Positions 1 to 64,000 of a DNA stretch of 64,000 bases are shown here, piece after piece (position 1 is the stretch's first letter; every line of letters begins with the position of its first letter). The DNA comes from a virus. Below the pieces are notes generated by a model. The model made no database searches, was not told the DNA's origin, and was given only the letters and a program-made list of their open reading frames with translations. The stretch is from IMG/VR virus record IMGVR_UViG_3300036766_000185, positions 32,182-96,181 of that record. The stretch is one strand, 5' to 3'. A program made the position numbers and the translations under genes.

Positions 1-189
1 GTATTCGAGGGCTCCTACTAGCGCGTTGGCTGTGCAGGAACCAAGCTCTCCCTGATTCTCGACTGGCGAGCACCTATCTCTTATATCAACTTTCGTTGGG
101 AGTACGATAAGCTGCTGAGTTCTAATGATATGGCAAAACAGTTGATCTCTGTGATCTGGTAGATCGGGATGCCATCCGTACTTCTGCAT
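1..189 (-). CDS. Papain-family (C1A) cysteine peptidase, N-terminal part (runs off the window edge; not in the ORF track)
   Basis: Manual translation from the ATG at 189 gives MQKYGWHPDLPDHRD...LPTKVDIRDRCSPVENQGELGSCTANALVGALEY, with the C1A QG-x-x-GSC catalytic motif and the YGW-x-PD-x-PD-x-RD N-terminus of bacterial C1 peptidases. Confidence 0.85.
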   Translation of the reverse strand, partial: MQKYGWHPDLPDHRDQLFCHIIRTQQLIVLPTKVDIRDRCSPVENQGELGSCTANALVGALEY

Positions 190-191
190 AC

Positions 192-1970
192 TCATTTTTT
201 CTTGTACCAAGGAGGCGGGCTTTCCCCGTATCGAATCAACTTCTCAGCTTCATACTTAACAGGCTGTCTCATTGGATCCGTGGGAGGCTGAAAACTTCCA
301 GACCAGAACTTGAATTCTGACTTTCCATGCTCGATGCAGAGTCTTACGCATCCTGCGACTGCATCAGCAACGTCCTTTGATCCTTTATTGATGTTGTCCT
401 CGTAAAGCGCTCGATCGGGCGATACTACAGGGTGATCAACCTTCTTTCCGTCTATCAACTGTAGTTCACAAAGCTCTCGTACTAACGTCTTATGAAAGTA
501 ACACTCAAAGATTCCTTCGTTAATTGTTCTCTTGAGGGTGTCGTACGCTTTCAGATCCTTATCTACAGACTGCTCCTGCGCGTTAACTCCTGCACGTCTT
601 AACTGTTGAATTGAGTCAATTGACTGCCACCCATCATAGGTGACCATTTGTATTGGGAATTTCTCAATTCTTCTAAGACGCTCGATAAAGGCTCTCACCT
701 CTTCGAACATAATCTCACCGCCAGGAGGAGCTTTTAGCTGCAAAACTAAGTCAATGATTGCGCCGACTTTCTTAATACCCTGCTGCAATCTAATTGCTTC
801 TTCTGTCAACCCTGTTTCTTGAGAAAGAGCTTTAATGAAGTCATCTGGCATCTTCACCATCATGCCGCGCTTGAAGTGCCCTAAGGCGAGTCCACACGCG
901 TCGTTACCCTTACCACCCTTGGCAAGATCTACGTGCATGTAGTATGAAGCTGCTATTTCTGGCTTGAAAAAATCTTTAAATGCGAGTGTTCTAAGATCTA
1001 TAACGTTCGTTTTATCTTCTATAACGGGATTTATCCGATTACTAGAATTAATAACCTGTGAAATTCTTGTTCTATAGGGAAAGTATCCACCCTCGGAGGT
1101 ATCTCCTTTACACTCGTAAATACGTTCAGCGGTCTGCGCGTCTGCTATGTAATCACTTACGAAGTCCTCTTTAGTTCTTCGCGGATTCACATCCCAGGTG
1201 GCGTAGGGTCCGCTTCTGAAAGTAGACGGCTCAAACTCAGCCTGCTTAAACCGCGTTATCATAAAGTCTGTGTCGGCTCTTTTATACGACAACAGAAGGA
1301 TTTTCATATGTTTCGGAAAGCGGGAGCGAGCCGTAGTCTTTAATGCGTCATACAAATCTTTGGCCTTTGTAACTTCAAATCCTGCGATTTCATCGTAAAT
1401 GATTAGCAGAAGATTCAACCCTTCACCTGTGTACTCTTTACTATCTAATGAATAAGCCGTTATGTTCTTGGGGAACTCAATGTCGCGCTTGTGTATGTCT
1501 TTCTTCGAGTTAAGTCCTCTTTCGTAGAACCAATTCTTTTTCGTTTTAGGATTGATCGTTTTCTTGACTAAATTAACAAAGTATTTGAAGAATACTGCCT
1601 TGGCTAGCTTAGCGTTAATACACACGTTGCCCACTTCAATTTTATCACCTGTTCCGCCCAGTCCAAGCATCTTGTAAGGATCTTTCATGCACAGCAGCTT
1701 ATACACTACATACAACATAATCTTTGCTGCTGTCTTATCTTTCCCTGAACCCTTTCCCCAGAGAGCGATTCCCTCCTGAAACTTATCATCCCAGACGAGA
1801 GGATCCTCACCAATACACGCATCGACGAATTCCTGCTGTTTTGGAAACAGCGGCTCATCTATGAACTTGTCAAAGAACTCTCGTGGACTTACTGGAATCT
1901 CTTCCCAGTCGCCCACTGACTCTGGCGAAGCGGAAAGGCTATCACTATAATTAAGCTTTACTAGCTTCAT
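192..1970 (-). CDS. terL: Terminase large subunit
   Basis: Walker A-like WGKGSGKDK, Walker B IIYDEIAG, C-terminal RNase H-like nuclease (HVDLA...YDGWQS...KKVDHP...SKDVADAVAG). Confidence 0.9.
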   Translation of the reverse strand: MKLVKLNYSDSLSASPESVGDWEEIPVSPREFFDKFIDEPLFPKQQEFVDACIGEDPLVWDDKFQEGIALWGKGSGKDKTAAKIMLYVVYKLLCMKDPYKMLGLGGTGDKIEVGNVCINAKLAKAVFFKYFVNLVKKTINPKTKKNWFYERGLNSKKDIHKRDIEFPKNITAYSLDSKEYTGEGLNLLLIIYDEIAGFEVTKAKDLYDALKTTARSRFPKHMKILLLSYKRADTDFMITRFKQAEFEPSTFRSGPYATWDVNPRRTKEDFVSDYIADAQTAERIYECKGDTSEGGYFPYRTRISQVINSSNRINPVIEDKTNVIDLRTLAFKDFFKPEIAASYYMHVDLAKGGKGNDACGLALGHFKRGMMVKMPDDFIKALSQETGLTEEAIRLQQGIKKVGAIIDLVLQLKAPPGGEIMFEEVRAFIERLRRIEKFPIQMVTYDGWQSIDSIQQLRRAGVNAQEQSVDKDLKAYDTLKRTINEGIFECYFHKTLVRELCELQLIDGKKVDHPVVSPDRALYEDNINKGSKDVADAVAGCVRLCIEHGKSEFKFWSGSFQPPTDPMRQPVKYEAEKLIRYGESPPPWYKKK

Positions 1971-2520
1971 CTTTTGCGACTAAGGAGTCGAGCCAGTCTG
2001 CGAAGTCATGCTCAACCGCCAGTCGTGCGTTAGCGTCCACCACGTGTTTCTCAAACAACTCTCTCAGCTTTTCCCAGACCATTCCTGTATTTAAAATTTG
2101 ATGAAGCTTGATTTCTATATTTACTCTAGTCAGAATGAGCGAGGCTTTAGTCTCTTTGAGCTTTCTTATATCTTCGACTGCTCCCAAAGGGTCCATCGCT
2201 TCTATCATATCTATTAGAGCGCCCAACTTAATAATTTCGTCATCTAATTCAGTGATATTTCTTCGATTCTTAGCTAGATCTGCTGATCTCTCTTCTAACT
2301 CCCTGGCCATAGCCCATCGAATATCGTCGGGGATCATCGAAGCTTTTCGATAAGCTGCCCTACGTCCTGTGATATCATGAAGCGCACATCTACGCTTCTC
2401 TTCTACTGGCTTGTCGCAGTATTTCTCTTCTTGATTTATCCAGACGCGAGCGTTACACGTCTCAGTCGCTTCTTTGGGAGGACTTATAAACTCTCGATAT
2501 GCTGAGACAGGAAGAGTCAT
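1951..2520 (-). CDS. Putative terminase small subunit
   Basis: Overlaps the terL start; N-terminal C..C..C..H cluster followed by helical/coiled-coil region. Assignment is mainly positional. Confidence 0.5.
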   Translation of the reverse strand: MTLPVSAYREFISPPKEATETCNARVWINQEEKYCDKPVEEKRRCALHDITGRRAAYRKASMIPDDIRWAMARELEERSADLAKNRRNITELDDEIIKLGALIDMIEAMDPLGAVEDIRKLKETKASLILTRVNIEIKLHQILNTGMVWEKLRELFEKHVVDANARLAVEHDFADWLDSLVAKDEASKA

Positions 2521-2640
2521 TATCGTTTCGTCTTCCTCTTAATCAGTTTTCTTAACTTTCGAATCTGTTTATCCCACTTATTTATAATACTTGTTAGCGT
2601 TACTTCCCTGCCATTCTTCCACTTAGGTCGGGTGTACATT

Positions 2641-2934
2641 TTATATTCTAATCCCTTCAGCATCCGCCGTCTGTCTGACTGTTTCCATCGTGTAACTTAA
2701 CCCAAGTCGAAAGATCACTTCCACCCACTTCTGATCTGAGATTTTATCTCCAGCGAAGATCTTGGAGACTTCATAGTTGATCGCTGGCTGCCCTTGAAGC
2801 TGAAGATCGAGAATGATTTTTACTAATTCCCCGTCTCGACCAAAAGGCGAGGACTGTATTCTATTGACTATTTGGTTTACTTTATTCTGCACTTCAATTC
2901 GATCAGCTTCTTGCATGATATCACCTAGGAACAT
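2641..2934 (-). CDS. Hypothetical protein
   Basis: ORF in the co-oriented gene run. Confidence 0.55.
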   Translation of the reverse strand: MFLGDIMQEADRIEVQNKVNQIVNRIQSSPFGRDGELVKIILDLQLQGQPAINYEVSKIFAGDKISDQKWVEVIFRLGLSYTMETVRQTADAEGIRI

Positions 2935-2954
2935 TCTCTCACAAATATGCGGGC

Positions 2955-3458
2955 TTACAACTCTTCTGACTGATGCTGCTGAACACTTTCCTTCGCTAGC
3001 TCTGCAACACGCTTTCTGATGTATAGCTTGAGCTTCTTCTTAGCGGATTTCAGATATTTGGCGATCATCTGCTGCGATATTTTATCGCGCTTTCCAACCC
3101 ACTCAGGAACATCTCCAATAGCTTCTTTAGCTATTACCGCTTGTGTTTGAGATTCCGTCCCATACAACCCGTAGTATCTTCGTAGCACAGATTGCTCTAC
3201 TGAGTTGAGAGTTGGTATCGCTTCTGCTAGCGCCTTGAGATATATCTGCATCTTTGGACTAAGCGGCATCTTCATATAATCTTCAGGAAGCCCTATCCAC
3301 GCGGCTACCAACTCTAACTTAGCAGGATTCATTAGAGTTTCCCAGCGTGGACGCTTCCAGGGCTTGCCGCCCATTGTCTCATCGAGGTATTTGTCCCAAG
3401 CTTTTTGTAACTGTTTGGGCGGGAGGCTATCTGAGGGTCTTTTAGGAGGGGTCTTCAT
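2955..3458 (-). CDS. Sigma-70 region 4-like HTH protein
   Basis: LNSVEQSVLRRYYGL...TQAVIAKE...ISQQMIAKYLKSAKKKLK resembles sigma region 4, with an insertion in the turn. Confidence 0.6.
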   Translation of the reverse strand: MKTPPKRPSDSLPPKQLQKAWDKYLDETMGGKPWKRPRWETLMNPAKLELVAAWIGLPEDYMKMPLSPKMQIYLKALAEAIPTLNSVEQSVLRRYYGLYGTESQTQAVIAKEAIGDVPEWVGKRDKISQQMIAKYLKSAKKKLKLYIRKRVAELAKESVQQHQSEEL

Positions 3459-3499
3459 CGTGCTCTTTCACTAACCAGTAACTATCTACTAGTTTGATT

Positions 3500-4888
3500 T
3501 CACATATCTTCGTCGTCTAGAAAGTCATGGAAACTACGAAGCCCCCGCTTTCCTGCATCGGAAGCTGCGCCGAATCCAGCAGGTGTTATCTTCTTCGCTG
3601 CCACTAGCTCAAGGTTGTTTATAAAATGCTTGCTTTTAAGAATGATCTTGTAGTTCTTATCAAGCGATTTCTCTTCTACTGCGGTCAGCACGGCTGAGTT
3701 CACCAATTCTTTGATATGTGCTCCGGTCATACCATCGGTCTTTTCACCAAGAGTCTTCATAAATTCGGCTTTCTTCTCTCCTGCTAGCCCAGCGAATAAG
3801 AAGTCTTTAGTGTACATATCTAGCATTTTCATTCGGCATTCTGCATCTGGAATCGGAACTTCGAGCACTCGATCGAATCTGCCTGGGCGATTTCTGATGG
3901 CAGTTTCAACCTCTTCAACCCGATTGGTAGTGGCGATTGTTACAACAAACTCGTTGCTAACAATCCCGTCGAGTTGGTTCATCAGTTCTCCTAAAACCTC
4001 GCCACGCGCTCGTTCTCGATGAGCACCATAGAGATCAATGTCCTCTAGAAACAGCACAGTGGGAGCCAATTCTCTGGCCATTTCACAAATTGCCTTCACG
4101 GCTCTAGCGCCCGCCTCAATGTGACCAGGAGTAACCCAAATAAAAGTAACGTCCTTGAGATTACTGCACAAGATCTTTCCAGTAAGAGTTTTTCCAGTCC
4201 CAGGCGGTCCTGCGAGAATTAGCCCCCGTTTAAAGCTTATGTTATTTTTCTCGTAGACCACGACGCTTTCTAACAACAGATTGACATTCTTAACAATTTC
4301 CTGTTTAATGTTGGTCGGTAGAGCGATATCATCCCAGGTGTATGCTCTTTCTAGCTTTATGTGCGTCAGTTCTGGGGTAATTTTCTTCCCTCTGAATATG
4401 TTATGAACTTGAACATACTCTTTGAGATCAGCTTGAAACTTCAAAGCTTTTGCTTTGTCCTCTGACAGATAGTACATTCGATATTTTGACATTTCTGGAG
4501 TCCAATTAGCCCACTCTACGGCAAGCTTCATATCGGGGCTTGATAGAAAGAGAATACCGTCATTTGGACCTTGCACAAAAACTTCTGGATCTGTTTCTAC
4601 CTCTTGATATTCGAAAGGATACTGATAGTCACCTTCTATATTAATAGCTTGCACGATCTTATATTTAGTCTTATTCAGATACTGCATAAATAGGGCTGAT
4701 CGAATTGCGTGTTGAATCGCAGAAAGATTCTCGGTGGTGTTACTAATTTGAGATAAATCTGCCTCAAAGAAGTCAGACAATAACTCAGACTTTAATCCTT
4801 GTTGTCTTTTAAATTTCTTTCCTAGCTTAATAACATCACCGAAGGTGATTTCGGAAATTTTCTTGTCTAGCGGGAGCTTATCTTCCAT
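3500..4888 (-). CDS. AAA+ ATPase (classical clade, no protease domain)
   Basis: Walker A GPPGTGKT, Walker B LFLEDID, second region of homology TTNR...AIRNRPGRFDR. Confidence 0.9.
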   Translation of the reverse strand: MEDKLPLDKKISEITFGDVIKLGKKFKRQQGLKSELLSDFFEADLSQISNTTENLSAIQHAIRSALFMQYLNKTKYKIVQAINIEGDYQYPFEYQEVETDPEVFVQGPNDGILFLSSPDMKLAVEWANWTPEMSKYRMYYLSEDKAKALKFQADLKEYVQVHNIFRGKKITPELTHIKLERAYTWDDIALPTNIKQEIVKNVNLLLESVVVYEKNNISFKRGLILAGPPGTGKTLTGKILCSNLKDVTFIWVTPGHIEAGARAVKAICEMARELAPTVLFLEDIDLYGAHRERARGEVLGELMNQLDGIVSNEFVVTIATTNRVEEVETAIRNRPGRFDRVLEVPIPDAECRMKMLDMYTKDFLFAGLAGEKKAEFMKTLGEKTDGMTGAHIKELVNSAVLTAVEEKSLDKNYKIILKSKHFINNLELVAAKKITPAGFGAASDAGKRGLRSFHDFLDDEDM

Positions 4889-5306
4889 GTCTCGATCTCC
4901 ATTTATTTTTCATTTTAGACAGAACTATAAGAGTCCCAAGAATCAATAACACACAAGAAATTGCTGGCATCATCAATCCGTGCCCAACAGTTAGTCCTAC
5001 GATGGCCACTCCCCAGAGGCTCGCCGCGGTTGTTAGCCCTTTCACCGAGGCTCTATTTCGCATAATCGTACCAGCACCAAGGAAGCCTATGCCACTCACC
5101 ACCTGTGCAGAAATTCTGCTAACATCCGCCCCAGAATAAATACTGTGCAAGTGAACATCAACGATAGCAGCCAAACAAGCACCAAGACCAACAAGGATGT
5201 GTGTTCTAAGCCCAGCGCCACGTCGTTGCAATTCTCGCTCATAGCCTATTAGGGCCGACAGAATCAACGACAAACTCAGTTTCTCTATCGGTAGAAGATC
5301 AATCAT
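4878..5306 (-). CDS. mgtC: MgtC/SapB family membrane protein (N-terminal domain only)
   Basis: IGYERE...AGLRTHILVGLGA...RISAQVVSGIGFLGAG...GLTTAASLW signature. Confidence 0.92.
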   Translation of the reverse strand: MIDLLPIEKLSLSLILSALIGYERELQRRGAGLRTHILVGLGACLAAIVDVHLHSIYSGADVSRISAQVVSGIGFLGAGTIMRNRASVKGLTTAASLWGVAIVGLTVGHGLMMPAISCVLLILGTLIVLSKMKNKWRSRHGR

Positions 5307-6105
5307 TGGGAATTTCGCCTGTATCCTCGTAATCCTCTAAGGCTTCATCCTGAAGTCTTCTCTTGTTATATTCGTTCAGGTCTGGATCCTTATCGAGCAC
5401 GATCTTCTCTGTGGGTTTTCGAGTCCACGTTTTTCTAATTTTAATTCTATCAGACTTTTTCTTTTCCATCAGACTTACTTCTTTTTATCGCCCTTCAAAT
5501 AATCTAGCTGATCCTTAGTTAATTTTTCTGAACCCTCGAAAACTCGATGCAATTCTGCAACAACTCCTTTTAAATTGGAGCAGTAATGTGAGCTTTTTGT
5601 TGCGCGATTTGTATCAGAGAATAACGCGAAGCCATTGTCAAGACGTACAATTTGTACAATCTCATCCTTAGATGTTAATTCAGACATTTGTGTTTACTCC
5701 CATTTTCCATGAGTGAGCAGATTTCTTAGTCTCAACATTGGAAGCGCAGCATATAAATACACCGCCTGAAGCCAGTGTCTACGTTTAATGTTGAGAGCCT
5801 TGTCAAGTAAAAAGTCCCCAGCCCAACCTATTCTAAATCCCAGCTTCTGTCGATAAGTCAAGCTAGTCCAGACTTGACTTCCTACTAGATTTCTCATTTT
5901 TCAAAGCTTCGTTCGAGAGACTTCTTGCTACCAGGGCGAATCTGATCTATTACTTGTACCCATCGTCTAACAATGTCTTCGATGTATTTTAGACGTACTC
6001 TGTTACCTCCTTCGAAGTCTGCATTCAAAGCACCATACAATTCCAACATATAGAAGAAACTAACCGACTCGATTCGCTCTTTCTGAAGCTTGGAAACTTT
6101 ATTCA

Positions 6106-7077
6106 TTATTTCTCCTTTTCTTCTACCGAAAGTGCTTCGGTCGTTATTGTATATCGACTTGTCATCGTCCCCAGAATCGTAGACGCTTCACTAATCGGCA
6201 CAGCGAAATTGATACCTGCGTTGCTCCCTGAGGACGATACCATTGAATTAATAACGGCAATCAGTCTACCGTTCATATCGACAACTGCACCGCCGCTGGA
6301 CCCAGGATTCGCCATCGCGTCAAACTGCACCATGTGCTCTACGTATGCTTTCTGAGGACCGCCAAACAGAAGTTCTAACGCCCCTCCTGCATGAACGATT
6401 TCAAAGGCCTTAATAGACTTATCTTCTTTATCTTCTTCACTTTTTTCTTTCTTACCGCCTGGCTCCTCAATAACACGCTCTACTGCACTTACAATTCCCT
6501 GCGCTACAGACGCGGTAAACCCGTTCACGACATGATGCGCAGGAAAACCAAACGTCATGATCTTTTGTCCAACCTCTACTGCCGACCCCAATTCTAGAGC
6601 AACCAAGTCATGCTGCACCAGAACGAGAGCGGCATCTGGCTGAACACGTTCCAGTTGCTCAGTTGTAACTTTGAGCAGCGCTAGATCTCGTTGTGCATCT
6701 GCAACGTAGTATCCAGCTGCAAAAACTCGTCCATCTATCGTCTTTATAAATACATGAGCCGCATCTGCGACATTATGCTTCGCGGTAAGGACATACCCAT
6801 CAGATCTAACAACAACACCCGTTCCAACTGTTTCAACCTTTGAATCTCCTGGCAGCGCAATTCCTATCTGCACGATAGCTGGAAGAACTTTCTTTGCTAC
6901 CACCTCTGACTCATCAGAGTTTCGACTGGACAACCCGATGACTAGAAAGGAGAAAGCTCCAAGCAGAACTGTTAGAGTCATACCCCACTTTATAAGAGTT
7001 GAAACACCAGCTTTGAACGTCATATCAGTTAATCCTCCCGATTTCAAGCATCTTAGTTGTATCCCAGGAATACACAC
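6106..7077 (-). CDS. Membrane-anchored trypsin-like (S1, HtrA-type) serine protease without PDZ; true start probably near 7023
   Basis: N-terminal hydrophobic segment; catalytic triad motifs VLTAKH, DLALLKV, NPGSSGG. Confidence 0.88.
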   Translation of the reverse strand: MCIPGIQLRCLKSGGLTDMTFKAGVSTLIKWGMTLTVLLGAFSFLVIGLSSRNSDESEVVAKKVLPAIVQIGIALPGDSKVETVGTGVVVRSDGYVLTAKHNVADAAHVFIKTIDGRVFAAGYYVADAQRDLALLKVTTEQLERVQPDAALVLVQHDLVALELGSAVEVGQKIMTFGFPAHHVVNGFTASVAQGIVSAVERVIEEPGGKKEKSEEDKEDKSIKAFEIVHAGGALELLFGGPQKAYVEHMVQFDAMANPGSSGGAVVDMNGRLIAVINSMVSSSGSNAGINFAVPISEASTILGTMTSRYTITTEALSVEEKEK

Positions 7078-7669
7078 AATAAAACAGCATATTAGAATAG
7101 CAGCGATGTATCATTTGTCTAATAGATGCAGTGGAAAAAGCGTCGTCTGACATTTCCCATTGTCCATTAACATCAATCAAATAGGTCATCTTCTTCTCAG
7201 GATTGTAATAGATAGAAACGGCATGACCGTTTTTCTTATCTGTACCCGCCATCGTAACAAAATAAGCTTGCTTATATCCTTTTATGTGCATCATATAGGC
7301 AGCGAGTCGAGCATAGTCATCGCAGTCTCCGCTCATATTGGCAAAAGCTACTACGGGAAGATCGGCTACGTCCCACAAGTATGAGTCTGATCTATAAATC
7401 CAATTTTCAAAGGTGAATGCGATAAGAAAGTCAAGATCGTACGTCTCAATAGCTTGATTGAACTGTTTTTGAAGAGGTCTATCGAGCGCTGTTAGAAGGT
7501 TTATTGGGAGGTGATCGTTGATGAAGTATTGAATCTTGTGAACGATCTCTGAGGCGTGAAAAACAGAAAGCGTAGACTTTTTAGCCCAGAAATAGACGAA
7601 TATATCGAACGACAAGCTAATAGCGAGGGAAACTAAAATCACCTTTAGATATCTTGATCGTCTTTGCAT
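7025..7669 (-). CDS. Transglutaminase-like cysteine peptidase with N-terminal membrane anchor
   Basis: GDCDDYA...GHAV...IDVN Cys-His-Asp triad pattern. Confidence 0.75.
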   Translation of the reverse strand: MQRRSRYLKVILVSLAISLSFDIFVYFWAKKSTLSVFHASEIVHKIQYFINDHLPINLLTALDRPLQKQFNQAIETYDLDFLIAFTFENWIYRSDSYLWDVADLPVVAFANMSGDCDDYARLAAYMMHIKGYKQAYFVTMAGTDKKNGHAVSIYYNPEKKMTYLIDVNGQWEMSDDAFSTASIRQMIHRCYSNMLFYCVYSWDTTKMLEIGRIN

Positions 7670-7940
7670 AATGTCTACTCTTTCGTTTATCTTTAGATAG
7701 GTGAACAGAGATCCAGGACCCCATCCCTGACCCTACAGCGTAGAAAAGTGCCACCCAGATATTATTGAGATTCTCTACAAGACTGCGCAACACGACGTAC
7801 CACACTAAAACGTAGATTGTTCCTGCTAGAAACGCCATCAATCCTCTGCCATGGGCTAGAGAGCGAGTATGCCAGCCATTAATGAAGTTTTCAGCTAGCC
7901 CAGCAACGAACAGCAGCGAAGCTACTCCCAAGAACGTCAT
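7617..7940 (-). CDS. Small multi-pass membrane protein (DUF5698/UPF0316-like)
   Basis: About three hydrophobic helices, YAVGSGMGSWI motif. Confidence 0.5.
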   Translation of the reverse strand: MTFLGVASLLFVAGLAENFINGWHTRSLAHGRGLMAFLAGTIYVLVWYVVLRSLVENLNNIWVALFYAVGSGMGSWISVHLSKDKRKSRHYAKTIKISKGDFSFPRY

Positions 7941-8488
7941 TGTACTTCTTGTCCTTCTACAGTCTTGTTTTCCTCAATCTTTACTTCGCGCTCTCCGTAC
8001 GTCTTTCCAAGAAAGTCAACTAGCTCTGTCCAGGAGCTAAAAATGCGCCCATGACGACGAATCACTCGCAGCAGCCAATAGCTCCATTCCTTCAACGGAG
8101 AGTAGCTTACAACGTACACAGGAATCCCTGTAACAATAACGGCGTGCCAAATCTCTGATATAGTCCCTGCTGACTGCTTACTGGGTTCATAATAAGCTAC
8201 TACCATATTGGCCTCTTCTACAAGCCTCTTGTCTCTGTCTATAAGTAAATCGACTAGATGATCGAAACGTTCCCAATTCTCTGCAGCTACGCACTCACTG
8301 ATCGTCTCTTTTACTGACTCCGGATTGCCTAACTCCTTAGCCTCATAGATTGTAGGATCAAGAGCAACTATGCCTAGCTTCTCTAGCAGCGGAGTTATTG
8401 TACGCCTCCAAGCTACCCCACCATCAGAGCTAGCCTGAATGCTGCCCGCTAGATAAGCTTTCATAGATGGAAGAGGCTCAGGAGCCAT
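7937..8488 (-). CDS. Nucleoside 2-deoxyribosyltransferase-like / nucleotide N-glycosidase
   Basis: YLAGSI...WR...LDP...D...SAGTISE pattern of the NDT superfamily. Confidence 0.75.
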   Translation of the reverse strand: MAPEPLPSMKAYLAGSIQASSDGGVAWRRTITPLLEKLGIVALDPTIYEAKELGNPESVKETISECVAAENWERFDHLVDLLIDRDKRLVEEANMVVAYYEPSKQSAGTISEIWHAVIVTGIPVYVVSYSPLKEWSYWLLRVIRRHGRIFSSWTELVDFLGKTYGEREVKIEENKTVEGQEVQ

Positions 8489-8701
8489 TTACTTATCACT
8501 CTCCCTCGTAGTAGGTTGCGCTGACTGCCCTGGTTGATCATGATGCCCGTACCATCTAGACCTAGCCCTAACAGCGATACCAAAGAGAATCAGACAACCC
8601 GATAGATACTGTGCAAGTATGAAATCAGGTGTATCAGAACCATTCTCCTGACTATACTTGTTGATTAGGGCTTCTAGTTCTTTCGCAAAGGTAGCAGTCA
8701 T
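8489..8701 (-). CDS. Phage hypothetical protein
   Basis: Tightly packed ORF; ELEALINKYSQENGSDTPDFILAQYL motif recurs in phage hypotheticals. Confidence 0.6.
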   Translation of the reverse strand: MTATFAKELEALINKYSQENGSDTPDFILAQYLSGCLILFGIAVRARSRWYGHHDQPGQSAQPTTRESDK

Positions 8702-8915
8702 TTGCCAGCAAACCTCTCGAACAAACTCTTACTAACCCCAGCCGCGTTTATCCAAGAAATGTTACTCTCGCTATACACATCAACAATAAACGCGCCCTGC
8801 CCATCCTCATGGCTCAATGATAATCCATGCTGTTTACAAAGCGAAGTTAGCTCAGTCATAAATAGCTCAACTGCCCCGATTTGAGCATCTATACTTAGTT
8901 CATGTACCCATCGTT

Positions 8916-9431
8916 TCATTCAAATATGTCTCCATTTGCGTCTGCAGCATCTTGCTCATAAGGCGCTATACGACGCCTGTAATACTCAAATGCGACACAA
9001 CGAATCATACCGTAAGCGTCATATCTACGATTCTCATCAATAGACGTTTCGCGCAGCGCAGTCTCTAGCACCCCAATAGCATTGTTGTAGTCGCTATATT
9101 TGCTATTTTCTTTAGAATACAAAGCATTAATAATCGTACAAATCGTATAATTCAGAGTGCCATTCAGCTTCTCTTGTAAAGCGGGATTCTGCTTAATCGT
9201 CTCAATAAGAGGAAACAATTTTTTATCTACCATTTGACGCTTCTCATCATCTACTGGAGGATAGACCTCGTTCTCTCTCTTACTATAAAACGCAGACAGA
9301 AGACGACGCACCACATGATAAAATGTGTCATCCCTGGTACTCATAAGGTGAAAATTCCACCCCAACCACTCCACCAGATCGGTTAGTGGTGTCTCAAGCC
9401 AGGCTCTGTGAGTACCCGAAATGTACGGCAT
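8916..9431 (-). CDS. Conserved phage protein (DUF6899-like)
   Basis: MPYI...GTLNYTI...YNNAIGVLE...EYYRRRIAPYE..NGDI motif set. Confidence 0.6.
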   Translation of the reverse strand: MPYISGTHRAWLETPLTDLVEWLGWNFHLMSTRDDTFYHVVRRLLSAFYSKRENEVYPPVDDEKRQMVDKKLFPLIETIKQNPALQEKLNGTLNYTICTIINALYSKENSKYSDYNNAIGVLETALRETSIDENRRYDAYGMIRCVAFEYYRRRIAPYEQDAADANGDIFE

Positions 9432-10280
9432 TAAAGATTCTCAACTCCCTCAATCTTACCACCTTCTTCATTCTCTCGCTCTTGTTTGTCTCGACAATCA
9501 TCACATACATCGTCCTCACTAGTAATGTCTTTATATTCCTCTAGCAGATCGTCCAAGCTAGACTCGAACAATCGCCAGATATGAAAGTCTAAGATCTGCT
9601 TGATCATTTCATCGCGAGATTCCATCAATTCCTCTCCTGCTTCATAAATGCGATTTCACCTTTTAGATTCTTCTGCTCATTTAGCGTATACATAGCGACT
9701 CGCTCTAAAGTCTGAACTCGATCTAAGAGACCTAGCTTTTCTGCTTCTGAGATTGCTGCGCTATGCATAAGACTCTTGATCTGCACAAGCTCTTCTCTCA
9801 CTATACGTCTCGTAAGAATGCCATTAAGACCAATTGATAGACCGACCGATGAAAGAATAGCAAATATCGCGCTAACACTAATCGTCAAATTTGCAGTAGT
9901 TCGCGCTTCCATTTTTGGCTTTCTCTTATTTTATCAAAACGATGGCCTCACAGTTGGTTCCTAATGCCTTCATGCGCTCTTCGTGTTGTCTGGTCAGATC
10001 TCTGTCCATCGCGATGATGAGAAGTACCACACCAATTAGAACGCTCACAGTTACACAGTATTCGGTTTTCATCACCCTCTCCTCAGCAGCGCTTTTATCA
10101 GTCGCTTCTGTCGCTCGCTTTTCTGCGTTCGCCGGAGAGCATCCCAAAGCGCTACATTACACACGAGTCTTTCGCTTGCTACACCTTTTGCATTCTCGCG
10201 CTGAAAGCGCACCATCCCATATCCTTCATCTACGCCGTAGTCGTTACGGTGAACTTCCTGAGGGATAAGCACTAACTTGT

Positions 10281-11054
10281 TCATAGCGCCATTCTTTCAT
10301 TTTTTTCAGGACTAGGGATGGTAACTCGACCTGCATAGCCTCCGTGGCCTTTGCAGAAGAAGGTTTGGTAACAAGTCTTACCTTGATATCGAATCCCATC
10401 CTTTCGCAGATCTTGACTGCCACAGTTAGCGCATCGAAAATCGCCGTAAAATGCTGATAAGTTCAGCTTCGGCTTAATGTGTGGCTGGAACTTATTCCAC
10501 AAAGCTCGCGTGTCCTCAACGTCCTTGCGATTGTAAGCACACATTTTATCAAAACTCTTTTTGTTCTTGCACTCTAAGATATCAATCCAGTCTTGCATTT
10601 CCATCTTCACTTTTCCGCCTAGCCCGAACTGTTTAGAAATGTAGTCTAAACTAGCAGACGGGAAGGCGAAATGCTTTCGAATCTGTTTCTCTAAGTCATC
10701 AGTATACTTCGCCCACTCAGGCAGAGGAGGCAGATTATTGAGCACTCGCTGAGTATTTATGTACTTAATATCAAACTTGTCTGAGTTTTTACCAATAGCT
10801 ACGTCAGCCATTTTGACAATTTTATCAAATTCACGAATCACTTTTCCCGAATCCTGCTCTTTAAAGCCCCAATCAATTGTCCTAGCCGATTTGCCGTCGT
10901 TAAACGCATAGCTTATGCAAATAATCCCATATCTACTGCTCTGCTCGGCTAGCTGATGCTGTCGTACATATTGCTTGCCGAGTCTCCAAACATAGACGAG
11001 AAGGGGCGTAGTCTCAATATCGAAGAACATCACCAAAGGCTTTTTATTCAACAT
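10281..11054 (-). CDS. RNase H-like (DnaQ-type) 3'-5' exonuclease with C-terminal zinc ribbon
   Basis: FFDIET, KNSDKFD, YNRKDV exonuclease motifs; CANCGS...C..H tail. Confidence 0.8.
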   Translation of the reverse strand: MLNKKPLVMFFDIETTPLLVYVWRLGKQYVRQHQLAEQSSRYGIICISYAFNDGKSARTIDWGFKEQDSGKVIREFDKIVKMADVAIGKNSDKFDIKYINTQRVLNNLPPLPEWAKYTDDLEKQIRKHFAFPSASLDYISKQFGLGGKVKMEMQDWIDILECKNKKSFDKMCAYNRKDVEDTRALWNKFQPHIKPKLNLSAFYGDFRCANCGSQDLRKDGIRYQGKTCYQTFFCKGHGGYAGRVTIPSPEKNERMAL

Positions 11055-11087
11055 TCTTTCTCCTTGTTTTCTTCTTCTCTAGTATAG

Positions 11088-11116
11088 AGTATATCACACC
11101 ACATACAACCAGTAAA
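11088..11116 (-). promoter_or_regulatory. Sigma70-type promoter of the repeated family
   Basis: TTTACT-N17-TATACT with GGTGTGA immediately before the -10. Confidence 0.6.
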
Positions 11117-12808
11117 TTATTCCTTTAGAACGCGTGATTCCCCGTCAATCTTCTTGACTACTATCACGTTTTCTGCAGCGTACATATCTCTAATATCGGT
11201 GTGAGTCACCACGATCACTCGTTCGAACTGAGGGCGAAGCTGTTGCGACAGTTCTACAAATTTGATCTTTCCAAGCTCATCAAGAGAACCAAACCCTTCG
11301 TCTATAATTAGGGTAGAGATCTTGAAGTTATTTCTTCGCGCTAGAACGCTGGACAGCGCAATTCTAATAGCCAAATCAATTCTAAACTTCTCGCCCCCAC
11401 TCAAAGAGTCATACAATCTCCGATTCAAATCAGATAGCACAGCGATATCAAGAGTCTCTCCTATCCCACCGCTCTTGAGAGTCTTTTGTGTTGAGATCTC
11501 TAGTCTCAATTTTCTATCCGACAACACCTCTAGCAGCTTGTTAGATTCTAGTTCAATCTCCGGGATTACACTTTCAATGATACGAGTGGGAATTCCGTTC
11601 TTGTCGAAAGCTCCCTCCAGGGCGCTTAAAACTGCATGGTCATCGTCAATTAAAATTAGAGCGGCTTCAAGCTCTCTAACTCGTTGTTCCAATTTCAATT
11701 TTTCCGTTTCTTTGGCTTGAAGAAATCCAAGAGCAGATTCTAACGCTCGAATCGACGCATCGATGATCTCCGCCTGCTCGAAAATCGCTCTGATTCGAAG
11801 CTCGAATGCATTTATAGTTTGCTGCTGATGTGTTGTCCGTTCTAGCATTTGAAGAATCTTAGAACTAACACCAGAGCGCTCCTCTGCGTATCGAGATAAT
11901 CTTGTTTTAAGAGTTTTTATCAAGTCTACTTTTCTTTGCTCGTCAAGTTTAGACAAACAGAGCGGGCATTCTCCATTCATCTTGGCTAGCGTCTCAACTC
12001 TAGCGGCTACCTTGCTCATAGCATCGTCTAGCTGAACACCATACATAGACAATTTTGATCGTTCTACGACATTAGAAGCTAGTTTGGCTTTTTCTTCGGC
12101 TAGCGGCATATCGATAGACGAACGCTCGTCTGATAAGGTCTTTTCTAGGGTGATTTGCTCTCTTAGTTTATCTCTCTGCTCTTCTAGTGAAGATTCCTCA
12201 ACCGCATCAGCTAGCTGCATCTGTACAGCAGACAAGCTTAGATCTGTAGCGAAAGATTCCTTCTCTTTATTCTTCAAACGCAGTCTAACTTCCTCTAGAT
12301 ACTTATCGTATTCATCTAGACGCAGAATCTTCATTATGATGTGCTTTGCCTCTTTGGGAGCTAGAACACTAAAACTGTCTGATTTTCCCTGCTCGACGCA
12401 AGCACTCATAATAAAAAGATCGTACGTCATACCCAGCAGATTTTCAATTTTCTGTTGAGTCTCTGCAATCGTAGCACCATTATCGGGATGCCCCTTCCCA
12501 TCAATGTAGCTAACATCTAGATTAAGAGTAGTTTTCTTTTCGCGCTCTCTCACTCTTCGTACACGATACGCATTCTGACCTAGTGAAAACTCTACTTCGA
12601 CCTCGCAGCTTTTCTCGCCCTCGGTGATTAGCTCGTCTCCGTTAGCTCTAGCACGTCCAAATAAGCACCAGGTAACTGCATCTTTAACTAGAGAGGATTT
12701 TCCTGCACCATTCTCCCCTACTACTATAACTGGATTCATGCTAGTTATATCTAGCTCTGTATGCTTATGAGAGAGAAAATTATGAACAGAAATCTTGTCG
12801 ATTCTCAT
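11117..12808 (-). CDS. sbcC: SbcC/Rad50-like SMC ATPase (T4 gp46-like)
   Basis: GENGAGKSS, coiled coil with CPLC zinc hook, LSGGE signature, IIDEGFGSLD, VVTH. Confidence 0.92.
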   Translation of the reverse strand: MRIDKISVHNFLSHKHTELDITSMNPVIVVGENGAGKSSLVKDAVTWCLFGRARANGDELITEGEKSCEVEVEFSLGQNAYRVRRVREREKKTTLNLDVSYIDGKGHPDNGATIAETQQKIENLLGMTYDLFIMSACVEQGKSDSFSVLAPKEAKHIIMKILRLDEYDKYLEEVRLRLKNKEKESFATDLSLSAVQMQLADAVEESSLEEQRDKLREQITLEKTLSDERSSIDMPLAEEKAKLASNVVERSKLSMYGVQLDDAMSKVAARVETLAKMNGECPLCLSKLDEQRKVDLIKTLKTRLSRYAEERSGVSSKILQMLERTTHQQQTINAFELRIRAIFEQAEIIDASIRALESALGFLQAKETEKLKLEQRVRELEAALILIDDDHAVLSALEGAFDKNGIPTRIIESVIPEIELESNKLLEVLSDRKLRLEISTQKTLKSGGIGETLDIAVLSDLNRRLYDSLSGGEKFRIDLAIRIALSSVLARRNNFKISTLIIDEGFGSLDELGKIKFVELSQQLRPQFERVIVVTHTDIRDMYAAENVIVVKKIDGESRVLKE

Positions 12809-12961
12809 TCAGAAGTTACGTCCTCTAAATCCACATCAAAGTTCTCTACGTCTACTGTTGACACCGCCTGACAGACCATACAGCGAATGTCAATGGCCTC
12901 TTTAGTCTCATGAGAGGATACAACGGTAACTTCCTCAGAGAAACAGAAGGAGCACTTGACA

Positions 12962-13930
12962 CTATTCATTCTTTGCCTCGATAGCTCGCTCACTCATCAT
13001 CTTGTCCACGACTAGTAAACAAAGCTTGGGAGCTTGCTTTTTTATTAAGTTGAATTGTAATGTGTTAAAATCCTTTACAAGAAGCCAACACTCTTCCTTC
13101 ATAATATCTTCTATCACAGCACGGGGTAGCACGTGCATGATTGTTCTGTCGATTGGCAATCCCTGCTCATCTTTAAGTCTCAAAATTGCTTTCCTAATTC
13201 GTGCTTCGGTATAGAATGCGGTGAGAAATCTAGAGGTATCATCTTGGAGATCTTTCACTCCACCACCAAAAGCTGCCATATTAGCCTCTTTGAAGGATTG
13301 AGTTACTAATTTGGCGAACATTTGTCTCCCGTACACATTTCTGCGAAAGTAATTCTTTATAACGATTCCTTCCATTCTGCCTTCATAGTAAGCGCTGTTA
13401 CCAATGAAGTTTTCTAATCTCGCCACATCAATTTCTGCTACTGTAGTCTTCAAAATGAGTGGAACAATCGAAAGTCCCAGTCTTTCATATTCAGCTTTAA
13501 CAGCCTCATAAGGAAGATAGATATGAGTCAGCGTATTATAGATATCGAACCCCATAAACTGAGGAGTTCGCGCCCAGTCGTAGTTGATAGTATGCTTTTT
13601 GCACCACTCGCCATAGTAGATGTAGTCGGGATGCAAGACTTCAGCCCAAGTTTTACCCGCCACGAAATTTTCACTCATTTTATCAACCAACCAGTTGGCG
13701 TTTTTCCCAAACTGCTTGAGTTGCGGACTATTGGCATCAGTGAGTTTGAACTGATTGTTTCTGGATCCAAAAAGAAGTTCACCTTCCCACACTCTAAATT
13801 GGGCATTGCCCCCATCTATTTTTTCTTGAATAACAATAACGTCTGTAGGCTCAGAAAAGAGACCATAATTTTCCTCATGACCAAGACGCTCTATATCCAA
13901 ATACTTGTGAAATGTCGGGAGATCGCTCAT
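12962..13930 (-). CDS. RNA ligase, Rnl2-like
   Basis: EKIDGGN motif I, YGEW, FDI, EGIVIK, AKLV, plus helical C-terminal domain. Confidence 0.82.
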   Translation of the reverse strand: MSDLPTFHKYLDIERLGHEENYGLFSEPTDVIVIQEKIDGGNAQFRVWEGELLFGSRNNQFKLTDANSPQLKQFGKNANWLVDKMSENFVAGKTWAEVLHPDYIYYGEWCKKHTINYDWARTPQFMGFDIYNTLTHIYLPYEAVKAEYERLGLSIVPLILKTTVAEIDVARLENFIGNSAYYEGRMEGIVIKNYFRRNVYGRQMFAKLVTQSFKEANMAAFGGGVKDLQDDTSRFLTAFYTEARIRKAILRLKDEQGLPIDRTIMHVLPRAVIEDIMKEECWLLVKDFNTLQFNLIKKQAPKLCLLVVDKMMSERAIEAKNE

Positions 13931-14290
13931 TTCTTAGCCCTGCACTTTCCACATTTTCCTTTGATGGTATAAGTCATACAATGACATGAATCACACAGAG
14001 AGATTTCATTTCGAAAAGCTTCGAACTTCTCTGGAGTCCAATCTTGTCGCTCGATCCACCCGCCTCCCATCGAGCACGTAGAAAGGTGCACCTCTTCTCC
14101 TGGTCTACTATGGGCCCCGCACTCTTTACACTTACTCATTCTCTTCTGCGCTCTGTTCTTCATCAAGCTCACTTATCTCTCCGCACTCTAGACACTCGAT
14201 TATGGTGATCAATTCAATCGAAGTCTGAACCTTTTCGATCTCTCTCACCAACTCAGATTGACATGAAGAGCAGTTCATTTTATTTGTCCC

Positions 14291-14770
14291 TTAGTATCTG
14301 TAATCATAGATTCTCTCTAGGCCGTAACGCTTCAATATCGAGCTATCAGTCAGATCATCTTCCATCAATTTTCTAAAGTCTACATACACTCCCGCACCAG
14401 CATATACACTCTGAGCAAAATCGTCGCATAAGATCTTTCCTGACCTGTATCCCACAGGAAGCTGCAGACATTTCAAAACGAAGCCAACCCAGTCAAAGTC
14501 TAAGATTTCATAGTTATACAGAGCAGCCCGCATCCAGGATTCATCAAGATAGGCGGCGTCAACTCGTCGCAAAATCACGATCTGTTTCTGTCTGTATTCG
14601 TTCATGTCGCCAACTCTGACGCCCTGCTTCAATGTCAATTCAAGAATTTCGTTGTCGTCTCGACACAGGAGGACGTGGTTCCAATAGAAGTGCAGAAGCT
14701 TGCGACTAAGCCAATGTCGCCACTTCGTACCTCTGGCTAACACTATATCTCCTGCTTTAACTTCAATCAT
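14291..14770 (-). CDS. Permuted papain-like (YaeF/YiiX, NlpC/P60) enzyme
   Basis: GDIVL...WNHV...(K)ILCDDF: His precedes Cys, as in the permuted arrangement. Confidence 0.65.
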   Translation of the reverse strand: MIEVKAGDIVLARGTKWRHWLSRKLLHFYWNHVLLCRDDNEILELTLKQGVRVGDMNEYRQKQIVILRRVDAAYLDESWMRAALYNYEILDFDWVGFVLKCLQLPVGYRSGKILCDDFAQSVYAGAGVYVDFRKLMEDDLTDSSILKRYGLERIYDYRY

Positions 14771-15036
14771 TAGATTCTCTCTGTCGCTATAACTAATCTT
14801 CCTGTTCCTCGATCATATGCCCTAGCAATAGCCTTTAACTCGTGCAGCAGCTTGTTACACAACTTCTCCATCTCCACGTCATATTCTGGTTTGGTTGCAT
14901 CGTCTACAGTTACAGAGATAGACAACTTGTAGCTTCTAGTTTTCTGAGTCATTTTTATTTCCCGCGTCGAACAAGCAGCGTGAAAACAACAATAGCCACA
15001 ACTCCAACCAAAAGAGTAAGCGCGTTTCCTGACATT

Positions 15037-15630
15037 TTATTCTCCTTTCAGTTTACCCCTGTTTACGATATCCCACTTTACAGCAGAAAGCTGCGCATCT
15101 TCTCTCTTACGATTCTGCGACCGCGCATCAAGTTTAGCTACCATTTCTATCGCGGCTCTCGTAGCCTTATTATTAAAATCACGAACTACATTATCAACAG
15201 TTCTATCGCTAACATCAAAAAGGTTCTGATCTCGAATGTCTCTGGTCGACTGAGAAGTTTGATCGTTTAATTGAGCCGTTGCATAGGCTCTGAAATCAAA
15301 GTGCAGACGCTCGCCGAATTTGCTCGTCCAATACGCGATCTCAGAATCAGATAATTCGCTCTTAAACGGTTGAGTCTCTAGCGATACAAACAAGTCCAAC
15401 CCTCCCGTATACAAGTCTGGTCTTTTTACTTGACAGTCTGAAACTGCATGAAGATATAGTTTAGATTGTACTAAACTCGTAGCGATGATAAAGGCAATCT
15501 CTCTCAATCTCTCAGCCAGAAGATATCTAATAGAAGTTTTCGACTGATTCATCTGCTGATATCTAGTGATGAGGGTTCCATACCAGCCGTACAGACTCTG
15601 ATCTTGTCGATTACCCTCTAGTAGTGGCAT
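15037..15630 (-). CDS. Hypothetical protein
   Basis: ORF overlapping the sbcD stop. Confidence 0.55.
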   Translation of the reverse strand: MPLLEGNRQDQSLYGWYGTLITRYQQMNQSKTSIRYLLAERLREIAFIIATSLVQSKLYLHAVSDCQVKRPDLYTGGLDLFVSLETQPFKSELSDSEIAYWTSKFGERLHFDFRAYATAQLNDQTSQSTRDIRDQNLFDVSDRTVDNVVRDFNNKATRAAIEMVAKLDARSQNRKREDAQLSAVKWDIVNRGKLKGE

Positions 15631-16639
15631 CGATCACTTCCTTTCCTACTGTCATCACTTTCGTTTTTTCTAGCTCAGATAACGAGGACTCTTTTAAATA
15701 GTCTGATAGCGCGTCAATCGCCGAAATCTGCTCAGACATAATTCTTTGAGAGGTGGGAACACTCTCTCTAACAACGTCATACTGTATTGTAAGCTCTTTA
15801 GCTCTGGAAGTCATTTGACGCACTACATCTTCCTTGACATTTCTTGCAATCTCATTCGCCGTACCGTGAAAAATTATCTTGACAATAGCATCTTCAATTT
15901 CATTCACATGTAGCACAGTAGCACCAACATTAGATGCGTCAATGTCGTATTGAATCATCGAGCGGGTCTTAAGAGGAATAAACTCTGCTGTAATATGATG
16001 GTCGTCAATTGTTCCCTCCGGCTTAAGAGCGACAAACTGTACATCAAGTATTGTTACACCCTTTATATCGTCGCGCTCTCCAAAATCGACATGTTCAATA
16101 CTACCCGAATACATGATCAAAGGATTCTCCCTCAAAATCTGATGCTTGTGTACATCGCCTAAAACATATGCTTTACAGTTTGGGTACTTAGCTAGGAGTT
16201 CGTCTGTGCTCATGGCTTCCATTAGTTGATAATCGGTGGGACCAATCTTCGCTTCTCTGAGCAGCAGGTGTCCCATAAATATAGTATCCTCGATGTAGGG
16301 ATTAGTTACAATCTTTACATCCTTAATCTGCAACTCTTCAAACGAATGGTAGCTGTGAACACCGTTCGGATATTCGTCGTGATTCCCACGCAGAATAACA
16401 AATTTCACACCAGAACCCGTAGCGCTCGGTGGAGCTACAATAGATCGCACCCATCGTTCGAACATTGCAAGCTCTTGACTATGAGGACGACGACTGGTAA
16501 AAGTGTCCCCTAGAATCAACACCTTATCGACTTTCTCTTTGAAGATAAGCTGCTTAATCTGCTCCAGAGCCGACACTGTATCGTCGAAGCGACGATTGAT
16601 GTTCAAGTGAATATCGGAACAGATCAAGTAGCGGCTCAT
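15611..16639 (-). CDS. sbcD: SbcD/Mre11-like metallophosphoesterase nuclease (T4 gp47-like)
   Basis: SDIH, LGDTF, GNHD, GDVH, YSGS motifs. Confidence 0.9.
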   Translation of the reverse strand: MSRYLICSDIHLNINRRFDDTVSALEQIKQLIFKEKVDKVLILGDTFTSRRPHSQELAMFERWVRSIVAPPSATGSGVKFVILRGNHDEYPNGVHSYHSFEELQIKDVKIVTNPYIEDTIFMGHLLLREAKIGPTDYQLMEAMSTDELLAKYPNCKAYVLGDVHKHQILRENPLIMYSGSIEHVDFGERDDIKGVTILDVQFVALKPEGTIDDHHITAEFIPLKTRSMIQYDIDASNVGATVLHVNEIEDAIVKIIFHGTANEIARNVKEDVVRQMTSRAKELTIQYDVVRESVPTSQRIMSEQISAIDALSDYLKESSLSELEKTKVMTVGKEVIDATTRG

Positions 16640-17502
16640 TTCTTGTCCTTGTTCTTCTTATTCGCATCATCGATAGCTTTATCGATACGTTCTTTTTCTT
16701 CTGTCTCTTTGACCATCTGCTGTAATTCTGTCTCTTTAATTCTAGTCATTTGATCTATGCGAATAGATAGATAGTCCTTTACGCGCATTCTAAGCTCAAT
16801 GTCGCTTTCTTCAACTTTTCGTTTAATACCTACCAATCCGACAATCTCATCAAGATCAGCACCCTCTTTCTCAAAAAACTCTTCTCTCTTCCCCGCAATA
16901 AAAACATCGAAGAAGTCTGATTCTGAGATTTGCGCTTTTAGCAGATCAACAATTGGGAATACTCGCTCAATTTTGACTAACAATGTTGGTTTCGCTTTTT
17001 TCTCACTACCCTTAACAGGGTCCGCCATATTATAGTCAACTTTTACTAAGTTAGTTCTAACGTAGACTGGAATGTTCTGTACGCGCAGCAAGAGCAAAAT
17101 CTCCTGAGAGGCTGCGAGAGCATCAAACATCTGTGCAACAATCTCAAGTCGTAGAGTGAAAGAAGGCATTTTCGCCATTGGGTCCTTCTTTTTCTTCTTA
17201 GAAGATCCTACCTCTTCTTCCATCTCCTGAAAGTCTGGAGACTCAAATGGTACATCATCTTCTGGGTAATATTCTCTACCGCCTCCATCGGAATATGTAC
17301 TCCCTCCGCCAGATGAAACGTTCTCTATATTGATAATATCAATTTGAAATTTCTTACTATCGCAAATAAGCAACACTGGGCTAACTATCTTAAACGGAAC
17401 CGATCTAGTGTCTATCTTTTTATAGCGGATAAGATTAACCAGTTCCTCAGGGGTTAAGTCTAGAGTATGCTGAACCGTTTTGTCTACTATTTTGATTCTC
17501 AT
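16636..17502 (-). CDS. Hypothetical protein
   Basis: Long ORF coupled to sbcD by a 4-nt overlap. Confidence 0.6.
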   Translation of the reverse strand: MRIKIVDKTVQHTLDLTPEELVNLIRYKKIDTRSVPFKIVSPVLLICDSKKFQIDIINIENVSSGGGSTYSDGGGREYYPEDDVPFESPDFQEMEEEVGSSKKKKKDPMAKMPSFTLRLEIVAQMFDALAASQEILLLLRVQNIPVYVRTNLVKVDYNMADPVKGSEKKAKPTLLVKIERVFPIVDLLKAQISESDFFDVFIAGKREEFFEKEGADLDEIVGLVGIKRKVEESDIELRMRVKDYLSIRIDQMTRIKETELQQMVKETEEKERIDKAIDDANKKNKDKK

Positions 17503-17740
17503 TTCTTGAGTTTAGTTACTTCCCATGGGTGTCGAAGTCCTTGCAAATACTCACCGCCATCGGGTCCTTCTTTTCTACCTTCATTCAAAGTCTTAATCAA
17601 CACCATCAGACATCCAACATTATTGACCTTAGACGATAGACTCGCTATGCCCTGTTGAAAAGTTAACCCTACAATGGAACATTCATTCCCTGTCAGATCA
17701 TCTAACACACGCTCCCCTATATCGAATCCCAGATCAACTT

Positions 17741-18145
17741 TCATTTTTCACTTTCTTGTTGATCATCTGTCTTAGTTGGAACAGAAATTGTTCTCCTCTC
17801 AATATCTCTCATGAAGTCAATTAGCTCTTGCATTGAGTTATGCATTCCCTCAAGCTCACCTTCTAGCTCTGCGATTTCTTTCTCCAACTGTTCTTTCTCC
17901 CACGCGCTAGTTGCTTCTTTCAATTTTCTCTTTAAGCGGTCTAGCTCCTTCGAATGGGAGTCATATTTCTCCTTTAGTTTGGCATAGAGATCCTCGATGG
18001 CTCTCTGCTTTTCTTGCTGCTTCTCGTAGGGAATCTCCCCAGACTTACGCATTTCAGAGATTTCTTCCTTAAGTATTTGAAACTGGCGTTTAGTGCGAGC
18101 GTAGCATGGCATTAGCGTATCACCTCGATTTTGGGAGAGCAGCAC
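17741..18145 (-). CDS. Coiled-coil hypothetical protein
   Basis: E/K/L heptad-rich sequence. Confidence 0.55.
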   Translation of the reverse strand: MLLSQNRGDTLMPCYARTKRQFQILKEEISEMRKSGEIPYEKQQEKQRAIEDLYAKLKEKYDSHSKELDRLKRKLKEATSAWEKEQLEKEIAELEGELEGMHNSMQELIDFMRDIERRTISVPTKTDDQQESEK

Positions 18146-18396
18146 CCGTCGCAGCCATGAATCCCCTCATCAATCTGTAATTCAAACTTTTTCTGTCGTC
18201 CCTGAAGCCACACTAGAGAGTCGGGGTCAGGATGCCCGATTCCATGAGGACAGATACGCTCAGTTAAAGCTCCTCTGTCCAGACGAATATTCAACTGCCA
18301 GTCTATCATATGGTGCTTACTCGGATTGTGAAAGCAGCATATAGTCCCCTCACACTGTTTCTTAGGGTGATAACACCCTTCTTTATTCGTTTTCAT
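18112..18396 (-). CDS. Cys/His-rich phage protein
   Basis: CCFHNPSKHHM...ERICPHGIGHPDPD...HGCDGCC. Confidence 0.6.
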   Translation of the reverse strand: MKTNKEGCYHPKKQCEGTICCFHNPSKHHMIDWQLNIRLDRGALTERICPHGIGHPDPDSLVWLQGRQKKFELQIDEGIHGCDGCCSPKIEVIR

Positions 18397-18810
18397 TATT
18401 ACTTCCCTCCAAAAATCCCCTTCGACTTTTTGGCTTCGATGATCTTAACAACTAGCTCACCGACGGTACGACTATACGCTGTAAGCTCTATTTGCTTCTG
18501 AGCCGCTGTGAGTAGAGCGTCTAGTTGCCAAGATTTTCGTACGTTTGCATTAGGCTGGATAGCGAATTCGCCTGTCTCTGGGTCTAGAATTAGAGTTGCC
18601 AGCCACAATCGCTTCTGTTGATCTGCCTGTGCTTTCTGCTGATCAGTCTCCACCTGCTTGACTTCTGTCGCTTCCTGCTTAAGTTCTGTTTCCTTCTTCT
18701 CGGCCATTTCGTCGGACATTGTTTATTTCTCCTCTAGTTTCAGTATTTCGTTTAACAGATAACTACCTCCCAATCCGCCCATGTTTCTCATTAAGATACT
18801 AAGTACGTCG

Positions 18811-19665
18811 TTAACCGCTCGATTGTACGCCTGTTGGCGAAGTCTCCGCTGCTGGAGCTTGCGTCTCTTTTTCATGAGCGACACTCGTTTCTTTCTCTTT
18901 CGGCTTTAATCCCTCTCCTTTGGAACGATCAAAATTATTGAGAGCCGACACTATCATACGCGACCCTCCTGCAATCTGATTAACACCAGTCCCAGCGATT
19001 CTTCCTGGGACTTCGAACGTCAGAGAGTATAGCGCTCCTCTTTTCTCAAAATAGAACTCCTCAAGTGTTCCCTCTTTATAGCTAGTAACCACTCCACTTT
19101 TACAGGTCTCCTTATAAACGGTCTTGGTTTTTCTAATGTCAAAATAGGCCGCTACGTCATTCAACACCAATCGCGCTAGAGAGTTGGACGTTGGAATTTT
19201 TCTCTCGTATATGTACGCAGAGCTTTCATCTGCATCTCCGTGTACGTCGAGAAATAACGATAATTTTGTAGGAGTGTTATCAAAGATCAATCGCAATTCT
19301 CTGGTATCTCGCTCCCCAACCTTTAAATTACTTCCCTTGCGATCTCCTGTCAATCTTGATGAGTGGCTCCATCCCCATGGATTCGCGCACGGAAAGATGT
19401 ACAGATTCCAGCGATCTTTATCTAATTCTCCCAGAGAGTGCAACAGACAATCAACACTCCAGTATTCGTTCCCATGTTGTCCCGCTACTATCACCACTGA
19501 ATCTTTGGCTCGTCGAGAGACTGATCTAATAGTTGGAAACGCAAAAGCTTCTTGTCCATACACAAGATGATCTAGAAATTTTACCTCTAGATCGGCCTTG
19601 GCTGCCTCTTCTATAATAGTGGTAAGCAGCCTATTATAGTCTTTGGGCCGCGACTGCTTCTCCAT
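18811..19665 (-). CDS. M14-family zinc peptidase/deacylase
   Basis: AGQHGNE zinc motif, NPWG, LDVH, FEVP. Confidence 0.8.
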   Translation of the reverse strand: MEKQSRPKDYNRLLTTIIEEAAKADLEVKFLDHLVYGQEAFAFPTIRSVSRRAKDSVVIVAGQHGNEYWSVDCLLHSLGELDKDRWNLYIFPCANPWGWSHSSRLTGDRKGSNLKVGERDTRELRLIFDNTPTKLSLFLDVHGDADESSAYIYERKIPTSNSLARLVLNDVAAYFDIRKTKTVYKETCKSGVVTSYKEGTLEEFYFEKRGALYSLTFEVPGRIAGTGVNQIAGGSRMIVSALNNFDRSKGEGLKPKEKETSVAHEKETQAPAAETSPTGVQSSG

Positions 19666-19810
19666 CGTCTCTGACCCTCTTATTAATTAGCTCGTCGTCC
19701 TAGCTCGCCAAGAACACATCCTGCCACAACAGCCCACCATAGATTGTGAGTAATCTGATACACAGCAAAAGCTCCGATCAGCGGAGCAAAATTAAAATCG
19801 ATGTTCCACA

Positions 19811-20113
19811 TTATAGAATTCCCTCTCTTATATTGTATCGTCGTCCGCCCATTTCAAGAACAAAGAGCGGAACTTTCCCTATCAGCGCTGCATTTTTTCT
19901 GAGAGTCTCCAGATCCTTAAAATTCAATTTAAAGCTCTTAGCGGTAGTAAACTTAGCTTGCACTAGATAGTCGAGCGTTGTGATATCCTCGCGCATTCCT
20001 GGAAACGCTCCAGATCCAGGCTGCACTCGTCCGCCGATCTTTTTAGCAAGCTTCTTTTCAAACTCTCGCCCTGCCACCTGCGGAGTCTTGGCTTTGAGCC
20101 AGCGTGGAATCAT
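19811..20113 (-). CDS. Small PD-(D/E)XK-type nuclease/resolvase
   Basis: EKKLAK...PGSGA...EDI...VQAK pattern. Confidence 0.55.
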   Translation of the reverse strand: MIPRWLKAKTPQVAGREFEKKLAKKIGGRVQPGSGAFPGMREDITTLDYLVQAKFTTAKSFKLNFKDLETLRKNAALIGKVPLFVLEMGGRRYNIREGIL

Positions 20114-21167
20114 CTTCGATTTTTCCTATCTCTTCCAGTTGTGTCGTAGGAATAATCGTTTTGACCAGTGTCATGAACATAATAAATTGGGTCTTCCTTC
20201 AAATGCACGGCTAGCTCGCTTTTAGGCGTACAGTGCTTGATTCGATAGCCTTTGCGATAGTGCGCATGACAGTCCATTTCCTCAGACGCAGAGACCGCAC
20301 TACATAGATTTAGAATTGAAACCATTACGAGAACCCAAACACGCATCTTATCCCTCTAAAGTGTAATTAAGAAACTCTTTCAACGTCTCTCATTTGCTCT
20401 CCAAGATTTGTTTCCACATTGGAACGTAGGGCTTCTGTCGCGCTCTAAGATGTTCAATTTCTGCATCAGTGGGAGCGACCATAGATTCTTGTATGATTTG
20501 CGCCCACAGATCTTTACGATTGTCTACACGAAACATGAGTCTACGCCCACCGCCCTGATAAATAGTAACAAGATACGCGACAGTTTTATTAATCGTCGAT
20601 ATCTCGTCTACTGTCTGCTCGACCAGACGCTTAATGTCGATACGACAGTCTGGATAGACTTTATCTTTAAGGCGTCTGCTCATTTTGCTTCCTCCCAAGG
20701 GGCTTGTCCCATTTTCTCTAGTGCATCAGCTAGGTACACGGCCTGTTCAACAGATTCCTGCGCAGAGAGTAGCGGAGTATAAGAATAAATAATGCCGTAG
20801 TTATCTCGATGAGAACCCAAATGAGAATACAATCGAAGGGCAGCCTCTGCTATAAACGTTGCTCTATTTGAGATATTTATACCTTGCATCAGTGCCCTTC
20901 GTAAAGTTCCTCTTTTTCTCGATCTATATCTCTTTGAACATCCTTGATCAACGCATCCAGATAGCCTTTGACAAAGTAAATGGATAACTTTCCCGTATCG
21001 TTAGCTATCGCCTTCTCTACTTCCTCTATCACGTTCTTTAAATGCGCAAGCATACCGTGATTGGTCATTAGTCGTATCTCCCGAACACAATGGCTTTTAG
21101 CAACCCTAGTGTGTTAGGTATCAGTCTCAACAGGAACAGAAACGGTTGCAACAGTGGCGCATTCATT

Positions 21168-21698
21168 TCAATCTGAGTTTTCTCCAACAATGAACAAATT
21201 CCAGCGACCGATGCATCCCAAAAATCTATCCATGTCCGACTTCCAATCAATCAGATCGTCCAGTTTAGTGGGAAGCTTATTCTCTGCAATTCGCACTAGC
21301 GTATCGTCTTCAATATCAATAGGATAAAGCCCTTCTTCTAAGTATTTATAGCTTCGATTGCAACTGAGACTAAAATCGCTCAAATCGTAATCGTAAGCTG
21401 CAAGTTCGTCTAATGTTGCTCCGAAAGCTCCACAGTTGCTCTCGTACCATTTGTCAGAGAGCCATTTCATGTATCGCTTCATGTACTTCGTTGGCGTCAA
21501 GATAGTCCCAAGAAATTTCGGATGATGACAAGCTATCCCTGCTGTTTGATGGACAATCTTAATCCACTTTCTAGTATCTTTAAAGGGAAGACCATCAAAT
21601 GGAGAATAAACAGCGAGCACCAGTTGAGGTAGAGTTAGTTTCAAATCAAGATCAAGAAACTTGTACTCGTCGTCTGGGGTGAACTCTAGCTCTTTCAT
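21168..21698 (-). CDS. Hypothetical protein
   Basis: ORF with purine-rich RBS upstream. Confidence 0.6.
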   Translation of the reverse strand: MKELEFTPDDEYKFLDLDLKLTLPQLVLAVYSPFDGLPFKDTRKWIKIVHQTAGIACHHPKFLGTILTPTKYMKRYMKWLSDKWYESNCGAFGATLDELAAYDYDLSDFSLSCNRSYKYLEEGLYPIDIEDDTLVRIAENKLPTKLDDLIDWKSDMDRFLGCIGRWNLFIVGENSD

Positions 21699-21784
21699 TC
21701 TGCTCTCCTCGTATCATACTGAAAAAAGGCCGTCTCTCCGCGCTGTCAAGCCGTAAATTCGCAGGTCGGCTTTCCCCGTAGATC

Positions 21785-22372
21785 TTAGTAGAAAATCCCA
21801 AAAAGATCACCAAACAGTGTTCGGTCGTTCTTCTTGCTCTGCTTCTCTAAACGCTTTAGAGCAGCCGCGTACTTCGGTGTGAACTCTTCTTTAGTCATTA
21901 CACCAGCTTTGTACGCCTCAATCAGACGATTCAAGTACACGTCTGTCTTCGCGAAAACTGATGTACGAGAGAACCCAACACCACCCAAGAACGTACCGAT
22001 ATTGATCGAGTCCGTCCCAGCCGCCGCACTCGTCCCTGCAGAGCCGAACGAGTACACGCGGGTCTTGATACTGTTGCCACCGTTACTGGCCGTCGAGCTT
22101 CCACCATTTGCGGTGTTCGTGTTGTGAACACTCGCATTTCCGCCCGTCGCGGAATTGCCGTTCACGTTCTGATTCGTGTTCGTAACGGCATTGTTGGAGT
22201 TGCCGCCGTTCCCACCGTTGCCCCCGTTTCCACCATTACCGCCGTTGCCGCCATCGCCACCACAGCCAGCAGCCTGACCACCACTTGACTCACATCCCTG
22301 ATCGCTAGCAGCCGCAAAAGCAAGCTGCGAGCCAATCAACACTAGAGCCACCACCAAAATCAACTTCTTCAT
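21785..22372 (-). CDS. Secreted Gly/Asn-rich protein
   Basis: Signal peptide ending AFA; GGN repeats. Confidence 0.7.
   Translation of the reverse strand: MKKLILVVALVLIGSQLAFAAASDQGCESSGGQAAGCGGDGGNGGNGGNGGNGGNGGNSNNAVTNTNQNVNGNSATGGNASVHNTNTANGGSSTASNGGNSIKTRVYSFGSAGTSAAAGTDSINIGTFLGGVGFSRTSVFAKTDVYLNRLIEAYKAGVMTKEEFTPKYAAALKRLEKQSKKNDRTLFGDLFGIFY
22198..22262 (-). repeat. Degenerate 9-bp coding tandem repeat (GGD/GGN)n
   Basis: GGDGGNGGNGGNGGNGGNGGN encoded with varying synonymous codons. Confidence 0.75.
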
Positions 22373-22442
22373 TCTTCAACCCTCCCGATTTTCGGCCCGC
22401 ACCACACGAGCCTGCGCTACACGTTACTCAGATCATCCAACT

Positions 22443-22961
22443 CTAGCCTCTAAAGTCTGCTTCATTTTCTTTTCCTAAGCAACATTTTTTAAATTTCTTC
22501 TTGCTTCCGCACGGACAGAGAGTATTCCTCCCTATCTTTACTGATCGATATTCTTTATCAGCAATCGTAATCCCGTACAGATGATCAAGTTCATGCTGTA
22601 CTACAATCGCCTCTAGCCCTGACAGCGCGTACTCTTTGTCGTCTCCGTTCTTCACAACGACCTCGGTCGCCCGCTGCACACTTTTCGTTAATCCTGGAAG
22701 ACTCAAGCATCCTTCTGAGTGCACGACGAAATCAGACGCTTTGATGATCTCAGGATTCCAGAGATTTAGTTTAGTGTCTTTTACTCTCACGATCGCCGCT
22801 CGCTTTAGTACGCCGATCTGTACGGCAGCCAATCCAACTCCTGGAGTCTCTGAGTTTGTTAATTCAGTCTCCAATCTGTCAAAGAGCAGAGCTAGATTGT
22901 CTGCCTTTTCCACTGGGTCCGATATTCGATTTAAGAGCACTTTTGATAGTTCAATCATCAA
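22443..22961 (-). CDS. def: Peptide deformylase with C-terminal SEC-C motif
   Basis: GVGLAAVQ, EGCLS and HELDH motifs; tail GRNTLCPCGSKKKFKKCC. Confidence 0.93.
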   Translation of the reverse strand: MMIELSKVLLNRISDPVEKADNLALLFDRLETELTNSETPGVGLAAVQIGVLKRAAIVRVKDTKLNLWNPEIIKASDFVVHSEGCLSLPGLTKSVQRATEVVVKNGDDKEYALSGLEAIVVQHELDHLYGITIADKEYRSVKIGRNTLCPCGSKKKFKKCCLGKENEADFRG

Positions 22962-23190
22962 ACTTTCGCGACTGGTTTCTTAAACCGAGCACGAGCTACA
23001 GCTTGAATCTCTAATAGTCTAGCCTCATCCTCAGTTGTGCGTCCTTGTTTAACCGCTAACGCCAAAGCTTCTACTAACTCCTCGCGCTTCATCAGATTAA
23101 AACAGCGCAGACCATATCCCTTTGCTGCTTTCTTCATCGCGTTAAAACTCATTTCTTCGGCCATCTGATCCTCCTTTGTCCTCTACTACA

Positions 23191-23220
23191 AGTATACACT
23201 ATCCGATATATCGGTGTCAA
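23191..23220 (-). promoter_or_regulatory. Sigma70-type promoter of the repeated family
   Basis: TTGACA-CCGATATATCGGATAGTG-TATACT. Confidence 0.8.
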
Positions 23221-23226
23221 GTATTC

Positions 23227-24273
23227 CTATTGCTGCCGAGCGAACGTCGAAATCTCTGTTGTCAACTTAGAAACTAACTTCTGATCTGGACGCACAACGG
23301 CTAAAAAGTTCTTTATCCCATTCGCTTTAATATCGCCATACGTATAGACGCTCCCACTTCTATGAATCAAGTCGTACAAAGTACCATATCTTATGATCTC
23401 TTCTAGCGTATCGACCTGCCCCTGCAACGGGCCTTGAAAGTACAACGTAAACTGTCCCTCCCTATATGGACTATAGGTCTTGTTCTTTTTAGTCAGGAAC
23501 TTGATCACGTGCCCAATTTTTACCTTATCACCCGCAGCGTTGTCCTCTTCGATCCACTCACCGTGCTTAAAGCGCACACGAATAGACGCTGCAAATCTAA
23601 TACCCATACCCCCTGGAGTAGTCTCAGGGTCACCATAAACTATACCGATTTTTAGTCGAATCTGATTTATCAATAGCACTATGCAGTTATTCCAATCGTT
23701 GTTCTCATTCAGCGAATTTAGCGCTGCAGACAGTCTACGAATAGCGCGATTCATAAGTAGCGCTCGCTCTCCAATCTTCTCTACATCATCAACAACTGAC
23801 TTGTCAAGCTCGCTCTGTGGACTCATGGCAGCCACGCTGTCTAGAACAACTATTCCGCAATCACCCGATCGAACAAACGCTTCCAAGACTTCAACCGCCT
23901 GTTCAGAAGTTTCAGGACGTGAGTAGATAAGACTTGCTACATCAACGCCCATCAACTCCGCCCATTTAGAGTCCCAGGTATTCTCAACGTCAATATAAAC
24001 TGCGGTCTTTCCCGACTTCTGCACATTTGCTATAAGTTTTAACGCCATCGTGGTTTTCCCAGAGCTTTCCGCTCCGTACCACTCGATGATTCGTCCAAGA
24101 GGCATCCCTCCGCCACATTCAATATCGAGAGAAAGTGAGCCAGTTGAGACACGCTCTAGATCAACAGTTTTAATCCCAGATCCTTTCATCGCCAGACCTG
24201 TCCCGTATTTCTTTTGGAGACGACTCATGATCTCCTCGGCGTTACTCATCGCTGATACGCTCTCCGATTTCAT
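23227..24273 (-). CDS. recA: RecA recombinase (likely start about 24250)
   Basis: STGSLSLD..GGG.P.GRIIE.YGAESSGKTT, VLDSVAAM, INQIR, ETTPGG. Confidence 0.95.
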   Translation of the reverse strand: MKSESVSAMSNAEEIMSRLQKKYGTGLAMKGSGIKTVDLERVSTGSLSLDIECGGGMPLGRIIEWYGAESSGKTTMALKLIANVQKSGKTAVYIDVENTWDSKWAELMGVDVASLIYSRPETSEQAVEVLEAFVRSGDCGIVVLDSVAAMSPQSELDKSVVDDVEKIGERALLMNRAIRRLSAALNSLNENNDWNNCIVLLINQIRLKIGIVYGDPETTPGGMGIRFAASIRVRFKHGEWIEEDNAAGDKVKIGHVIKFLTKKNKTYSPYREGQFTLYFQGPLQGQVDTLEEIIRYGTLYDLIHRSGSVYTYGDIKANGIKNFLAVVRPDQKLVSKLTTEISTFARQQ

Positions 24274-24694
24274 TGATGTGCTTCATCAACTCTTTAGCTG
24301 CTCCTAGCGACTCCTGACTGTGAATATCGCGGGCATGCCCTGGAACTCGGCTTTTTCGCATTTCGAATTGAAATCCTCGTCCAAGTTTTACTCGATCTCG
24401 CTTTACTATGACGTACGGATGAATCATTTTCAGAAATCGATCCGCCATGTTGGCTGTTAAAATCCAATCACCAACGGGCTTGTGCATCCCATGACGCTTG
24501 TAAACTCGAAGATATCCACCGAATTTTCTGTGAATTGATTTCATAAGATCCAGATGAGTATTTACAATTCCGATTCTAAGCGAATAGACCGTAGTCTTTG
24601 TTAGAGGCTTCAAGCTTCGTAGAATTGTTAGATATCCTTCTCCGTCGAACAGACCAGCTAGATATTTCGGAGTTAGTCTATCTTCGATTTCCAT
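24242..24694 (-). mobile_element. Free-standing single-motif LAGLIDADG homing endonuclease
   Basis: YLAGLFDGEG motif; sits between ruvC and recA with overlaps at both ends. Confidence 0.85.
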
Positions 24695-25227
24695 TACCGT
24701 TTCCCTCTTCGTGCTTTTGCTGTCGGAGCTTCTAATGTACTCTCGTATCCATACATCGCAAGGACGAATGCATCGGCTATGTCGTCTTGATCTATGTCAA
24801 TTTTATATTTGTAGTTAATAAAAGCTCGTACTTCTGGCTTTTTTACGTTTCCCTTACACCCTAATCTGCTTCTAGCTGAGGATGCATAGATCAAAATTGG
24901 TTTTGCTTCTTTTCGAGCAAGCCAGTCCCACAAAACTGCTCCCGACAATCTAGCTAGCAACTGAACTGTTCGATAGTTGTTTTTGAGAAAAACGTCCTCA
25001 ACGACCATCAAATCTACATCAGAGCGCGAGATAACAACGCTCAAATCACCAGCGATAACACGCATAACATCAAACTGATCAATACTTGCTTTAGTCTTGG
25101 CCTTCGTACCATACTTCTCTTTCAATCGCTCTACTGGGTTGATCACTCCCGACGCGAATATTTTTCCATCGTCGAGAATGCACCAACCCGTGCTTACGCT
25201 GCTGATATCAACCCCAAGAACTCTCAT
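24694..25227 (-). CDS. ruvC: RuvC-like Holliday junction resolvase
   Basis: VLGVDISSVSTGW, VVED, DDIADA. Confidence 0.85.
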   Translation of the reverse strand: MRVLGVDISSVSTGWCILDDGKIFASGVINPVERLKEKYGTKAKTKASIDQFDVMRVIAGDLSVVISRSDVDLMVVEDVFLKNNYRTVQLLARLSGAVLWDWLARKEAKPILIYASSARSRLGCKGNVKKPEVRAFINYKYKIDIDQDDIADAFVLAMYGYESTLEAPTAKARRGKR

Positions 25228-25433
25228 TCTGCAGCCTGCAAAGTGTTGTCTGTTACAGCCTCATTAAGCGCTGATATGTCATCTTCATCTAACCAGAGAT
25301 CCAATTGCATCGCTCCCTCACAGTACACACGAATATGTTTCATCGGACGATTCGTTGTGGCTGCTAGGTAATTCTCCACGTCAAATTTAAAGCGTTTAGA
25401 TTCGTAGCGCGTGTTCATTTTTATTGAAGAGAA

Positions 25434-25496
25434 GAGACTAGAGGACTACAGGCAGCAGCACCGTCTATTGGGTGGCCCATCGTAGCCTCTAGTCTC
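25434..25496 (-). terminator. Long stem-loop, possible terminator or processing site
   Basis: GAGACTAGAGG...CCTCTAGTCTC 11-bp inverted repeat followed by pyrimidines on the minus strand. Confidence 0.5.
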
Positions 25497-25516
25497 ATCT
25501 ATGCACCAGCCTCCGA

Positions 25517-25753
25517 TTACGCCAAACGCTCGATCACGACGTGCAGCAAACCCGCCGTAAGAGGGAGAGTAACAAGCCCCGGAACGATCGGGAGAACTGC
25601 ATGAATCAGCGGGGTTACTAAACCCGCAACGAACACCAGCGTCCCAACCGACAAAACTCGGTCAAGATCACTTGAATCATCATCCGTTCGCATCACTGAC
25701 GCGACTTTCTTCAAGATCTCCGGAAGAGTAACGTTCGCCATATCTATGCTCAC
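25517..25753 (-). CDS. Small membrane protein
   Basis: Hydrophobic C-terminal half; has its own promoter upstream. Confidence 0.6.
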   Translation of the reverse strand: MSIDMANVTLPEILKKVASVMRTDDDSSDLDRVLSVGTLVFVAGLVTPLIHAVLPIVPGLVTLPLTAGLLHVVIERLA

Positions 25754-25773
25754 CCCCTCTCGTTTCTATTTTA

Positions 25774-25803
25774 AGTATACACTACCTGATGTATCGGTGT
25801 CAA
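25774..25803 (-). promoter_or_regulatory. Sigma70-type promoter of the repeated family
   Basis: TTGACA-CCGATACATCAGGTAGTG-TATACT. Confidence 0.8.
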
Positions 25804-26174
25804 GTATTTGACTTCCAACGAATATCGTCAGTTCCAATGACGCGCTTCTCGAACATTATTAGCGTGAGACAGTGCCAGGCCGCGTGTGCTAGATGATGCT
25901 TTCCACTTTCGGGGTCATACGATTCTCCGTTTAGCCATAGCATTAAATGTCGATACAGCGCATTTACCGAAAGCGACCATTTATAGCCCTTACGATAATT
26001 TGTGGGGTCATATTTCTGTGCCCCATACCCATAGACGCTGCCTAGCTCACTCAGCGCTTCGGGCGGTGCCCATCCCAACTGAGATTCTTTGCTACCCTTA
26101 GCTCCGCCAGTCTTAGGGTCAACAACAATCGTCTCTACTACTCGACTTGTCATTAGGCGCTCGCTAGATTTCAA
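25800..26174 (-). CDS. DUF5664 family protein (dATP/dGTP diphosphohydrolase N-terminal-like)
   Basis: GG.K...V.GYGAQKY...NYRKG..WS....L.RH...W..GE..DPESG.HHLAHAAW. Confidence 0.8.
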   Translation of the reverse strand: MKSSERLMTSRVVETIVVDPKTGGAKGSKESQLGWAPPEALSELGSVYGYGAQKYDPTNYRKGYKWSLSVNALYRHLMLWLNGESYDPESGKHHLAHAAWHCLTLIMFEKRVIGTDDIRWKSNT

Positions 26175-26809
26175 AGAACGTCCGCACCGTCGTCTAATGG
26201 ATTTAGCGTAGTCGCTGTCGTTGATTCATCTGACTCGGTTTCTGCTTCTTTCTCTGTCTCTTCCTTCTTGGGAGGAACTTGACCCTTGAGTAATGCATTC
26301 AGACGTTCAGGATTTATTTTGTAATATTCATCTAGGTCTACCTTCGCCAGAGTAAGCTCACCCTCGGACAACGGCTTCATATTCGGAGTAATTGTAACAG
26401 AGTAGCGCGTGTCCAGTTTCTCGCCCTTACGAGTAACGGCGATATCAAACTGCGTGGGATGCTTTTCCCACTCAACACTGGTCGCGTGAATCTGCCCCTT
26501 CTTCTCTTCGCTAAACTCCCAAATCTTAACTTTGCCGTCGCGACGATCTAGTACATTAACAATGTTCACTTTACGAATCACGTTTCCTGCAGCTTTGACG
26601 CGCTCATTATCTTCTCGCGCAACAGTAACGGGGTATCGCTTTCCGCCAACCTCAATTCTCGTCATGAAAACTTGCTTCGGCTCCATGTCTAGAATGCGCA
26701 CGGCAGCCGTCTCACCGTCCTTTAAGTTAAAGTACAAAACCTTACTGTACTCTGTCTGTCGTGCATCTGGTTCCCATGCCTTCATCGTTTCGTTTGTCTG
26801 TGCGCTCAT
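26171..26809 (-). CDS. Single-stranded DNA-binding protein (gp32-like), paralog without zinc motif
   Basis: VRILD...NVLDRRDGKVKIW...FDIAVTRKGEKLDTRY, acidic C-terminal tail. Confidence 0.7.
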   Translation of the reverse strand: MSAQTNETMKAWEPDARQTEYSKVLYFNLKDGETAAVRILDMEPKQVFMTRIEVGGKRYPVTVAREDNERVKAAGNVIRKVNIVNVLDRRDGKVKIWEFSEEKKGQIHATSVEWEKHPTQFDIAVTRKGEKLDTRYSVTITPNMKPLSEGELTLAKVDLDEYYKINPERLNALLKGQVPPKKEETEKEAETESDESTTATTLNPLDDGADVL

Positions 26810-26818
26810 TCGACCCTC

Positions 26819-27259
26819 CTAAGCTACTATCTGTTCCGTCACTAATGTATCTAGAAGCTTCTTGACACTATTAATGTATTCCACCGTTCTGGCTAGCTGT
26901 CCCTGATAGAAATTAACAAGGCTTGTAAGTGATCTAACTGCATACGACGCTTCCCTCTCAGCCGATGCTGAGACAAACTTTTCTCCACTAGCTAATGTAG
27001 TTGACTTTGCGGTTAGATAACTCTCGGCCTCCTGATTATCAAGAATCGACTTCCACTTGTAAAACTGCGATGCAAAATAGCTATGTAGCGCGGTTGTTTC
27101 AGCCAATAGCTGTTGTAACTTAACTCTGGGAAAGAATCGATCGGCCAGCGCTCCTACCATCGTCTCTTTATCAATATCAGATAGTCGTTGCGCTAGCTTC
27201 GACGCCTCAGCGGGAATCAGAGCTTCATATTCAGACGACAAAGTTTCTAGACTGTTCAT
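26819..27259 (-). CDS. Helical protein, possibly a UvsY-like recombination mediator
   Basis: All-helical, about 140 aa, located next to an SSB and near recA; weak resemblance only. Confidence 0.3.
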   Translation of the reverse strand: MNSLETLSSEYEALIPAEASKLAQRLSDIDKETMVGALADRFFPRVKLQQLLAETTALHSYFASQFYKWKSILDNQEAESYLTAKSTTLASGEKFVSASAEREASYAVRSLTSLVNFYQGQLARTVEYINSVKKLLDTLVTEQIVA

Positions 27260-27891
27260 ACTTGCTCTCCCACCAGATGCCCGCCCTCCCAGGCGACCTC
27301 TCCAATAGAAAACTTGCTTCCAACTAGATCTCCCATCACGTATTCTAAGATGCCAAGATTCATATAGGCATCGTGTAAGGCATGATGAGGGAGAAGCGTC
27401 GGAGCGTATCCAAGAGCGAAGCTATGCCCAATCGTTTTCGCTGCGTGTTTAGTAGACTGAAACGATGTTTGATGCCTCACAGCGTCCATAAATATCAACG
27501 CATTTAGATCAATGCTTCTACGCCCAAACAGCGCCGCAGACTTTGGCAGCCATTTTCGTACAAATGGCATATCAAAGGCTCCCACGTTCAAACCGACAGG
27601 AATCAAATTGTATCTCTTCCCTTCTTTATAAAGAGGGGAATGCTTCGCCCAAGCATACAGTCTTTCATCCACTTGCTGAGCAGTCTCCAACTCAACTCGA
27701 TCTACTTTGGTAATATTCAGACCGTTTACTCTCATAGCTTCCGGACTAACCATCAGATTCTCATGTCTTACCTCAGCATAGAATGAACTCATATCAGACG
27801 CCATAACACATCCAATAGACAACAGAGAATGGATGGCGACTTCGCTGCCGCTGCTCTCAATATCTAAGGAAATCAAATCGAAGTCTAACAT
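27256..27891 (-). CDS. DEDDh 3'-5' exonuclease
   Basis: LDIESSG, NVGAFD, HHALHDA. Confidence 0.85.
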   Translation of the reverse strand: MLDFDLISLDIESSGSEVAIHSLLSIGCVMASDMSSFYAEVRHENLMVSPEAMRVNGLNITKVDRVELETAQQVDERLYAWAKHSPLYKEGKRYNLIPVGLNVGAFDMPFVRKWLPKSAALFGRRSIDLNALIFMDAVRHQTSFQSTKHAAKTIGHSFALGYAPTLLPHHALHDAYMNLGILEYVMGDLVGSKFSIGEVAWEGGHLVGEQV

Positions 27892-28541
27892 TAGATTGGT
27901 GCCTCCCCGTCTGAGATAGGAATTGCGTCTTCCTTCAGGCTACTAACCACGTCTTCATTAGGAGTAAATTCGCGAATCTTTCGACTAACTGCCTGGGATT
28001 TCTCTCGTAGATGCGTCATCTGCTCAGTTGCTGGCATAGGCTTCAACAATTCGTCTAGATCATATGTTGTAATCTTCTCTGTCAAAGCTCCGATTTCACC
28101 CGTTTTAGCCACTTGATATCGCGTGTCGTCCTTCGATTTGCCCGTGCGCACAATCGTTATATCGTATAAACGAGCATCTCCTGCAATCTTCATCAACGCC
28201 GCCAGGCCATCCTTGGCGTTTCCGTCTCTGTCTATGTATCCGACCAGCGCTCTTGAATAAACCATCACTTTGACTTTATTGTCCGAGCGATCTAAGACGT
28301 TGGTGTAGATTCGGAGAGTTTTGCTATCTCCACGATTGCAGAATAGACAATCATTCCCAGGACAGATAACCGGTTTCTTTCCCATACTTTCGAAGTGCAC
28401 GTAACGACACACCGGAGACTCGTCTAAAATACGCACTTTGTACGAACCCTCGTTAAGGCGCAGCAGAGGGAATCCAGCGCTGTCGCTCGTCGAGTCGGGC
28501 ATCCATTTCTCTAAGGCAGCCAAGTATTTATTTTCGTTCAT
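27891..28541 (-). CDS. Single-stranded DNA-binding protein (gp32-like) with zinc motif
   Basis: VRILD...H...CPGNDCLFC...NVLDRSDNKVKV...YDITIVRTGKSKDDTRY. Confidence 0.72.
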   Translation of the reverse strand: MNENKYLAALEKWMPDSTSDSAGFPLLRLNEGSYKVRILDESPVCRYVHFESMGKKPVICPGNDCLFCNRGDSKTLRIYTNVLDRSDNKVKVMVYSRALVGYIDRDGNAKDGLAALMKIAGDARLYDITIVRTGKSKDDTRYQVAKTGEIGALTEKITTYDLDELLKPMPATEQMTHLREKSQAVSRKIREFTPNEDVVSSLKEDAIPISDGEAPI

Positions 28542-28563
28542 GCTTTCCTCCTCTTCTACAATT

Positions 28564-28592
28564 AGTATATCACACCGTGTTAGTGCTGTTAA
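28564..28592 (-). promoter_or_regulatory. Sigma70-type promoter of the repeated family
   Basis: TTAACA-N17-TATACT with CGGTGTGA before the -10. Confidence 0.65.
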
Positions 28593-31096
28593 TTATTCTC
28601 TTTGGCATACTTGAGATTTCCAAGAGATTTCCCATACTTTACTTCCACCGCAAGAGGCACAATAATTCCAGGCATAGCTCTGGTCATTTCTCGTTCCATA
28701 ATCTCCGCAGCTTTCTTCCAATCGCTCTCGCGTACCTCAGTAACCAGTGAATCATGAACAGGCAATACGAGCCGCGCTGTTGGACACTCTGCTTTGAAGG
28801 CCATAGCAATACGATTCATTGCCGCATAAAGTATGTGTGCTTCAAGATTTTGTATCGGGAAATTCACTGCCGATCGCTCTGCATGACCTCTCATCTTCTG
28901 ATCAGGAGACGTAATTTCTGGCAATCGACGACGCGCTCCAAAGAGACTTATTACAAATCCGCGCTGTCTAGCCTCTTGAATCTTTCCTTGTGCATACTGT
29001 CTCGCTTTTGGACAGTTGGCAAAAAAGCGGGTGATATACACCTGTGCTTTCTCTTCACTAATTTTGAAGTGAGAGGCGATTTTCCACGCCGACGCTCCCA
29101 TAATAGTCGCGTACGTGAACGCCTTAGCATTTTGTCTCTCTTCTTTTGTAATTTGATCTTCTGGCTTATTAAAGATCATTGATGCTATAACCTTGTGCAC
29201 GTCGCGCTTTTGTCTAAGATCTTCAATCATTTTCTGATCGTTCATGTAGTTTACCCAAATCCTGAATTGAATTTGCGCATAGTCTGCAGCCACCAAGACA
29301 CAACCCTCGTCAGCCACAAAAATATCTCTCGCTCGACTAGCTATGGTTGCTTTGCCACTTTCATCTTTTTCATCACGCGCAATATTCTGCAGATTGGGAT
29401 TACGAGAGGCTAAGCGGTGAATCTCAGTTCCATACAGTAGAAACTTGCTGTGAATACGTCCATCTTTTCGAATAAACGCTTCGAAATTCTCACCGTAGGC
29501 CGACACCAGATGCTCATATGACCTCTTCTCTGTGATCATTCTTGGAATTTCGTGCACACCAGCAAGCTCTTTAAGCGTGATTTCATCTGTCGATGCATTC
29601 CCCGTTTTAGTCTTTTTAACCGGCCTGAGCTTGAGAATATTGAACAGAATCTTTCGCAATTGTACTGGAGAACTGTAATTAATCTCATCTAGTTCCAGCA
29701 TAACTTTGGCTTGCGCGGTAACAGGATGCGCCTGCAGTTGCTTGTCAATATCCTCGGCGTACGATTGATACTCTTGACGAGTGGCATGAAGTCTCTCAAT
29801 ATCAATCTTCACCCCTGCCCATTCTACGTCGATCAGCGTATTCTGCACCGGCATCATGATACGTCTGAACACGGGCATTAGATTTTGTGTGTCTAGCTCT
29901 TTTAAGAACAATCTACGCAATCGTCCGGTAGCGTCCACGTCAGCAGCCGCATAGGGCCATAGCACGTCGAAAGGAATCTTAGCAAAATCGACGGTCTTCT
30001 TGGCGTATGTCTTGTCTCCCTCAATTACGAGCTTAGTCTTCCATTCCTCGATTTCTGCATTGTACATACCCAAGTCTGTGAACTCTAGCGCCAACTCTTT
30101 AAGGCCATGACTTCTTGCATTCTCATTTAGGAGATGGTGCATGATAATCGTATCGTATGCGAAGTTCTTCACTTGAATCCCAATTGCTCGTAGAAAGGGA
30201 ATATCAAACGCTCCTAGATGTGCAGATTTTGACACGTCAGACTCAAAGAACGTCTTAATCTCTTGCATCACGTCTGCTTGACGCTCACTCCACCATTCTT
30301 TTCCGTCTACGAAAATCGGCACTACATACGCCACGCGCTCGGCAGGGGAGAACCCAATCGAAATAATGCGATGCTTATCTACATCAAGCCCTGTCGTTTC
30401 AAGGTCGAAGTCTACCGTCTCTGCCGCTCGTAGCTCTGCAAGAGCCGCATCCAGATCCTCAAGCGTTTTGACAAGTTGATAGTCCGTAGGCAGTCTCTTA
30501 GTCTCCAGCGATTTTCCTTCAAGCATCAACTTAATCATTCGCAAGTCCTTGACAAATTGATCTTTCAGTCGTGTATCTCCAGGATTGCGAAGAATATACG
30601 ATGGATGATAGGTCGGTACCAGTTTACAATTAAAATCCTCACTAGAGAAGATAGATCCTCGCAAGCGTGTAATACCCGCTTTATCAAGAAAGACCTTTAG
30701 CGCTGTCGCTCCAAGTAATACTATGATCTTAGGTTGCACTTCTCGAATTTCTCTGATTAGATACGACGCATCACCAACGATCTCACTCATGGTTGGGACA
30801 CGATTCTCAGGAGGGCGCACATGATACACATTTGTAATATAGACCTGCTCACGGTCAAATCCGGCCTCAATAAGACATTTCGTAAGCACCTGCCCAGCAG
30901 GACCAACAAATGGTTTTCCTTGCGCATCTTCCTCAGCGCCAGGAGCTTCACCAATAAACATGAGTTCAGCAGGCGTAGGACCCGCGCCACAGACATATCG
31001 TGCATTTGGGATAGGGAGCGCACCTTCTGGGCACTCCTTGAATACTACGCTAATTATAGGTTCTGCTATCTTTTTAGTGTTCATTCTCGTAGTCAT
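28589..31096 (-). CDS. polA: Family A DNA polymerase with N-terminal family-4 uracil-DNA-glycosylase-like domain (SPO1-type architecture)
   Basis: GEAPGAEED...RPPENR...TYHPSYILR (UDG); DLETTG/FD/YAAAD (exonuclease); [12 protein letters not shown], motif A DYAQIQFR, motif [15 protein letters not shown], motif C VHDS. Confidence 0.95.
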
Positions 31097-33402
31097 GATA
31101 CCGTCACAGCATCCTTTATGGGATGTGCTATGCTGTGATACATTTGCATCTTCTCTTTGCTACATTCTACGAGCGTGTGAAACGAATCGTAAAAATCGTA
31201 ATACAGTCGTCCTCTAAAGGACGACGTACGATTTTTAGCACCAAAGTTAATCTCAACAATGGGCATCCACTCTCCGCTAGCTTGATTTATAACTTTCAGC
31301 TTAGCGGTTTCTACGCCTCTCGTATTCAGTTCATTGTACATCACACCGACCACATCCGCGTCGTATCCAAAGTCCGAACTTTCTTTAATGTCATCGATTG
31401 TGGGAAGTTTGTTGCTGTCGCGCTCAGGTCGACGCAATTCTACAGTAGCTAGAATCGGCACGTTATATATGTTTCTCCAGCGTTTGATAGCGTCAGAGAT
31501 CTGTATAGAGTCCTCTCGTCTGTTGTTGCTAAATTTCTGCGGCACTCGAATACGATGCAAACTGTCGATGATCACTACCAGTTGTTTCTCTCCAGCTATT
31601 TGCTTATACATACTGATGTATCGTTCAACATCAGTAATATCTCTGATACTAGTCTCATCCTTAATAGCGAATGAATTGGAAAGACTGTGTAAATATTTCA
31701 GAGCATCGTCGTACTTTGCTTTTAGACGTGCTCGTTCCTCCTCAGTGTAGGCCTCGTTTAGCTCAATGCGATACTTGGGATTTAGCATTGAGTTGATCTC
31801 TAGCCCACAACGCATGGCTAGCAGCCGAGCGATTACCCCATCTTCCGATTCATCAAGAGACAAGCATAGAATTGACGCCTTTTCAGGATTTGATTCGAGA
31901 ATATTCATCGCGAGATTTCGCACAAACGCACTCTTGCCCGTTCCCTGATAACCAGCAAAAAGATATACTTGATTCTGTAATCCGTCCATAACGTCTGTAA
32001 AAATTGGGTAACCGCAGGACAGTCCCAGTCGTAATCCGCGCATTTTAGCTTGCTGCTCAAAGCGCAGCAGCGACTGTCCTAACAGCGACTTCTCTTTAAT
32101 CATATCTGCTTCGACGATGAGAGTCGTATCACCTTCTCTAGCGATAATGTCGTCGAACGCCTCTGTAATCACCTCCAAGCGAACATCGAGTTCCTTAGCC
32201 ATACGCTTGCACATCTGCTCTTGATCGATTCTATCTCTCTCTAGCAAGATGGCACGGAGCGCTCGGTCACGATGTGCTTTGTCCTTTGATTCCTTAAACT
32301 TCTCCAAATAATGCTCAAACATCGACCGGCGGCCTGATGTTAGCAAGAAGTCGTGTTTATTTAAGCACTCATCAGCATCCTTACAGTCGTCGCGCACTTT
32401 CAAATATAATGATATGCCGTCGGACGACTTGACGCGCCGCATAATAACCTCTTCGCCAGCTTGCCCACTTGCGTCGTTGTCAAGACATAATTCAATGTCC
32501 TTCACGCCCTTTCGCAGAAGCGCCTTTATATGCTCGTCGGTGAAGTTTACCCCGCATAGGCCCACCACATTTTTAATTCCCTTTTTCCATAGAGTAACAA
32601 CGTCTGCAAATCCCTCCACTAAAATTACACTATTCTCGTTATTCTTGATCTGATTGAGATTATACAATACGTCTGACTTTTTATACACAGGAGTGTACGA
32701 GGAGTTAATATAAGATTCTACTCCCTGCTTTTCGGCCTCCACTCGATTCAATAGAGTACGACTAGCAAATCCAACCACGCGTCCATACACATCCTTAATT
32801 GGAAACAGCAATCGTCGATTAAGCAACTTTTCAGAGACTAGTCCTGCATCAACGAGCAATTCACTTTCATAGCCTCTTTTGGATAGCGCCTCGATAAGTT
32901 TCTCATACGAGCAATAACCCAATAAAAATTCGCCAGCAACACTATCCCAGCCACGCGCCCTAACGTACTCCATAGTCGTCTCTGATTTGCGCAGCCCCAG
33001 ATGAGCAAGTTCGGCTGCTGCTTTCAGAACTTCGTAGATTTTATTACGTCGCGCTTCTTCTGGACTTAAATCTTCATATTCGATCTGCACTTTAAGAAGC
33101 TCAGCCAGATACAGTAGCGTGTCTTGCACCCAGGTGGGACCGTCCTTTGGCTTGTCCTCTAAAAGTCGCGCTGCGTCGAAGATATCACCTTTTTCAAGAC
33201 AGGCATGACACTTAAATCGCGTATCGTCCGGGAAGAATCCGCAGCTAAAATTGATATCGTTGTTCGAGTGAAATACTCGATTGGGACACTGAAACATCTG
33301 TCCATTTGACGAGAACTGAGTCTGTTTAAGCTCTAGATATCGACCCAAGCCTTGTCTAACAACAGATTTCAGACCGTTCATGTCTTTTACTTTGCGCAGC
33401 AT
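31093..33402 (-). CDS. Primase-helicase fusion (DnaG-type primase plus DnaB-type helicase)
   Basis: Zinc finger, [34 protein letters not shown], Walker [29 protein letters not shown]. Confidence 0.92.
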
Positions 33403-33418
33403 TTTTTCTCCTATCTCT

Positions 33419-33448
33419 AGTATACACTACCTAAGATATCGGTGTCAA
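33419..33448 (-). promoter_or_regulatory. Sigma70-type promoter of the repeated family
   Basis: TTGACA-CCGATATCTTAGGTAGTG-TATACT upstream of the primase-helicase. Confidence 0.8.
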
Positions 33449-33453
33449 GATCT

Positions 33454-34248
33454 CTAGACCTTAGGCAAGAACCAGCCCATCGAAACTCCACTCGATTTCG
33501 AAGCATCCTCAGCAGCACATCGATCTTGAAAGCTACACAAATGACACTTCACATAAGTTGGGTCAAAGTTTTTGGCTTGAATCTTCATCCAATCCGCATC
33601 GATAGCCTCTATCAATTTTTTGTGATCAAGCTCAGTTCTCGAAGCCCACTCTACCATTTTGTGTCTAGGGTATAAAAATCCAATTTTGCTAGCTCTCAGA
33701 TTGAGCACTCTGAGTACCGCTAAATCGTATATTGTCACCTGATCGTTGGCGAGCAGTTCGGCTTCGGTGAGTTTGTACACTCCCGTTTTGAAGTCTATAA
33801 TCCAAATTTCTCCACCAACTTCAACGATTAGATCAACGATCCCTATCAAATCGTACGTTCTTCCTGATGCTGCTACTACAGAGACTGAAAATTTCCACTC
33901 AGTCTTAATTGGCGCTTTTAAGATGCCAACTTCACCAGCAAGCACGTGAAATTTTGACAGGATAGTTCTGCCCATGCTTACCCATCTTCTTTCTGATTCA
34001 GCGCTGGGAAATTGATATTTCTCTCGTTTTAAATACTCAGAGAAGCTAGCAGGCCAAAGATCAAGAATGAACGGAAGATCAAAGTTTTTTGCCAGATACA
34101 TCTTGTTTATTACTTTATGACAGGCTGACCCAACAATAGTAGAGATCATCTGTGGTCTATCAGGAGCAACACGATCCACATACTTATATCGATACTGACG
34201 AGGACACCATTCAAACGTAGACTTGCTTGAATAGCTGACTCTTTCCAT
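33454..34248 (-). CDS. PD-(D/E)XK Cas4/RecB-family exonuclease
   Basis: SYSS...CPRQY, GIVDL...IIDFKTG, Q..IY, C..C....C Fe-S-type cysteines. Confidence 0.85.
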   Translation of the reverse strand: MERVSYSSKSTFEWCPRQYRYKYVDRVAPDRPQMISTIVGSACHKVINKMYLAKNFDLPFILDLWPASFSEYLKREKYQFPSAESERRWVSMGRTILSKFHVLAGEVGILKAPIKTEWKFSVSVVAASGRTYDLIGIVDLIVEVGGEIWIIDFKTGVYKLTEAELLANDQVTIYDLAVLRVLNLRASKIGFLYPRHKMVEWASRTELDHKKLIEAIDADWMKIQAKNFDPTYVKCHLCSFQDRCAAEDASKSSGVSMGWFLPKV

Positions 34249-34793
34249 TATATGTCCGAGGCTAGCACTCTAAGACGACTATACAAAGTTCTCAGAATCG
34301 GATATCTGCGTAATTTCTCAACCAGCACCGATACTCTAGTTTTACTGATGTGCAGCCTCTTAGCGATTTCTGTAAGAGAAGTCCCACAGCACAGTTGATC
34401 AAAAATCACGATGTATTTGCTAGCGATATGCTCATCATTGAGAGACGCAACAATTTGCTTTCTAAGAATCGCTCTAATCTTTAACAGCATCTTCTTGTAA
34501 TCGTCTTTCTCGGTATTTAATTCTCTAAAGTTCATTGAACAAATCAACTGAGGAGCCATGAAAATCTTTTTATTTTGCTGCTCGTCTTCTATCATATTAG
34601 CGTCTAGACTCACACACCCAGACATGGCCCTCTGAACGGCTGCTTTATTGATATTAGTAAGTTGAGGAACGTGTACAGACGCTCCAGATTGCGATATGCC
34701 ACGACCCCAACTTCTCCCGTCGCGAGACTGAGCATCCTCGCGCAATTTTCGCAGCAATCTATCGTATCCGTCAGGATGTATGGTCATTTTCAA
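34248..34793 (-). CDS. Sigma region 4-like HTH protein
   Basis: C-terminal SLTEIAKRLHISKTRVSVLVEKLR. Confidence 0.6.
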   Translation of the reverse strand: MKMTIHPDGYDRLLRKLREDAQSRDGRSWGRGISQSGASVHVPQLTNINKAAVQRAMSGCVSLDANMIEDEQQNKKIFMAPQLICSMNFRELNTEKDDYKKMLLKIRAILRKQIVASLNDEHIASKYIVIFDQLCCGTSLTEIAKRLHISKTRVSVLVEKLRRYPILRTLYSRLRVLASDI

Positions 34794-35506
34794 AACGGGA
34801 TTTGTACTCTTACTCCGCCCTCCTGCTCTCGCTGATTAGCATAGCCATAGAACAAGATTCGCCTTCTTGGAGAAGCATGAGCGTATTTTTCCTTCATCTG
34901 TCTATTAAGAATGTCAATATATCGCTCATTTAACACTATGAGATTGCTCCTTGAGGTGGTTTCGTAAGATTTTCCAATAGATAAAGCCGCACAGGAGCTT
35001 GCACTCAGACTAAGAGCAATTAGCAAACAGAGTCTATTCATTTTTATCTCCGAGAGCCAGATCAATTAAAACATCGTTTATATCATTTCTATCGATTGAC
35101 TGACGATTCTTATCCATAGTGTGCACGATAGACTCTTCTAGCTCTGCACAGTTAGCAACTTCTTCAACTCTATAGCATTCGCTCAGTTTCCCGCTATATT
35201 CTTTTGCTCTTAAGGGAGTCAGCCATTCCATAGCAGTCTTCCCTTGTAACGGGCCTCTCGCTACAGTAACTCTATATAATCTCTGATGTGATACCGTCTT
35301 TGTTTTCATCTGCATCGCCAATCACATGGTGGAAAGCACTTTTTCCCGCAGTAGACACATGAGCAAGAGATTATGTCCGACATTTCGTTTTAGTCTGTCG
35401 TCTAAATAGTCGATCACATCTAAGACACACCGATATCTTCCAGCCACACAGCGTCATAGGACCGCACATAAGCTCATTGTGCTTGCAAAATGTCTTTCTG
35501 AACCAG

Positions 35507-35839
35507 TTAACAATTTTTCGTCTCATCTTCAAAGTTCCTGCTAAACAAGCGTCTAGCTTCCAGCCAGTCCTTAACTCGTGAATCGTCCATTTCGAAATCT
35601 TCACCATGTTTAAGAGTCGCAATAATTTCTCGCTTAAACTCGTCATACCATGCTAGGGCTTCGTCTACAGATGCTCCAAAATGTAGCAGTAGAGCAAGAG
35701 CAAGCTGCGACGGTCCACTTCCCAAATAGCCCCATTGAAAACCCGTGGGAGAATGATCTACCACTTTGCGACTAGCCTCCAAATCTAAGGGCTTGCCGTC
35801 TACGTAAACCATGTTTTCTTGGGTGATTCCCGTAATCAT
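35507..35839 (-). CDS. DUF6166-like protein
   Basis: HSPTGFQWGYLGSGPSQLALALL motif. Confidence 0.7.
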   Translation of the reverse strand: MITGITQENMVYVDGKPLDLEASRKVVDHSPTGFQWGYLGSGPSQLALALLLHFGASVDEALAWYDEFKREIIATLKHGEDFEMDDSRVKDWLEARRLFSRNFEDETKNC

Positions 35840-36912
35840 TCTATTCTCCTCACCCAGTTCTGAAAGCCTGTTGATACGTACACGATTGGAGTTGCTACGT
35901 CCTTTTCCAACTTAGCGATCTGCTCTTCTGCTGCGGCGTCCAAAATCTGACTATTATGCAAGTCAGGTCTTAAGTAATCAAAGAAACTGAGAGCGATAGC
36001 ATCTGGCTCGCAGGCCTCGACCATCGCCTCTACTAGTTCTGGATTCCACTTTGCGATTCTGCGAATACGCTTGGTCACCGTAGTTCTCTCTGGCTGTATG
36101 TACCCGCCAGTTTGCGCAGCCAATTCGTCCCAAGTAACTTCTTCTCCCATGTACCCTGAGGGGCCAGCAACGCGAATTGGAAATGTTCGCATCACAGCTA
36201 TAGTAACGTAGTTCACATTGTTTGTCAATCCAACATCGTTCAACACCTGAGGAGGAGTAATATCTCTACTTGTGGCCGTTGGGTAAAATGGCCCATTGAG
36301 GCTTAGACCCCAGCCCTGTGTACTCTCCACGACAATTGCCGTGTTTCTATCTCGATATTGCTTTCGAAGCTCTTTGCCTACATCTCCGATGTACGACTGC
36401 AAAATCTCAACATTCTTAGCAACCGTAGCGCGGCGCATAACTTTGTCAGCTTGAGCCGCTCCAACTCCTTCTCCGGTGCTACCAATGCCTTTAACTAGAT
36501 CGTGCTCTGCTTCTCGGTGTTTTTCTTCGACTATTGTAACATGACGATCAATCATCAGGTGCTCTTGACAATAGTTAGCGCCCATGTGTGCGTCTACTAG
36601 ATCTATCTCTCTGTGTAGAACTTCAAGATCAATCAGCGCACCAGGTCCGATGTAAAGCTTAGCTTTGTCGTTGAACCACCCACACGGAATCTGACGCATA
36701 GCATAGACTCGTCCATCAACTATAATCGAATGTCCAGCTTGCGGCCCGCCAGACCGTACAACGGATAGATTCTGAAGCCCCGTTGCAGCGTTAATGTTCA
36801 CTCTGTTCTTAGGGTCTACGAGCCAAGCGATATAAGCCCCCTTACCTTCGCTTCCGAAGGCTCCGCCAATCACTATCCACACCGAACTCTCATAGAGCGA
36901 TGCACGTCTCAT
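35836..36912 (-). CDS. purZ: PurZ/PurZ0-like adenylosuccinate-synthetase homolog (putative 2-aminoadenine pathway)
   Basis: GGAFGSEGKG (Ser where PurA has catalytic Asp in GDEGKG), AGH, IGSTGEGVG, ESTQG, RTFPIRVAGPSG, ERTTVTKRIRR, SFFDY; short archaeal/PurZ-type length. Confidence 0.8.
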   Translation of the reverse strand: MRRASLYESSVWIVIGGAFGSEGKGAYIAWLVDPKNRVNINAATGLQNLSVVRSGGPQAGHSIIVDGRVYAMRQIPCGWFNDKAKLYIGPGALIDLEVLHREIDLVDAHMGANYCQEHLMIDRHVTIVEEKHREAEHDLVKGIGSTGEGVGAAQADKVMRRATVAKNVEILQSYIGDVGKELRKQYRDRNTAIVVESTQGWGLSLNGPFYPTATSRDITPPQVLNDVGLTNNVNYVTIAVMRTFPIRVAGPSGYMGEEVTWDELAAQTGGYIQPERTTVTKRIRRIAKWNPELVEAMVEACEPDAIALSFFDYLRPDLHNSQILDAAAEEQIAKLEKDVATPIVYVSTGFQNWVRRIE

Positions 36913-38447
36913 TTTTCCTCCTGTTTTGCTTCCACTGTCTGTTTTGATTCTTCTATCTGTCTAAGAATGTTTATGTCATTAAAATATATGTAATACGCTA
37001 AGTCAGAGCGCTTGATCTTCTTAATCGTTTCTGCCAGGAACTGCAAGTCAGACTTCGAATAAGTTTCAAGTTGCAGCACAGTCTGAATCAGTTCTTTTGT
37101 TGCTTGTCTACCCTTGGCATCGCCCGTGCTATGCAGGGCTGAGACTCGACTATACTCTCGCATTAAGAGATTCACCAGCGGAGATAGCTGCGCTGCAGTT
37201 AGAATTTCTAGCTTCGTCAGATTATAGCGCGTAGACGTGATCAACTCTACATCGAAATGTAGCGCTCGCAATAGCTCCATAATTGCCCGATAGCGAGCAG
37301 CAGTATACGTCTTACGCATGATCATGACTCTTTGCATTCCCGCTCTCTCAAAGAAAGGATTGTATCGTGCCATCACGGCCATGGTCTCAACAACCGACTT
37401 TGCGTAGGGAGAGTTTAGATAGTTACGCACGATTTCTGCTCCTAATCCTATCCCCCTAAACTTTGGCGTAATAACCACGCGAGAGATCACCTCTACCTCC
37501 TCGTTTAGCTGTTTATAATTTCTCACATATCGCTTGTTGGTAATAAAGTTGCGCTCCTGACTTTCAAGCATCGGATAACGAGTAATCAGCGCTCCGATTA
37601 CAATCCCGTTTAGCTTAGCTGAGTACACACTTCGTAAAGCGACGGGAGCTTTCTCATTTTTATAGTGAAACGCAGCCAACCCTGACTGTTCATAGTCGTT
37701 GTACGTCCCTAGCTCATACTTAATGTCGTCTAGCATTGAAAACTTGCGTGAAGTTATTGTTCTGTGCTCGACGGTTCCGCTTGCTCCGTAGCTTTTCTGC
37801 ACCAGTACATCGGGATTCAAATCTGCTTCTAAGTCAGTATGCGTCGTCGCTACGATTAATGTTACTCCAAGTTTTCTAGCTAGTTTCTGTATACTGTAGG
37901 CGATCACTTTCGCCGTTTCACGATCAAGAGTAGCACAGAACTCATCTATCATCCATACCTTTAAATTTGTGTCGATCATTCTTGCTATTCTGTAGCGATA
38001 GGCTTGTCCATCACTAAGCTGCGAATATTGTCGTAACATCAAGAAAGCGTCTCCAAGACCGGCACGTGCTAGAATTTCTAATGCTTCTTCAACAGTCCTT
38101 CCCACGCTGTCTATTAGGACGTCGCTACCATCTATCATGAGCGTATTTAGAGATATAACTCCGTAATCTTGACTGATTTTCTTATACAAGTGTCTCAGCA
38201 ACGCAGATTTACCTCCGCCGCTATCACCAGTAATATACACCACATCTCCAGTATTGATTGTTAAAGGCTGACGATCGTACACCACGAATTCCTTCTCTTC
38301 ATCAATTCCTAAGCCAAATGCCTCTGCAACGACCACCGTACGATCAGTAATCGCAGCACTCGTCTTGAAAGAGACGCTAATCAGACCATCGAACAGTGGC
38401 ATTTTGTCCATTTTACCAGTTTGCGGGCGCGTGTCCCCACAGTTCAA
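36909..38447 (-). CDS. ABC-type ATPase fused to a GNAT (Mom-like) acyltransferase, COG2401-like; probable start about 38411
   Basis: GDSGGGKS, LSDGQ, IDEF, VATTH; then FHY...ISRVVITPKFRGIGLG...YNPFFERAGM (acyl-CoA-binding motif A). Confidence 0.85.
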   Translation of the reverse strand: MNCGDTRPQTGKMDKMPLFDGLISVSFKTSAAITDRTVVVAEAFGLGIDEEKEFVVYDRQPLTINTGDVVYITGDSGGGKSALLRHLYKKISQDYGVISLNTLMIDGSDVLIDSVGRTVEEALEILARAGLGDAFLMLRQYSQLSDGQAYRYRIARMIDTNLKVWMIDEFCATLDRETAKVIAYSIQKLARKLGVTLIVATTHTDLEADLNPDVLVQKSYGASGTVEHRTITSRKFSMLDDIKYELGTYNDYEQSGLAAFHYKNEKAPVALRSVYSAKLNGIVIGALITRYPMLESQERNFITNKRYVRNYKQLNEEVEVISRVVITPKFRGIGLGAEIVRNYLNSPYAKSVVETMAVMARYNPFFERAGMQRVMIMRKTYTAARYRAIMELLRALHFDVELITSTRYNLTKLEILTAAQLSPLVNLLMREYSRVSALHSTGDAKGRQATKELIQTVLQLETYSKSDLQFLAETIKKIKRSDLAYYIYFNDINILRQIEESKQTVEAKQEEK

Positions 38448-38985
38448 AGGGAGCGTACGCTTTGTACCCTGTTTTTGTCTTTTTCAGCGCGACATACGCT
38501 TCGTTCATCAAGTCTTCGTGCTTAATGTCGGCGTTGAAGAGTAGTTCAGCCGCTTTCTCAGAGGGCACAAGATAGTAGAAATTCCCTCTCTTGAGAACAT
38601 CAACGTCGCCCTTAAACACTCCTACAATCTCAGTTTTCATCTATCTCCTTGATCACTACTTTATGGGTTCGATTCTCCAGCGGGCTAGCCCCATCTTCAT
38701 CGATACCCAAAGACTTCGCCAGTTGATAGGCTTCTCTAAAAGCTTGAGACTGACCCTCGCAGGTCGTAACTGAGTGCACGTCTCCCAATTCGAATCCTAT
38801 GACAGCATACATTATTTCTTAGCCTCCAGCTTCTTTTTCAGACACGCATGACACAGCATTCGATCCTGTAGTTCCTTTTGTTCTTTATCTGTCAAAGGGC
38901 GTTCACTAGTAAGTACAACTACTAATTCGCAGTCGTTGCATCTAAGATCGCACGTGTGATTGTACATTTTTTTGCCTCTAGTACA

Positions 38986-39014
38986 AGTATATCACACCGT
39001 TGTCTTTTTGTCAA
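38986..39014 (-). promoter_or_regulatory. Sigma70-type promoter driving the ABC-GNAT/PurZ0 unit
   Basis: TTGACA-N17-TATACT with CGGTGTGA before the -10. Confidence 0.75.
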
Positions 39015-39438
39015 GTCTCTTCTTGTTTTTGAACTTTGCAAGCTTGTCTTTAACTCGACTTTTAGCTAACTCCTGCAACTCGTTCAGTCGTTCTACTTTA
39101 ACAGCGTACATAGTCTCGACGACTTCATTTTTAGGAACGTTAGATGCAATATCAGTTGCTAGATTGATCGCTTCATCTAATTCAGATGCTTTCAAAGCGT
39201 TAAATCCTCGTATTCCTAGCTCTTTCGCTGCTTGCTTTCGCGCCTTTGCAAGTCCAACGGTACTCACGCTATCGCCCAGCTTTCGTATGGCCTCAGAACG
39301 ACTTCCCACATAAAACTCTTCGTGAAGTTTATGAATAGATGCGTTAGCGGCTGACTTATGACCCTGACAATCTTTGACCTTACATTGTGCAGGGCCGATG
39401 AAATGCCCGAACTTGGGGTCTTTCTGTGTTTCGCTCAT
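38992..39438 (-). CDS. Hypothetical protein (likely start MSETQKD)
   Basis: AAGGAG RBS before the ATG at 39438, which overlaps the upstream stop. Confidence 0.55.
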   Translation of the reverse strand: MSETQKDPKFGHFIGPAQCKVKDCQGHKSAANASIHKLHEEFYVGSRSEAIRKLGDSVSTVGLAKARKQAAKELGIRGFNALKASELDEAINLATDIASNVPKNEVVETMYAVKVERLNELQELAKSRVKDKLAKFKNKKRLDKKTTV

Positions 39439-39698
39439 TTCACGCTCCTTTCGAGCACGATGAACGACGCGATGTGCTTGCATATTCTCCGAGTCAATAC
39501 GTTCTGATCACATCCGCAGCGATACGAGTATCGTCCTTTCCCTGTCTGATACTTAGCGATTCTGTAGATTCGTCCGTCTTTGCTCGACAGAGCAGCACCA
39601 TGCGCGACTACCCCATAGAGGATCTTTGCTGGCTTCTTGATTGCAACTTGCACCCCAAGCACATCAGCCACTCGATCCCAATCTTTTCCAGCGATCAT
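39435..39698 (-). CDS. SWIM zinc-finger protein
   Basis: YRCGC...ICKHI pattern. Confidence 0.7.
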   Translation of the reverse strand: MIAGKDWDRVADVLGVQVAIKKPAKILYGVVAHGAALSSKDGRIYRIAKYQTGKGRYSYRCGCDQNVLTRRICKHIASFIVLERSVK

Positions 39699-39901
39699 AT
39701 CTGCCTCCTGACTTCTTTCATGACACGCTCGTAGAGTTTTTCTGTGCCTGCCTCGGTCAAAGTCAATTCTAGCTCCGTAGCGATCTCAGGCAGCACATCA
39801 GAAAGTTCATCGTGCAACCTATCAAGCAACGCTCCTGCAATCTCTTTGATGTACGCTCGACTAGACTGTACGGTTGTCATGACGCTCTCCTTTCTACTAC
39901 A

Positions 39902-39931
39902 AGTATACACTACCTAAGATATCGACGTCTA
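39902..39931 (-). promoter_or_regulatory. Variant promoter of the repeated family (-35 TAGACG)
   Basis: Shares the spacer GATATCTTAGGTAGTG-TATACT with the copy at 33419. Confidence 0.65.
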
Positions 39932-39947
39932 GATAGACGTACGTCTA

Positions 39948-40955
39948 CTATTTCACTCTCCAGCATCTGAGTTGCAGGTTCGCATTGACTCCTAAACCCT
40001 CGATAGCTTTCATATAATCAGCGTTATGCTGCACGGTTGCGCTTCCCTGTACTACCGCTGCATTTGCCCAAACTCCCCCTGTTACGATAAGAGAGTTTCC
40101 TCCACCATTAATCTTAAACGTTCCGGTCGTGTAGATTGCTCCATTAATTATCCCATTCCCGTTGACTGTTGTGTCCATTGTGTTGGCGTCTGCTGTCTCT
40201 ACATTTCCCACTACGACAATGAACCCTGCGATCGTTCCTATGTTTCCGTTCAAAATCAAGTCTCCATCAATATACACAACGTTGGGTACGCCCGTTGCTG
40301 AGTTACTAGGGTCTGTCGGAGAGGTGTACCAAAAAGACGATGGGAATCCAATTGATTGCACGTTGCCACCCAAGTGCACGTTGTTTTGAGACTGAGCTAT
40401 TTCGTATAGTCTGTTGTAGTCAAGTCCTGGGAGAGGATTGGCATCCGGGCTAGAAATCACGTTTCCACTTACATTTTGCGTATTTGAGACTCTCTGCTCT
40501 GCCGTAAATACATCACCAGTTACTGCGTACGAATTCCCGGTCAGATCGACGTTGTTCGCTCCCCAAATCGCGTAGTTATAAAACCCGTTTTGAGGAGTGC
40601 GAACTAGCGTTACCTCTAACTTTTTAACAATGCTGTTCACTGTGCCAATAGTTGAGATTGTTCTAACAGACGATGTTGGACAATCAATCGAATACTGATA
40701 AGATGATGTGATCGCTATGTTCTTTGTGGTAGAGGTCCCGCACAGCGACCAGTATTTGCTCTTGTCTTTTAGCGCTAAGATTGCTTCGTCTACTCCTGCC
40801 TCAGCCAACTGAAAAGACTTAACGCTAGAAATGTGTATCAACGCTATAGTGTTTTCGTTCGCGCTACGCACCAGCCCAGCAGCGATAAGAGTGCTGGCCA
40901 TCGCAACCACAAAAAGCGCTGTTATAAGCACAATTCCCTGTTGATTCTTACGCAT
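39948..40955 (-). CDS. PilX-like type IV minor pilin
   Basis: Basic leader MRKNQQG|IVLITALFVVAMASTLIAAGL, then SFQLAEAGVDEAI; Gly/Asn-rich beta-strand C-terminal domain. Confidence 0.75.
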   Translation of the reverse strand: MRKNQQGIVLITALFVVAMASTLIAAGLVRSANENTIALIHISSVKSFQLAEAGVDEAILALKDKSKYWSLCGTSTTKNIAITSSYQYSIDCPTSSVRTISTIGTVNSIVKKLEVTLVRTPQNGFYNYAIWGANNVDLTGNSYAVTGDVFTAEQRVSNTQNVSGNVISSPDANPLPGLDYNRLYEIAQSQNNVHLGGNVQSIGFPSSFWYTSPTDPSNSATGVPNVVYIDGDLILNGNIGTIAGFIVVVGNVETADANTMDTTVNGNGIINGAIYTTGTFKINGGGNSLIVTGGVWANAAVVQGSATVQHNADYMKAIEGLGVNANLQLRCWRVK

Positions 40956-41135
40956 TTTCTCCTCCCTCTCGTATCTCTGCTAAAATCTGGGAATATGCCT
41001 TCTCCAGAACTGACACGATAGAGATATTGCGCTTGTAGAGTTCTTTCCCGCGCTCTAACGCTCCTTCGATTCCGTAATCTGGAATTAAGCTTCGCAACCC
41101 TTCTTTTGCCATCTCGACTATCATTTGATCAGACT

Positions 41136-41534
41136 CTACGATTTGCTCAGCCATTTCTTTGCCTCCTTCTTAGCCCATCTGTCTGCATCACGTTCGATCC
41201 AACTTTTGTCATGAGATTTTTCGTCTCCATCCTGAATCTTTAGCAGAGCCTTCTTCAATTTCTCTGGTTCGACGTTATTGTTTTGATGAACGTGATAGAT
41301 CTCATGTAACAGAATCGTTACCGTGAAGTCATACAGACTTTTGATCTTACCCAATCGTTTTGTGAAGCGTGGGGTCTCAAACAGGTCTTTCGCGTGATCA
41401 GTGCTTAAAATGATTGAGTTTTGTGCAGCATCAAAATGCGTTGTTCCATAGTCAACCACGTCAATCGTTATCCCTTCTAGGAACGGATAGCTCGTCTTGA
41501 TCTTCTTGATTAGAGCTTTCAGTTCTTTTTTCAT
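41136..41534 (-). CDS. Small HEXXH zinc metallopeptidase-like protein
   Basis: TILLHEIYH...IERDADRWA. Confidence 0.7.
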   Translation of the reverse strand: MKKELKALIKKIKTSYPFLEGITIDVVDYGTTHFDAAQNSIILSTDHAKDLFETPRFTKRLGKIKSLYDFTVTILLHEIYHVHQNNNVEPEKLKKALLKIQDGDEKSHDKSWIERDADRWAKKEAKKWLSKS

Positions 41535-41537
41535 TGA

Positions 41538-42017
41538 TCAGACTCCTGCTGTTGCTTGCCGATTCCAAAGCTCTAGCTCTGTGTTTCGCACCTGCAATCG
41601 CGTACGAGCGCTCTGATCTTGCGGGTGCTCGTGAACTGAAATGTGCTCTGTAGAACCATACTCTACTGGCTTGGCTACTCTAGCTGGGCGCTGATCGCTC
41701 GCTAGTTGCACTCGCAGATTGCACTTGCGAAGATCGAGCGTGTTTCCATTTAAATAAACGACAATCTCTTCCTCAGCAGTCATTCCCTGATGCCCTGGGT
41801 CTAAATCAACGATCTCTCTCGCAATATTAAACCCGTACTTAGTGCCATCGTGCTTTTTCACGTAGTCTTTCGTCTCCTGCTTAAAAATGAAGAGTGGAGC
41901 ACGGTCGTATTGCGCTGCATCTTCAACGTGAAACTTTACAGGACGAACATCGAGCCGATCTTTTCTATACCCGATCGCAACAACTGTCTGTTCTTTCCCG
42001 CATTCGCAATTCTGCAT
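41538..42017 (-). CDS. Degenerate HNH-like protein
   Basis: VVYLNGNTLDLRKCNLR versus canonical VDHINGxxLDNRxxNLR. Confidence 0.5.
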   Translation of the reverse strand: MQNCECGKEQTVVAIGYRKDRLDVRPVKFHVEDAAQYDRAPLFIFKQETKDYVKKHDGTKYGFNIAREIVDLDPGHQGMTAEEEIVVYLNGNTLDLRKCNLRVQLASDQRPARVAKPVEYGSTEHISVHEHPQDQSARTRLQVRNTELELWNRQATAGV

Positions 42018-42058
42018 CTGACCCTCCTCCGCTTGGCGTTCGCTTCGTTTCTACTACA

Positions 42059-42088
42059 ATTATATCACACCGAGCATATCGGTGTCAA
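42059..42088 (-). promoter_or_regulatory. Consensus sigma70 promoter with a perfect internal inverted repeat
   Basis: TTGACA-N18-TATAAT with extended TG; ACACCGA-N5-TCGGTGT overlaps the -35 and spacer. Confidence 0.85.
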
Positions 42089-42103
42089 GATCTCGGAAAA
42101 GGG

Positions 42104-42136
42104 CTTACAAAAAGCTTACACGCCGTCTAGTATGAT
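42104..42136 (+). promoter_or_regulatory. Putative activator-dependent (Pho-box-like) promoter on the + strand
   Basis: CTTACA-N5-CTTACA-N10-TATGAT, with no -35 consensus. Confidence 0.5.
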
Positions 42137-42188
42137 AGTAGACAAGCATCCCATTAGTAGACGCGTGTCTACTAGACCAGTGCTCTCA

Positions 42189-42265
42189 TGGTGGGCTAGG
42201 CGGGATTTGAACCCGCAGCCTAGAGATTAGAAGTCTCTCGCTCTATCCATTTGAGCTACTAGCCC
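42189..42265 (-). tRNA. tRNA-Arg(UCU)
   Basis: Full cloverleaf GGGCTAG...CTAGCCC-A-CCA; anticodon arm AGAGA-CTTCTAA-TCTCT; T-loop TTCAAAT. Confidence 0.95.
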
Positions 42266-42267
42266 AT

Positions 42268-42341
42268 TGGTAGGCTGTCCTAGTGCTGCCCTAGGTTCTG
42301 CCCCTTATAAGGAGGCTGCTCTACTGTTGAGCTAACAGCCT
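42268..42341 (-). tRNA. tRNA-Ile(UAU) with non-canonical D- and T-loops
   Basis: Acceptor AGGCTGT/ACAGCCT-A-CCA; D stem GCTC/GAGC; anticodon arm GCCTC-CTTATAA-GGGGC; T stem CCTAG/CTAGG with loop GGCAGCA. Confidence 0.8.
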
Positions 42342-42648
42342 AAATCTTCGTTTGATGAGGACAGACGTGTCCATATCTAATTCCAAACTGGCAATTCATA
42401 CACAAAATCTGAAAACTCGACGGGTATTTGTTTCTCTTAAGCCAATAGTAAAACTTGGTGCCACTACCTACCTTCTCTCGATGTTTATTTCCATCACCAT
42501 TGATGTGATCAACACTAAGAAATACTATTTCTCGCTCTTCGCAACAGACACAGCATCCTCCATAAGCCTGTACTACGTCTCGCTTTAATTTCTGTTGTTG
42601 CTTTTTGATATATGCTCTAAAGTCTTTTGAAGTCTTAAATAACTTCAT
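42340..42648 (-). CDS. HNH endonuclease
   Basis: CVCC...LSVDHINGDG...ILCMNC. Confidence 0.8.
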   Translation of the reverse strand: MKLFKTSKDFRAYIKKQQQKLKRDVVQAYGGCCVCCEEREIVFLSVDHINGDGNKHREKVGSGTKFYYWLKRNKYPSSFQILCMNCQFGIRYGHVCPHQTKI

Positions 42649-43643
42649 CAGTTCGTCTCAACCTCGGCACTACATGTGCGGCAGTGCCCATCATACTTCT
42701 GAATGCTGTCTCCGATAGCCAGCGCCTTGTAACGCAGGTCGCCCAATGTAGAGTTAGCTGCATTCGTTAAATCGTTGACCACATCGAACCACGTCAACTT
42801 CTCTAGCTCTACAGCCTCTGACCACTTTTTCCAGAACTTGCTCACAAACGCCTTGGGAAACATATCTAGCACGACGGATAACTCGCGCACGTGCTTGACT
42901 TGCTGTGTCGTAGTGCTCTTGAACCAGTTCATTAGTAGCTGCGCGTGTTTGAAGTACGAGTCGTCAAAATCAAACTCGTCGCGCTGCCACACATTCATTG
43001 TTCGTGTCAACCCGTTTGTGCAGACTAGACGATTGAGTCCTGCAGCAACTTGCACCTTTCCGTTCAATGAAACGAACAGCCCGCAGTCAACGAAATCGTC
43101 CTTCTGCACTTCCTGACGCAATCGCTTCGCTAAAAATTGAAGCTCGACGTGATCGCCGTGAGACCCAACAACTACACGATCAACGCCAAGATTCTGCTTC
43201 TGCACTCCCTCAACGATGCGTGGCAAGCGCGTGTCTGCTTGTTGCCCAGGTGTCACCAGCTTTGTTCGGAGAGGCACATTCACAATCTCTTTCGTTTCTG
43301 AGTCCTCGGAAACTCCGCTCACAATGTCGATCAGCACACGCGGAGTTCCAGCATAGCCCCAGTATCGCTGCAGAGCGTCGCGCAGCGTTGAATAGTCGCC
43401 CTTTTTGTAGAGCGCGTCCCAATACTTCCCAAAAGGAGCGCTGATCTCTTGTAGTTTCAGCGTAAGCGGATACTCAACGCGCCCTTTGGGAGTGAAGCGC
43501 ACCGTTTCATCTTCGCGCCATTCACCATCCAAAATCTCTTTCGCCTCACAGACGAACGTAATTGCGTCCGTCAACTGCCCGTCGAACTTTGACCAATGAG
43601 CACTCATTTCTTCCCTCCTCGCTCTTGTTCTTCTAGCCTCCAA
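42648..43643 (-). CDS. DUF932-like protein (probable start about 43607)
   Basis: VAAGLNRLVCTNGL motif. Confidence 0.55.
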   Translation of the reverse strand: MEARRTRARREEMSAHWSKFDGQLTDAITFVCEAKEILDGEWREDETVRFTPKGRVEYPLTLKLQEISAPFGKYWDALYKKGDYSTLRDALQRYWGYAGTPRVLIDIVSGVSEDSETKEIVNVPLRTKLVTPGQQADTRLPRIVEGVQKQNLGVDRVVVGSHGDHVELQFLAKRLRQEVQKDDFVDCGLFVSLNGKVQVAAGLNRLVCTNGLTRTMNVWQRDEFDFDDSYFKHAQLLMNWFKSTTTQQVKHVRELSVVLDMFPKAFVSKFWKKWSEAVELEKLTWFDVVNDLTNAANSTLGDLRYKALAIGDSIQKYDGHCRTCSAEVETN

Positions 43644-43909
43644 AGCTTCAACACTGAACTCGTTATAGACCGAGCGACCTTGTGAAGTTCTCGGACTTGC
43701 TCTAAGTTTGCGGTCACCTGTTTCGCTTCCTCAGAAAACCCCAGTTCCCTCAAAGCCAACTCCAGCCTAGGCAATAATTGCACCCCGCCAAGCATTTCAT
43801 TTTCAAAAGTTAGCACAGACCCGTGTATGTGCCCCAAGCGCTTTTCACGATCTTTACAGTCCAACCACCCCGCATCTTCCCACCCGAAAATCTGACTCAA
43901 CTTCGCCAT
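43604..43909 (-). CDS. Hypothetical protein in the putative early region
   Basis: GGAGG RBS, directly downstream of a promoter. Confidence 0.65.
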   Translation of the reverse strand: MAKLSQIFGWEDAGWLDCKDREKRLGHIHGSVLTFENEMLGGVQLLPRLELALRELGFSEEAKQVTANLEQVRELHKVARSITSSVLKLWRLEEQERGGKK

Positions 43910-43958
43910 TCCACCCTCCTGTGTTTGACTCCGCTCCGTTCGTCCTGTCTCTACTGTA

Positions 43959-43988
43959 AGTATATCACACCTGACATATCGGTGTCAA
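43959..43988 (-). promoter_or_regulatory. Sigma70-type promoter of the repeated family
   Basis: TTGACA-CCGATATGTCAGGTGTGA-TATACT. Confidence 0.82.
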
Positions 43989-43995
43989 GTCGGCA

Positions 43996-44877
43996 TTAAG
44001 ATATATCTCTCTTGTCTCGAAAAGCTAAGAATACAGGGAATCTGGGTACATCTTTGACTCCATAGGGCTGAAACTTGAAGGTGACGATCTTCCCTTTTAA
44101 CGTGTCGCGTGTCTTCCAAAGCTCGTCTCGCTGTGCGTCATTGAAACCCGTCCCGATGTTGAACTCGTTCGTAAAGTCTTTGCTCTTGACGATGAGTGCT
44201 CCCAGCGTTCCAACAGGGACCAAGTTTTCTTTGTGGCTGCTTCGTTCTGTTCGTCCAAAGGCGTCCTTCTTAGCCTCGTTGGCGTTGTGCATCTTTTCTT
44301 CGTAGCCAACGACAACGGCTTCGGCATCACTGAATCGCTTCAACTTGAGTAGATAGCCTTCTTTTGATGTAGAACGACCACATTTATATGGCCCGTCAGG
44401 AGAGCGGAGCATAACTCCCTCATAACCTTCTGCTAAACAGCGCTCCTCGTACGCAAGCAGGCACTCTTTATTTTTAATCTCAATGGGAAGCACTAGACTG
44501 CACCCTTTTGGAGCGTGAAGCTTTTCGAGTCGCTTCATTCTCAAGCGGTACGGCTCTTGCAGATGACCCTCAACCGCGTAATCAAAAATGAAGTACGTAA
44601 CGTCGGGAGTACCATCAACGCTCATAACTGCGTGAGTCGCCTCTTGAAAAGTACCACCCTCGATCATCAATTCGCCATCTACACCATCAGGAAAGTTCTT
44701 CTCGACAAAATCTCGAACATGGTCGTTGGGAATGGGCTTAAATGAACGGCTGAGCAGTCGCCCGCCGATCTTAAGAGCGCGAATGCCGTCTAGCTTGGGA
44801 GTGCAGAGCACGGGGTACACGATATCTGACAAAGATTCAAGCTTAGCCGCCAGCATTGGTTTAGTCAATCTCGACAT
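43996..44877 (-). CDS. ATP-dependent DNA ligase (minimal type; start MSRLTKPMLA)
   Basis: KLDGIR motif I, DGEL, FDY, EGVMLR, LLKLK, OB domain ending PRFP; AGGAGGT RBS before the ATG at 44877. Confidence 0.92.
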   Translation of the reverse strand: MSRLTKPMLAAKLESLSDIVYPVLCTPKLDGIRALKIGGRLLSRSFKPIPNDHVRDFVEKNFPDGVDGELMIEGGTFQEATHAVMSVDGTPDVTYFIFDYAVEGHLQEPYRLRMKRLEKLHAPKGCSLVLPIEIKNKECLLAYEERCLAEGYEGVMLRSPDGPYKCGRSTSKEGYLLKLKRFSDAEAVVVGYEEKMHNANEAKKDAFGRTERSSHKENLVPVGTLGALIVKSKDFTNEFNIGTGFNDAQRDELWKTRDTLKGKIVTFKFQPYGVKDVPRFPVFLAFRDKRDIS

Positions 44878-44909
44878 TGTACCTCCTTTCCTCTCGTTTC
44901 TGCTTCTAT

Positions 44910-45074
44910 CTATAGTATAGCACACCCCGAACTCGGTGTCAAGATCTCCTGCTGCTTGGCTTCGTCCGGTCGATGAGTCTCACAGTGATAACAGAGCTTC
45001 CAGAAAGCCCTATTCCAAAATGAACACATGGTGCATTGCCAATACTCTATCCCATTCAGAGATCGTGTCCTCAT
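44910..45074 (-). CDS. Small protein with a RanBP2-type zinc finger
   Basis: WQCTMCSFWNRAFWKLCYHC fits W-x-C-x2-C-x3-N-x6-C-x2-C; start lies downstream of the 45120 promoter. Confidence 0.65.
   Translation of the reverse strand: MRTRSLNGIEYWQCTMCSFWNRAFWKLCYHCETHRPDEAKQQEILTPSSGCAIL
44914..44942 (-). promoter_or_regulatory. Sigma70-type promoter of the repeated family
   Basis: TTGACA-CCGAGTTCGGGGTGTGC-TATACT. Confidence 0.82.
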
Positions 45075-45119
45075 TGTCTCTCGCCCCGCTGCTCGTCTGT
45101 CGCTTTCGTTTCTATCTAT

Positions 45120-45148
45120 AGTATACACTACCTCGAACTTAGTGTCAA
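45120..45148 (-). promoter_or_regulatory. Sigma70-type promoter of the repeated family
   Basis: TTGACA-CTAAGTTCGAGGTAGTG-TATACT. Confidence 0.8.
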
Positions 45149-45157
45149 GATTTCTGT

Positions 45158-45325
45158 TCACTCCCACTTCGTAACTTTCCCAATCAAAGCTACAAGTCGC
45201 TGTCTCCACTCTTCCTTCTGCTTTTTGCTAAACACGTCTGAACCCTCGTAACCACCCGCAAGGTACAGCGTCAGATCGGTTAGCTGCTTGCTGGTCAAGC
45301 GCAGCACCGCGATGTTCTCTGGCAT
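45158..45325 (-). CDS. Small hypothetical protein (55 aa; below the ORF-track cutoff)
   Basis: MPENIAVLRLTSKQLTDLTLYLAGGYEGSDVFSKKQKEEWRQRLVALIGKVTKWE with a GGAGGTG RBS. Confidence 0.65.
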   Translation of the reverse strand: MPENIAVLRLTSKQLTDLTLYLAGGYEGSDVFSKKQKEEWRQRLVALIGKVTKWE

Positions 45326-45372
45326 CAACGTCTCACCTCCCTTCGTTTTTGTTCGCCCTCGTTTCTACTACT

Positions 45373-45426
45373 AGTATACACTACCTGTGTAAGGACCGTG
45401 TTAGCTCCTTGTAAGCTTTTTGTAAG
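45373..45426 (-). promoter_or_regulatory. Promoter with four 11-bp-phased CT(T/A)ACA direct repeats in place of the -35 (Pho-box/OmpR-like)
   Basis: CTTACA-AAAAG-CTTACA-AGGAG-CTAACA-CGGTC-CTTACA-N9-TATACT. Confidence 0.65.
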
Positions 45427-45752
45427 CCCTTTAGGCAGTAGACGCACGTCTATTTTAAACAGTTTGAGCGACTTGAAAGTGTCAGTCGCTCTTCTTTTCT
45501 TTCTTTTCGTCTTAAATGGCACGTTTTTGTTCTTTCTTTTGCTTTTTCTTCTTTTGTTTTATATGCTCCTCATCGCTTCCTATCTTAAGTATAGCAGATG
45601 AAGGCGTGATAGAAAACTATTCGTTTAGATACAGAAAAGCCCCGCTCTCCGAACTATAAAGAACGAGGCCAAAAGATGTATGAAGCTAGTTTGATACTCT
45701 CTAAACGTCTTGAATGCAACCGCAATACTGAAGGACGCGAGCGCGATACTGT

Positions 45753-45932
45753 CTATCTCGACTGAGGATAGTTCCCTTGATGAAGCTTCGTTAGAGCCTT
45801 GAGCACGTCGCCCTTGGTTTCTCTGAGAGCTTGATTGAATTTCTTCTCCCATTCCTGATAACCACGAGGATAGTGAATGGGAATCTTTTTCTCTTTTATT
45901 ACTTTTAGAAGCTGACTTTCCATTGTGTACAT
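45753..45932 (-). CDS. Small hypothetical protein (59 aa; below the ORF-track cutoff)
   Basis: MYTMESQLLKVIKEKKIPIHYPRGYQEWEKKFNQALRETKGDVLKALTKLHQGNYPQSR starts 3 nt after the stop of 45936..46526. Confidence 0.5.
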   Translation of the reverse strand: MYTMESQLLKVIKEKKIPIHYPRGYQEWEKKFNQALRETKGDVLKALTKLHQGNYPQSR

Positions 45933-45935
45933 AGT

Positions 45936-46526
45936 TTATCCTGAATCGTCTTTCTCTAATAGCAGCGGTGAGACTGAAAACTCTGAGGGAGTCTGTCCTG
46001 TTTTATAAATTACAGACGCACCGGAGTGTGTTACTGTCCATTCCTCTCCAGCATTCTGTTCGGTTAGCAAATCGCTAGTGGCTCTGAGCATTTTGTTATC
46101 ACCATTATTTGTTATGTCGGGATTGACAATCGTTATGCTACTGGCAATATGATAGGTTATGGGACCTGGTAGGATACCAATGTCGTGTCCAGCTTCTATA
46201 AGCGGAACAATCTCCTGATTCAGCGTGTAGAGAACAATTTTATTATTCTCGATTGTCAAAACGCAGGGCTTAGTTCCAATTCTTCGTGCTGATGAATCTG
46301 TAATACTGTAAAGGTATTCATCTCCTCCTACAGTATCTCCTAATGGACCAAGAGGAGGAGCAGTCTCTACTCTCCCTCCTGAGTCATACGGAGTCAATTT
46401 TGTCTTCATTAGATTGACAAAAAAGGTGTCTGTAATTGCAACATCTGAATCTATAATCTCTGTCTCAGGATCGACGATTGTTCTAACAAACGGAATTAGA
46501 GACGTAATGTTCCAAAAGACTATCAT
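45936..46526 (-). CDS. Putative tail/structural protein
   Basis: Last large gene of the virion module; T/S/G-rich. Confidence 0.45.
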   Translation of the reverse strand: MIVFWNITSLIPFVRTIVDPETEIIDSDVAITDTFFVNLMKTKLTPYDSGGRVETAPPLGPLGDTVGGDEYLYSITDSSARRIGTKPCVLTIENNKIVLYTLNQEIVPLIEAGHDIGILPGPITYHIASSITIVNPDITNNGDNKMLRATSDLLTEQNAGEEWTVTHSGASVIYKTGQTPSEFSVSPLLLEKDDSG

Positions 46527-48418
46527 GGAACCACCCCGAAAGAATTAAGCGGAGTTATATCTGTATACGGAGAATGAAAGTGAACTCCAAATATTGTATC
46601 GTGAACAGGATTTGTACCCGTGCCAACAGATTTTTCTGAAGCAGTCCAAGTACAAGTGGAACCAGGAAGTTCAGCCCCAGTGATATGGATCACGTACTGT
46701 TTGTTAGATTCGAGTCCCTCGTGAGTTTCCCATTTAACTATCTTCGAGTACGGGGTGCCGCTGTTTCCGACTACTCTAATTGCCCAACCATCAGCAATAC
46801 TGTCAACCAGGTCTCCTTCATCAAATATAGTAATCCCGCTCGCGTGTCCTACTCGTACTGGGAAGGCGTAGGTTCCTGTTCGATCAAACACTTGAAGCAT
46901 TCTCGAATCGAACCGTTCCTGAAACACCTCTGGGAAGAATAATTCAGGAATCCCTGGAGAAATTGGAACACCTCCGGTACTTGGCTCCGTGCTAGGGCTG
47001 ATGTGACCAGTTGCTCCGTCTATTACAGGAACGAAACCGAACGCAGGGTTTGCGTGATGTATCAGTAGAAAGTACCCAGGAGCACTAAGAAATGTATGAT
47101 CGGACGCTTTAGTTACTCCGTAACGAATCCATTCCTCTATAAATACAATCGGTTGAAATGAGAGTCTATCATCATAGACTTTCGGTGTAGTTTTAACTCC
47201 CGCTGTCCCACTAACTTCTGTTACGCGGCCTCCATTTCCCTCTTCTCCAAAGGTATCAACGCCATAAATGGGGGATGTTGCGTCAGCGGCGGCAGCATTA
47301 AAAAGAAATAAGTCGCCATCTGTCAAAGCTATGTCGGATGAAACACTCGCCCAGGGAGAAAACTCCCAGGTTCTACTCGTGGCTAGCGTAGCTCCATTAG
47401 AATCAGAAATCCAATCTGTTTCTGTTACGGTCAAATTAGAATTGATAGCAGCTAGAGTATAGTTAACAATTGCAATTTCTGCTGCTGAATAGAACACTTT
47501 ATTCTTTACGGATTTAACTACGCCAATGTTTTTCCCATCTTTAGGATCGACAGTTATCCCTTGATACTGCCAGGTTCCCCCGCCGTTCCTAATGGTAATC
47601 TTTAATACAATCTCACTGGAAGTGAGAGGAATTAGCCCATGCCCACTTATCCCATCTCCATTGCCAAATGTTACAGTTCCAGTAGTTGCACTATAAGAAA
47701 AAAACTGTGCAGTTGAGGCAGCAACTAAAAGCTCGGCAGAAGTTACTCGCGTCCACTTTGTTCCCGCCACGGTTACAATTGCATTCCCTCTTGTCGGAAC
47801 TAAAATTGCAGAGCCAGAAACAGTAAATGCTTGGTTGGGAGATCCGTTGCTAGTCCCAAGAGACTCGACATTTACAAAATCATAACGAGTGATGAAGCTG
47901 GTAACTATATTTGTCCTTTGAGTCAAAGATGGAGTATTAAAGAAATTATCACTATCAATCTCGGCTATAGCTTTGACGATCTCAGTAGATTGTTCAATTC
48001 TAGATGGTGTGAATTCCTCTAGAAACAACGAGATTCTATCTGAAAATCTAGAAAAACTGCCACTATTAAAAGTCATGTCAGCGGGTAGCAACTCACTTGT
48101 CGTGAGCCAACTGTTAGGAAGATCTCCAAATGTTGATACTCCGCTTGGTGCTGCAGGGAATGGTGCAGGAACACTTGGTTCGCTATGTGTCTGTCCAGCC
48201 AATACTCCCTCTGGATCCGCGGTTGTAAACTCATCACAACTAGATGCTGTTACATTTTGTCTAAACCACAAACGTGGATATGGAAATAAAACACCTGGCA
48301 TATCTGCAACTTCTTGATAGGAAAAGCGCCCTACATTTATAAAGGTCCCATCATCCTGATCAAAAAACCAGGCTGAATTTGCTCCAGCTTTTCCAAACTT
48401 AGCATCAATTTGTGGCAT
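46523..48418 (-). CDS. Tail tip/baseplate-associated protein
   Basis: LGTSNGSPNQAF...WTRV...VTFGNG..G.GLIP baseplate-type domain, shared with 55507..56598. Confidence 0.55.
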   Translation of the reverse strand: MPQIDAKFGKAGANSAWFFDQDDGTFINVGRFSYQEVADMPGVLFPYPRLWFRQNVTASSCDEFTTADPEGVLAGQTHSEPSVPAPFPAAPSGVSTFGDLPNSWLTTSELLPADMTFNSGSFSRFSDRISLFLEEFTPSRIEQSTEIVKAIAEIDSDNFFNTPSLTQRTNIVTSFITRYDFVNVESLGTSNGSPNQAFTVSGSAILVPTRGNAIVTVAGTKWTRVTSAELLVAASTAQFFSYSATTGTVTFGNGDGISGHGLIPLTSSEIVLKITIRNGGGTWQYQGITVDPKDGKNIGVVKSVKNKVFYSAAEIAIVNYTLAAINSNLTVTETDWISDSNGATLATSRTWEFSPWASVSSDIALTDGDLFLFNAAAADATSPIYGVDTFGEEGNGGRVTEVSGTAGVKTTPKVYDDRLSFQPIVFIEEWIRYGVTKASDHTFLSAPGYFLLIHHANPAFGFVPVIDGATGHISPSTEPSTGGVPISPGIPELFFPEVFQERFDSRMLQVFDRTGTYAFPVRVGHASGITIFDEGDLVDSIADGWAIRVVGNSGTPYSKIVKWETHEGLESNKQYVIHITGAELPGSTCTWTASEKSVGTGTNPVHDTIFGVHFHSPYTDITPLNSFGVVP

Positions 48419-48419
48419 A

Positions 48420-49250
48420 TTACGTCTTGCAAGCTTCTACTTTTAGCACAGTAGCCCCGCCAGCCTTTCGTCCGTGATACACTTTGCTAGTCCCTTGCGA
48501 TTTATCTAAAAATAGAGAGGTTTGTGGCCCGAAGAAAATATTGTCGTTTGACTCGTTGTGAACGATCTCATTCATCAATATAGCCGCTCCGACGGAGAGC
48601 GGATGACGCAGATCTTCTATATGTACCGCTCTGATATGAGTTCTTCTAGGCAGAGTTGGAGAGTCCACTATACTATTGTTGGGGAGAGTAACAGTGGTCT
48701 TTGCAACTCCTGTTCGATCAATGTAAGCCTCTCCGCGGTTTACGTCGATCCATTCATTCTGAGGGTTTGAAGCTCCTCTAACTAGCAGATTAGGATTTTG
48801 TACTACGGGATTTCCGTCGTCATCAAGACTAAAGTATTCTTCTAAGTCGAGTCCCAAGACATTTAGCACCTTCTCAGTCGATTCTCTGAGTTCTACAATA
48901 TGTCTTCTAGAAATGTGTTTATCAGTGCTAATCGTGCTGAACGTAGTCTTTTGCTCGACGGTTAGTCCAGCGTCCTCTTCCTGTTGTTGTCGAGCCGTTT
49001 GTAGTTCCTCAATCTGAACAAATCGTCCGCGATCTGCATTTCCCGCGTAAGTTGCACCACTTAAACCTTTTTTCGTTATTATAGGATCATCTGTCCATCT
49101 GGGGATAGGATTCAAGTTATCGTCTGTTCCTTCTACTCCCTGAATACGACCCGCTGCAGTAGTGCTTGCAGTTCCGATCTGGCTATGACAGGTAGGGCAC
49201 AAAGTAGACATTTTAGTCTTGATAAGCAGCAAACGAGGTTCCTGCTGCAT
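48420..49250 (-). CDS. Putative tail protein
   Basis: Within the tail module; repeated (H)I.ELR/HIEDLR motif. Confidence 0.5.
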   Translation of the reverse strand: MQQEPRLLLIKTKMSTLCPTCHSQIGTASTTAAGRIQGVEGTDDNLNPIPRWTDDPIITKKGLSGATYAGNADRGRFVQIEELQTARQQQEEDAGLTVEQKTTFSTISTDKHISRRHIVELRESTEKVLNVLGLDLEEYFSLDDDGNPVVQNPNLLVRGASNPQNEWIDVNRGEAYIDRTGVAKTTVTLPNNSIVDSPTLPRRTHIRAVHIEDLRHPLSVGAAILMNEIVHNESNDNIFFGPQTSLFLDKSQGTSKVYHGRKAGGATVLKVEACKT

Positions 49251-50970
49251 TAATTCGCTTCTGAAACTCTTGCTGTCTTAGAGCCGTAACATTCTTATCA
49301 ATCTCTGCCTCTTGAAAGAACACCGTGGTTCGAAGAGCGGTTGAACGTTCGGTCTGTCTGCGTCTTTCCTCGGTTGGGACGGTGGCAACGATAGTAGCCA
49401 CAAACGGTTCGTTTGTTAGAGCAACTTGTGTAGTAAACCCATTGGTTAGATTGTGGACAACTCTCACCACATCGAGTTTTTGATCATTCACTATAACGGT
49501 GCTTTTTAGGTCTATAGTTTCATCTCCAATAACAATGATAGATCCACTAATATTCGGACGATTAAGTTTCGCAAATTCAGCATCTGCTCTTTGCTGCATC
49601 AATGCTAGCACCGCGGATTCATTGTTGAACGCTTCGCTTGGAATCTGATTTATTGAGATCTGATATTGAGTATCCGTAATAGTTCTCTTAACCGTTCCGC
49701 TCCCCTCGACAATAGTTGGTCTTGCTCCATCGTAGGTGTATTTTACTCTAACCGATCCTGGTGTCCAGTAGATATTTGTCAAAACCTCAACATGAATAAG
49801 CTCATCAGGCGCTGCGCCTACGACTCCGATTTTCTTCTTCAAAACGTCTCCTACTATTGTTCTTCTAGCATAAACTTTAGGCACTTCTGCTATAAACACT
49901 TTTGCTGTGTTCTTATTCTCGTATACAATGCTGCAACTCACCGGAGCTTGCACAGGGAACGAATCAGTCAATGTTCGTAGTGCTTTTTTGAATCCAACGT
50001 CATCTCCTGTCTGTGCGATTTCTTCGCTTGTGAAGAAAGTCTGAGGCCATACGGGAGGATGCCCACCAAATCCTATGATACCCATATCCTCCGGAAGAAC
50101 TTGAATATCTCCATTTTCGTCGTAGGTGGGGCGATCTCTATGAGTTCCCTCAACCTGCACATCGCGAACGTTCTCGGCATTAATAGTAAAGAACTTTCTC
50201 AATAGCCCCGTGCTGGCGTCTACTTCTTCATTAAGAAACTGTGGAAGACCAATTTCCTGTTGAACTCTGATTGCTCGTGGGGGCCCAACTAGTGTAAGTT
50301 GATCGACTACATCTTCTCTGTTCTCGGTTATATCTAGTTCTATGACGTTTGCACCCTTAACAAATTTTCTGGTTGTATCCCCACCCTGCCCAAAGATGTA
50401 CAACTCTAACAGATTTGTAGACTGATTAAAATACACCTTAAAGTTTCCCAGTTTTCCGACGATGGTTTCAGTTGCACTCAATAGAGTTTGATCGGTTAAG
50501 TAGACCGACCCAGGAAATTGCACAGGAGTTCCACTGGGAATGAATCCGAGAAGAGTCTGCAATAGAGCATCGGCATTAACTTTTGGAGAGATCTCGCCGT
50601 CTTTGTCTCTGTCCACGTTCCAGATATCTTTGTCGATTGGAACCACGCTTTCTCGGAATTGCGTGATATTCGATATCACAGTAAAAGTTTTTGTCAGCCC
50701 CGCTTGACTGATTCTAGAAGTAATTCCCTTAATTTTGCCTAACAACACGCTTCGTCCGTTAATTTTGATCTCTACGTTATCGTTGTAGACAGGAAAATCA
50801 AGCGAGTCGGGATCTCTTTGAATTACAAAAATAGCATTAGAAACTTCGGACCCGTATCCCAATTCTACGGTAGCCAGAATGGCCGTAGCGTCTGATGATC
50901 CATTGATTTTCACCTCCCAAGTGGGAGTGGTAAATTTCGATTGCGTTGTATCTATTGTGGGAGTTGGCAT
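49213..50970 (-). CDS. Tail hub / late-control-D-like protein
   Basis: Position and size; C-terminal VVRVVHNL.NGFTTQVAL hub-type motif. Confidence 0.55.
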   Translation of the reverse strand: MPTPTIDTTQSKFTTPTWEVKINGSSDATAILATVELGYGSEVSNAIFVIQRDPDSLDFPVYNDNVEIKINGRSVLLGKIKGITSRISQAGLTKTFTVISNITQFRESVVPIDKDIWNVDRDKDGEISPKVNADALLQTLLGFIPSGTPVQFPGSVYLTDQTLLSATETIVGKLGNFKVYFNQSTNLLELYIFGQGGDTTRKFVKGANVIELDITENREDVVDQLTLVGPPRAIRVQQEIGLPQFLNEEVDASTGLLRKFFTINAENVRDVQVEGTHRDRPTYDENGDIQVLPEDMGIIGFGGHPPVWPQTFFTSEEIAQTGDDVGFKKALRTLTDSFPVQAPVSCSIVYENKNTAKVFIAEVPKVYARRTIVGDVLKKKIGVVGAAPDELIHVEVLTNIYWTPGSVRVKYTYDGARPTIVEGSGTVKRTITDTQYQISINQIPSEAFNNESAVLALMQQRADAEFAKLNRPNISGSIIVIGDETIDLKSTVIVNDQKLDVVRVVHNLTNGFTTQVALTNEPFVATIVATVPTEERRRQTERSTALRTTVFFQEAEIDKNVTALRQQEFQKRINAAGTSFAAYQD

Positions 50971-50971
50971 A

Positions 50972-51340
50972 TTAAATTATCTCGGTATCAGCAGCGACAG
51001 TTTGTGTAGTCGTAGCCGCGATATTTGAATTTGCGCTCTCGTCTCCCTGACCATTGACACCGCGCAGTAAGAAATCATAGGCAATATATATGTCTAATCC
51101 GCCAAGATCATATTGCGTTGACGAATTTGGAAGCGGGTCGGGATTAGCGAGGATAAACGTTATGTCGCTGGACTTTTTGAAATAAGCATTATAGAAGGGA
51201 CCTCCACCGCTCCAAGTTAGTCTAATAACATCACCCAGCGTTAAGTCGATAGCAGACAATAGTACGGGCGCGGTTGGAACGGCTTGCTCTACCACGTCAG
51301 TTGAGATTTTATCAGAAGTTCCTGATTTTATCACTATCAT
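50972..51340 (-). CDS. Fibronectin type III domain virion protein
   Basis: PTAP...IRLTW...YNAY...GL....YDFLLRGVN..GDESANSN. Confidence 0.75.
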   Translation of the reverse strand: MIVIKSGTSDKISTDVVEQAVPTAPVLLSAIDLTLGDVIRLTWSGGGPFYNAYFKKSSDITFILANPDPLPNSSTQYDLGGLDIYIAYDFLLRGVNGQGDESANSNIAATTTQTVAADTEII

Positions 51341-53910
51341 TTCACAACAATATCCTTAGTTCTTCTAGTAGAGACTATTTCGATCTCAGAGTCTAGAGTC
51401 TCCGTGTGCACCAGCGAGATTACGGTATCAGAAAATAAAAACTTCAGCGGGTTCTCTCCTATAACTGTATCGGAGTCAATAGTCTGTGTGGTCTCAGTAG
51501 CGATCAGTTCGGTGATGGGATAGAATAACACAGTCTTGTGATCGTCACCGGACGTAGCTGTTCGACTCTCAACTACGTATAGATTTCCCGTAATCGGAGC
51601 GAACTCTTGCACATCGTTGTTCTGCGTAATGCTTTCTCTAGCGAAAGGGGATAGTCCTTGCCAGATCGAATCTCCTAGTGTCAGTTTTATTACGCTTCCA
51701 AAGAGTCCAATAAGCGAATTTGGAGAAACCCACGCTATTGCGGAGTAGAGATGCCCATTAAGATCTCGTCCTAGGCCGATAGGGTTTGGTCTAACAGTAG
51801 TGCTCACCGAATCATCATAGATAACGAGTTCAGTCATTGACGGGATGCCACTATCGATGATTCCGTGCCACAGAGTTGTAACATCTTCACCACTTGCAGA
51901 TTTATAGGTATACCAAAGCAGATCGATGCGATGATCGGGATCGTTATGATCTACTGAAATTGTATTGGGTGTAAAGGCTACTTGATCTAAGTCCGGATGA
52001 AGAAATGAGGAAAAATCTGGGGATGCCCATGTCCAAGTGCTCGGCCCACTGAATGCTGCTGTTATATATACGGGAACATCTGTTGTCTCAACATTATGCG
52101 GAGCATTTACAACAACGTGCAGATTATTATCGAAGTCGTAATCCGCACAAATAACTTCCTCTCCGTCATAGAAGTCTATTGAGACCTCGACTGCAGCAAC
52201 TGTCCAACTAACTCCCTTGTCTAGGCTATACGCATGATAGAGCGCCAGGTCTGTCTCATTCTTGGCAAATACATGAAGATTCTCGTCTCGATCTAGCATA
52301 ATCGTAGGGTAACGAAGATTTTTCCCTATAACCGATAGCGACGCGCTATCTACTGACTGCCACGTACCGGATATTTTGCGTCTGAAATACAAAGCTGAAG
52401 TTCCAGTGTTGGCTGACCAGACGGTGTACACGTCATCGTCGGAGTCTACCGCCACAGAAGAACAGAATCTACGAGACGCGGGAGCTTCAAGAGTAAAATA
52501 GCTGTTCGATGCTCCACCGTCTCCATCTGTCCATGTCAAGCCTCTATCTGTAGAAGTATGATAACGAACTTCAAACGGCGATGCAGTTTGACGTGTAATC
52601 AAATGAAAGGTATCTATATCGGTCCGTAATAAAGGCCGCTGCGCGAAAAGAGGGACCCCTCCAGCTACTACGGTCGAGTTTCTATGCACAATGTTGAATG
52701 TTGGCTTAAATTTTGTGAACTTTAAAGTACCCTCATCGTTTCCTGTGTCAGTATCGTCTATGAAGACCGCAGGGATATAACCATCAGCAACATCAGAAAA
52801 TCTGGCCACACTTGGAAAGCTGGTTCCTAGGTTTTCGTTTTCTCCATATAAGTCGTAAAGATCAACGTTGGCGACATTTACAGAAGTCTGTGTAGAATGA
52901 AAAGCTTCGACGTTGGCTGAATCGTCTTCTACTATAAAACCACCACCAAAAATAGCTGCAGAGTTTCTATAAATATCGAAAGCAACAACAAAATTTCCTT
53001 CTGACGTATATCCCAACTGGGGATGTGTAAATGCTGTACTAGTAGTGGCTGTAAATAGAGCATTCTTCTGACTTGACCAGCTTCCAGTCGCCCCAGGGCG
53101 CTTTGCCCAGCGTAGCCGTCTCCCGCTAGTACCACTAAACACAACTTCCCAAATGGCTACTACGTCATCGTCGTTGCGATCTACAAGAATATCTGGTTCT
53201 CTCTGAGCGAACCCATCACTTAGACTGGTCGTATCTTCTGATCCCCAGGTCCAAGTTCCCATACTTAGAGTTGCTTTTGCGTAGCTTGCTCTATTGGTAG
53301 AGTTTTTGATCCATATAAGATGAAGATTGTTACTTGAATCTGCGTCTATCCCTACCCGCCAGGGATTTGTACTGACTCCTGTAAATAGACTTCCATTCAC
53401 GGTCCACGTAGAGCCGCCGTCCGTAGAGTACGCCCAATAAACTGCGTTGTCTGTTGTATTTAACCCTGCGATATGCAGCGAATCATCTGGAGCGACTATA
53501 ATATTGGGAATATGAATGTTTTTACTTGCTACAACTAGAGACGTAGTATCAATTGAACTCCATGTTCCATTTGATGCACGAGTTCGATAGTAGAGACTGT
53601 TTGGCGATGAGGAAATGTCTTTCCAAACGACATGAACCGTATCACTAGAATCAATAGCGATAGCGGGAGTCAGACTATCTCGCCCCGCGTCTGAGACTGT
53701 ATGATATGTCCCTGATCCGCCGCCGTCGCCATCTGTCCACGTGGCCCCATCATCGGTTGATTGTGCATAACGTACAACATAATTTGGATCATTATTCGTT
53801 CTCCAAATAACATGAATAATGCTACTCTGTTTCACAATCACCCGCCCACCGTAGGCACGGCTTGAGTCAGAAACTAAGTTATTATCAGATATAGTTACGT
53901 GTGTGGGCAT
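51337..53910 (-). CDS. BNR/Asp-box beta-propeller protein (two copies), putative receptor-binding protein
   Basis: Asp-boxes STDDGATW, STDGGSTW, STDRGLTW, SLDKGVSW; internal duplication. Confidence 0.75.
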   Translation of the reverse strand: MPTHVTISDNNLVSDSSRAYGGRVIVKQSSIIHVIWRTNNDPNYVVRYAQSTDDGATWTDGDGGGSGTYHTVSDAGRDSLTPAIAIDSSDTVHVVWKDISSSPNSLYYRTRASNGTWSSIDTTSLVVASKNIHIPNIIVAPDDSLHIAGLNTTDNAVYWAYSTDGGSTWTVNGSLFTGVSTNPWRVGIDADSSNNLHLIWIKNSTNRASYAKATLSMGTWTWGSEDTTSLSDGFAQREPDILVDRNDDDVVAIWEVVFSGTSGRRLRWAKRPGATGSWSSQKNALFTATTSTAFTHPQLGYTSEGNFVVAFDIYRNSAAIFGGGFIVEDDSANVEAFHSTQTSVNVANVDLYDLYGENENLGTSFPSVARFSDVADGYIPAVFIDDTDTGNDEGTLKFTKFKPTFNIVHRNSTVVAGGVPLFAQRPLLRTDIDTFHLITRQTASPFEVRYHTSTDRGLTWTDGDGGASNSYFTLEAPASRRFCSSVAVDSDDDVYTVWSANTGTSALYFRRKISGTWQSVDSASLSVIGKNLRYPTIMLDRDENLHVFAKNETDLALYHAYSLDKGVSWTVAAVEVSIDFYDGEEVICADYDFDNNLHVVVNAPHNVETTDVPVYITAAFSGPSTWTWASPDFSSFLHPDLDQVAFTPNTISVDHNDPDHRIDLLWYTYKSASGEDVTTLWHGIIDSGIPSMTELVIYDDSVSTTVRPNPIGLGRDLNGHLYSAIAWVSPNSLIGLFGSVIKLTLGDSIWQGLSPFARESITQNNDVQEFAPITGNLYVVESRTATSGDDHKTVLFYPITELIATETTQTIDSDTVIGENPLKFLFSDTVISLVHTETLDSEIEIVSTRRTKDIVVK

Positions 53911-54350
53911 TAAACTAGATAGACCTCATCGTTGTCGGTAATTTGAATCATTCTCTTAACATTCTTTTCATTTTTGTCTGTATACTGGTATCCCAGAAAA
54001 TATTTGATATCAGTATCATTCATTTCAAAGCTACTTCCAGCCCAGGTCATGTTCTGCGTTACTCGTCTAAAATAGATAAGCCGGAATCGCTGAGTGTTGT
54101 CTCCAACGACCTCGCTCTCCGGCTGTACAATAAACCCAGGATTGAAAATATGAATGCGTCCACTTTCCAAATTGACTTGATAAACACGATCGGTCTTTGT
54201 GTTGACCAGACTGAAAACAATCAAATCGTCTTTTCTATCTAGCACCTCTTTAAAAAGATGCTCTTGTGTCTGTTGTTCATCATCAAACTGACGAACTATA
54301 TTAACAGAGTCTTTGTTCTTAAAGTAAGCGATCCAGATTAAGGATAACAT
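53910..54350 (-). CDS. Conserved phage protein in the tail module
   Basis: FRLIYFRRV...YFLGYQ motif. Confidence 0.55.
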   Translation of the reverse strand: MLSLIWIAYFKNKDSVNIVRQFDDEQQTQEHLFKEVLDRKDDLIVFSLVNTKTDRVYQVNLESGRIHIFNPGFIVQPESEVVGDNTQRFRLIYFRRVTQNMTWAGSSFEMNDTDIKYFLGYQYTDKNEKNVKRMIQITDNDEVYLV

Positions 54351-54435
54351 TGTATTGTTCCTTTATGTGTGCCAAAGGGATTGTATTCCCCTCGGCAATC
54401 CGTGTCCTAGTTCTTAAACGAGCATTGAATTGCCC

Positions 54436-54900
54436 TTACACCTCGTCATATTTTAGTGTAAACGTCTGTGTTGCAACCGCCCCTGGAGATGCTGCGACTG
54501 TCGTTTGAAGCTGCATCGTAATGTAGCCAGAAAAGGCTGGAGATGCACCTGGACTAGTAGGTACCAATGAAGTTCCTTCCGTAGTTGGAACATTAGCAGT
54601 AGCCACAATTGAAGCATCATCCGTGGGTTCTGCAAACGCCGTATTCACTTCTGCCTTGATGGTCACATTAGCAGGGAGAGATCCAGCTGACTTCCAGAAC
54701 TTGAGATTGTCGATGGTTGTGTATGTTCCACTGAAACGACCGCGATTCCACTTTTCAAAACTGTTATTTCCAGCAATCACGCGATTGTTCGGGGACGACA
54801 GATTCGGAGAATCCAAGTTCCCAAAGTTCACGTTTGAAATACCGTTCGTTACGGTTTCTGCTACACTATTTGACTCGGACCACTGAAACGTAGCTGCCAT
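54436..54900 (-). CDS. Putative minor structural protein
   Basis: T/S/A-rich beta protein, NSFEKW...F.YDE ending, GGAGGTG RBS. Confidence 0.55.
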   Translation of the reverse strand: MAATFQWSESNSVAETVTNGISNVNFGNLDSPNLSSPNNRVIAGNNSFEKWNRGRFSGTYTTIDNLKFWKSAGSLPANVTIKAEVNTAFAEPTDDASIVATANVPTTEGTSLVPTSPGASPAFSGYITMQLQTTVAASPGAVATQTFTLKYDEV

Positions 54901-54917
54901 TCTCTTTCACCTCCTCT

Positions 54918-55346
54918 TTATTTTGACGTCGCATAACGGCGTCTATTACTAACATTTTTTAAAAACAGGTACAACTTCTCTTGCGATTCTTTGTCTAGAA
55001 TGACTTCCTCGTAACACCCTTTACGAACTCTAGTGAACATCTTCCACGCCTCTTTTAGCGCGGATAGAAATCCTCTAGCTTTGACTTCAACATCAAGATA
55101 GAGTTCATCGATCTCGTTGTCGTACCACACCTCTAGATGATGAGCGGAACACGAACATTCAATACAGAGTTTATCTAATGAATCGGTCTTTCCATAAATA
55201 GATTCTTCAATCTGTTTCATCTTTCCTCCACAATCTGGACATTTCTCTAACGGAGACGCGAGTAGCGTCATTCCCACAATTCCGAATGCGGTAGTGGCAG
55301 TCTTATGACAATCTTCACATTCGACTGAGTACGTGAAAAAGCTCAT
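54918..55346 (-). CDS. Zinc-ribbon hypothetical protein
   Basis: CEDC...CPDCGG...CSC..H. Confidence 0.55.
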   Translation of the reverse strand: MSFFTYSVECEDCHKTATTAFGIVGMTLLASPLEKCPDCGGKMKQIEESIYGKTDSLDKLCIECSCSAHHLEVWYDNEIDELYLDVEVKARGFLSALKEAWKMFTRVRKGCYEEVILDKESQEKLYLFLKNVSNRRRYATSK

Positions 55347-55348
55347 AT

Positions 55349-55507
55349 TTATTCCTCCGCGCCAGGTTCTTCAGTCTTAATTTTTTGGATCCCGCAATTG
55401 CATACAGCACATTTAGTCTTAGAGACCATGATCTCTATAGACTCTCTAGTTACGTCAGTCGTTGTGTTACAATGATCACACTTTATTTTGTAGAGTACGT
55501 TGTCCAT
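55349..55507 (-). CDS. Small zinc-ribbon protein (52 aa; below the ORF-track cutoff)
   Basis: MDNVLYKIKCDHCNTTTDVTRESIEIMVSKTKCAVCNCG..., exactly fills the gap between neighbours. Confidence 0.55.
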   Translation of the reverse strand: MDNVLYKIKCDHCNTTTDVTRESIEIMVSKTKCAVCNCGIQKIKTEEPGAEE

Positions 55508-56598
55508 TATTGTATGTAGGTGAATCTAAGTATGCATTTAACATCCTGCATCCCAGATGGTGAAGCGCTAGACGGGATTACTAAGCGAAAGTTTAATCGT
55601 TTCGCATTGTTACTGGGAAGAGAATTGTCAAACGTATGCGTAGTTAGCCCGCCAATTTGTGAATAGCCACCCTCTACGTCATCTTCTATGGTGTATGTGT
55701 AGTCTATCAGAACATCTCCCGTATCGGGAAGCGGGGTTCCTAGAGTTAAGACCCCAGACTGTGCGTTAATAGCTCCGCCGGTGAAATAATTTGTTCCCAC
55801 CTTATGAGGATCTGTAATTAGAAACACCCCATCGACAGAGGAGACACTGGGAGCGTGTCGAGCTTGAACATGGGTTGTATCTGTTGGCGTATCCTGCTCA
55901 GATACAACATCAACACCGTTAGAGATCGTTCCGTTAGACTGCACTCCAAACCACAACTGCTCAGCGATCTGCTTCCCAAACAACAGAATGTCGGGAGTAT
56001 AAGAAGCTTTTATTGTTTCACCATTTGAGGGAATCTTGCCCTGCAAATCGTCTCCAAAGATGATTTCTCCCGTTGTGGCATTGATTGTGTATACTTCTGC
56101 TGTGGGATCCTGACCAACAAAGGTGGAGACTCTACTCCATGGTGCATCGTTAACTTTTACGATAATTAGAGTGTCATCATCTATAATAGGAAAGAAGGCT
56201 ACTACAAAACTCTGACCCGCGCTACCATCGCTTGTTCCAACCTGATCATCGACGATATTAAACTTTTCTACGCTGACAGTAAGCTCTGTAGCATCGACAG
56301 ACTGTAAGGTCCCGTCTTTGTCATTAAAGAGAACAAACGGGTTGTCTGAATGGGTTACTGTAGTACCGGCTTCCACTGTGCCAAAACTAAGAGGATTTGA
56401 CTCTGTGCCAATCTCGGTTGACAAGTCTGATTCAGCAAATAGCTTAAGTTCCACCTCGCGAGCCAGAATATCACAGTCAGAGTCAATGGTCGGAGATGGA
56501 TTAAGTACCACAGTAGAGTTGGTTCCTATATTCTGAACCCCGCCCAGAGCTTTGATTGACGTGTTCGCAAGAATAGTCTTGGTCTGTGTAGTAGGCAT
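55507..56598 (-). CDS. Baseplate/tail-tip protein
   Basis: VGTSDGSAGQSF...WSRVSTF...IIFGDDLQGKIP...I.ASY motif. Confidence 0.55.
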   Translation of the reverse strand: MPTTQTKTILANTSIKALGGVQNIGTNSTVVLNPSPTIDSDCDILAREVELKLFAESDLSTEIGTESNPLSFGTVEAGTTVTHSDNPFVLFNDKDGTLQSVDATELTVSVEKFNIVDDQVGTSDGSAGQSFVVAFFPIIDDDTLIIVKVNDAPWSRVSTFVGQDPTAEVYTINATTGEIIFGDDLQGKIPSNGETIKASYTPDILLFGKQIAEQLWFGVQSNGTISNGVDVVSEQDTPTDTTHVQARHAPSVSSVDGVFLITDPHKVGTNYFTGGAINAQSGVLTLGTPLPDTGDVLIDYTYTIEDDVEGGYSQIGGLTTHTFDNSLPSNNAKRLNFRLVIPSSASPSGMQDVKCILRFTYIQ

Positions 56599-56599
56599 T

Positions 56600-57034
56600 T
56601 TAAGCCACGTTTTCGGTCGCGTTGCTAATCAAAATTTCAATCGAGTAATCTATAATCTGGCTATTCGTTTGATCGGCAAATACAATTGATCTGGGAACTC
56701 CAATGTAAAAAAGATGCTGACTTTCATCGGTTCCCAGATTAGATTCGATATGTAATTGACCTACTTCGGTTCCAATGCCTGCTATAAGAGCAATTCGTTT
56801 GGTGTCAAGAAAATCATAGCGTCCTGGGTCTGGTTCTACTAAGACTCCTCTAAGCACAATCGTGTTAGAATCTTTGCCCAACAATTGAACAAGGCTTCCC
56901 ATTGCAAGCGGAATTTTAAACTCCACGAGCTTCTGACCTGTTACGGGGCGCTCGATAGATGGGAGTGGGCTAAAAGAATACTCGGCCCCATCGCCAGCGA
57001 TTCCTTTTTTCCACGAGATATCGATGTTGCCCAT
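56600..57034 (-). CDS. Putative distal tail protein
   Basis: Directly downstream of the tape measure; about 145 aa. Confidence 0.45.
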   Translation of the reverse strand: MGNIDISWKKGIAGDGAEYSFSPLPSIERPVTGQKLVEFKIPLAMGSLVQLLGKDSNTIVLRGVLVEPDPGRYDFLDTKRIALIAGIGTEVGQLHIESNLGTDESQHLFYIGVPRSIVFADQTNSQIIDYSIEILISNATENVA

Positions 57035-57037
57035 CTA

Positions 57038-59002
57038 TTATGATCCTTCAGCGGCCCCAGTTTGAATGGTGTTAGTAACGGCCTCGCGTATGCTAAATCC
57101 AAATCTCCTCAAAGTAGTCTCTGTATCTTTTTGGATCTTAACTAAACTATCGTCATCCACCTTCAATATAAAGGTGGTCTGTAGGCGTAGCTTTCTCTGT
57201 AACTCGTCTGCTTGGCGAGCTAACTGATCTGATACGGTGGCAACTCCCACACCCAGCGTAGGTAGACGTTGTTCAATTGGGGCCAATGCTGTTGCAGCCG
57301 ATTTTTTAGCAGTTGCGATTCTGGCTTCGGCCTCTAGCTCTGCACGAACTCGTGCTTCAGCAGCCTCTTTAGAACTAATCTCGTTAGCAGACTGTTGTTT
57401 TTGAATTTCATCGAGTCTAGCAGTTAATGTGGCGTCGGCAGCGTCTTGCTCTAGTTTAACCTCTTGAAGAATTGCAGCGCGTCTCACAAGTAGCTCTTTT
57501 GAAGTGGCTTGATCAATATTAGCTACTCCTGGGACTGCAGATTTAAAAATGCTAAGTAGTTCCTCGGCTGCTTGCTGGCGACGCTTAGAATTGGCAATAT
57601 CAGCATCTGCCGCTGTCGTACTCAGTTGTAGATCGATATTCTCTCGCTCTAACAAAAGATCCTTCTCTTGGTCAGATCCTTTCTTCACAATAACCAATTC
57701 GGCATCAACCAATTGACGACGCTTAGCTAGAAATAGTAGCTCTGCGTTTAGCTTTCCTAGAGTTAACTGTTCGTGTTGCTTAATCAACTTTTCAGTATCA
57801 AGCTCCCCTAGCTTAACTTCTGCACTTCTGGCTTCTTGAAAATTACGAAGCTGTTCCCTTAGAATCGCACGATCAGCCAATAGTTGTTGTTTAAGACTAC
57901 TAGGAGCATTTGCAATTTCATGATTAAGCGCAGCTATCTCTTGTCTAAGTTTTTGAACTCCTTCTGAGGCATTTACGAAATTAGAATCTAGTTCTCCTCT
58001 AGCTCGTTTAATTGCATCTGCGAAATTCTTAGTAGATGCAGCAGCATCTGACTCTATTTCCTTAGTTATCTCTAATGCCTTTTGATAATCAAGATAGGCC
58101 TTTGTAGCTCCAGCAATACCAATTGAAACAATTCCAATAATGGGAGCTTGCGCAAGCAGCGCAGCACCAATCGCTGCCAATTGAGGACCTAATAGTGCTG
58201 CTGCGCCTGCCGCTCCTAACAGAGCGGTTGCAACGGTTCCAAAGGCTAGAGAACTAGCAACGGTAGTAGAATCAACAACTTTGAGACTATTAGCAACAGC
58301 CGTCAAGGCTGGGACGAACAGTTGTCCTAGGGTTTGCCCAGCGTTTGCTGATTTGTTGGCGATAATATCAAACGCTCCACCTAAGGTCTGTGCATCTCGC
58401 TGAGCGAAGCCTCTAAACTTCTCTCCCAGCTTATCTATAAGATTTCCTTGTTTTTCGAATTCTTTGATCTGTTCTCGCGTAAGGCCCGTAATTAACGAAA
58501 GCTGACGCACTGTTCCTTGTTGTGCACGACCAATTGCAAACGATGCCTGAGCAAGACTAACACCACTAGCAGCTGCAACGTCCTGCGCCACGGCTAGAAC
58601 ACGTGCTGCATCAGAAGAGCTTTTTGCCGTTCGCAAAATGGTGTTTACGGCTTGAAGCTGTTCGGTCTGAGAAAATCTGGTTGATTCTGATAGGGCTGTA
58701 GTTAAAGTTCTAAATCCCTCGGCGGTTTGTTTTCCGGCCTCTCCTAAAAGAGCAAATCGATTTCCTAGAGTCGTAAGGATACGCTCTTCTTCAATGGCTG
58801 CATCTGTGAACTGTTGAATCTGTCTAACTGCAAAGATACCAATCAAAGTCTGCCCTAGACTGGTGAGTGATGATCGTAAATCAATTGATTTGGTGTTTAT
58901 GTCTCTTAGCCCAGTAGAGAAGTCGCGGATTTGACTTCTAGCTGCGTCAAATCCACTTTTATCGAATTGAGAGGTTATTCTAAGAGATAGTTGGGAAGGC
59001 AT
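57038..59002 (-). CDS. Tail tape measure protein
   Basis: Ala/Gln/Leu-rich helical protein with a central hydrophobic segment, downstream of the chaperone pair. Confidence 0.85.
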   Translation of the reverse strand: MPSQLSLRITSQFDKSGFDAARSQIRDFSTGLRDINTKSIDLRSSLTSLGQTLIGIFAVRQIQQFTDAAIEEERILTTLGNRFALLGEAGKQTAEGFRTLTTALSESTRFSQTEQLQAVNTILRTAKSSSDAARVLAVAQDVAAASGVSLAQASFAIGRAQQGTVRQLSLITGLTREQIKEFEKQGNLIDKLGEKFRGFAQRDAQTLGGAFDIIANKSANAGQTLGQLFVPALTAVANSLKVVDSTTVASSLAFGTVATALLGAAGAAALLGPQLAAIGAALLAQAPIIGIVSIGIAGATKAYLDYQKALEITKEIESDAAASTKNFADAIKRARGELDSNFVNASEGVQKLRQEIAALNHEIANAPSSLKQQLLADRAILREQLRNFQEARSAEVKLGELDTEKLIKQHEQLTLGKLNAELLFLAKRRQLVDAELVIVKKGSDQEKDLLLERENIDLQLSTTAADADIANSKRRQQAAEELLSIFKSAVPGVANIDQATSKELLVRRAAILQEVKLEQDAADATLTARLDEIQKQQSANEISSKEAAEARVRAELEAEARIATAKKSAATALAPIEQRLPTLGVGVATVSDQLARQADELQRKLRLQTTFILKVDDDSLVKIQKDTETTLRRFGFSIREAVTNTIQTGAAEGS

Positions 59003-59003
59003 T

Positions 59004-59198
59004 TTAGCGTATAGTTCTCACAGAGACGGTTCGACTAGGTTCTGATTGTTCCTTTATTGCATAATTTGCAGACTCGATCAGCGTGTAATACTGTTCCACC
59101 GTGAGATCTGATAATGATTCGGCTTCAAAAAGATTCATTCCGTAGGAGCGGGCCACATGAAGCCGAGTTAGGAACGTGGGGCTCCGTACGAGTTTTTT
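59004..59198 (-). CDS. Tail assembly chaperone -1 frameshift extension (gpGT-like)
   Basis: Slippery A AAA AAC at 59198-59192; the -1 frame stays open (LVRSPTFLTRLHVARSYGMNLFEAESLSDLTVEQYYTLIES...) to a TAA 1 nt before the tape measure ATG. Confidence 0.75.
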   Translation of the reverse strand, partial: KKLVRSPTFLTRLHVARSYGMNLFEAESLSDLTVEQYYTLIESANYAIKEQSEPSRTVSVRTIR

Positions 59199-59740
59199 CT
59201 TTCTTCCTCGGTTAGCACAAAGCTATCAGAATAGACTCTCGCTATCTCAAGCAAAACTCGATCATCAAGCAGAGCTACTTCCTCTTGTGTCTGAAAATAT
59301 CGCTCGCTTTGGCGGTCCTGTTTGCGAAGAGCAACATAGGCTGTTGCACAACGCTCAGCTTTAGCCATTAAAAAAAGCTGAACATCAAGGTCTAATTCCA
59401 TATCTCTAGCCTTAATACTCGTTTCCGCAACGACTCCCTGAACGATTAGAAGATCAGAGGTCTTAAGAGGCAAGAGAACTCCTCTTATTCGGTCTTGCTT
59501 AAGGCTAGCTACCTGTTGTTCAGCTTCAAGTAATGCGTTCTTAGTCTCTTCAGTTTGATCAGAGCTAGCTTTTTTAGTAGCTATCATCATTTCAATGCTC
59601 TCAATCATATTAAGATTTCTAGGAACGTCTACGAGAGCTAATTTTCTATTTAGTTTCTCTAATGCTCGATTGATGATCTCATTTCGCGAGACAGAGGCTA
59701 CTGCTTCACGCTTCTGCACTTCTGTTAATTCAGTCGCCAT
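59168..59740 (-). CDS. Tail assembly chaperone (gpG-like)
   Basis: Between tail tube and tape measure; ends with the slippery site (RKN). Confidence 0.75.
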   Translation of the reverse strand: MATELTEVQKREAVASVSRNEIINRALEKLNRKLALVDVPRNLNMIESIEMMIATKKASSDQTEETKNALLEAEQQVASLKQDRIRGVLLPLKTSDLLIVQGVVAETSIKARDMELDLDVQLFLMAKAERCATAYVALRKQDRQSERYFQTQEEVALLDDRVLLEIARVYSDSFVLTEEERKNSYGAPRS

Positions 59741-59803
59741 GTTCTTCTCGATGTTGTCTTATCCCATTATACTACACGTTGCCCAAATCCACTTACGCGG
59801 TGT

Positions 59804-59887
59804 AAAGAAAGAGTGGGCAGTCCAGAGTTTATCGTCGGGATGGCAAAAAACTCTGACTACGTGGGCATCGTTTTGACCGCCCACTCT
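59804..59887 (-). terminator. Branched stem-loop with U-tract after the tail tube gene
   Basis: AGAGTGGGCGGTC...GACTGCCCACTCT-TTCTTT enclosing an inner CAGAGTTT/AAACTCTG hairpin. Confidence 0.55.
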
Positions 59888-59905
59888 CAAACTTTGACTA
59901 GCCTA

Positions 59906-60646
59906 TTACGACGGAATATACACGCCGAAGACTTCCAGCACACTAGCGTCATCGAGAGCGGTATCTAGTGTAATGGTCGTCGATGTTATTGTAACTGAGT
60001 CAGGATCGGCTTCTTCACCATCAATTAGAACTAGAAGCGTGATTGGATTACTTTCAGCATCTACTGCTAATGCGATGCTGAACGTCCCAACGGTATCCGT
60101 CATAGTCAACTCAATATCCTCTTGGGAGTTGGGCGGATTGGCCTGTTCGTACGCCGTTGTAGCAGCAGTTACAAATCGATTGTACAAAATCGCTCCGCCT
60201 TTGACTCTGCGGACGTTCTGACCAGATCCATCCACCGTAATACGTGCTTCTTCTGCCACCGGCTCAGCCGATGCCATACCCTTAACACGCACCCCGTGGG
60301 CTAAAATCCCCTCAAAAATCACGCCAGCTTCGTTCGTAATATTCAGCATGGCATGAAACTTTTTGAGATTAGATGGATCATGCACCACAATAGTTGAAGC
60401 CGGATCAACGTCTTGAATAGTAGAATCCAACAGCTTACTGTCAGAGTCCAAAATGTCAAATCGAATGTCAGCCCCATTAAACGTGGAAATGGTCAACACG
60501 GCTTCGGTTCGACCCAACTCGTTAATCTTTCGCTCAGCGTACTGTGGTGTGTAGTCAAACGACTGCGCTAGCGGAATTCTCACAATACCATGTGAGTTGC
60601 TAATCAACTCTAATGTAGTTTTTGTTCCTTGCACAATATCTGGCAT
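59906..60646 (-). CDS. Major tail tube protein (putative)
   Basis: Position between tail terminator and chaperone; strong RBS; followed by a terminator-like structure. Confidence 0.65.
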   Translation of the reverse strand: MPDIVQGTKTTLELISNSHGIVRIPLAQSFDYTPQYAERKINELGRTEAVLTISTFNGADIRFDILDSDSKLLDSTIQDVDPASTIVVHDPSNLKKFHAMLNITNEAGVIFEGILAHGVRVKGMASAEPVAEEARITVDGSGQNVRRVKGGAILYNRFVTAATTAYEQANPPNSQEDIELTMTDTVGTFSIALAVDAESNPITLLVLIDGEEADPDSVTITSTTITLDTALDDASVLEVFGVYIPS

Positions 60647-60664
60647 CTTCTTTTATTCTCCTTT

Positions 60665-61303
60665 TTAGACTAATTCATCCCAGAACACTCTAACGAGCAT
60701 TCTGTACCTTTTGATGTTCTGATCTACCTGATCAACGATAAATCTCTCTGTGATAGAGTTTGGTGATCTATCGATTTTAATATACCCAATCAGCGGCGGA
60801 CTGTTCTGACTGTAATCTCTAAGTTCTATGGGACGAACAACTAGCTCGTGAATTGCCACATCGAACTCTCCCGCATTCATTAAAACGTACATTACTTGAT
60901 CTCGTAATTCTCGTACAACCTTCTCAGCATCTGACTTAGCTGCCGTATCTTTCGCCCAGCAATCTAGTTCTATTAGTGTCTGATTTCTAGACCCTTTAAT
61001 AGGAAGCCCTGTCGTTGAATCTATAGCTAGCACTCTTCCCAGTCCTCGTTCTCCTGGGGTAAATAACCCAACCTCGGATATTGAAATCGATGGAAACATT
61101 AGAGTAGTAATAGGGTATCCGAAGAAAAACCAGAAATCTTTTCCGCTTGGAAGAGTCTTTGAAATCCCGTCGTGTACCACCCCCTTGGGAAGTGTAACTA
61201 CGATATGGTGATTAAAGCTCGACATAAGAGCTTGCTTCCCAGAAGAACTAAGCATACTCTGAACAATATTGGTTTTGGAGTCGAGCGTATGAGAGGTGGC
61301 CAT
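60665..61303 (-). CDS. Putative tail terminator/completion protein
   Basis: FPSISI...IELDCWA...ELRDQV pattern and position. Confidence 0.55.
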   Translation of the reverse strand: MATSHTLDSKTNIVQSMLSSSGKQALMSSFNHHIVVTLPKGVVHDGISKTLPSGKDFWFFFGYPITTLMFPSISISEVGLFTPGERGLGRVLAIDSTTGLPIKGSRNQTLIELDCWAKDTAAKSDAEKVVRELRDQVMYVLMNAGEFDVAIHELVVRPIELRDYSQNSPPLIGYIKIDRSPNSITERFIVDQVDQNIKRYRMLVRVFWDELV

Positions 61304-61308
61304 TAGCT

Positions 61309-61890
61309 TTATGCCGTTGTATCAGTAATATCCTGAGACGGAACGATATCGTTAGCCTCTTGCATATCCTTGAACCATTTGTCAAATTCCGTCGCGAAGA
61401 TCGTTTCTGCTTTGTATCTGGCCAACTCAAGAAAGTTTCTGGGATGCATATGCGAAGTTCCCTCTTCTAGATAAAGCCCATGTGGAACTGCATTGTGAAT
61501 CGTAACATCGGTAGAAGTCGGAGCGTCATAAAAAGACATTCCTCGACCTTCTTGAACTCCTGCGTCTGTCAGATGATATTCTCTTCCTACAGCTTTTTCA
61601 GCTAGAGACGTATCGAATATCTGTCGTGAATAGTCAATTCGATGCGCATCCAGATAAGAGGTCCAACCGCCACGTAACTGACCCGTATCAATAGGAGTTA
61701 CACGAATCAGATACTTATGAGTCTCGAAGATAAATTTCGAAAAGAGATTCTTGTACTCGTCATCAAATTTCTTATCTAAATTAAGCCATTCGTTTAGCAC
61801 TTCAGGGTTTTCAATTTTCACGGAGATGCTTAGCGATTTAGAAGGCCCTGACGGCTCCTGAACTGCATCGAGACGAATCGTTTCTGGCAT
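61309..61890 (-). CDS. HK97 gp10-like neck protein
   Basis: TPIDTGQLRGGW...N.VPHG.YLEEGTSHM.PRNF. Confidence 0.75.
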   Translation of the reverse strand: MPETIRLDAVQEPSGPSKSLSISVKIENPEVLNEWLNLDKKFDDEYKNLFSKFIFETHKYLIRVTPIDTGQLRGGWTSYLDAHRIDYSRQIFDTSLAEKAVGREYHLTDAGVQEGRGMSFYDAPTSTDVTIHNAVPHGLYLEEGTSHMHPRNFLELARYKAETIFATEFDKWFKDMQEANDIVPSQDITDTTA

Positions 61891-62297
61891 TATTCGTCAG
61901 CCTTTCTCACCACGTAGCTGTAGAAATACGTATCTCCAACTAACACAGCAGGAGCACGTTTGCCGACAACTCTATATTCACTCTCTCTCCAGATCACTCG
62001 ATCTCCACCTGTCCCTGTGGTTGAAACGATCTCAGAAAGCTTCTCGGTTAACTGAATGGAAAGATCGCCTACTTGATAGAGACCCCCGCTATTCATGATA
62101 TCTTCTTGCTGTACATTCTCAATGATAGCCCTGGAAGGAGTCGTAGCATACGAGTAGGTAACTCCAATTCCCTGAGTTGGATCTCCTGCGGAAACGCCCG
62201 AAATTCGCTTGATTAACACGCTGTCGCCAGTCTCTAGACTGGACTCTGCACTCATGCGCTTTACCTGAGCGCGATCGGCATTTCTACCTCTAGGCAT
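61890..62297 (-). CDS. Putative head-closure protein
   Basis: Position; GGLYQVGDL...DRVIW...YRVV. Confidence 0.55.
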   Translation of the reverse strand: MPRGRNADRAQVKRMSAESSLETGDSVLIKRISGVSAGDPTQGIGVTYSYATTPSRAIIENVQQEDIMNSGGLYQVGDLSIQLTEKLSEIVSTTGTGGDRVIWRESEYRVVGKRAPAVLVGDTYFYSYVVRKADE

Positions 62298-62299
62298 TT

Positions 62300-62956
62300 T
62301 TACTCAAGACGATTGGTTGTATTGAAATTTCGAAGACTGTTAATCTCTTGCATTAACTGTGCTTCATTATCTTTTATAAGTAGGTCGAAGTGGCTTGGCA
62401 CTTGATCTTTCGAAATACTTCGACCTGCCACAGCAACGGCAAAATAGTCTTTCGTTTCGATCATGAGATTCTTCAAAACGTTCGAATATAGCCTCTTACA
62501 AATGACTGCCGTGTATTCTCCGGGAATGTTTTGTAGATCAATTCGACGATAGATTAGAGTCGCAATTTCCGCAACAGATTTTTCTAGGAGATTAGTAAGC
62601 ACAGTATCGTCTAAGGGATGATAAAAATAGTCTGCACGAATTACTCCTGACGGAGCAGAACCGAAGGTAATCTCTCCTTCTGTATGATTGATCGAGTAAT
62701 CGGTTCCCTCAATTAACAATGTCTCAATCCCTGTAGATGCGTCAATCTTTCTAATTCTAGGATAGGGAAACGTAAAGAGATTCTTAGCCTTTGCAGCATA
62801 TACTGTTGTTGAACTACCCTTGCGGTCTAAATCTTCGTCAATGATCTCTACAGAGAGACTAGATAAATAACTCTGCGTACAATCGGGAAGAAGATCGGAG
62901 ACCGCTTTAGCGATGGATGTATTTGAAGTTGTCTGTTTTGATTTAGTCGTTGCCAT
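62300..62956 (-). CDS. Putative head-tail adaptor
   Basis: Position; DYSINHTEGEITF..AP...I.ADY module plus a helical C-terminus. Confidence 0.5.
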   Translation of the reverse strand: MATTKSKQTTSNTSIAKAVSDLLPDCTQSYLSSLSVEIIDEDLDRKGSSTTVYAAKAKNLFTFPYPRIRKIDASTGIETLLIEGTDYSINHTEGEITFGSAPSGVIRADYFYHPLDDTVLTNLLEKSVAEIATLIYRRIDLQNIPGEYTAVICKRLYSNVLKNLMIETKDYFAVAVAGRSISKDQVPSHFDLLIKDNEAQLMQEINSLRNFNTTNRLE

Positions 62957-62964
62957 TTTGCCTC

Positions 62965-64000
62965 TTAATCAAACAATGCAAACATTTTATATTTCAGAGT
63001 CGCGTCAACATCTGAAGTCAACTGTGCAACTTCCATCCCTACAGTATCGGCACTAGCCCCATTGTACAGATCGGTTCTTTCCTGAGAGGTTAGCACTCGT
63101 TTCCAGAAACCTACTTCATCAATGCGTCCGTCCCAAAAGCGGCTTATTCCACCAAAAGTTAATGCTCCAATTAAAAATGCTGTTGTCGAATCATCCGAGC
63201 CTACCGTCACACTAGAAACCGTATAAACTGTTCCGTTGTCTACTTGTAGATTAATGGTATCAGCAGTTGCATCGCGCCAAACTACGACAAAATACCACGT
63301 TCCTGTCGCGGTAGTTAATGCTTGGTCGATACTATACGACCCACCGCCACTCTTTTTCTGTAGAAAGTTCCAAACATACGTTCCGCTAGATTCATACACT
63401 CCAAGAAACCACTCTTGGTCTGCGGTAGCGTCTCCGTATTTACCTGCGATAGTTTGGAGAGCGCCCCCCGTTGGTAGACTGTCGAAATATACCCATGCAC
63501 AAAAGGCAAAATCTATGTCTCCTGTGCTTAAATCGGCATCATCGGCTCGGCTAAGATATTCAGAATTTGCCGCTGTAAATTGTCCAGCGTTGTCGATCTT
63601 TCCTGCTGCCTGCGTTACAGTATTGTTATCAGTGAGATTCTCCGCGCTAATTGAATCAATTCTAGTTCCTGATGCTTCGTTTAGATTCCATTGAGCGATC
63701 AAGCGATCACCTAGATTGCCGCTAGTGTCTTGGTTAAATCTTGATTTGATGGTTGTTCCGTTTCCACTGTTGTAGAGGTCTGTTCGCTCTTGTGCTGTAA
63801 GCACTCGTTTCCAGAAACCTACTTCGTCAATACGACCATCAAAATATAAGAAGGCTGTGCCATTTCTACGACCAATCTCAAAGGGAACTGTGCTAGTTGC
63901 CACTCCCACACTATGAGCGGCTGTGTCTGTAGCACCGTTGTTGACTGAAATCCCAATCAGATCGTTTACGGAATCGTGATAGACAGCAATAAAGTACCAA
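62965..64000 (-). CDS. LamG/concanavalin A-like tandem-domain virion protein (N-terminus off the window)
   Basis: Two GRIDEVGFWKRVLT.QERTDLYN repeats; the frame is open to the window end (WYFIAVYHDSVND...). Confidence 0.85.
   Translation of the reverse strand, partial: WYFIAVYHDSVNDLIGISVNNGATDTAAHSVGVATSTVPFEIGRRNGTAFLYFDGRIDEVGFWKRVLTAQERTDLYNSGNGTTIKSRFNQDTSGNLGDRLIAQWNLNEASGTRIDSISAENLTDNNTVTQAAGKIDNAGQFTAANSEYLSRADDADLSTGDIDFAFCAWVYFDSLPTGGALQTIAGKYGDATADQEWFLGVYESSGTYVWNFLQKKSGGGSYSIDQALTTATGTWYFVVVWRDATADTINLQVDNGTVYTVSSVTVGSDDSTTAFLIGALTFGGISRFWDGRIDEVGFWKRVLTSQERTDLYNGASADTVGMEVAQLTSDVDATLKYKMFALFD

Follow-up and report, generated by a model that had tools for sequence, protein, structure and literature searches.

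The record IMGVR_UViG_3300036766_000185 (hereafter G000) is that of an uncultured phage with a genome of 96 kb, rated complete by CheckV; the window is the stretch of 64,000 nucleotides of this record that was analysed. Among public sequencing runs, DNA of G000 was found in one sediment metagenome only, the probable source sample. At the locus lies a gene for a three-domain polymerase (P0001), with genes of replication and nucleotide metabolism on either side:

28589..31096, minus strand: UDG / 3'-5' exonuclease / family A polymerase gene (P0001, 835 aa; ORF translation)
30539..30988, minus strand: family 4 UDG-like domain, aa 37-186 (PF03167 and alignment to T. maritima UDG)
29894..30481, minus strand: 3'-5' exonuclease domain, aa 206-401 (all three motifs intact: Exo I FDLETTG, Exo II FDIPFL, Exo III YAAADVD)
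28622..29758, minus strand: polymerase domain, aa 447-825 (PF00476 and Klenow alignment)
31093..33402, minus strand: DnaG-type primase fused to DnaB-like helicase, directly upstream of the polymerase gene and overlapping its start (Pfam)
35836..36912, minus strand: PurZ0-like 2-aminoadenylosuccinate synthetase (P-loop GGAFGSEGKG; Ser replaces the catalytic Asp of PurA)
25800..26174, minus strand: DUF5664 (PF18909), N-terminal domain family of dATP/dGTP diphosphohydrolases (Pfam)

P0001 has the architecture of the SPO1-type UDG-PolA enzymes, with PF03167 (1.7e-37) followed by PF01612 (3.1e-19) and PF00476 (3e-96). The last of these scores 323 bits against a cut-off of 34.3, and D605, D782, R654 and K658 align to the catalytic D705, D882, R754 and K758 of Klenow: on both counts the enzyme belongs to family A. 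Also kept are R561 (R668), N745, Q749 (Q849) and H781 (H881). The start codon, an ATG, overlaps the stop codon of the primase-helicase gene; this long start (835 aa) was preferred to the 790-aa database call because the alignment to T. maritima UDG begins at residue 6. No second DNA polymerase was found in G000, which gave one PolA match and none to PolB or PrimPol. As a sole query P0001 found no match among viral contigs, and megablast found none among cultured phages.

The UDG domain aligns to T. maritima UDG with 133 bits and retains the motifs GEAPG (aa 49) and HPSY (aa 164). Of the four Fe-S cysteines of the T. maritima enzyme (TM0511), however, it keeps only the first Cys of the CxxC; the remaining three positions read G, V and D, so that the domain departs from the family 4 ligand set. 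At one position of P0001, 109, 86% of the background sequences have Cys.

The nascent base-pair pocket

In canonical family A polymerases the nascent base-pair pocket has as its floor a hydrogen-bonded pair, Glu710 and Tyr766 (Klenow numbering). An HMMER alignment of P0001 to the Klenow fragment (8oo6/1d9d; E 4e-74) pairs its motifs A and B with ADYSQIELRI and RRSAKAINFGLIYGMSA and gives the substitutions E710Q, F762Y, G763A, L764T and Y766M. Thus, in place of a steric-gate Glu (A2) bonded to an O-helix Tyr (B4), P0001 has Q610 and M666, together with a Glu at Klenow position 852. The features concerned are:

29261..29284, minus strand: motif A, DYAQIQFR, aa 605-612; aa 610 at steric-gate Glu710, codon CAA at 29267-29269 (Klenow alignment)
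29096..29137, minus strand: motif B / O-helix, aa 654-667; aa 662 at F762, A663 at G763, M666 at Y766, codon ATG at 29099-29101 (Klenow alignment)
29405..29428, minus strand: TGR motif, reading TEIHRLAS; I559 at Klenow T666, codon 29420-29422 (alignment)
28835..28858, minus strand: helix Q motif, PIQNLEAH; E752 at Klenow A852, codon 28841-28843 (alignment)
28745..28759, minus strand: motif C, VHDSL, aa 780-784, E883S (ordinary for UDG-PolAs)

The original prediction had read motif A as carrying E710Q, which the ORF translation, the codons and the Klenow alignment all bear out, and motif B as carrying F762Y, G763A and Y766M, with which the alignment agrees; both motifs lie inside 29096-29287, the range first given. 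The alignment adds E883S, T666I (aa 559) and the Glu at 852 (aa 752). E883S was discarded as a special feature, HDS or HDA being the norm in UDG-PolAs.

To place these residues, P0001 was compared with approximately 560 family A polymerases, including some 250 other UDG-PolAs and 160 bacterial and metagenomic PolAs. Gln710 occurs only in a small clade to which P0001 belongs (the Q clade) and in one unrelated PolA (P0080), and Met766 only in the Q clade; all 160 of the additional bacterial and metagenomic enzymes are Glu710/Tyr766 (E/Y). Positions 710 and 766, otherwise near-invariant, change together, as had been claimed, and the circumstance that would have spoken against the claim – that such residues are common in SPO1-type UDG-PolAs – was looked for and does not hold. 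Not all of the proposed set is special, however: F762Y is found in the E/Y sister clade and in outgroups, and G763A in the sister clade, so that both were set aside as adaptations. Thr is present at Klenow 666 in 461 of 518 sequences, with Ile or Val in only the Q clade, L004/P0126 and P0055/L042. Over the whole of P0001 just six positions combine conservation of 80% or more in the background with complete replacement in the clade, and those not shared with the sister clade are T666, E710 and Y766, all of them in the active site. Gln710 is monophyletic in the UDG-PolA tree (SH-aLRT 99), and P0001 nests among the UDG-PolAs. A protein search restricted to aa 590-800 added no other Gln-gate polymerase.

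Gln710 is always accompanied by a residue other than Tyr at 766 and by Glu852: the latter is present in 10 of approximately 500 sequences, and these are exactly the Gln710 carriers. The triad was seen twice independently, in the Q clade and in P0080, a PolA without a UDG domain; P0080 is absent from IMG/VR, and cultured phages offered no close relative. The change is therefore a coupled triad with Glu852, which suggests compensation within the protein no less than adaptation to a substrate.

One reading of the coupling is that function has been preserved: the carboxylate would have moved from 710 to 852, where Glu852, in place of Tyr766, holds Gln710 and frees position 766 for Met or Phe, leaving an ordinary, accurate replicase. 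The association with purZ (below) would then be a coincidence of descent, with dATP excluded by DUF5664 and other enzymes. Perfect coupling in two unrelated lineages favours this possibility, as does the near wild-type behaviour of Klenow Y766F (PMC3715850) and the occurrence of Phe766 with Glu710 in approximately 10% of UDG-PolAs, including those of complete genomes that lack purZ (G049, G055). The change at T666, to Ile or Val, has no evident place in a 710/852 compensation and speaks against this reading, and the known DpoZ clades have also lost Tyr766.

Co-occurrence with purZ

In G000, purZ lies 4.7 kb upstream of the polymerase gene. Its product has a P-loop of the GG..GSE.KG type and the Ser that marks PurZ, which stands at the position of the catalytic Asp of PurA in 126 of 127 aligned sequences (PurZ homologues and references). 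The best match of known structure is PurZ0 (7VF6; 160 bits, against 116 bits for phiVC8 PurZ). In a quick tree with supports of only 90-98 it falls nearer to Wayne/Archimedes than to the phiVC8 type, outside that actinophage clade.

The original prediction called for a test of linkage between the altered pocket and purZ. Every Q-clade member with enough contig, five of five, carries a PurZ0-like gene: the Ser signature was read directly in three (G000, G001, G051), and the gene was assigned to the contigs of P0005 (23,613 bp) and P0003 (11,257 bp) by matching length and source across the PolA and PurZ lists. None of the contigs of the E/Y sister clade (98,557, 72,119, 23,396, 14,673 and 13,520 bp) is among the best 120 PurZ homologues, a list that also missed the PurZ of G002 (39% identical) and so bounds this negative. 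The next outgroup, P0124, has no purZ in the 127 kb examined. A scan of metagenomes returned, for the sister clade, only L090 and L091, both short and ending before the position of purZ; two other sister-clade members (P0008, P0010) are absent from IMG/VR, and a scan of genome contigs with P0008 gave bacterial Pol I only. To judge from these sequences, the gain of purZ and the triad fall on one branch, and the five of five is a single evolutionary event.

A second purZ-positive lineage of UDG-PolAs (G002/L004, the D lineage) has D710, F766, T852 and I666, and its PurZ is not sister to that of the Q clade in the tree; scanning with the alignment of the D lineage brought back nothing but G002 itself. 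Counted on the same sequences, the independent co-occurrences with purZ, the D lineage included, are only two. Even so, the two non-Glu-gate lineages that could be determined (the Q clade and G002) both carry purZ, against approximately 8% of sampled UDG-PolA records (rough p ~0.006), and G002 has other residues at the four positions altered in the Q clade, which a single story of compensation does not predict; both facts weigh against a purely function-preserving change. On the other side are three purZ-positive UDG-PolA lineages (G013, G058, G059) in which the sole PolA keeps E710, F762 and Y766, showing that the canonical pair works beside purZ. Streptomyces phage Hiyaa was ruled out as a cultured UDG-PolA phage with purZ, since its PolA has no UDG domain. 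The proposal that the polymerase is adapted to a modified purine is therefore upheld in part: the co-occurrence with purZ agrees with it, the three E/Y lineages and the coupling to Glu852 do not.

The activity of phage DUF5664 on dATP and dGTP has been reported (PMC12884076); as a constant partner it was rejected, being present only in G000 and G001, with a dNMP kinase filling the slot in G051 and L091. DatZ, DUF550 and dUTPase gave no match in G000, in which there is a weak NDT-like ORF alone.

Directly upstream of purZ lies an ABC-ATPase gene that was first described as an acyltransferase and linked to the polymerase's adaptation. That link was dropped: the gene has no homologue in the 22-kb polymerase loci of the two closest phages (L003, L187), which share the triad. 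The same absence bears on a further reading, in which the pocket serves a different or additional base modification, either a hypermodified thymine as in SPO1 or a purine acylated by the product of this neighbour. The position of the gene beside purZ is in its favour, and the UDG-PolAs of SPO1, SP-10 and SP-15 do serve genomes with modified uracil derivatives (PMC10201439). Yet Pfam scans of the replication region found no thymidylate hydroxymethylase-like or glucosyltransferase gene, and the UDG domain lacks three of its four Fe-S ligands; we hold this reading to be very improbable.

Possible roles of the altered pocket

Our leading, though tentative, reading – one we would put at a little under an even chance – is that P0001 is a candidate third, convergently evolved DpoZ-like replicase, of the UDG-PolA type, for adenine-free DNA. 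A function-neutral rewiring is almost as likely. Two features of the DpoZ functional class are present: a genome with purZ, and loss of the B4 tyrosine (M666 here, Phe or Met in the clade). The UDG Pfam domain has in addition been associated with aquatic contigs shown by experiment to be enriched in dZ (bioRxiv 10.1101/2025.10.22.683976). Against a DpoZ-like role count the strict Gln710-Glu852 coupling in an unrelated enzyme and the three E/Y lineages described above, and also cyanophage S-2L, which shows that a Z genome does not require a selective polymerase (PMC10201439).

If P0001 is DpoZ-like, it would be the active, proofreading and only replicative polymerase of a phage whose DNA is predicted to carry 2-aminoadenine (Z) instead of adenine. 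In the Q clade the Glu710-Tyr766 pair has given way to Gln710, Met or Phe766 and a new Glu852 on helix Q, with Ile or Val at the position of Thr666 adjoining the minor-groove Arg668. We infer the contacts between these residues, and any preference for Z over A, from the alignments: with the carboxylate relocated, Gln710 would keep the sugar gate and the hydroxyl of the Tyr would become dispensable; the remodelled floor may alter how firmly the fingers close on weak as opposed to strong pairs; and the enzyme would be good on the three-bond pairs Z:T and G:C and poor on A:T. P0001 would in this way help to exclude dATP in a phage without DatZ, DUF550 or a dUTPase-like enzyme. In DpoZ, selectivity is placed on the polymerase side since the exonuclease-dead enzyme retains its preference for Z. 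A narrower version, which we consider unlikely, is that the floor (Gln710, Glu852, Met766) and Ile666 sense the nascent pair from the minor groove and favour 2-amino purines (Z, G), through a direct hydrogen bond or because closing of the fingers would depend on a three-bond pair.

The same residues could instead alter selectivity for the sugar: changes at the gate and the O-helix Tyr, with a T7-like Tyr762, might admit rNTPs, dideoxynucleotides or nucleotides modified at 2' or 3'. Tabor and Richardson reportedly found in 1995 that Tyr at 762 abolishes discrimination against ddNTPs in family A. E710 and Y766 are, moreover, residues that exclude rNTPs (PMC3715850, PMC10201439). Gln is, however, isosteric with Glu, and Klenow E710Q is no better on A-rUTP (K2 0.056 vs 0.083; PMC3715850); a relocated Glu852 argues for preserved pocket geometry, Tyr762 is common to the canonical sister clade, and Pfam scans of G000 gave no sign of sugar-modified nucleotides. 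Altered sugar selectivity is thus improbable, if slightly less so than another base modification.

The candidate DpoZ-like role matters because published DpoZ structures revealed no determinant of the preference for 2-aminoadenine. The tyrosine whose loss unites the known DpoZ clades has been exchanged in two more family A lineages linked to purZ, a third and a fourth (G002); both are UDG-PolAs, and both have also changed the hydrogen-bond partner of that Tyr, the helix Q residue and the neighbour of the minor-groove arginine. A vague convergence thereby becomes a testable hypothesis of four residues. If the hypothesis is true, Z-selective replication would have arisen at least three times, and polymerase engineers would gain a starting point for making DNA that is adenine-free or otherwise expanded; if the minor-groove version is true, the triad of A2, B4 and helix Q would be a polymerase-side determinant of Z versus A, transferable across family A. 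If P0001 is not Z-selective, the Gln710/Glu852 swap would still document that nature has another layout for a pocket called invariant in textbooks.

Comparison with known polymerases

The best matches of P0001 among cultured phages are SPO1-type enzymes (26-32% identity over approximately 95% of its length). These UDG-PolAs (SPO1, SP-10; unclassified in Czernecki et al. 2023) share its three domains and the HDS/HDA motif C, but keep Glu710 and Tyr766 and serve 5-hydroxymethyluracil genomes, with no purZ reported.

Both published DpoZ clades have Phe at 766 as their sole common substitution (PMC8599892, PMC10201439), which our alignment confirmed; their authors thought Phe at B4 unlikely to explain the choice between Z and A (same sources). 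P0001 is a member of neither cluster #18 nor cluster #19, to which its identity is 21-24% (E 1e-8 to 3e-21). The phiVC8-like DpoZ (cluster #18, Czernecki et al. 2023; PDB 7PBK) resembles it in being a family A enzyme with an active 3'-5' exonuclease, in a predicted Z-genome phage with purZ a few kb away, and in lacking the O-helix Tyr (B4, Klenow Y766). It differs in sequence (22-23% identity), in having no UDG domain and in clade-specific insertions; it has a Glu gate, Leu at B3 and Phe at B4, where P0001 has Gln, Tyr and Met, and an extra Glu852. Preference for Z is a measured property of DpoZ and a putative one of P0001. The Wayne-like DpoZ (cluster #19; 'DpoZ-1', PMC12884076), which pairs with PurZ0, is alike in its non-Tyr B4; it is associated with the PurZ0 side of the PurZ tree, on which the PurZ of G000 may also lie. 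It shares 21-24% identity, has no UDG domain, keeps the Glu gate and has Ser at T666. Wayne-like phages use DutZ/DmtZ, in contrast to G000 with its lack of a dUTPase match.

The Klenow mutants E710Q, Y766A and Y766F alter the same two positions, and show that the pair controls fingers closing in a manner dependent on the base pair (PMC3715850). With E710Q or Y766A the fingers are less inclined to close on A-dTTP, with Y766A also on T-dATP (Hohlbein et al. 2013, PMC3715850), while on G-dCTP Y766A behaves like wild type (PMC3715850). As single changes E710Q and Y766A are mutators, and E710Q is also slow (PMC3715850); in P0001, by contrast, the natural changes come with Glu852 and Ile666, in the sole replicase of a 96-kb genome.

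The polymerase gene and its active site

The virus record (G000) is 96,181 bp long and complete by CheckV, the window corresponding to bases 32182-96181, and its DNA is present in one public sequencing run only: a sediment metagenome, probably the sample it came from. No close relative was found among cultured phages, the best matches being SPO1-type UDG-PolAs (26-32% identity).

Features of the window:
28589-31096, minus strand, polymerase ORF (P0001), 835 residues
30539-31033, UDG domain of the polymerase, family 4 type, fused, GEAPG and HPSY motifs kept
29261-29284, motif A, DYAQIQFR, aa 605-612
29096-29137, motif B, aa 654-667
31093-33402, primase-helicase, near the polymerase
35836-36912, adenylosuccinate-synthetase homologue (PurZ0-like)
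25800-26174, DUF5664 protein (PF18909)
Also near the polymerase: PD-(D/E)XK nuclease, RecA, RuvC, Rad50/Mre11-like proteins, DNA and RNA ligases

The polymerase ATG and the primase-helicase stop overlap (31093-31096), an arrangement suggestive of translational coupling. The 790-aa database call (P0002) appears to start 45 residues too late, since the UDG alignment begins at residue 6. Three of the four 4Fe-4S-binding cysteines of T. maritima UDG are gone from this domain, and the cysteine at aa 109 is 86% conserved among the relatives compared. The domain also matches PDB 9qhs chain A (E 6.7e-15), a 'putative DNA-directed DNA polymerase I' of 1142 residues, which may represent the first UDG-PolA structure determined by experiment and could serve as a template for modelling P0001.

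HMMER alignment to the Klenow fragment (aa 206-824, E 4e-74) pairs motif A with ADYSQIELRI and motif B with RRSAKAINFGLIYGMSA, and gives the substitutions E710Q, F762Y, G763A, L764T and Y766M (Klenow numbering). This bears out the residues named in the original prediction, and both motifs fall within its interval, 29096-29287; read by hand, the codon of Q610 is CAA (29267-29269) and that of M666 is ATG (29099-29101). Kept in the alignment are the catalytic aspartates D605 and D782, O-helix R654 and K658, R561 (Klenow R668), N745, Q749 (Q849), H781 (H881) and all three exonuclease motifs.

A coupled swap at 710, 766 and 852

The frequency of these residues was surveyed in four sets: 266 homologues from two large protein searches, 80 IMG/VR loci, 160 further metagenomic and bacterial loci, and 45 proteins from a search restricted to aa 590-800. 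Gln710 is limited to P0001-P0007 (including loci L003 and L187) and the unrelated P0080 – a 1110-aa PolA without a UDG domain – and Met766 to the window's clade. Of the changes originally listed, these two are thus rare, but Tyr762 is common to the sister clade and outgroups, and Ala763 to the sister clade. Phe766 with Glu710 kept occurs in about one in ten UDG-PolAs, including complete genomes without purZ; motif C in UDG-PolAs is usually HDS or HDA, replacing HDE.

In a maximum-likelihood tree the Gln enzymes form one clade (SH-aLRT 99), whose sister (100) comprises seven enzymes with canonical Glu710 and Tyr766 (P0008-P0011, P0122, L090, L091). The next branch outward (support 87, weaker) is an Asp710 lineage, made up of L004/P0126 with Phe766 and P0167 with Tyr766; P0124, with canonical residues, branches after it. 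The whole protein was scanned for positions with conservation of 80% or more in the background and complete replacement in the Gln clade. Six pass, of which 109, 294 and 663 are changed in the sister clade too. The other three changes, T666I/V, E710Q and Y766M/F, all lie in the polymerase active site.

All Gln enzymes have PIQxLE as their helix Q motif, its Glu falling at Klenow 852. Of about 500 sequences, 10 have Glu852, and these are exactly the Gln710 sequences; the independent P0080, which has Phe766 too, is one of them. The swap is therefore three-way – 710, 766 and 852 – and is found twice independently: the predicted joint change at 710 and 766 holds, but the pair is incomplete without Glu852. 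On the simplest structural reading, the carboxylate would have been relocated from 710 to 852, where it would now hold Gln710, and the Tyr766 hydroxyl would be dispensable as a result. The triad could on the other hand be a self-compensating alternative design of ordinary function, sitting in a purZ lineage by chance; to this we give a substantial probability, at two chances in five or so.

Linkage to purZ

The P-loop of the window's synthetase homologue, GGAFGSEGKG, has Ser where PurA has its catalytic Asp, and this Ser is the PurZ group signature (PMC12884076). Among solved structures it matches PurZ0 from Gordonia phage Archimedes best (7VF6, 160 bits; phiVC8 PurZ, 116 bits), and a quick tree places it on the PurZ0 side, outside the actinophage clade. 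The record holds a single PolA, and PolB, PrimPol, a DatZ-type HD protein, DUF550 and dUTPase gave no match in its 96 kb. Given the Ser-signature synthetase and this gene content, a Z (2-aminoadenine) genome is a reasonable prediction; the dATP-clearing enzyme set is unusually thin.

The slot after a conserved 212-aa ORF varies: its occupant is DUF5664 in G000 and G001, and in G051 (L187, 15189-15749) and the sister-clade locus L091 (6689-7201) it is a T4-type dNMP kinase (PF21448). A 183-aa ORF (7937-8488, minus) has two weak, sub-threshold Pfam matches (E 2e-4 and 5e-4), both to families of nucleoside 2-deoxyribosyltransferases; enrichment of NDT-like DmtZ enzymes is reported for PurZ0 phages (PMC12884076) and for dZ-enriched contigs (2025 preprint, bioRxiv 10.1101/2025.10.22.683976). 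Elsewhere on the minus strand are a LAGLIDADG-type homing-endonuclease-like ORF between the RuvC and RecA genes (24242-24694) and two accessory genes of host-like type, one for an MgtC family protein (4878-5306, 2.7e-38), the other for a peptide deformylase that carries a SEC-C motif at its C terminus (22443-22961).

Altered sugar selectivity and further base modification are minor alternative explanations of the triad. Against the latter, the ABC-ATPase/acyltransferase gene beside purZ, which the original prediction had drawn on, lacks a homologue in the 22-kb polymerase loci from the two closest phages and so lies outside any conserved system.

purZ is present in all five Gln-clade members with enough contig. 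For the window, G001 (L003) and G051 (L187), a Ser-signature PurZ was identified directly, by searching the IMG/VR records in full; the other two were assigned by contigs of the same size and source, a 23,613-bp Logan contig for P0005 (PurZ homologue, 65% identical) and an 11,257-bp ENA contig for P0003 (partial, 67%). None of the sister-clade contigs (98,557, 72,119, 23,396, 14,673 and 13,520 bp) was matched by length among the 120 best PurZ homologues, indirect evidence that excludes a close orthologue only, since the 39%-identical PurZ of G002 is also missing from those 120. purZ was not found in 127 kb of the outgroup P0124.

G002, of the Asp710/Phe766 lineage, is purZ-positive, with Ile666 and Thr852. 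Its PurZ does not group with that of the Gln clade in a quick tree, which argues for a separate acquisition. G001 and G002 (L004) were assembled from one metagenome (IMG 3300019458). purZ is carried by about 8% of the UDG-PolA records sampled, and by both determinable non-Glu710 lineages (p ~0.006, our own rough estimate with n=2).

Three uncultured records – G013 (L015, 183,765 bp), G058 (L059) and G059 (L060) – combine Ser-signature PurZ with a single PolA, a UDG-PolA with canonical E710/F762/Y766; their PurZ P-loops are phiVC8-type DGQWGSTGKG in G058 and G059 and PurZ0-like GLQAGSEGKG in G013. Environmental Z phages may commonly use UDG-PolA as their replicase. In keeping with this, the Pfam domains reported to be associated with aquatic contigs enriched experimentally for dZ include that of UDG (bioRxiv 10.1101/2025.10.22.683976).

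Comparison with known Z polymerases

In Klenow, the nascent-pair pocket is lined by E710 and Y766, which are joined by a hydrogen bond. In single-molecule data the overall Kd for A-dTTP goes up from 0.83 to 230 µM with E710Q; closing in Y766A is poor with A-dTTP and with T-dATP but like wild type with G-dCTP; and Y766F is close to wild type (PMC3715850). These mutants offer a mechanism by which a weakened pocket floor could count against two-bond pairs but not against three-bond ones. We propose, at a little under an even chance, that the triad and T666I/V together shift the only replicase of a Z phage in favour of Z:T and away from A:T, which would make it a third convergent DpoZ-like lineage; this and the self-compensating design remain close.

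The two known DpoZ subfamilies, phiVC8-like and Wayne-like, are held to be convergent and track PurZ and PurZ0 respectively (PMC12884076; PMC10201439). Z preference of DpoZ persists when the enzyme is exonuclease-dead, so its determinant lies on the polymerase side. In our alignment of eight cultured Z-phage polymerases both subfamilies keep Glu710 and have Phe766, the sole substitution common to both and judged unlikely to explain selectivity (PMC8599892; PMC10201439). P0001 shares 21-24% identity with both subfamilies and, unlike DpoZ of either, carries a UDG domain: membership in either is ruled out on these grounds.
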